From Dictyostelium discoideum (Eukaryota), in NCBI GenBank assembly GCA_000004695.1, contig CM000155.2, forward strand, positions 128,001-192,000: a stretch of 64,000 nt of DNA, read 5' to 3'. Numbering within the stretch: the stretch's first letter is position 1; every line of letters begins with the position of its first letter. This document shows positions 1 through 64,000 of the stretch, one piece after another. The notes beneath the pieces are model-generated. The model ran no database searches and had not been told where the DNA came from. It saw nothing but the letters and a program-made list of their open reading frames with translations. The position numbers and the translations under genes were made by a program.

Positions 1-11991: not shown

Positions 11992-12828
11992 TTTTTTTTA
12001 TTTTTTATATTATATATATATAATATTACAATATTGCCACTTAAATAAAATTTAAAGAAAAAAAATTTGTTTTCAATTTTTTTTAAAAAAAAAAAAAAAA
12101 AAAAAAATAGAAAAATTAATTAATTGCTTTGGCACAAACAGAAAAATTAATTACCTTTTTATTTTATTTTTTTATTTTTTTTTTCTCAATCAAAGATCGG
12201 AAAAAGAAATTTAAGGGGAAATAATCCAAAAAAAGCTTTTTACAAATTTTTTTTTTTTTGTTTGTTGTTATTATTAGAAAAAAAAAAAAAAAAAAAAAAA
12301 AATAATTAAAAAAAAATTAAATTAAAAAATAATTTTTAAAATAAATTAAATTAAAAGAAAAAAAAAATATTTCAAAAAAAAAAAAAAAAAAAAAAAAAAT
12401 TTATAACTGTCATTCGCACAATTACGGAGTGTTGTCACTTAACTTTTAAAAAAAAATGAAAAAAATAAACAAAAACAACAAAAACAACCACAACAATTGA
12501 TTGAATTGATTCATTTGTCTCCACCACTATACACACACCATTCACCCATAATTATCCTGTCACAAAAATTTTAATATCTGTCATAAAAAAAAAAAAAAAT
12601 AAAATAAAATAAAATAAAATAAAAAAATAATAAAATAAAATAATAAAATAAAAACAAAAAAATAATATACACACATACTATTTTTTATAATAATAAAATA
12701 ATTTTTTTTTTTGTTTTGTTTTTTTTTTTTTTTTTCCTTCTTCTCTCTCTTCTCTCTCCCTCAACTTTATCACATATAAATAATAATAAATAACAAAAAT
12801 CAAAATCAAATAATAGTAGTATAAATTA

Positions 12829-13084
12829 ATGATTAATATGATTGATAATAATAAAGGCATCAATAAATTAGATGCAGCAATTTATTATTATCTGGTTGAA
12901 AAAGGGATGGCAAAAACAGCTCTATCATTTTCACAAGAAATGAACTTTGATATTGGTGGGCTGAGTCCACTACTCTCAAATTCATCCCATTTATTATCAA
13001 AAGGTTGGGAACAATTAAATTCAATTGGATTTTTCAATAATCAAAATATTCATATGACAAGTAGTCCAATTAGTATTAATAGCA

Positions 13085-13117
<33 letters not shown>

Positions 13118-13154
13118 GCAATGGCAATAATATTCATTTAAATAATAGTCCACC

Positions 13155-13190
<36 letters not shown>

Positions 13191-13605
13191 CAACCCGCCA
13201 AATTTCTTAGGTAACAACAATACAAATAGTAATAATAATAATAACAATAATAATAATAGTAATAATAAAAACAGCTTTTTATTTCAAAATCCAAACCAAA
13301 TAGCAAATCCTTCTTTTTTTTCATCAGCCAATCCCTCAACTAATAATATAATACCGCCAAATCCAAATCCAAATTCTAATAATAATAATACTGGTAATAG
13401 TGGAGGCTTAATTTTAGATAATTCAGCCACAAACTTTTTCCAAAATGTAAATAGTAGTGACAATAATAATAACAACAATAATAATAGTGGTAATAATGTT
13501 AATAACAATAACACGAACCAATCCATTTTTCTCTCATCTCAAAAACAACCGATTCAAACCGAACCAAAAAATAATACTAACAACACCAATAATATTAATC
13601 CAAGC

Positions 13606-13658
<53 letters not shown>

Positions 13659-15261
13659 CAGTAGCAGTAACAATACCAATAATAATAATAATAATAATAA
13701 TATTGATAATTTACAAAGTTCAATTTCATCACAATTACAATTATCATCCCCACCGTCAAGTTCCCCAATTGCAACATCAGCAATGTCCCCAAATAATTTG
13801 GATACAAACCAAATACTCCATACAATAGGGTGCAATATCGAGCATATTCACAATCAATTTTGTAATATGTTGTTTCAAAATCAAACAAATTCATCACCTT
13901 CTTTGTCTACCTCTCATACTTCAATGAACATAACTAACGAGCCAGCAAAAATTTTAGATAAAAAATCACAATTTTCAATTCAATCTCAAAATGATGATAA
14001 TAATACTACTAACAATAATAATAATAATAATATTAGTAATAATAATAATAATAATAATAATAGTAGTAATAGTAGTAATAATAATAATCATGGTAACAAT
14101 CGCAATATTCATAATCATTCACATGGACATAATCAACACAACCATGGCCATGGTCATAATCAACACAACCATGGACATAATCATGGCCATCATAATCATG
14201 GGCATGGACATAATCATGGACATCACAATCATGGCCATCATAATCATGGTCATAATCATAATCATAATCATGGTCATAATCATAATCATGGAAATCACAA
14301 TAATGGCCAAAATACTCCAATTCACAATCATTTTTCTAGTGCACCAATACCAATTGGATCTAATAATAATAATAATAATAAAACAACCACTACAACAACT
14401 ACTACAACAACAACAACGAATAGTTCATCACCAAGTGATGGAATTAATTTCAATTTAAATAGTAATAGTAGTGATGTTGAAAGTTATTTAATAAAATCCA
14501 TTGGTGAAGGAGGTGAAGAGAAATTCACATGTGACTATCAATCATGTGGTAAATCATTTAGTACATTGGCTATATTTAAACGACATTTAAAAGAACATAC
14601 TGGTTGTAAACCATTCGTTTGTACTGAAGAGGGTTGCAATAAAAGATTCTCAAGAAAATTCGACTTAAAGGTACATTTACGTTCTCATACAGGTGAAAAG
14701 CCTTATCTTTGTACATTCCCTGGTTGTAGTAAAAGATTTGCTCGTTCCTCTGATTTACGTCTTCATCAAAGAATTCATACTGGTGAGAAACCTTTTGTAT
14801 GTGATTGGGAAGGTTGTTCAAAAAGATTTATTCGTCAAGCTGATTTAAAAAAACATAGAAAAACACATCAACTTAATAATAATAATAATGCAGCAGCAGC
14901 ATCATCATCATCTTCATCATCTTCGTCACATCCACATGTTCATAGTGTTGGTTGTGGTCATACAGCAATAGCTCATGAAGGTCATATCGATTTTTTACAC
15001 GATCGCCATTTACATTCAATGAATCATGATCATGTTGATCATAGTATTGAAGTATCCGAAACCAATCCTACAAGTTGTACTCCTAAATTCGTTTGTAGTC
15101 ATCATCCTGATGGTTCTTCTCATTCAATGGATTGTGGTCATGAAATTGTTCCACATTTTGACCATTATGATTTCTTGGTCGATGGTCATCTTCATCATGT
15201 ACATGAAGGTCATTGCGATAATCATGGTTGGGTTGAAGTAATAAATAACTTTATGAAATAA
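12829..15261 (+). CDS. LisH-motif / 4x C2H2 zinc-finger nuclear protein with poly-Asn tracts, a (HGHN)n histidine-rich region and a Cys/His-rich C-terminal domain
   Basis: Continuous 810-aa ORF. N-terminal LisH-like 'LDAAIYYYLVEKGMAKTALSF'. Four tandem C-x4-C-x12-H-x3-H fingers at 'FTCDYQSCGKSF...HRKTH'. An ~60-aa run of H/G/N (14100-14320). The C-terminus has two copies of 'H.DFL.D.HLHH.HEGH'-like Cys/His motifs. Confidence 0.8.
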
Positions 15262-15652
15262 TCAATTTTTTTTTTTATTATTTTTATTCTTTCAAAAAAA
15301 ATAATTTTTAAAAAAAAAAAAATCTTTTTGAAAAAGCAATAAAAATAAATAAAAAAATCTTTTTGAAAAAGCAATAAAAATAAATAAAAAAATAAAAAAA
15401 AAAAATATCCACATTGGTAAACTAATTTTCATCATCATAAAAAGATATTTTCAAAAAATCCATTGAATTTTTTTTTTTTTTTTAAATTTTTACTTTCACT
15501 TTTCAAAATATCTGTTTCGTTTGAAAGATATTTTTTTTTTTTTTTCAATTTTATTTTTTTTAATTTCAATTTTAATTTTTTATAATTAAAAAAAAAAAAA
15601 ATCATCATCATAAAATTTTATTTTTTAATATTTATTTTTCAATTAAAGCAAG

Positions 15653-17741
15653 ATGTCAAAACTATTAAATATTATTTTTATTTTAATTTTAACAATTTCA
15701 TTTATTAATTGTCAAGAAATTATTAATATTTCAAATGGTCCAATTAGAGGTATAGTTTTTTTTTTTTTTTTTTTTTTTTAAATTATAAAAGTATTAATTA
15801 ACTAATTTATTTTAAATCAATAAAAGGTAATTCATTTGATTCACATAAAGAATTTTTAGGAATTGGTTTCGCACAACCACCAGTCGATCAACTTCGTTGG
15901 AAATCACCATTAGCACCATCACCATGGTCTGATGTTTATGATGCAACCTATGAAAGATTACCTTGTGCACAAATTTGTAATTTACCACCAGAACTTTGCA
16001 CAAATACATCAACAGAAGATTGTTTATATTTAAATGTTTTTACACCAAATATTGATTTCTCAACAATTCAAGAACCATTACCAGTTATGTTTTTCATTGC
16101 TGGAGGAAGGTATATATTTATATTTTTATATTTTTATTTTTAGGTAATTTATATAATAATAATAATAATAATAATATTATTTCAAATCATTTGTTATTAT
16201 AAATTTTTTTTTAATTTATATTTATATATAGATTTGAAATGGGAAGTGGATCAGGAGAGCTTTATAATGGAACTAAAATGGTAAATTCATCAAATATTGT
16301 TTTTGTTAGTATAAATTATAGATTAGGTATTTTTGGTATGCTTCAAACTGATACAATTTCAGGAAATTTAGCATTCGAAGATCAATTATTAGCATTGAAA
16401 TGGGTTCAACAAAATATTAAAGCATTTGGTGGTGATCCTAATCAAGTTACAGTTTTTGGTGAAAGTGCAGGTGGTACAAGTTGCGCACTTCATTTAACAT
16501 CACCAGCTTCTGCTGGTTTATTTTCAAAGATTATCATTGAATCAAATCCATGGTCTTTACCAATCAAAACAATTGATGAAGCTAAAGATTTGGCTAAAAT
16601 TTTCGCCAAAGATTTAGGTTGTGATATTAATGATAATGCTTGTCTTTACTCTAAAAATCAAGAAGAACTTTTACTTGCAATGAATATTAGTCAAAATCAT
16701 TTTAATGTTTTGGCACCACTTTTAACTTTTCTTCCATGGACTCCAGTTGTTGGTAATTATTATAATTAATAATTTTTTTTTTTTAATTCTTATTTTTTAT
16801 AATTATTAATAATTTTTTATTTTGTTATTATTATTATTATTTTAAAGATGGAGTTTTAATTACTGATCAACCATTAGCACTTATTCAAAAAGGTGATTAT
16901 AATAAAGTACCAATTATTGTTGGTACAGTTCGTAATGAAGCATTGGTTTTTGTTGCTGGTGTAAGTATAATCAATAATTATTATATTTAAATAATTTATA
17001 ATATTATTCATAATATATTAATATATTTTTTAAAAAAAGATTGCATTAGATATTAGTAAAATTGAATATATTGGTGGATTAATTGATATATTCGGACTTT
17101 CTCATGAAATAAAGATATATGAATTATATAAACCATTTATCAATGGTTCAAACTTTATGGATACACTTGGAGTAGTTGGTACTGATTATATTTTTGTTTG
17201 TCCAGTTAGAAATGCTGCAATGTATTTATCAACCAATTCAGATTTTCCGGTTTATACTTATCAATTCCAACATGTTTCAAGTTTTAATCCATACGGTAAT
17301 GGTTATGATTATTGTGCTGATCAAGTTTGTCATGGTAATTATTTTATATTGAATATATACATATATATGTTTATATTTATTAATTTTTTAAAATCAATTA
17401 TCACTTTTAATTGTGTTTATATTAATAATAATTTCATTTTATTTTATTTATTTTTTTTTTTTCATTAAGGACTTGAATTACCATATGTTTTTGGTAATGC
17501 TGGACAATATACATTTAGTGCACAAGAACAAATTTTATCAACAAATATGCAAAATTATTGGACAAATTTTGCTGTAAATGGAAATCCAAACATTGGTAAT
17601 CCAGTTAATATCCAATGGACTCAATATAGTAAATCAAGTGATGATATGTTAACTTTAGACACACCAAGTTATATGCAATCAAATTATTTAAAAAATTATT
17701 GTGATTATTGGGATTCTTTGGGTTATCAAGTTGGTTGGTAA
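15653..17741 (+). CDS. Type-B carboxylesterase/cholinesterase-family secreted esterase; 6 exons 15653..15749, 15827..16109, 16232..16752, 16848..16960, 17040..17334, 17470..17741
   Basis: Signal peptide 'MSKLLNIIFILILTISFINC'. 'EDCLYLNVF', nucleophile elbow 'FGESAGG' and 'VPIIVGTVRNE' are present. All splice junctions were checked for GT..AG and phase. Exon translations are contiguous with esterase family order. Confidence 0.75.
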
Positions 17742-17940
17742 TATTTTAAAGAAAAAAAAAAAAAAAAATAAAATAAAATAAAATTATTAGATAGATTTTA
17801 AAAATAATAATATTCTTTATCTGTTAATAGATTTTAAAATGTTTTTTCAAATAAAATTATACATTTAAATTTTTAATATTTAAAAACTTTTTATTTATTT
17901 ATTTTATTTAAAATTAAAATGGGTGATAATGAGTTTGAAT

Positions 17941-20900
17941 TTAAAAACCTGGTGGTTTAGCTTCTTTGATTACAGCACCATATTGATTACTAAGAACAAG
18001 AATTGATAATTTAGAAACATTTGAAATATCTAAAGATGAAACTGTTGAATAATCAAAGTAACCAGCAATATCTGTGTAACCATCTTTAAAGAATTCAACT
18101 GAACCATTTTTGTTTTTACTATAAACTTTGATATAGGTCTTTGAGATTGGTTGAGATTTTTGTTTATGAACAACTCTGAGTTGACCAACCTTTTCAGTGA
18201 TATATACGGCAAGATTATTGGAGTAAACGGTAATATTGTGATGAATTTGAGCTGAAACTACATCAATAACAACATTGCTATTGGCAAATTCATTTGGAAT
18301 CTTAAAGTTAAAGGTACCAGATTTATCTTTGAGTAAGAATGATTCCTTCTTATTTGGAGTAACATAAAGGAAGTGACCCAATTCTTGTTGAACGAATGGA
18401 TTGGTTGAGAAAAGATGTTCAATATCCATTACATAGTAACTAACGGTAATATCAACCAAATTACTATAGTTGACAGAGATTGTTCTATTTGATTCAGAGG
18501 AAATATCAAAAGTTGGTTCATTTGAGGCCATTTTATTTTGTCTTCTTTCTCTATCAATTTCTTTTTCATAATCAATTTCAACGGAATCTTTATTGGAAAC
18601 TTGATCAACTTTGTTTCTTAAATCTTTAAATAATGAATTCCAACGTTGAACTGGATAGTTTTCATATTTCTTGCTATTCTCTGCAGCAACTGTTGGATTT
18701 GGATTAAAGAAGTCTAAATAGGATAATAAGTAATCATATTGAACTTTCATTTCTGGTAAACAACTTGGTTGATTAAATTCTGACATATCAATTAATGGTT
18801 CATCGTCATCATCTTCTTCATCATGTTCATCATGATGATGATCATCATGTTCATCGTCACTTGCAATTTTCTCTGGTTTAATTGATTCTTGAGAGGTTGC
18901 AGTGGTAGTAGTAGTGGTAGTAGTAGCTTCGGTTGTTGTTGTTGTTGTTGGAGTAGCTGGATCAACTGATGGAGAAGTTGCTTCAGAACCAGATTTCTTT
19001 TTCAATTTCTTTTCTTCTTCTTTCTTTTTCTTTTCTTCTTTTTCTTTTTTCTTTAATTCTTCTTTTTCTCTCTTTTTATCTTCTTTTTCTTTTTGTTTTC
19101 TTTCTTTTTCTCTTTGTTTTTCTTCTTTTTCAAGTTTCTTTTTATCTTTTGAACTATCAGTAGTGGTTGATAAATTTGAAGAGGAAGAAGAAGAAATTAC
19201 TGATGAATGAGTTGATTTTGAATCAGTAGTGGTTGAAGAAGAAATTAATTTTGGAATTGAAACTGGATGTTTACCAATTCTCTTCATAATTTTAATTGAT
19301 TCATCAAATCTATCTTGAAGTAATAAATAATAAGCTAAAGAAAGTAATTCAGTATCGGATGGATTTAATTTCAATGAAAGTAAACTACAGAATTCATAAT
19401 ATTGATTTGATAATTTATTATTAAGAATCTTTCTTTCATCACCAATTTGATGAGTTCTTGAATTAACCAATGGAGAGTATTCCAAGAATTTGATGAAGTT
19501 ATTTTCAAATGGATCAACATAAATGGATGGTGCATCGATTGATTTCATTGATAAGGAATGAATTTGTTCAGAGAGGTAATCTTTCAAGTAAACGAAATTC
19601 TTATGATGAATAGAGAATGACCAAGTGATAGATTCATAGAATTTCAATTTCTTTAAGAGTTCAATTACTTTATCCCAAACTTTCTTATCGGTATATCTAT
19701 GATAGAGATGATAGAAATCAACACGATACAAATTGTTCTTTGATAAATATTCCAAGATTGATTCCAATGTACCTTGATTTGCAATGTATTCCCATGATAA
19801 ATGATTGACAATAGATGGTTTTAAAACTACACTAAAGGTGAATGGTGTAACATTGGCAATAATATTTTGTTTCTCTGAAACGTGAGCAGGGAAATGTGGG
19901 AATTTACCAGCTTCTGGGAAATAGAAATAATATTGTAAACGAGTGGTACTATATGCAGATAGATTAACAGATTTAGAACGTGTTACAAATGGTGATGGAC
20001 CAACAGCAATTGAACCCTTTGGAATCTCTAAAAGGGCATCCAATTTCTTTTGTTTTGAAGAAAGATTTGCAATTACAACCATTGCACCATAAACCTTTGA
20101 GACAAGGAATTGGTCATTGATATAGAGTTCCTCTTGTTCACCATCTATATAGGTGAATTGATTTTGTGGATCAAAGAAATGTTGAGTTACCAAAATATCA
20201 GATTGTTTTTCAATGCTTCCAGATACCAACTCTTGATGGAAAACAACGATTGGTGTAGTTGGTTTCATTGATAATTTTCCATTCTTTGGTCTAACTTGAG
20301 TGGTATTATCCTTTACAGTGAATGGGAAATCCAATACTGAAAGAGCCATCATTGATTCAGCAAATGATGAACTAATGAATGCAATGTATTTACTAACAAA
20401 TGGTGTTTTGCTTTGGCTCTTGATATGATTTGCATAGTCTAACCAAAATTCATTGACTGGAATCAATGACGAATGTGGATTCAATTGTTTATAATAGTAA
20501 GTTTCTGCTAATTCTTCAGTTTTTTCAATTGGTTGATAGATTTGTGCTGCTTCATAGGCACGAGTAATTGGAGCTGGTGGTGCTGGTGATGCTGATGCCA
20601 ATCTGGCTGATCTCAATGCTGCCATTGGAACTGCTCCAGGTGCTGGACAAGGTGCTGAAGCCATCATCATCATTGGTGCAGCACAATCCATCATTAAACT
20701 TGTTGATTCTTTATTTACCATTTTCTTTTTCATTGGAGCTCTCTTAGCATCACCAAAAGAATTGCTATTAGTAGTATTATTGTTATTGTTGCTATTGTTA
20801 TTGTAGCCGAAACCACCACCACCTCCAACACTCATTGGTTCTAAATTACTACCATCATCATAAAGATCATCATCACCACTCTTTAAACTTTCAATATCAG

Positions 20901-23892
20901 TATCTAATTGATTTAAAGCGATCTTGAAATTTGTATCATATTGAGATGGTGAAATTGGAGAGAAGCCAACTTTTTGTTTCAAAAGATTTGAAATTGAATC
21001 TGAATGTTCTGGGAATAGCTCACCTAATAAAACCATTTCCAAAGCATTTAAAGTGTTGAATCTATTTGAATCGATAACAAATATTTCCAATTTCTTTCTA
21101 TCGGCACATAAATAATGATCAATGAATGTTTTATAACCTTTAGTTTGAACCAATGGTAATACAACTTGATCAAAGAATTCCTTATCCTTTTTATAGATGA
21201 AAAAGTTTAATTCATGGCAAGTGAACTTTGAGAATTTCTCTTTCTTCTTTTCAAATGATAATGATTCCCATTCTGCAATGAAAGAAAAATCTTGAAGATA
21301 ACTCTTATTCAAAGTTTTCATTAAAGATAAAACTTTATCTAAACTATCGTATACTGTATATTTTGAAGAGTTTACATTTAAGATTTCAAATGGTGAATTT
21401 GGTTCAACAGTTGTAATTAATTTCTCTTCTTTATAATGTAAAGATGAATCCAATGGTCTAACTAATTTAGTATCTTTGAAATGATTAATCGATGATGATG
21501 ATGATGGATCAGAAATAACAATCTCTTTTGTAAAGATAGAATCATTATCAACGGCATGGATATGAATTGTTGAACCAGCTTCTACTAATTGAGAGAGATC
21601 AATATTTACTATACCATCAGTTGATGATGGTTCAAGATTTAAAAGTAAAATTGATGGATGTGAAAGAAACTCTAAAAATGGTGAACGATTTGTTGAAGAA
21701 ACTCTTCTCTTTTCAACTTGTCTATTTCTCATTGATTTTTCATCCTTTACTTCAGATTCATTGTATTTACTTGCTTGTTTGAGTGTGTTTGTAGAGTTTG
21801 TAGTTTTACCAATTGACCATGGTTGAACCAATAGACTTGGTTTCTTTAATGAATTACCAGGTAATAGTTTTTTACTAGTTTTTCTATTTAAAATGTAATT
21901 AACTTCATCACCTAATGATCTACCATTGAAATATAATGATTTTGGTTTAACGCTATATTCTTGATAAGATTGAGAAGTACCACGTGATAAAGATAAACTT
22001 GAATTTAAAGAATTTGTTGGTTCAAAGTAACTTGAAAAAACGTGAACTCTAGTTGAAGGGCTATGATTCTTAAATTTAACTTGAAGTTGATTATGTTTAG
22101 TATCAATGTTTGTATCAAAGAATAAAGATTTTACATTTGATTCATTGTATGAAACAATTCTTGATGGACCAACTAAATAACCTTCTCTAAATTGACCATC
22201 GACAACATCAATTAAAATCTCAACTGTATTACTTGATTGAATTGAACCTGCTAAAATCAATAAATATCTACCAACACCTAAACCATTGATAAGTAATTCA
22301 TTTTTATTTTCAATTGTTACAGATTTCTTTAAAAGGTCATGAACAACGAAATTTCTATCATCAACACCACCCAATTGGAAAAAGTTGATTTGTGAATGTG
22401 AAACTGATTTTTCATTACCAAGATATGGTAAACGAATGGTTTCACCCAATTTAATGTTAATTTGAGATGGATAAGTGAATTGTTGTTGTCTTTTAATTGG
22501 GAAATTAAAGGTTGCATAGGAACCATTTACATTTAATTGTTCGATATCAGCCAAAGAACCTAAATGAATTTTACCATTTTTATCGGTTTTCAAAGTGGTA
22601 TAAATTCTTTCAGAGGTTAACCAATGTTGGAAATCCATTGAGACATCCAAATGAGAGAATGGATCACCACCTTTACCAAGATGACAAAGTTGATAACCTA
22701 ATGAACACCCATCTTTAGCTAGACAACGTTCTAAATAGAATTCAGAGATTTGATCAGTTTGATTGATAGTATTAACTTGGAAAGTGGATTCAAATGAAAG
22801 AGTCTCTTGATTATTATTTCTACTAAGAGCACGAACTTTAGCTTCGAAACGAACAGTCAAACTATTTAAACCTTCTTGAACTTTATATTGATATACAGAT
22901 TCTTTATTATCGAATAGAGCAAATGGTTTAATTTCCTTTGAGTTTACAACTGGTGATTCAGAATTATCAGAACTTGTAATGGTGAGAGATGGTTCCTCGA
23001 GATAATTGTTTGAGATTTGAGTATCACCCAAGAACAATTTAACTCTTACAACGATTGGAGCCTTTTCATTTTGAAGTAAACTTGAGTTTTCAACGAAAAT
23101 ACCACCACTTAAAGAGTAATGTTCCGATTGATGAGTGAATTTCTTTAATGAAGCAAATACATCGGAATCACCAATCTTTGCCATTAGAATGATACTCTTT
23201 TGTGAGGTAGATGAAGAGAATGGTATTTTAATATCACCATCATCATTGCTATTGTAGGCATTTCCATCGATGTAAACTGAACTCTTTTGAACTTTGATTG
23301 AATCTTGATCAATGATTTTAATGACTTGACCAATTGGTGAGGTTTCAACAATGAAATGAAGGTCACCCTTTTGAATCATTGATCTACTACTCTTACCATT
23401 ACCAATGAATTCAATTACGAAAATACCTCTCTTTCCTTTAAGATTTGGAAAATCGAATTTCTTTTCAACCTTTTCAATTGGTGCTTGCTCTGAATAATCA
23501 AATGACAACTCTTGACTTGCAATTAAACCATCCAAGTTAATATTTGAATCGATTTTCTTATTTTCACTCTTATAATAATTGAATGTTGAAATTTCAAATA
23601 CTTTTACCAAAAGAGTATTTACATTTTTAATTGCACATTCAATGACTACATCATCATCTGGATGATAATATTCTCTATTGGTTGGTAAGAATTCAATATC
23701 AACACGATCTTTCAACTCTTGTACCTTTGTATGATTATCAATCATTTCAATCCATTTCTCTGGTGAACTATCATTTGATAATAATTTACTCTCTGCTAAT
23801 ATTAAATTTAAATAATTTGGTCTAAAATAACTTTGATATGATTTAATACTATTTTCTTTTAAAAATAATTTTTTTAATAAAAATGAAATCTA

Positions 23893-23932
<40 letters not shown>

Positions 23933-25138
23933 AAGTTAATAATAAAAAAAAGAAATTTAATAATATTATATATATTTAAAAAAAAAACTTACTAATTTTT
24001 CATCATCATCTTGTGATACAGATTTTAAACCATTAAAAGAATCATTAAATTTTGATAATTGTGGATTTGATTTTAATCTATCTGGTTCAACATAATAATA
24101 TGTATCTCTTGGTAATTGAAAATATTTTTCAATTATTGATTGATCATATTTATTATCAGAAATTTGGAATTTAATATAATGATGATAGATTAATAATTTG
24201 AAGGTGTTTAAAGATGTTGGAAGATTTGAAACAAATTTTGAAGCAGATTGATAAAATTGTTCTTGTACTGGTTTAAGAGTTTCCCAATCATGTAATTCAT
24301 TGGTTGGTAATAATTTCTCTAAATAAAGTTTAACATAGGCTGAATCTAAATGCTCTGGATTCTTTTCAATGTGTTTCTCCATTTGTTCCAATGTTAAATT
24401 TTCATGAATTTTCAAAGAACCAAATGAACCCTTATGATGACTTAACAATTGTTGTAATTTATCATTTGGTACAATTGGGTACTTTAATTTTTGTACAATC
24501 GATTTCTCGGCAGATTCTGGTAATGTGAAATTATTTAATACATATTCGAATGAATTTGGTGAAATATAATCAACCTTGTATGGATACTGATTGATAATAC
24601 TTTCAATTACTGTTTTTTTATTTACAAGTGATTCATCTAATGTTGATTCTGATTTATCGTCATGTGATGATGATGATGATGATGAAGGTGTAGTTGTTGT
24701 TTCTGTGGTTGGTGAAGTTTGATGAGTAGTTTGAGTATATGAAAATGTTAAACTAAGGAGGTATCTTAATTCTTCAAACATGTCATTTACATTATTTGCT
24801 AATGCTGATGGATTTACATTATCTTGTCTAAAAGATAATAATTTTTGTCTAAGATCAACTGATTTATATTGTTGAGTGGATTCGTAATTGTTATTTCCTC
24901 CATATGGTGTTACTGGTATTGGTTTTGATTCTGGTGACCAATCTTTCATTAACTTTTGATACTTTTCTCTATTTTTACTGTCGGATAATGTTGGATCAAC
25001 ATTTAATAAATGAATAACATTATAATAGAAATATTGTGGACTACCACCTATCAATGTTCCCAATAATTTCTCTTTCTCTTCAATATCACTTGCTAATACA
25101 TAATTTTCTTCAAATTTTTTATTATTTGAAACTGTCAT
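17941..25138 (-). CDS. Very large (~2364 aa) protein of unknown function; exons 17941..23889 and 23993..25138
   Basis: ORF 17941..23745 is open upstream to a TTATTAG acceptor (23890-23896). ORF 23966..25216 (real start 'MTVSNNKKFEEN' at 25138) ends at a GTAAGT donor after '...DDDEKL' at 23987-23992. Both exons are phase 0. Internal features are a Lys/Glu coiled-coil-like stretch, Thr-rich runs and a GC-rich Ala/Pro/Met-rich segment. Confidence 0.55.
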
Positions 25139-25391
25139 TTTTTGTTTCCTTTTCCTTTTTTCTTTTTTTCTTTTTTTCTTTTTTTTTTTATATAAATACA
25201 AACAAATAAATTTCAATGATTAGAAAAAAAAAAAAAAATATAATTTAATAAAATTAATTAAGAAAAAGAAAATTAAAAAAGTTTTATAGTGAAAAAAAAA
25301 AAAAAATTTAAAAAAAAAACAGTGTTCTTTCAAACCATGAACAGGCAATAAAATTAAATTTAAATTAAATTTATTTTATTTGAATTATTTT

Positions 25392-25425
<34 letters not shown>

Positions 25426-26262
25426 AAAAAAACAAAAAAATCAAAGGAAGATAACCCAAAAAAACAATAAAAATCTTTCTTCCATAAAATTCTATGAAAC
25501 CTTATAATTATATATAAGGTATTAAATTCTTTTAAAACTTGAAAAATTTTTTTTTTTTTTTTTCCGTTCCTTTTCATATTTTTTTTTTTATTTACATTTC
25601 CTAAAAATTGAAATAGTTGACAGATCTTGATCTTTTTCTTTTTTCAGAGAATGTCAAAAAAAAAAAAAAAAAAAATTTATTTAATTTTATTTATATAATA
25701 TGAATTCAGTGAAGAAAAGTAAAAAAAATTAATAATTATCAAAAAGTTAAGGTTTTTAATAATATTTTTTAATATATAATAAAAATAATAATAATAAAAA
25801 ATATGGATTATAATATATTGGAATAGATAATGTAATTGGTGCTGTTACTTCATGCTGCCAAAACCAACTAACTAAAAGGGAAGGTGGGGGTGGAAAAGGG
25901 ACAAAAAGAATTTTCTTCTTTTTCCAACTTTCTAATTTGTTTTTTATGTTGTCTTCTTTTTCTTTTCTATTTTGATACCTATCGACCCCTAACCTTCATT
26001 CTGCCAAAACCTACTAACTAAGAGAGAACTATTTTATTTGTTTTTGTGATACTATATCTGTTAAGTTCATAAAAGAATTTTTTGAACTAAACAAATATTG
26101 CATATTTTCATAACAAAAAAAAAAAAATGGTATAGGTGCACTTGGAAAAATCCATATTAAAAATTAATAAAATAAATAAAATTAAATGGTTGTAAAAAAA
26201 AAAAAAAAAAAACTTTTTTTCTAAACAAATCCAAATTATTAAGAAATAATAAATTCAATTTT

Positions 26263-26305
<43 letters not shown>

Positions 26306-26475
26306 CCCCCAACTATTTTTTTAATAATTTATAAATAATTTTATCTTTATATAAAAAAATATTCAATTGGATATATTTTTTTTTTTTTTTATTTTTTTAT
26401 TCTGATATTCTGAAAACTATTTAATTTTTCCTTTTTTTTTAGCTTTTTTTTTTAGTTTTTTTTTTAATTTTCATA

Positions 26476-26508
<33 letters not shown>

Positions 26509-26546
26509 TGATTTGTGATTTTTTAAAAAGAAAACGAAAGTAGAAA

Positions 26547-27708
26547 ATGTTTAATTTATACAGGAGTTCATTAAAAAATCTAAAACTACCAAATATAAAT
26601 AATAATATTAAATCAAATTTGGTAATAAGATCATATACTACCAATATTAATGGTAATATTAAAAATGATGATGATAATAATAAATTTTATTCATTATCAC
26701 AATTTCCATATCCATCAGGAGCATTACATATGGGACATGTGAGAGTTTATACGATATCAGATTGCATTGCAAGATTAAAGAGAATGCAAGGTTATGATGT
26801 AATTCATCCAATGGGATGGGACGCATTTGGATTACCAGCTGAGAATGCAGCAATTGATAAACAAGTTTCACCAAGTGAATGGACAAATTTAAATATAAGT
26901 TCAATGAGAGACCAATTGAAGTTATTGAATTTCCAATTCGATTGGGATAGAGAGCTATCAACATGCAATAAAGAATACTATCGTTGGACACAGGAGATAT
27001 TTCTAAGATTATTGAAATCAGGATTAGCCTACAGAAAGAGTGCTACCGTAAATTGGGATCCAATCGACCAAACTGTGCTTGCCAACGAGCAGGTAGACGC
27101 ACAAGGTAGGTCATGGAGATCAAATGCGATTGTTGAAAAAAAAGAAATGAAGCAATGGTTTTACAAAATCACATCGATGGCAGATAGATTAACTGACGAT
27201 TTAGACCAGTTGCCAGGCTGGTCTGACGAAATTAAAAATATGCAAAAAGAGTGGATTGGCAGATCGTATGGTCACTTAATCGAGTTCCAAAGTTGTGCCC
27301 AAAAACCATTATCAAATATCACAGTGTTCACAACACGTGCCGAAACTATCTATGGTGTTTCATTTTTAGCCATTTCTCCACACCATTCTGAAATCAACCA
27401 AATTAGAGCCAATTTAATAAATGATGAAAAAAGATTAGAATTGGATCAATACTTAAAAGAGATTCAAGAAATTAAAAATAAAATGGGAACACAAGAAGAT
27501 GTTGAAAATTTAAAAACTTTTAATACAGGTTTAACATTTTATCAACCTATAACTAAAAAATACATTCCATTAATACTTTCAAATTTCGTACATGCCGATT
27601 ATGGTACAGGTGCTGTTATGGGTGTACCATCACATAATCGTTCAGATTATCAAGTTGCAAAACAACAAAATTTAAAATTATTACCAGTTTTAGGTATTGA
27701 AAGAGAGC

Positions 27709-27746
<38 letters not shown>

Positions 27747-29369
27747 CTAGAAATAGAAGAGGAATGTTATGATTATTCAAATACTGGTAAATTAATTAAT
27801 AGTGGACAAGATACAGGTATTGAATTTAAAGAATTTATTAAAAGATTAGAAGATCAACAATTAATAAAGAGACAAACAAATTATAGAATTCATGATTGGT
27901 TAATTTCAAGACAACGTTATTGGGGTACACCAATTCCAATTATTGTTTGTGAGAAATGTGGTGATGTACCAGTACCATCGGATCAATTACCAGTTGAATT
28001 ACCAATCGATATTCAATTCACTGGTAAAGGTAATTTATTGAATCAATTAGATCATTGGAAGAATGTTAAATGTCCATGTTGTGGATCACAAGCAACTAGA
28101 GAAACTGATACAATGGATACATTTGTTGATTCATCTTGGTATTTCCTCAGATTTTTAGATAGTAAAAACTCACAATCCATTTTCTCTTCGGAATTGGTCA
28201 ACAGATTCATGCCAATCGATGTTTATGTCGGTGGTATCGAACATGCTATCCTTCATTTACTATACAGTCGTTTCATTACAAAATTCTTAAAAGATCAACA
28301 ATTAATTGACCATTCTGAACCATTCAAAGTTTTATTAGCACAAGGTTTAGTTAAATCACCAACTTATCGTGATTCGATAACAAATAAACCAATTCATCCA
28401 TCAAATGTTGAATTTAAAACTATTAAATCAAATGAAAGCGGTAAATCTCAACAACAAACTATAAATAAATTAACGGGTAATCAAGTTTCCGTTACAATTG
28501 AAAAAATGTCAAAATCAAAATTAAATGGTATTGATCCAAAAGAAATCATTGATAAATATGGTTCTGATACTTTGAAAACTTATATTCTATTTAAAGCACC
28601 ACCAGAGAAATCATTAGATTGGGATACTCAAGGTATTGAAGGTTGTAAGAAATGGTTAACAAGAATCAATGTTTCAATTCAATCATTTTTAAATCAATTT
28701 GATGTAATTGAAGGTAAAGAGCAACACCAACATCAACAACAACAACATCAACAACCATTACCTTCATCAGAATTTAATGAACAACAATCTAAAGAAGTTA
28801 AAGATATTCTATTTGAAACTCATTTAACTATGAATAAAGTTACAGAATCAATTGATAAACATTCTTTTAATACTGGTATCGCTGCATTAATGGAACTTTC
28901 AAATACATTACAAAAATCATCTCCACAAATTAAATTAACCAAAGAATATTATCAATCATTGAGAGCATTGACTTTAATGTTATTCCCATTCTCTCCAATA
29001 TTTTCACAAATTCATTGGAAATCATTAATTGATGATTTACCACAATCTTGTAAATCATTTTATTCTGAAAACTATTCATCATTTGAGCAACAATCATATG
29101 GTAATTCAAATGATAATGATGTCTTTAATCAACGTTGGCCAAAACCAACTCCATCCGCTTTAGTTAGAGATTTCAATAGTTTGGTCATTCAATTCGATGG
29201 TAAAACTAAAGGTGTTGAATCAATTCCAACTTCAATCACTGATTTCTCAAATTTTGTTCAATCAAATTCAAAATATTTAAATAGATTCAAAGATAAAACT
29301 ATTGATCAAATTTTCATTGGTACAACAAAAACTGGAAATTCTATTAATTTCACTTTTAAAAAAAAATAA
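26547..29369 (+). CDS. mleuS: Leucyl-tRNA synthetase, mitochondrial (bacterial-type LeuRS)
   Basis: 940-aa continuous ORF. 'PYPSGALHMGHVRVYTISD' (HIGH-class motif HMGH), 'KMSKSKLNGIDP' (KMSKS), 'DTFVDSSWYFLRF' and the editing-domain region are present. N-terminal presequence-like Asn/Ile-rich leader. Internal poly-Gln inserts. Confidence 0.9.
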
Positions 29370-29370
29370 A

Positions 29371-29520
29371 TTTAAATTAAAATCAAAATTAATTAAAATT
29401 AAATTTAAAATTAAAATTAATTAAATTTAAAATTAAAATTAATTAAATTTAAAATTAAAATTAATTAAATTTAAATTAAAATTAATTAAATTTAAAATTA
29501 AAATTAAATTAATTTCGTTA
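29371..29520. repeat. Minisatellite, ~6 copies of a 22-24 bp unit 'aaatttaaaattaaaattaatt'
   Basis: Direct reading downstream of the LeuRS stop. Confidence 0.9.
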
Positions 29521-32342
29521 TTTTTTATTATTATTATTTTTATAATTTTAATTAATTATTTTTATTATTATTATTATTATTAATTTTTTAATTGGAAAGA
29601 ATTATCTACCCACACTTTTTCAATTAAAAAAATATTGTTGTCAGTATATTATTATAATTATTATTGTTATTAATTTATTTATTTTAATTATTAATTTATT
29701 TATTTTTTTGGATTTTTAGTACTTTTTATTTTTTTTTTATTTTTTTTTTTTTTAAACAAATTAAAATTTTATTTTTTATTTTTTTAATATTTTTTTTTAT
29801 TTTTTATTTTTTTTTTAAAAACAAATAAAAATTAAAATTGTAATATTACTGAATAAGAATTTATTTAAAAGATATTAGATTTAAAATTTAACATCATGTT
29901 AAATGTTTTTTTTTTATTATTTTAAACTCTATTTTTTAATCATTGAATTTTTTTATAAAGAAAAAAAAAAGTGACGAAAAAACACACAATGTTGATTCTG
30001 ACTTTAATAAAATCATTTTTTTCTAATTATTAAAAATTGGTATAAAAAAAAAAGTTCCTCAAAATTTTATTTTAAAAATTTTAAAAATTAATTGGGGTCA
30101 AAATCTAGACTCACGTGAGTTTTAAATATATTATTTCGTTTTAATTTAAAAGATATATTTTATTAATATTAAAAAAACAAAATAATAAGAAAATAAAAAA
30201 AAAAGCATTGCAATAAAATCTAAAAGACTTTAACGCAACCCACAAAAGTCTTTTATAGATGGAAATAGCATTTATCAAAAAAATAATTGGGTAAGATACA
30301 ATTACCTTTTACAGCATTGATATTATATAAAATTTAAAAAAAAAAAAAAAAAAAAAATAAATAAATAAAAACAAAAAAACAAAGAAAAGAAAAAAAAAAA
30401 CAATAAAAGAAAGAAAAAAAAAGAAAGAAAAAAAAATATTGTTATTTTCTACATAAAAAAATAACCTAAAAGTAAGGGTCAAGTAGCAAATATTTATTAA
30501 ATTTAGGTAATTGTTTAAACACAACATTTAATAGAATTTTTTTTTTTTTTTTTTATTATTTTTTTTTTAATTTTACTTTAATATTTACGAGTAATATGAA
30601 TAAAATGTTTTTTATTTTGTTTGTTTTGTTTGTTTTGTTTGTTTGTTTGTTTGTTAATAATTAAATGTACAATTGTAAAAATGTTATTTTTTTTTTATTT
30701 TTTTTAATCTATCTCATTTTTTAATAATAAAAAAATAATTGTAAATGTTGGTTGCTGTGATCAAAATTTGTTTATTTAATATTAAAATGAAAATTTTGTT
30801 TCATCGATTTTATTTCACTTTTTCATTTTTGTCACCAAAATGGAATTACCAAAAACAAAATTCATTTTTTTTTTTTTTTTTTTAAACTTTAAATTTTATT
30901 TTTTTTACATGTATGTATTAAAAAACTATAATCAAAATAAAAAATTTCATAATAATAAAAATAATATTTAACATAAAACATAATATTGTGTTTGAAAGAT
31001 GAAATAAAAAAAAAAAAAAAAAAAATAGATGTCTTACTAAATATCTAACGATATTTAATTTTAATTTATATTTATATTTGTTTTTTTCATTAATAATAGT
31101 GGTGAAATATGTGGTAATTTTAAAATTTTTTTTTGTGGTGTATGTGGTTTTATTTTTAAATAAAAACATTTTAATTATTTTAAATTTGGCTACCGCTATA
31201 ATGTAGTGCTACTGAAATAATTAAAAAAAAAAATTTTTTTTTACATGTATAAAAAATATTCTATTTAATAAATATTGAAAATAATTTTTAAAATATATAT
31301 ATATATTTAAAAACCCCCGCCAACCACATTAAATAATAAAAATAAAATTATTTATTTTTGTGTTTTAAAAAAAAAAAAAACACACATAAAAAGTAGATGA
31401 TTTACGAAAATAAAGTATTTTAGAGAATGAATTTACAATTTTCAATTTTATTTTTTAAAAAAAAAATAAAAAAAAAATAAAAAATAAAAAAAATAAAAAA
31501 TAAAAAAAAAGATTATTAATAATCAATAACAATAACAATATATATATATAAACATAATTTATTGGTATTTTTTAAAAAACCAATACATAACCACTAAAAA
31601 AATTAGTCATCATAAAAAACTTAATAATTATAGTATTTAAATTATTTTATTCGTACAGTATTCGTTTTAAGTGTTAACACAAACATTTTAAATTATTATT
31701 TTATTTTTCATTTTCCATAAACATATGTTTATCCTCTTCATAAAAATATAAAAAAAATAATAAATAGTGTACCATTATTTTTTAAATTAGAAAATACTCT
31801 AAATAATTTTTTTATGTTAAATTTTTTTTTTAAATTGATTAAAAAAAAAAATTAATTTATTTTCAATTCAAAAATAAATAAAAAGATTGTCAAACTGTAA
31901 GTAATTTTTTTATTTAATATTTATTTTTTATTTTAAATCTTAAAAAAAAAAAGATTGGGCAGTTGGCAATAAAAAAAAAAAAAAAAACTATTGTTATTTA
32001 ATTATTTTCCCCCATGTCATGACTAATTTTTGTTTTTAATTCTCTCTTTTTTTATTGCCAAATAGAGAAATTAATTTATTTTAAAAATTTGTTTTTTTTT
32101 TGTCTCATTGTTTTTATTGCTATTTAATATTAATTATTTGGAATGAAGCCAATAATTAATTTTTAAAAAATGATAAATAAAATAAATAATTAAAAAATTG
32201 TGTTTCCATATTTTTACCAAAAAAAAAAAAAAAAAAACTAATTTTATTAATTAAAAATTAAATAATTAAAAAATAAACCCACTAAACTCATGAAATAGGT
32301 CGAAAAAAAAAATCACAATTTAAAATTAAAAAACATATAATA

Positions 32343-34658
<2,316 letters not shown>

Positions 34659-34729
34659 ATAAAAATTATATAAATATAATCTGGTTTTTTTTTTTTTTTT
34701 CTTTTTTTTTTTTTATTATAATTATTAAA

Positions 34730-36249
<1,520 letters not shown>

Positions 36250-36926
36250 TTTTCTATTTATTATTTAACTAAAGAATTTGAAAAAAAAAAAATAAAAATA
36301 ATAAAAAAAAAAAATACTCTTTTATGTATTGATTTTAAATTTAATTTCTATTTATAGAATAAGTATGCGTGTGGGTGGGTTTATTTTAATTATGACATAT
36401 ATAAAATATATATATTTATTTATTAATGCACTTGCATAACTAAATACTAATTGCTTATTATTATTATTATAATTATTTGAAATATTTGTAAGTGGTAAAG
36501 TGAATAAAAAAAAAATAAAAAAGAAAAAATCATGACATTTTGAAAAATAATTAAAATTTTCTTTTTAAAAAAAAAAAAATTTAATTAAAAAAAAAATTAA
36601 ATAAAATAACACCCATGGTTTATGATTTTGTCCTAAATCAAATAACCCTCATGAAGTTCCCATTATTATATCAGTAAAAAATACGAACATAATTATTATT
36701 TTTTAAATAAAAAAAAAATAAAATAAAAATGGTTGGGTAAATATTTTTTTTTTTTTTTTTTTTTTATATTCTATTATATATATATATAATATCTTTTTAA
36801 TATATTCCTGTTTAAATAAAAAAAAAAAAAAAAAAAAAGGAAAAGTTAGAATTTTAAATTGCATAATTTTAGACAAGATTGAGAAAGAATTCTTATGATT
36901 ATTTTTAATTTTTTTTTTTAACTAAA

Positions 36927-36962
<36 letters not shown>

Positions 36963-38516
36963 CAACTCATTACTTTTGATTTTATCAATATTTGAAAATA
37001 TTAAATAAAAAAAAATAAAAAAAAATCAAATAAAAAAAGTAAATATAGAAAATAAATGACAATTATAGAAATTAAGTTACAGTGAACACAAAATATTAGA
37101 AAATGGAAATCTTATTCATTTAAAAATTACTTTTTTTAATTATTGTTGATTTATTTTTTTTTTTTTATATTTTTGTAAAAACAAATAAACATTAATGTGA
37201 TCAATATTTTTTTAAATAAAAAAAACCATTATAACTTTATTTTTTATTTTTTTATTTCGGGTACGTATGTAATTATTATTTTAAAAAAAAATATTAATAA
37301 AAAATACTTTTTTTTTTTTTTTTTTTCTCCAGATTGATTTAATATATTATTATTTGTTTTTTCGTTCGATTTAAACCTTCAAATAACCACCATTAACACA
37401 CTATCCAATATTAAAAATATCTAAATTTTTTATTTTAATCAATTACATTGAGATTTTGGTTAAGAAAAAAATAAAATTAAAAATAAAAAAATAAATATCA
37501 TATACTTTGTTAGTGTAAATTAACACATTAAAGTCGTTTTACAAATTATTATTCGCTATTGAAAAATTAAAACAAACCCACACACTCACAGAAACAAACT
37601 AAAAATTAAGAAAAAAACACTCAATCTCAAATAAAATTATCCTTAATATATATAAATATATATTAAATAATTAAAAAAACAGTATAGTAATAGTATTAGT
37701 ATTAGTTTTAAATTATTAAACAACTATTAGGAGGTGTCCAATTTATTATTATGGGTCAGATTGAGATAATGATTTTTAAATCACAATTTATATACTTAAA
37801 AAATAAAAAAATAAAAAAAAATTAAAAAAATAATAAATGATATCTATTAAAAAAGAAAAATTGTTAATCACACTTATAATAGTTTTTATATCACCCACAA
37901 CCTCCACATTATATTAACACCCCTAAACCAACCGAATAAAATGACAGATTCAATCAAAAAAATAAAACCCACACACACACTCACACTTACATACACTTTA
38001 AAAAAAAAAAAAAAAAACAAATTAAACCCACCTACACCTGTCACTTTAAATTAAACCAACTTCTTCTGTGTATTTATGGTTAAAATAATAAATGTAAATA
38101 TATATTATTATTATTTTTATTTTTATTATTATTTAAATAAAAAGATATTAAGAATAAAAAAAAAAAAAATTAAAAAATATTTAATTTATTTATATATTAA
38201 GTAAAATAATTTTTATTTTTTAAAAAAAAAGTGGGTTAGTGTATAATAATTTGATGAATGATTTTAAAATATAATTATTAAATTAAAAACACACACTCTC
38301 TCTCTCTCAATCACTCAGTCAAAAATTAAAGATTTTATATAAATCAAATAATTCCAATTCGATCTAATCAAATAATGTGTGACAATAGATCATGAAATTA
38401 TTATTTTATTTTTTGTTTTTTATTTTTTTTTATTTGATTTTTTTTTTTTTTAATATTGTATAATATAAGCAACAACAAATAAAATCATAATAAAAATAAT
38501 TTTATTTGTTTTATTT

Positions 38517-38556
<40 letters not shown>

Positions 38557-38984
38557 ATTATTAACAAAATCATTTCCTTATTCAATTTTTTAAATTTTTT
38601 TTTCTTTTCTTTTTTTTTTTTTTTTTTTCCTTTTTATAATTTTTTAAGTAAATTTAACAAAAATAGTATTATTATTGACAAATATAAAATTTTTAATTTT
38701 TTAAAAATCACCTTAATACATTCTAAAATATATAAAAGGCAAAAATAATAAACATTCTTTTTTTTAAAAAAAAAAAATAAATAAATAAATAATAATAATA
38801 ATTTTAGTATAAAAAAGAGAATCTTAATAAAAAAAAAAAATAAATAAATAAAAATTACACATGATCATATACATAAAATAATATTTTTTTAATTACTAGT
38901 AAAGTAGTTATAAAAAACAAACTATCAATAATAAATAAAAATCAAATATTAAAAAAATAAATAATATAATTAAAAAAAAAAAAA

Positions 38985-39080
38985 ATGAAAGAAAATGAAG
39001 ATGAAATTAATAAAACCGATGAAAAATATAAAATTAAAAATCCAAGTAATAATGGTAATAATAAAAATAAAAACAATAAC

Positions 39081-39159
<79 letters not shown>

Positions 39160-40357
39160 GTAATAGTAATTTAGAAAATATAGAAGGTTTAAATAAATAT
39201 AATATATATAAAAAGAAAAAAGGTAAAAATGAAAGTAATACAAGTTTAAATAATATATATATAAGTTCACCAAATTTATCAGAAAGAAGTGATAATTCAA
39301 TTGGAAGCTATTGTACAAATAAAACCATGAAATCCGAAAACTCGATTATTAATATAGAAACATTATTCAGAGATAGTGTTAGTGAACAAAATAGTGACGA
39401 ATGTGGTAGTAAAGTTGATAAAGATTTGGATGAAGATGATGATGATGACGATGATGAAACCGAAGTCCCAGAACTTGTAGATTACTCTGAAATGATTGTT
39501 AGTATACTATACCCTGTTTGTATAACAATGGTTATTGTTGTATTAGCGATAAGAGCAATTTCATCATCGTATGTACATAAACATAATAAAAAAAAATAAA
39601 AAAATAAAAAAATAAAAATGTTTTGTATTAATTAGTTTTATTTTAAATTTAAATTTTTTAATACAAAAGAACATCAAAAAATTCACAAATAGTTGAAATA
39701 TCAAATGATAATAGTGGTGGTAATGGTGATTCAAGTAGTGGTGCAGATAAAATGGTTTTTGATTCGGTAGTAAACTCATTAATATTTTTAGCAGTAATTA
39801 TACTCAGTACAACAATTATGGTTGTTTTATATAAATTCAAATTAATGAAAGCATTATATGCATGGTTAATGGGTACTTCAATCTTATTATTGGGTGTTTT
39901 TGGTGGTTTTTTATTTTTGTAAGTATTTATTTTTATATATTCAAATATATAATTTTAATAATATATATATATATTAACTATTTAAAAAAAAATTATTAGA
40001 ATTTTATTAGCCTATTTAAATTTGGGACTTGATTATGTTACATTTGTAATTGTAGTTTGGAATTTTAGTGTCGGTGGTATTGTTTGTATATTTTGGTATT
40101 CACCAAAACTTTTAAATCAAGGTTATCTAATTAGTATTAGTGTTTTGATGGCATTGTTTTTCTCGAGACTACCAGATTGGACAACATGGGGTATACTTTC
40201 AATTGTATCGATTTATGATATTTTTGCCGTTTTATGTCCTGGTGGACCTTTGAGAATTTTAATTGAAACTGCCCAAAAAAGAAATGAAAATATTCCTGCA
40301 ATGATTTATAATGCAAGTATTTACATTGGTATGATTTATAATGAAGATAATTTGGAA

Positions 40358-40388
<31 letters not shown>

Positions 40389-41109
40389 TTGAACTAAATA
40401 TTAATGAAGTTGATATTGAAAACAATAATAATAATGAAGATGAGAATAAAAATAATACTGAAGATGGGAATAATAATAATAATAAAAATAAAAATAATAA
40501 TAATAATAATAATAATAGAATTGAAAATGAAAATGGTGCAGAAAATTCATCTGAAAATGGTTCAATTACTCCACCACCTACAATTCCAAATTTTATTAAA
40601 GATGAAAAAGAAATAAATCGATCATCTGGATCAAATGGATTTCCAAATTTTAAAAAATGTGCAAATGATAATATTTTAATTGGGGATGCTGAAACAAACG
40701 ACGAAATAGTTTCAAATGCTGAATCAAGTATTGACTCTACTATTAGTGAATCATATGTAAAACCAAAACAATCAATTAGACTTGGGTTAGGTGATTTCGT
40801 TTTTTATAGTGTTTTAATTGGTAAAGCTGCATCTTATCAAATTACTACTGTTTTTACTGTTTTTATTGCAATTATTACTGTATGTATACAAAATTTCATA
40901 AAAATAATTCCATTTTAATTAATTTATTAATTAATTCAAATATTTTATTATAGGGTTTATTTTTAACTTTGATACTTTTGGCAGTTTTTAGAAGAGCATT
41001 ACCAGCATTACCAATGAGTATAATATTTGGAATTATTGTTTTCTTTTTAACATTTAAAATATTAATTCAGTACATTTACTTTTTGGGTGAAAATCAAATA
41101 TTTGTATAG
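38985..41109 (+). CDS. Presenilin (intramembrane aspartyl protease, gamma-secretase catalytic subunit); exons 38985..39568, 39670..39918, 40000..40879, 40954..41109
   Basis: TM1-2 region 'VVLYKFKLMKALYAWLMGTSILLLGVFGGFLFL'. The TM6 region YD motif 'SIYDIFAVLCPGGPLRIL'. The 'LGLGDFVFYSVL' catalytic GxGD motif and the 'ALPALPMSIIFG' PAL motif in the last exon. Introns GTATGT/GTAAGT...AG with phases verified. Asn-rich cytoplasmic loop and poly-Asn N-terminus. Confidence 0.8.
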
Positions 41110-41182
41110 GTTTTTTTTTTTTTTTTATTAATTTTTTTTCTTTTTTTAAATCTCAAAATTAAAAATAAAGAAAATATTAGAA

Positions 41183-41216
<34 letters not shown>

Positions 41217-41468
41217 TAGAAAGTATTTTAATAAAAAAAAAAAAAAAAAAAAAAAACATTATTAATGTACAAATACTTATTACAAGATTTAAACAAATAT
41301 TGATGATGATTATTTGTAAAAAAGCAATCACCTTTTAAATATAATAAATTCTTTTTCTTGTAATTTTAAAAAAAAAAAAAAAAAAAAAACAAGACCAAAG
41401 TTTTTTTTTTAAAATTTATTTAATAATTATTTTATTACAATTTTAATGATATATATAGAATTGTTTTT

Positions 41469-64000: not shown

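Follow-up and report, generated by a model that had tools for sequence, protein, structure and literature searches.

We find that a gene on contig CM000155.2 of Dictyostelium discoideum, within the 64,000-nucleotide stretch that we analyzed (the window), encodes an 810-aa protein that joins eukaryotic zinc fingers to a domain homologous to small bacterial proteins. From N- to C-terminus, the protein consists of a LisH-like N-terminus, a 73-aa His/Gly/Asn tract, four C2H2 fingers, and an internally duplicated 110-aa module. On sequence grounds, we see about an even chance that the gene encodes a C2H2 transcription factor set by the metal occupancy, most likely by Zn(II), of this C-terminal domain. 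The metal-responsive reading gains support because the domain is common to bacterial proteins in zinc-sensor and zinc-transporter loci and is repeatedly fused to ArsR/SmtB regulators. An earlier note on this DNA had proposed the same function; the C-terminal domain lends that proposal strong independent support, while the argument from the His tract, which the note put first, does not.

Structure of the gene and its surroundings

The gene is a complete single-exon ORF on the forward strand (12829–15261), uninterrupted from its ATG start and encoding 810 aa plus a stop codon, and the description in the earlier note of one intact ORF with these parts holds. The position of the start agrees with the Dictyostelium purpureum ortholog, the N-terminus of which (MMIDNRLDVAIYYYL) aligns with that of the 810-aa protein. 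The exact sequence has no identical entry in the protein collection searched, and so carries no database name or accession. The flanking genes in the window encode a methyltransferase and a carboxylesterase; neither is related to metals, which is expected because the host is a eukaryote. Bacterial contamination was considered as the source of the C-terminal domain and rejected, given that one AT-rich ORF reads through eukaryotic fingers and domain in the same frame, and that the domain is kept in D. purpureum.

A LisH-like motif is located at aa 14–37 (12868–12939, forward strand). Its score for Pfam LisH (PF08513) lies just below the cut-off of 21.6 bits, both in the full protein (17.5 bits) and for the N-terminus alone (21.3 bits). 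When an N-terminal profile built from five orthologs is compared with the PDB, the only matches are the LisH/LUFS domains of SSBP2/SSDP (E = 0.003–0.02), and the motif is kept, with weak scores, in Physarum, Nematostelium, Cavostelium, and D. purpureum. The LisH domain claimed from a first reading of the sequence is thus borderline, its Pfam score staying under the gathering threshold. The segment is a probable dimerization or co-regulator module.

Four tandem C2H2 zinc fingers occupy aa 566–680 (14524–14868, forward strand), and the first pair of each has the form C-x4-C. As had been claimed, there are four of them: Pfam zf-C2H2 (PF00096) recognizes four stretches in aa ~566–680 with 62.9 bits (cut-off 25.2). 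HTGEKPY/F linkers are present, placing the array in the C2H2 family by both its PF00096 score and its TGEKP-type linkers. The nearest solved relatives are DNA-bound arrays, e.g. ZNF568, YY1, WT1, ZNF410, GLI, and TFIIIA, and the four-finger array is a predicted DNA-binding module.

A short Cys/His motif, C-N-I-E-H-I-H-N-Q-F-C (aa 335–345; 13831–13863, forward strand), forms a conserved island within low-complexity sequence. It aligns with CNIDHIHNHLC of D. purpureum, and the 30-aa block around it is 53% identical to that species, compared with 27% for the preceding 250 residues. The 70 residues after the block have no aligned D. purpureum counterpart (0% identical).

The His/Gly/Asn tract

The tract spans aa 421–493 (14089–14307, forward strand), i.e. 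~73 residues rather than the ~60 originally reported, and a 75-aa stretch across it contains 33 His, 21 Asn, and 13 Gly. Its coding by an imperfect minisatellite, also reported before, is confirmed by imperfect tandem repeats at 14121–14331 (periods 12, 15, 27, 33, and 72; 70–80% matches). The DNA string quoted for this minisatellite is present at 14170 and 14203, though with one mismatch each, and has 0 matches in shuffled sequence.

The (HGHN)n tract had been stressed in the earlier note, and it is indeed His-rich and placed alike in D. purpureum, yet it is also the least conserved part. The equivalent position in D. purpureum is occupied by ~42 aa of His/Gln/Gly tract, of the form (HQ)n/(HG)n, such that position and His richness are kept and sequence and length are not; compact homologs such as P0272 (390 aa) have no His tract. 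This divergence, together with the imperfect minisatellite coding, would fit a tract that, like the surrounding poly-Asn runs, arose neutrally by replication slippage and plays no role in metal handling, and we regard this origin of the tract as a substantial possibility that falls somewhat short of even. Against it stand the position and the extreme His density kept in D. purpureum (peak of 25 His per 60 aa, vs 31 in D. discoideum) where the low-complexity sequence on either side has diverged, a stretch rich in His that precedes the fingers in Physarum, and an (HDHDHGG)n tract immediately before the domain in a Polyangiales homolog (L066). The tract may supply extra low-affinity metal binding, without being a defining part of the protein.

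The C-terminal domain belongs to a large bacterial family

The His/Cys/Asp-rich C-terminal domain covers 110 residues (aa 701–810; 14929–15258, forward strand), and its alignment with stand-alone bacterial proteins of ~115 aa is full-length, at 50–62% identity (E down to 1e-29). A sequence search with the domain gave 117 matches at ~95% coverage and 50–61% identity (E down to 9.8e-29), and scanning 1.84 billion representatives with phmmer yielded 465 matches at 50% clustering. As lower bounds, the family comprises at least 3010 clusters (90% clustering) and is spread over many phyla, with members in at least 576 species genomes. The search of this region against domain families that the earlier note had suggested points to no known family, as neither this domain nor the bacterial members match any Pfam, NCBIfam, or PDB family, whether by sequence or by fold. 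The AF2 model of the domain is all-beta (pLDDT 84, pTM 0.78). The metal-binding fold of the bacterial ~115-aa family is probably new.

The two related motifs first noticed in this region are present exactly as quoted, at aa 710–729 (14956–15015) and aa 769–801 (15133–15231). Internal and family alignments delimit two repeats on the forward strand: the first (aa 701–739; 14929–15045) reads H-x-H-x3-C-G-H-x4-H-x2-H-x-D-F-L-H-x2-H-L-H...H-x-D-H, and the second (aa 759–799; 15103–15225) reads H-x3-C-G-H-x4-H-x2-H-x-D-F-L-V-x-G-H-L-H-H-x-H-x2-H-C-D-x-H. The internal duplication is genuine, with a local alignment score of 98 compared with 39.6 ± 7.5 (maximum 70) in 500 composition-preserving shuffles.

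Among 109 sequences, His, Cys, Asp, or Glu is conserved at ≥80% at 31 of the 110 domain positions. These ligand-type residues include ~21 His, 5 Cys, and 5 Asp/Glu, and 23 of the 31 positions are also retained in eukaryotic versions of the domain. The family core, located in aa 701–800, consists of a duplicated H-x-H-x3-C-G-H-x4-H-x2-H-x-D-[FY]-L...H-L-H, a central N-P-x2-C, and a terminal H-C-D-x-H-G; all of its positions are present in the amoeba protein and are invariant or ≥90% conserved in the family alignment. The amoeba gene is not a stand-alone gene beside an ArsR/SmtB or Fur-family regulator, the domain here being part of an 810-aa C2H2 protein. Its C-terminal module is a member of the family at the level of the domain, not an ortholog of the stand-alone bacterial gene.

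Conservation in Amoebozoa and other eukaryotes

The architecture of LisH-like segment, C2H2 fingers, and C-terminal domain is conserved in Amoebozoa, specifically in D. purpureum, Physarum, Nematostelium, and Cavostelium. Conservation of the C-terminal motif pair, which the earlier note had suggested checking, is found in all four; between D. discoideum and D. purpureum, identity is 82% in the domain, near the 87% of the fingers. Overall, C2H2 fingers are fused to the domain in at least 9 eukaryotic proteins, and in D. purpureum, Physarum, and P0118 the domain starts within ~5–10 residues of the last finger. A combination of the domain with bZIP is possible in one eukaryotic protein (P0195), where the bZIP score is weak (19.6 bits vs a cut-off of 27.6).

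A profile search built from eukaryotic versions alone revealed no further named eukaryotes among the best 120 matches listed, all of which are bacterial-type. In a neighbor-joining tree of the domain (112 columns), amoebozoan sequences form two clades, with 95% and 99% bootstrap, that are not joined to each other (2% bootstrap), which is compatible with one or two acquisitions. A literature search on DICPUDRAFT_34225 returned nothing describing this gene or the domain family.

Bacterial gene context and fusions

The domain gene is preceded by an ArsR/SmtB gene, directly upstream on the same strand and ≤81 nt away, in 39 of 84 bacterial loci. All 39 of these ArsR/SmtB proteins carry D-x-H-x10-H-x2-[E/H], which in SmtB and CzrA is the regulatory metal site on alpha5, and 38 have its SmtB-type version, D-x-H-x10-H-x2-E. 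Fur-family genes are adjacent in 9 of the 84 loci and lie within 5 kb in 21; for Zur typing, all NCBIfam scores of these neighbors are far under the equivalog cut-offs. Transporter genes nearby include ZnuABC-type, ZIP, CDF, Nramp, and P-type ATPase families, and plasmid-borne pairs of arsR and the domain gene are found in Pantoea and Pediococcus. Approximately 30–35 of the 84 loci have none of the ten metal-related neighbor families, which were used as seeds, within ~5 kb. No description of a His-rich protein downstream of SmtB that matches the bacterial family was found in a literature search.

ArsR and the domain are also fused in one ORF in at least 6 cases (L014/P0408, L020, L022, P0135, P0392, and P0482), and an ABC-3 (ZnuB-like) permease is fused to it in P0246, the sole transporter fusion found. 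P0063 (L001) was not counted as an ArsR fusion, as it contains only the C-terminal half of the ArsR domain and may be a frameshift, and several seemingly long bacterial ORFs were also left out because naive ORF calling had produced them from GC-rich DNA.

These loci bear on what the domain does in the amoeba protein. A ligand-rich domain could be purely structural, and the compact, confidently folded beta domain of the AF2 model resembles many structural zinc modules. The domain would then bind metal constitutively, e.g. in a zinc-held interaction or dimerization, within a factor that controls non-metal genes, for example developmental ones, and is free of metal control; Dictyostelia have 103 C2H2 factors, mostly uncharacterized and many developmentally regulated (PMC6873476). 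We consider this unlikely, at roughly one chance in a handful, given that it leaves unexplained both the alpha5-type sensor beside the stand-alone protein in 39 of 84 loci and the fusions to ArsR regulators and to the ZnuB-like permease.

Similarly, the domain might sense a signal other than zinc, namely nickel/cobalt, copper, pH through His protonation, or redox through Cys. His-dominated ligand sets suit Ni(II) and Co(II) too, NmtR and KmtR, both of the alpha5 ArsR type, sense Ni/Co, and some loci have relevant neighbors: a DUF4198 gene upstream in Pseudomonas, Nramp and DtxR-type genes near the domain gene in L001 and L008, and a PCu(A)C copper chaperone gene in Paraburkholderia. However, the SmtB-type site in 38 of 39 neighboring ArsR proteins, the recurrence of ZnuABC, ZIP, and CDF transporters, and the ZnuB-like nature of the one transporter fusion make a non-zinc signal improbable.

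In smtB-smtA, a sensor gene is paired with a metallothionein gene. That the domain is a metal store or buffer, i.e. a metallothionein-like sink and not a switch, which in the amoeba would shield the adjacent fingers or serve as a zinc reservoir, is very improbable: the operon of arsR and domain gene does mirror smtB-smtA, a tandemly doubled version exists (P0390), and Dictyostelium has no reported classical metallothionein activity (10.1101/356949), but a transcription factor has too low a copy number to buffer cellular metal, and a domain near the last finger, in an architecture conserved across Amoebozoa, fits regulation better than storage.

A proposed metal-responsive transcription factor

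The metal-responsive transcription factor is our preferred reading. The LisH-like N-terminus would oligomerize the protein or recruit co-regulators, the four fingers would bind DNA in a sequence-specific manner, and the C-terminal 110 aa would act as a duplicated beta-rich module that binds several metal ions. Metal loading of this domain would alter DNA binding, activation, or stability, which we propose because in D. purpureum, Physarum, and P0118 the domain starts so close to the last finger (within ~5–10 residues). Cytosolic metal status would in this way be coupled to the expression of targets, presumably ZIP and ZnT transporters.

The gene is a strong candidate for the metal-sensing regulator of this social amoeba, and its conservation reaches from Dictyostelia as far as Myxogastria and protosteloid amoebae. 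Dictyostelium is a standard model for phagosomal zinc poisoning and zinc starvation of bacteria. It has no detectable classical metallothionein, and the paper reporting this names no metal-responsive transcription factor (10.1101/356949). The earlier note named no such regulator for social amoebae, and our literature search likewise found no metal-responsive factor in Dictyostelium. The analysis also exposes a large uncharacterized bacterial family with close ties to SmtB-type sensors, Fur-family regulators, and zinc transporters, and this family probably supplies a component of bacterial metal homeostasis that had been missing. With one small domain fused several times over to different DNA-binding scaffolds, the family would offer a clean case of modular sensor evolution.

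A wider proposal is that the domain defines an undescribed, ancient metal-sensing family, probably for zinc, which stands alone beside SmtB-type sensors in hundreds of bacterial species and was recruited independently as the ligand sensor of unrelated DNA-binding scaffolds (ArsR in bacteria, C2H2 in Amoebozoa, and possibly bZIP in another eukaryote), and that the gene is the master regulator of zinc homeostasis in Dictyostelium and its relatives. We hold this tentatively and rather doubt it in full. If true, the gene would do in these amoebae what Zap1 and MTF-1 do elsewhere, filling a gap with a domain that came from bacteria.

Comparison with known systems

The fungal zinc-responsive activator Zap1/ZafA likewise combines a C2H2 array with His/Cys-rich regions in one polypeptide, the zinc response being that of Zap1, and we propose it as a functional analog of the amoeba protein. 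Zap1 has seven fingers and senses zinc via AD1 and the ZF1-ZF2 pair. The amoeba protein differs in having four fingers and, as its putative sensor, an unrelated beta-rich domain of bacterial type; Pfam Zap1_zf1 (PF21816) has no match in it at E ≤ 1.

The N-terminus recalls LisH (LUFS) proteins of the SSBP/SSDP, LEUNIG, and Flo8 type, in which a LisH-like helix pair is likewise followed by a Trp-containing segment. The match scores are marginal (E = 0.003), and those proteins have neither C2H2 fingers nor the amoeba C-terminal domain.

In Drosophila MTF-1, a C-terminal Cys cluster tunes the metal response (PMC2396432). The amoeba protein is alike in layout, with C2H2 fingers and a separate C-terminal cluster that is a putative metal binder. 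By contrast, MTF-1 has six fingers where the amoeba protein has four, and a short Cys cluster where the amoeba protein has a duplicated domain of 110 aa dominated by His. The amoeba protein has no detectable sequence relationship to MTF-1 outside the fingers and no CxCxC-type cluster.

With SmtB/CzrA-type ArsR proteins and the smtB-smtA operon, the likeness is one of gene arrangement, as bacterial homologs of the domain sit directly downstream of, or fused to, alpha5-site sensors. The amoeba protein has no Pfam match to the ArsR HTH_5 domain, and the alpha5 feature belongs to the bacterial neighbors and fusion partners. Moreover, the partner in smtB-smtA is a Cys-rich metallothionein, whereas the bacterial domain family is His-rich. 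Metallothioneins are small, with ~15–30% Cys and essentially no aromatic residues; the domain has ~5 conserved Cys and 21 conserved His per 110 residues, and conserved Phe/Tyr. The bacterial domain protein may work like a metallothionein, although it is not one.

Lastly, Arabidopsis bZIP19/bZIP23 and Schizosaccharomyces pombe Loz1 are eukaryotic zinc sensors whose activity is switched by zinc bound to a short Cys/His-rich element beside the DNA-binding domain. The placement of this element resembles that of the C-terminal domain in D. purpureum, Physarum, and P0118, where it lies close to the last finger. These regulators have other DNA-binding folds or finger numbers, and their sensor motifs are short and unstructured, whereas the putative sensor of the amoeba protein is a folded 110-aa domain with bacterial homologs.

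A C-terminal domain of bacterial type

The C-terminal domain of the 810-aa protein (aa 701–810) contains 2 related motifs (aa 710–729 and 769–801), and these are a true internal duplication, as their self-alignment scores 98 compared with 39.6 ± 7.5 in shuffles. The earlier note proposed a family search of residues ~700–810; taken alone, aa 701–810 has no sequence match in Pfam, NCBIfam, or PDB. A search against 5.8 billion proteins returned 117 relatives (E down to 1e-29, 50–61% identity, ~95% of the length covered), almost all of them stand-alone proteins of ~115 aa labelled "hypothetical." Because these align over ~95% of it, the amoeba segment corresponds to one whole bacterial protein, and by sequence similarity the protein belongs, at the level of this domain, to an unnamed bacterial family. 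This family comprises 465 representatives at 50% clustering and at least 3010 clusters at 90%, and is found in at least 576 species genomes (Proteobacteria, Acidobacteria, Planctomycetes, Myxococcota, Actinobacteria, Gemmatimonadota, Nitrospirota, and others), with plasmid-borne copies in Pantoea, Paraburkholderia, Pediococcus, Enterococcus, Cupriavidus, Vibrio, and Streptomyces. We found no description and no experimental study of any member in the literature searched.

The domain is extremely ligand-dense and strongly conserved. In a 109-sequence alignment, 31 of the 110 positions are of ligand type and conserved at ≥80%—i.e. His (21), Cys (5), and Asp/Glu (5)—and 23 of these 31 are retained across ten eukaryotic versions. 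The family consensus unit, H-x-H-x3-C-G-H-x4-H-x2-H-x-D-[FY]-L...H-L-H-H-x-H-x2-H, is present twice, with an N-P-x2-C element linking the units and H-C-D-x-H-G at the domain terminus. The top-scoring match of the profile search, the metagenomic bacterial protein P0390 (228 aa), has the whole domain in tandem duplicate, with four H-x-H...CGH repeats.

Variants of the domain also occur. Four metagenomic, eukaryote-like proteins (P0158, P0219, P0245, and P0250) have 150–250 residues between the domain halves; this spacer is Cys-rich in P0219 and P0245 (CCSGK..., CCGG...), and P0158 and P0250 carry C2H2 fingers besides the split domain. In another metagenomic homologue (P0233, 307 aa), repeat 2 is broken by a 20-residue hydrophobic insertion, VLVNYLQFHLIYNLYIFTISKK, that looks like an unspliced short intron of a eukaryotic contig.

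Coupling to metal sensors and transporters in bacteria

In four loci with precomputed annotation, the family gene has an ArsR-type HTH_5 gene directly upstream and a Fur-family gene directly downstream, and ZIP, CDF, ZnuABC-type (ABC-3/ZnuA), Nramp, and P-type ATPase genes lie within a few kb. Seed proteins of ten neighbour families from these loci were used to survey 84 non-redundant loci. An ArsR/SmtB gene sits immediately upstream on the same strand (gap ≤ 81 nt) in 39 of the 84, while Fur-family genes are adjacent in 9 and within 5 kb in 21; these Fur-family proteins score far below all NCBIfam equivalog cut-offs, such that Zur is not assignable. Transporter-type neighbours include ZnuC-like (15), ABC-3 (8), and ZnuA-like (7) genes, and ~30–35 loci show none of the ten seed families. 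All 39 neighbouring ArsR proteins contain D-x-H-x10-H-x2-[E/H] (38 in the Glu form), which is the regulatory alpha5 metal site known from SmtB (Asp104, His106, His117, and Glu120) and CzrA. The alpha5 site distinguishes the Zn/Co/Ni-sensing branch and is not general to the ArsR family. RefSeq annotation agrees with the survey—e.g. "ArsR/SmtB family metalloregulator" followed by "hypothetical protein" on Pantoea and Pediococcus plasmids, and in Paraburkholderia a family gene divergent from a zinc ABC transporter and a GTP-binding protein.

The domain is also fused to such partners. At least 6 distinct proteins (L014/P0408, L020, L022, P0135, P0392, and P0482) combine it with a complete ArsR domain in a single ORF, and P0246 has it appended C-terminally to an ABC-3 (ZnuB-like) permease. 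Operon position and fusion thus link the bacterial homologues genetically to metal sensors of the SmtB type and to zinc transporters. A further candidate fusion, P0063 (locus L001, 6001–6582), was not counted: in its ORF the ArsR domain is represented by the C-terminal half alone, the ArsR and family genes are separate neighbours in a related genome (L008), and a frameshift or an assembly error may have created the join. In the metagenomic protein P0195 (358 aa), a weakly scoring bZIP-like stretch (basic region plus leucine zipper) comes after the domain; its bZIP_1 match (E = 0.001, 19.6 bits) falls short of the cut-off. If genuine, it would bring the kinds of DNA-binding partner to three.

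The amoeba protein and its relatives

The D. discoideum gene is an uninterrupted ORF of 810 codons with an ATG start (window 12829–15261, + strand), flanked by AT-rich spacers (11–19% GC); other ORFs inside this interval (minus-strand, out-of-frame) are low-complexity artefacts. All the parts listed in the earlier note are found in the protein, including a DNA-binding array of four C2H2 fingers (aa ~566–680; Pfam, 62.9 bits vs a cut-off of 25.2). Its LisH (aa 14–37), a probable oligomerisation motif, is detected only marginally: the full protein scores 17.5 bits and the isolated N-terminus 21.3 bits, against a cut-off of 21.6.

An exhaustive scan ranked two eukaryotic proteins highest, namely P0118 (metagenome) and P0119 (Physarum polycephalum), with 65–66% identity. 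These, P0186 (Nematostelium gracile), P0212 (Cavostelium apophysatum), and the metagenomic P0144, P0146, P0158, P0233, and P0272 all pair C2H2 fingers with the domain, which lies close to or at the C-terminal end. By direct reading, they share diagnostic finger sequences, e.g. F[AS]RK[YF]DLK[VIM]H, and those with a complete N-terminus share a LisH-like start; the sole PDB matches to a profile of these N-termini are SSBP2/SSDP LisH/LUFS domains (E = 0.003–0.02). For the D. purpureum orthologue, the public annotation (DICPUDRAFT_34225) gives a 288-aa protein with the fingers and C-terminal domain only. The 5′ part of the gene seems to be missing from this model, since the uninterrupted ORF (L094 3933–5867, GL871078.1) encodes 644 aa with the same parts in the same order, among them a His-rich tract and the LisH-like start. 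Identity between the two species is 87% in the fingers, 82% in the C-terminal domain, 40% in the N-terminal 70 aa (by direct reading, much closer in the LisH core), and 0–36% in the remaining low-complexity regions. The motif pair is present in other Amoebozoa, i.e. D. purpureum, Physarum, Nematostelium, and Cavostelium.

The last finger and the domain are ~5–10 residues apart in D. purpureum, Physarum, P0118, and P0272 (e.g. THEVHEGHHPH, THQVQDSNHPH), and D. discoideum has an additional 18-residue N/A/S insertion here. The common architecture favours one ancient finger–domain fusion; the domain distance tree, with two amoebozoan clades (bootstrap 95% and 99%) that are not joined, cannot confirm it. 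Amid unconserved low-complexity sequence, a conserved C-x3-H-x-H-x3-C island, C-N-I-[ED]-H-I-H-N-x2-C, lies at aa 335–345 (window 13831–13863; CNIEHIHNQFC, with CNIDHIHNHLC in D. purpureum) and may be an additional metal-binding or interaction site.

The His tract is encoded by imperfect tandem repeats, as described earlier, and is somewhat longer than was stated then (aa 421–493, nt 14089–14307; 70–80% matches), with 33 His, 21 Asn, and 13 Gly in one 75-aa stretch across it. For the tract alone, neutral slippage is a serious possibility. It varies in sequence and length, being an (HQ)n/(HG)n run of ~42 aa in D. purpureum, and the compact homologue P0272 (390 aa) has none, but position and density are kept in D. 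purpureum (25 His per 60 aa vs 31 in D. discoideum). A bacterial homologue from a Polyangiales MAG (L066 4566–5339) has a parallel (HDHDHGG)n tract at its N-terminus, immediately preceding the domain.

The neighbouring genes show no metal-related function. These are a methyltransferase ORF (11014–11991, − strand; Methyltransf_11, E = 7e-19), the 2 halves of a GPR180/TMEM145 transmembrane domain on adjacent ORFs (8448–9910, − strand), hence a single gene split by an intron, and a carboxylesterase fragment (16239–16769, + strand; COesterase positions 116–287 of 515), clearly one exon of a larger gene. The methyltransferase frame continues into a long poly-Leu stretch from a simple repeat, and its real 3′ end probably coincides with an exon boundary or falls earlier.

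A candidate metal-responsive transcription factor

The simplest reading of the bacterial alpha5-ArsR operon follows the smtB–smtA paradigm, by which the family protein would be made under metal excess and would bind the metal. The ArsR and permease fusions suggest that it can also work in cis, binding metal as a regulatory or antenna module. In the amoeba protein, the domain would bind several metal ions, most likely Zn(II), and its occupancy would control the adjacent fingers or an activating function, conveying metal status to the genome. Rival readings take the domain to be a purely structural zinc module, to answer a different signal (Ni/Co, Cu, pH, or redox), or to have a buffering role.

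The metal-responsive factor proposed in the earlier note is partly supported, and now on better grounds, i.e. the bacterial family context, the fusions, and conservation; metal sensing itself we infer. We consider the chances of this transcription-factor reading to be about even. Metal binding by the domain is considerably more likely; zinc as the metal and transporter genes as targets are less certain.

Comparison with known systems

Dictyostelia have 103 C2H2 proteins, and their transcription factors mostly show little beyond the DNA-binding domain (PMC6873476), with only ~38 having a known biological role (PMC12714135). We found no description of this gene in the literature searched. The work also reveals a large uncharacterised bacterial family with a probable role in metal homeostasis.

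The protein belongs to none of the known classes of metal regulator compared here. It lacks the ArsR fold of ArsR regulators, and the composition of its C-terminal domain excludes the metallothioneins. Its four fingers differ from the seven of Zap1, with no Zap1_zf1 match, and from the six of MTF-1, whose Cys cluster it lacks; the bZIP domain of bZIP19/23 is likewise absent, and it is not a Loz1 member. As a candidate for a finger protein that responds to metal through a new, bacterial-type sensor module, it would nonetheless work as Zap1, MTF-1, Loz1, and bZIP19/23 do, by coupling a DNA-binding domain to a Cys/His-rich sensor.

Follow-up and report, generated by a model that had tools for sequence, protein, structure and literature searches.

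The closest described system is CAGE, a complex whose Dictyostelium form has been solved by cryo-EM at 3.58 Å as a hollow homotetramer of ~1 MDa, with AbpF as the single Dictyostelium CAGE protein (McCafferty et al., bioRxiv 2025, doi 10.1101/2025.09.22.677704). In that preprint, the Tetrahymena CAGE protein is given a 15-domain description in which residues 1415-1495 are assigned to no domain, and inter-domain coils without resolved density are reported, through which domain swapping might occur. N-terminal secretion signals are predicted for most bacterial CAGE proteins, from which it follows that most of them would leave the cytoplasm; the eukaryotic proteins are cytosolic and have no signal peptide. 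A "protease trap" is among the possible roles named for the complex, and similarity to alpha-2-macroglobulin (A2M) is noted for two of its domains only. The preprint makes no mention of disordered loops, of Met/Ala/Pro/Gly composition or of a GC island (doi 10.1101/2025.09.22.677704). AbpF also figures in a list of the stable proteome's 50 most abundant members (PMC12821622). A further hollow homo-oligomer of relevance is GroEL, the cavity of which is described as lined by conserved, disordered Gly/Met-rich tails (PMC11978752, PMC12571646).

The abpF gene and its place in the CAGE family

The window, by which we mean the whole 64-kb stretch of D. discoideum DNA that was analysed, carries on its minus strand a gene with the following parts:

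23993..25138, minus strand: abpF exon 1, aa 1-382, the N-terminal helical region (ATG and GTAAGT donor read from the sequence; splice test)
23890..23992, minus strand: abpF intron, 103 nt, GTAAGT...TTAG, with a long poly-T tract inside
17941..23889, minus strand: abpF exon 2, aa 383-2364 and the stop codon

The ATG lies at 25138, the GTAAGT donor at 23992 and the TTAG acceptor at 23890, which, among the short-intron acceptors, is alone in restoring the 2364-aa frame that ends at 17941. When the two exons (25138-23993 and 23889-17941) were joined in this way, the 2364-aa product was identical at every residue to XP_635154.1 / UniProt Q54ET6 (ABPF_DICDI, DDB_G0291229), in agreement with the earlier note's two-exon gene model. 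The identical protein has been deposited twice at NCBI, as EAL61598.1 and, separately, as KAM9951167.1, and Logan read assemblies contain the exon-2 product, island included (P0004, 2 contigs, 100% identity). The gene is thus D. discoideum abpF and the GC content of its island, described below, is compositional in origin, a joint statement of which we are close to certain. A Thr/Ser run in exon 1 (aa ~140-157) is specific to D. discoideum.

The earlier note had called the protein unannotatable, which is right in so far as it has no Pfam domain match and wrong in that the protein has a name, AbpF/CAGE, and its structure by cryo-EM has been published. The related remark that no domain could be recognised holds both for Pfam, where a search with full-length AbpF gave a single sub-threshold low-complexity match (CAF1A_acidic, on the Lys/Glu block), and for PDB sequences, where phmmer and a family profile returned nothing relevant from all entries (in copies without the CAGE coordinates). 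Homologues are nevertheless plentiful. The homologue search yielded a family of 2152 representatives at E<=1e-3, with full-length homologues of AbpF reaching E-values of 0 and about 1e-290; most come from Planctomycetota and Verrucomicrobiota and carry signal peptides, in agreement with the published picture. A second search, made with an alignment of members without signal peptides, placed no named eukaryotic sequence, such as that of Tetrahymena, among its best 120, which were either unnamed or of planctomycete type. The gene neighbourhoods of three bacterial homologues had no common neighbours, so the CAGE gene looks stand-alone. One homologue, P0040, comes from short transcript-like contigs.

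In having no Pfam domain and in combining helical with beta-sandwich domains, AbpF agrees with the published plan of the CAGE family, to which Tetrahymena CAGE1-3 also belong. Domain boundaries in AF2 models of aa 383-1582 and aa 1206-2364 match the 15-domain description, and a central beta-sandwich array, a split helical domain and C-terminal helical and beta domains were seen in these models; exon 1, to which the N-terminal helical domains of the preprint correspond, lies outside both. From the N-terminus, the features of exon 2 are:

21916..23703, minus strand: beta-sandwich (macroglobulin-like) array, aa ~445-1040 (AF2 all-beta, pLDDT 80-93)
21688..21876, minus strand: second predicted disordered loop (L2), aa 1054-1116 (AF2 pLDDT below 50)
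20902..21342, minus strand: helical domain before L1, aa 1232-1378 (AF2 helices, pLDDT 84-95)
20530..20901, minus strand: long predicted disordered loop (L1), aa 1379-1502, 124 residues (AF2)
20542..20694, minus strand: GC island, aa 1448-1498, mostly uncharged Ala/Pro/Met with two Cys (GC 51%, codon-position GC)
20488..20541, minus strand: anchor motif IYQPIEKTEELAETYYYK, directly after L1 (family pattern Y..x..T.E[WLY]AE..YY)
19825..20277, minus strand: beta-sandwich domain past L1, aa ~1587-1737 (AF2 strands, pLDDT 85-95)
18751..19260, minus strand: low-complexity insertion, aa ~1926-2095, about 170 aa, dictyostelid-specific
17956..18513, minus strand: C-terminal pair of beta-sandwich domains, aa ~2175-2360

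L1, which contains a Gly/Asn run of the Dictyostelium type, the basic patch KRAPMKKKM and the island, had a pLDDT of about 28 and zero secondary structure in two independent AF2 runs, and it is the point at which phmmer alignments break. A loop is present here in every homologue, with a length of 75-188 aa. By the Tetrahymena boundaries, L1 is nested in helical "domain 11", itself nested in the split beta "domain 10", and the helical domain at aa 1232-1378 corresponds by position to the first half of "domain 11". In the anchor motif that follows, the T, E and Y are invariant or nearly so in alignments of 40 and of 14 sequences.

The low-complexity insertion is made up of Ser/Thr runs, a Lys/Glu block, a Thr run and an acidic/His run, and where dictyostelid proteins have these 149-184 aa, the bacterial homologues have 12 and P0040 has 21. 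The charged block that the earlier note had placed at ~18990-19140 is present, at 18991-19152 (aa 1962-2015), and belongs to this dictyostelid-only insertion; in the model, aa 1962-2012 form a single long helix, mostly of low confidence, with disorder on both sides. The Thr-rich runs and C-terminal beta-rich segments that it had listed were likewise recovered, the former in the translated product and the latter in the AF2 model.

Base composition of the island and its native origin

The island encodes the peptide MMDCAAPMMMMASAPCPAPGAVPMAALRSARLASASPAPPAPITRAYEAAQ and has a GC content of 51.0%, as against 29.3% for the rest of the coding sequence and 22.9% for the whole window. When the 64 kb was scanned in windows of 153 nt, the highest GC was at 20544-20696 (z about 3). 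The GC-rich stretch is therefore real; the figure of ~55% once attached to 20560-20720 was overstated, because that interval measures 46.6% GC. When GC was split by codon position, the island gave GC1/GC2/GC3 of 0.61/0.71/0.22 and the rest of the coding sequence 0.39/0.31/0.18, so that third positions were much alike (0.216 and 0.178), and the GCA, CCA and TCA codons used in the island follow the same preference as the rest of abpF. Ala, Pro and Gly codons, through their positions 1 and 2, account for the GC excess of the island.

We also asked how rare such a peptide is, using 13,308 50-aa windows taken from every stop-free stretch of at least 100 aa within the 64-kb window. At least 40% Ala+Pro+Met was reached in a real coding frame at the island region only. 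A second Ala/Pro/Met-rich frame, at 14122-14346 on the minus strand, was rejected as an antisense artefact of a His-rich repeat.

A captured segment of foreign origin and an assembly chimera had both been raised as explanations. The one observation in their favour is the local jump in GC itself, 51% against 23%. Against them stand an uninterrupted reading frame through the island, a stretch of the same character that all dictyostelid orthologues, and bacterial homologues too, carry at the same position, and an identical sequence in separate NCBI accessions and in read-based assemblies; and the native GC3, together with the native choice of GCA and CCA codons, rules out foreign DNA. We give either version practically no chance: the orthologue alignment and the split of GC by codon position have already refuted both. 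The anomaly that had been flagged has no genomic oddity and no foreign DNA behind it; it appears to be the mark that a disordered loop of constrained composition leaves in the coding sequence.

Composition of L1 across dictyostelids and bacteria

All nine dictyostelid sequences carry the stretch, as found in the orthologue alignment that the earlier note had proposed; orthologues without the island, which it had named as a refutation, did not turn up. Across them, identity within the island drops from 76% to 20-27%, with many indels, and that of the flanks from 97% to 50-58%, the lower figures in each case being those for deeply diverged dictyostelid genera. Composition is retained: the odds ratio for Met in the AbpF linker at aa 1390-1499 is 10.6 (p 6e-7), and it lies between 9 and 19 in every one of the nine sequences. 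The other insertions of AbpF, encoded in the same 23% GC genome, are runs of Asn, Thr or Lys/Glu.

The same bias recurs outside the dictyostelids. Among 142 non-dictyostelid members (figures that rest on a 152-sequence alignment), Met tops the L1 enrichment at log2 +1.86, with Ala at +0.94, Gly at +0.77 and Pro enriched too, while His (log2 -3.1, the strongest), aromatic and beta-branched residues are depleted, as is Cys (log2 -1.3). The Met-richest 40-aa window of the protein falls inside L1 in 96 of 240 bacterial and eukaryotic members, where 16 would be expected, and the most Ala/Pro/Met-rich 30-aa window does so in 108 of 158, both counts being made on sequences that are not phylogenetically independent. 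A P.PP...AP.M.M consensus is kept in an alignment of 14 sequences. The core of L2 in non-dictyostelid homologues is similarly enriched in Gly (log2 +1.61), Met (+1.24) and Ala (+1.10), as computed without the conserved PGNML motif; the enrichment is weaker than with the motif, and still present. The bias is not uniform, since in about a third of homologues L1 is charged or Gly-rich and has little Met (for example P0019 and P0021-P0026), and in Verrucomicrobia a PATR repeat is inserted in it. High-GC bacteria often have Ala/Pro/Gly-rich linkers, so the discriminating evidence is confined to the Met excess and to the dictyostelids.

Taken together, the models and alignments support the earlier note's suggestion of a functionally constrained low-complexity linker, in the form of a predicted disordered inter-domain loop whose composition, rather than sequence, is common to every dictyostelid orthologue and reappears among the bacterial homologues. 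It is, we think, very probable that L1 is a disordered loop under compositional constraint.

Fold similarity to alpha-2-macroglobulin and possible roles of L1

In a Foldseek search of the PDB with the model of aa 383-1582, the best 50 matches were almost all A2M, A2ML1, CD109, C3/C4/C5, TEP1 and bacterial A2M (E 2e-10 to 3e-7, over 630-1230 aligned columns), and the C-terminal half matched the alpha-chains of C3b, C5 and CVF as well as ECAM. The nearest folds to both modelled halves of AbpF thus appear to be those of alpha-2-macroglobulin and the complement proteins, and tandem MG-type beta-sandwich domains were found in AbpF by both AF2 and Foldseek. Since the TM-scores are low (0.09-0.18), the similarity is one at the level of domains. 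By sequence, membership of the A2M/thioester superfamily was rejected: the Pfam A2M families gave no match to AbpF at E<=1, the CAGE profile gave 0 matches to PDB sequences at E<=10, an hhalign comparison of E. coli A2M (YfhM) with the family profile gave a probability of 2.8%, and the thioester motif CGEQ/CLEQ occurs in neither AbpF (0) nor more than 1 of 192 homologues.

CAGE resembles the A2M superfamily in its macroglobulin-like array, in a homotetrameric cage as in human A2M, in having bacterial members that are predicted to be exported, and in a long flexible loop that follows the array and is nested in other domains, where it may correspond to the bait/anaphylatoxin insertion. In A2M, the bait is nested in MG6. 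CAGE differs in its large N-terminal helical region, in having no detected thioester-domain-like fold, in that L1 splits a helical domain and has a composition unlike the E. coli A2M bait, and in being cytosolic in eukaryotes. The idea that bacterial A2M baits are Ala/Pro/Met-rich was unsupported for YfhM, the sole one checked.

CAGE could on these grounds be a thioester-less, very divergent protease trap of the A2M type, with L1 as a bait region whose cleavage would close the cage on the protease. The Foldseek matches of both halves, the A2M-like tetramer and the position of L1 speak for this, as do the secretion signals predicted for most bacterial members and the protease trap listed among the possibilities in the preprint (doi 10.1101/2025.09.22.677704); but the sequence-level searches found no relationship, the thioester motif is missing from AbpF and all but one of 192 homologues, the TM-scores are low, the E. 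coli bait is not Ala/Pro/Met-rich, L1 interrupts a helical domain rather than a demonstrable MG6-like sandwich, and the eukaryotic proteins are cytosolic; we consider the idea unlikely. The broader notion that CAGE is an ancient thioester-less sister of A2M and complement, with Met-rich loops that lure proteases or non-native proteins, seems to us similarly improbable. It is possible, if doubtful, that L1 is instead a passive spacer or hinge, a non-sticky Ala/Pro "swinging arm" in which only length and flexibility count, domain swapping may occur and Met is incidental. This would fit its predicted disorder, its variable length (75-188 aa) and unconserved sequence, the charged or Gly-rich versions in about a third of homologues, the PATR insertion in Verrucomicrobia, and the domain swapping through coils without density left possible by the preprint (doi 10.1101/2025.09.22.677704). 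A spacer in D. discoideum would, however, be expected to drift to Asn/Gln/Ser/Thr/Lys runs, like the other insertions of AbpF, whereas all nine dictyostelid sequences have kept GC-rich codons for Ala and Pro and an excess of Met of 9-19-fold, and Met is the top-enriched residue family-wide and is enriched in L2 too. Ala/Pro-rich inter-domain linkers are well known, for instance from the E2 chains of 2-oxo-acid dehydrogenases, which the island resembles as an uncharged, extended Ala/Pro segment between independently folded domains; L1 differs from them in its basic and acidic sub-segments and in being four to five times longer, and to our knowledge the E2 linkers are not Met-rich.

Two more specific functions are both very unlikely. 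A Met/Cys patch for soft-metal Cu(I) binding or redox buffering, like those of periplasmic copper proteins or the "Mets" motifs of Ctr1, is suggested by MxM, MxxM and MMMM runs in the loop, by the presence in the island of two of the ten AbpF cysteines (C1451 and C1463), and by a Cys just upstream of the poly-Pro run in several homologues without a signal-peptide-like N-terminus, the signal-peptide-bearing bacterial members inspected having Met and no Cys in the loop. His, a frequent co-ligand in Met-rich copper sites, is strongly depleted (log2 -3.1), as is Cys outside dictyostelids (-1.3); moreover, the alignment has no conserved Met spacing, and no copper-related neighbours were found at the three bacterial loci. 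An actin contact made by KRAPMKKKM and the Ala/Pro rod would explain the "actin-binding" name: in the sequence, an Ala/Pro-rich stretch does come after a basic patch, which would resemble the extended N-terminus of the myosin essential light chain A1, and AbpF is named for actin binding. An actin cross-link is also reported for Tetrahymena CAGE (doi 10.1101/2025.09.22.677704), but its position is not mapped to L1, and the same loop composition is found in signal-peptide-bearing homologues from bacteria, which have no actin.

The reading that we favour, by analogy and with a probability of about 40%, is that the cage uses L1, a flexible stretch constrained in composition, as a hydrophobic loop for capture. 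L1 follows the macroglobulin-like array and interrupts a helical domain in the AF2 model, and selection very probably acts on its composition rather than its sequence. It would serve as a flexible, hydrophobic "Met-bristle", one per subunit and so four per homotetrameric cage, touching other polypeptides, whether clients or partners, within the cage or at its openings. Its action may be likened to that of Gly/Met-rich chaperonin tails, and its location is roughly that of an exposed A2M-type bait. The GGMP repeats of Hsp70 and the G/M region of Sis1 are comparable Gly/Met-rich segments. Like the chaperonin tails, L1 is predicted to be disordered, combines Met with small residues, keeps its composition while its sequence varies, is present once per subunit of a hollow homo-oligomer and is found in bacteria and eukaryotes. 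Unlike the short, terminal tails of GroEL, it is internal, about 120 residues long and richer in Ala and Pro; and GroEL is an ATPase, whereas Pfam detected no nucleotide-binding domain in AbpF, for which no ATPase or lid is known. Counting against a capture loop, the PATR insertion in Verrucomicrobia fits a permissive spacer and the Met enrichment is not universal among homologues.

AbpF itself is already known, and what is added here is a modest new lead: a Met-rich loop across the family. AbpF/CAGE, a cage of megadalton size and high abundance, is shared by organisms from Planctomycetes to slime moulds, and its L1 stays rich in Met/Ala/Pro/Gly although the Dictyostelium genome is under strong AT pressure. 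Together with the fold results, the composition of the loop focuses hitherto vague ideas (chaperone, container, protease trap) on aa 1379-1502. Should CAGE prove to be a sister of A2M with Met-rich loops as its lure, this would be a first way into the mechanism of a 1-MDa orphan complex common to bacteria and eukaryotes.

Gene identity and native origin of the GC-rich island

The gene at issue encodes Actin-binding protein F (AbpF; gene abpF). It is read on the minus strand of a window with a GC content of 22.9%, in which introns are short, AT-rich and Dictyostelium-like, and is laid out as follows:

25138, minus strand: abpF start ATG, opening exon 1
23992, minus strand: splice donor GTAAGT, ending exon 1
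23890, minus strand: splice acceptor AG, giving a 103-nt intron and restoring the 2364-codon frame that ends at 17941
21688-21876, minus strand: second predicted disordered loop, aa 1054-1116
20694-20542, minus strand: the island, 153 nt, aa 1448-1498, the peptide quoted in the earlier note
18751-19260, minus strand: low-complexity insertion found only in dictyostelids, aa ~1926-2095

The remaining in-frame acceptors, among AG sites tested up to 300 nt, yield longer introns and shorter products. The two-exon model of the earlier note was exactly right, because the spliced 2364-aa product is identical to XP_635154.1 (DDB_G0291229, UniProt Q54ET6). Its statement that no domain can be recognised was also correct, since Pfam gave a single sub-threshold low-complexity match to full-length AbpF and a search of PDB sequences found nothing. 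The label "unannotatable" has been overtaken by the literature, in which a 2025 preprint makes AbpF the sole Dictyostelium member of the CAGE family (PMC12485934), so that as an object the protein is already known.

The native Dictyostelium CAGE was solved by cryo-EM at 3.58 Å as a hollow homotetramer of ~1 MDa with a cavity of ~600 nm3, with inter-domain coils reported as unresolved; its homologues number thousands, more than two thirds of them bacterial (Planctomycetota, Verrucomicrobiota) and mostly bearing signal peptides, and it matches no Pfam or SCOP domain (PMC12485934). Chaperone, container and protease-trap roles have been proposed, with the function unassigned (PMC12485934). The words "disordered" and "low complexity" are absent from the preprint text, in which loop composition is not discussed (PMC12485934), and we found no later paper on the CAGE complex. 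In the stable D. discoideum proteome AbpF is listed in the top 50 by abundance (PMC12821622), and it also appears in a table of a Dictyostelium centrosome review.

Our own searches agree with this picture of the family: they recovered orthologues in seven further dictyostelid species, ~30 full-length planctomycete or verrucomicrobial homologues with 26-31% identity to AbpF and, in an exhaustive phmmer scan with AbpF, 2152 cluster representatives at E≤1e-3 (793 at E≤1e-30). AbpF is 28-31% identical to planctomycete proteins overall and 33-41% in its C-terminal half, about as similar to them as Tetrahymena CAGE1, for which ~25% is reported (PMC12485934). Three bacterial CAGE genes (loci L003, L004 and L005, of homologues P0011, P0021 and P0027) have no neighbours in common and look stand-alone; one adjoins a CRISPR cas1/cas2/cas4 cluster and transposases, one a prolyl-oligopeptidase-type (S9) peptidase, and the three neighbourhoods gave no functional hint.

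The island has a GC content of 51.0%, against 29.3% in the remaining abpF coding sequence, and no 153-nt window in the entire 64 kb has a higher GC content than 20544-20696 (z ~3). The GC peak that the earlier note placed at 20560-20720 is real, although its figure of ~55% was too high, the interval measuring 46.6%. The GC fractions of the first, second and third codon positions are 0.61/0.71/0.22 in the island and 0.39/0.31/0.18 elsewhere in abpF, and its codons (GCA/GCT for Ala, CCA for Pro, TCA for Ser) match those of the rest of the gene. Since the excess lies in positions 1 and 2 and the codons are native, it is wholly due to the encoded amino acids. The host's AT bias persists at synonymous sites, which excludes recent foreign capture, and the earlier suggestion of a captured segment is refuted by the native codon choice and a GC3 of 0.22 against 0.18. 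Nor is the island an assembly chimera lacking read support, because two separate NCBI accessions carry the identical protein and the exon-2 product, island included, is present in read-based Logan assemblies; foreign DNA or a chimera is thus wildly improbable. In the island, native coding DNA specifies a Met-rich CAGE loop that is disordered and largely uncharged.

Within the 64-kb window there is no second genuine coding frame with at least 40% Ala+Pro+Met over 50 residues. The single other frame that rich was rejected because it runs antisense to a His-rich repeat. The gene of a C2H2 zinc-finger protein (plus-strand ORF 12829-15261) contains a long (H-N-H-G)n repeat at 14122-14346, whose antisense frame is an M/I-rich run mimicking a Met-rich segment. 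Two further features concern GC peaks:

49191-50249, minus strand: exon of a TCP-1/cpn60 (CCT) chaperonin subunit gene (Pfam PF00118, E 1.8e-105), containing at 49579-49731 (48% GC) one of the window's two joint-second-highest GC peaks
55333-55646, plus strand (frame 1 of 55300-55700): GC peak of 48%, tandem Gly/Thr-rich repeats of the type WYSGGTTSNPVGTT

Composition of the loop across the family

The island lies in the main loop of AbpF, aa 1379-1502. The island evolves fast within dictyostelids: relative to D. discoideum, D. citrinum is 76% identical over this stretch, D. firmibasis 45%, and Polysphondylium, Acytostelium and Cavenderia 20-27%, and indels are numerous, against 97%, 91-93% and 50-64% identity, respectively, in the flanking domains. 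Despite this, an Ala/Pro/Met-rich stretch is kept in nine of nine dictyostelid sequences, in which Met has an odds ratio of 9-19 in the loop relative to the remainder of the protein and A+P+M make up 60-87% of the best 30-residue window. Other insertions of AbpF in this AT-rich genome became Asn, Thr, Ser or Lys/Glu runs, implying that Ala and Pro codons are kept against mutational pressure. The composition is under constraint, and of the origins considered in the earlier note it is the functionally constrained low-complexity linker, present in all nine sequences, that is supported.

The same character is seen beyond dictyostelids, for example in homologues P0139 (PMMAKRMAQPMMMMAACPPPPPPGMAMMAM), P0128 (PMMMMDMAPMASMVMAAPPPPGAPMPVMAA) and P0164 (APMPPGPPGMAAPPPAMAPMAAPAPAPMAA), in a verrucomicrobial clade (AAAAPPPAPMSAAMPAAPMDSFAAAP) and in the signal-peptide-bearing P0086 and P0106. 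When 142 non-dictyostelid full-length members were pooled, Met was the top-enriched loop residue (4.2% vs 1.2%, log2 +1.86), followed by Ala (+0.94), Gly (+0.77) and Pro (+0.42), with the caveat that GC-rich bacteria commonly have Ala/Pro/Gly-rich linkers; depletion was seen for His (-3.1), Trp, Tyr, Ile and Asn. The Met-richest 40-residue window of the protein falls in the main loop in 96 of 240 full-length members (16 expected from length) and the most A/P/M-rich 30-residue window in 108 of 158, counts that come from related sequences and not from independent events. An alignment of 14 sequences retains a P.PP...AP.M.M consensus. In roughly one third of members the loop is charged or Gly-rich and contains little Met. 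The core of the second loop is likewise enriched in Gly, Met and Ala in non-dictyostelid members (log2 +1.61/+1.24/+1.10, computed without the conserved PGNML motif, which inflates the estimate; the enrichment holds without it). The D. discoideum version of the second loop contains little Met and is rich in Ser, Asn, Lys and Arg.

Of the ten cysteines in AbpF, two fall in the island, at 20650-20694 on the minus strand. Among homologues P0006, P0007, P0139, P0040 and P0001, a Cys stands beside or just before a poly-Pro run in several without a signal-peptide-like N-terminus (SAPCPAP, SAPCPPPP, ASACPPPPP, AACSAPPPP, AACPPPPPP), and an M-D/E-C motif recurs (MMDCAAP, MLDECAS, LMDCDGG, AMDECEM).

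Structural setting of the loop

Two AlphaFold2 models were built on a 40-sequence alignment, covering aa 1206-2364 (mean pLDDT 70) and aa 383-1582 (mean pLDDT 75.5). In both, aa 1379-1502 have a pLDDT of ~28 and no secondary structure, directly after a confident helical domain (aa 1232-1378); beyond the loop come the conserved motif IYQPIEKTEELAETYYYK, a pair of helices and a beta-sandwich (aa 1587-1737). This predicted layout matches the description of Tetrahymena CAGE, in which helical "domain 11" comes in two parts (1244-1414 and 1519-1559) and is flanked by the two parts of beta "domain 10" (1215-1244 and 1565-1598), with residues 1415-1495 assigned to no domain (PMC12485934). Every homologue has a loop at this site, of 75-188 residues, and most phmmer alignments break there. 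A Pfam passenger-associated transport repeat (PATR, PF12951) is inserted in a verrucomicrobial clade, so the main loop tolerates inserted modules:

P0031, aa 1435-1463, and P0033, aa 1430-1457: PATR insertion, just upstream of the conserved T.EWAE..YY anchor

The Lys/Glu block described earlier was confirmed at aa 1962-2015 (18991-19152), as were the Thr runs and the beta-rich C-terminus. The Ser/Thr runs, Lys/Glu helix, Thr run and acidic/His run together make up a single insertion, 149-184 aa long and confined to dictyostelids, at a site occupied by a 12-residue loop in bacterial homologues and 21 residues in P0040.

A2M is the reported best Foldseek match for two CAGE beta-sandwich domains (PMC12485934). 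For our aa 383-1582 model, the best 50 Foldseek matches in the PDB belong almost only to the alpha-2-macroglobulin (A2M)/thioester-protein superfamily, including C5b, CD109, A2ML1, E. coli and Salmonella A2M, human A2M, C3, C4 and TEP1 (E 2e-10 to 3e-7, probability 1.0, 630-1230 aligned columns), with low global TM-scores of 0.09-0.18. On this model, AbpF carries a series of macroglobulin-like domains, a conserved overall shape not being implied. Nothing supports superfamily membership at the sequence level: at E≤10 the CAGE family profile had no match among PDB chains, its hhalign probability against E. coli YfhM was 2.8%, and the thioester motif C[GL]EQ occurs nowhere in AbpF and in one of 192 homologues.

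Possible roles of the loop

The AbpF loop comes after the array of beta-sandwiches and sits inside split domains, a place in the domain order that is suggestive of the bait or anaphylatoxin position of A2M and complement proteins, the equivalence being putative. A strict protease bait seems unlikely to us; the bait of E. coli A2M is not rich in Ala, Pro and Met. An inert Ala/Pro-type spacer or hinge, which we rate slightly higher while still doubting it, is favoured by the variable loop length, the PATR repeat in Verrucomicrobia and a composition that is not universal, and has to be set against the constraint on composition in dictyostelids. Metal or redox chemistry is very improbable given the strong depletion of His, and a contact with actin equally so given the loop's bacterial distribution.

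Our preferred, tentative reading (probability about 0.4) is that the main loop would act as a flexible hydrophobic capture element contacting other polypeptides, with four such loops per cage. For its composition the closest functional analogy is GroEL, whose cavity tails are conserved, disordered and Gly/Met-rich, according to two reports (PMC11978752, PMC12571646). The nearest structural setting for such an element is a cage of the A2M type with its exposed bait.

What is new here is modest but usable, namely a family-wide Met-rich disordered loop and an A2M/TEP fold likeness in both halves of AbpF, which together make an orphan complex of megadalton size open to concrete experiments.
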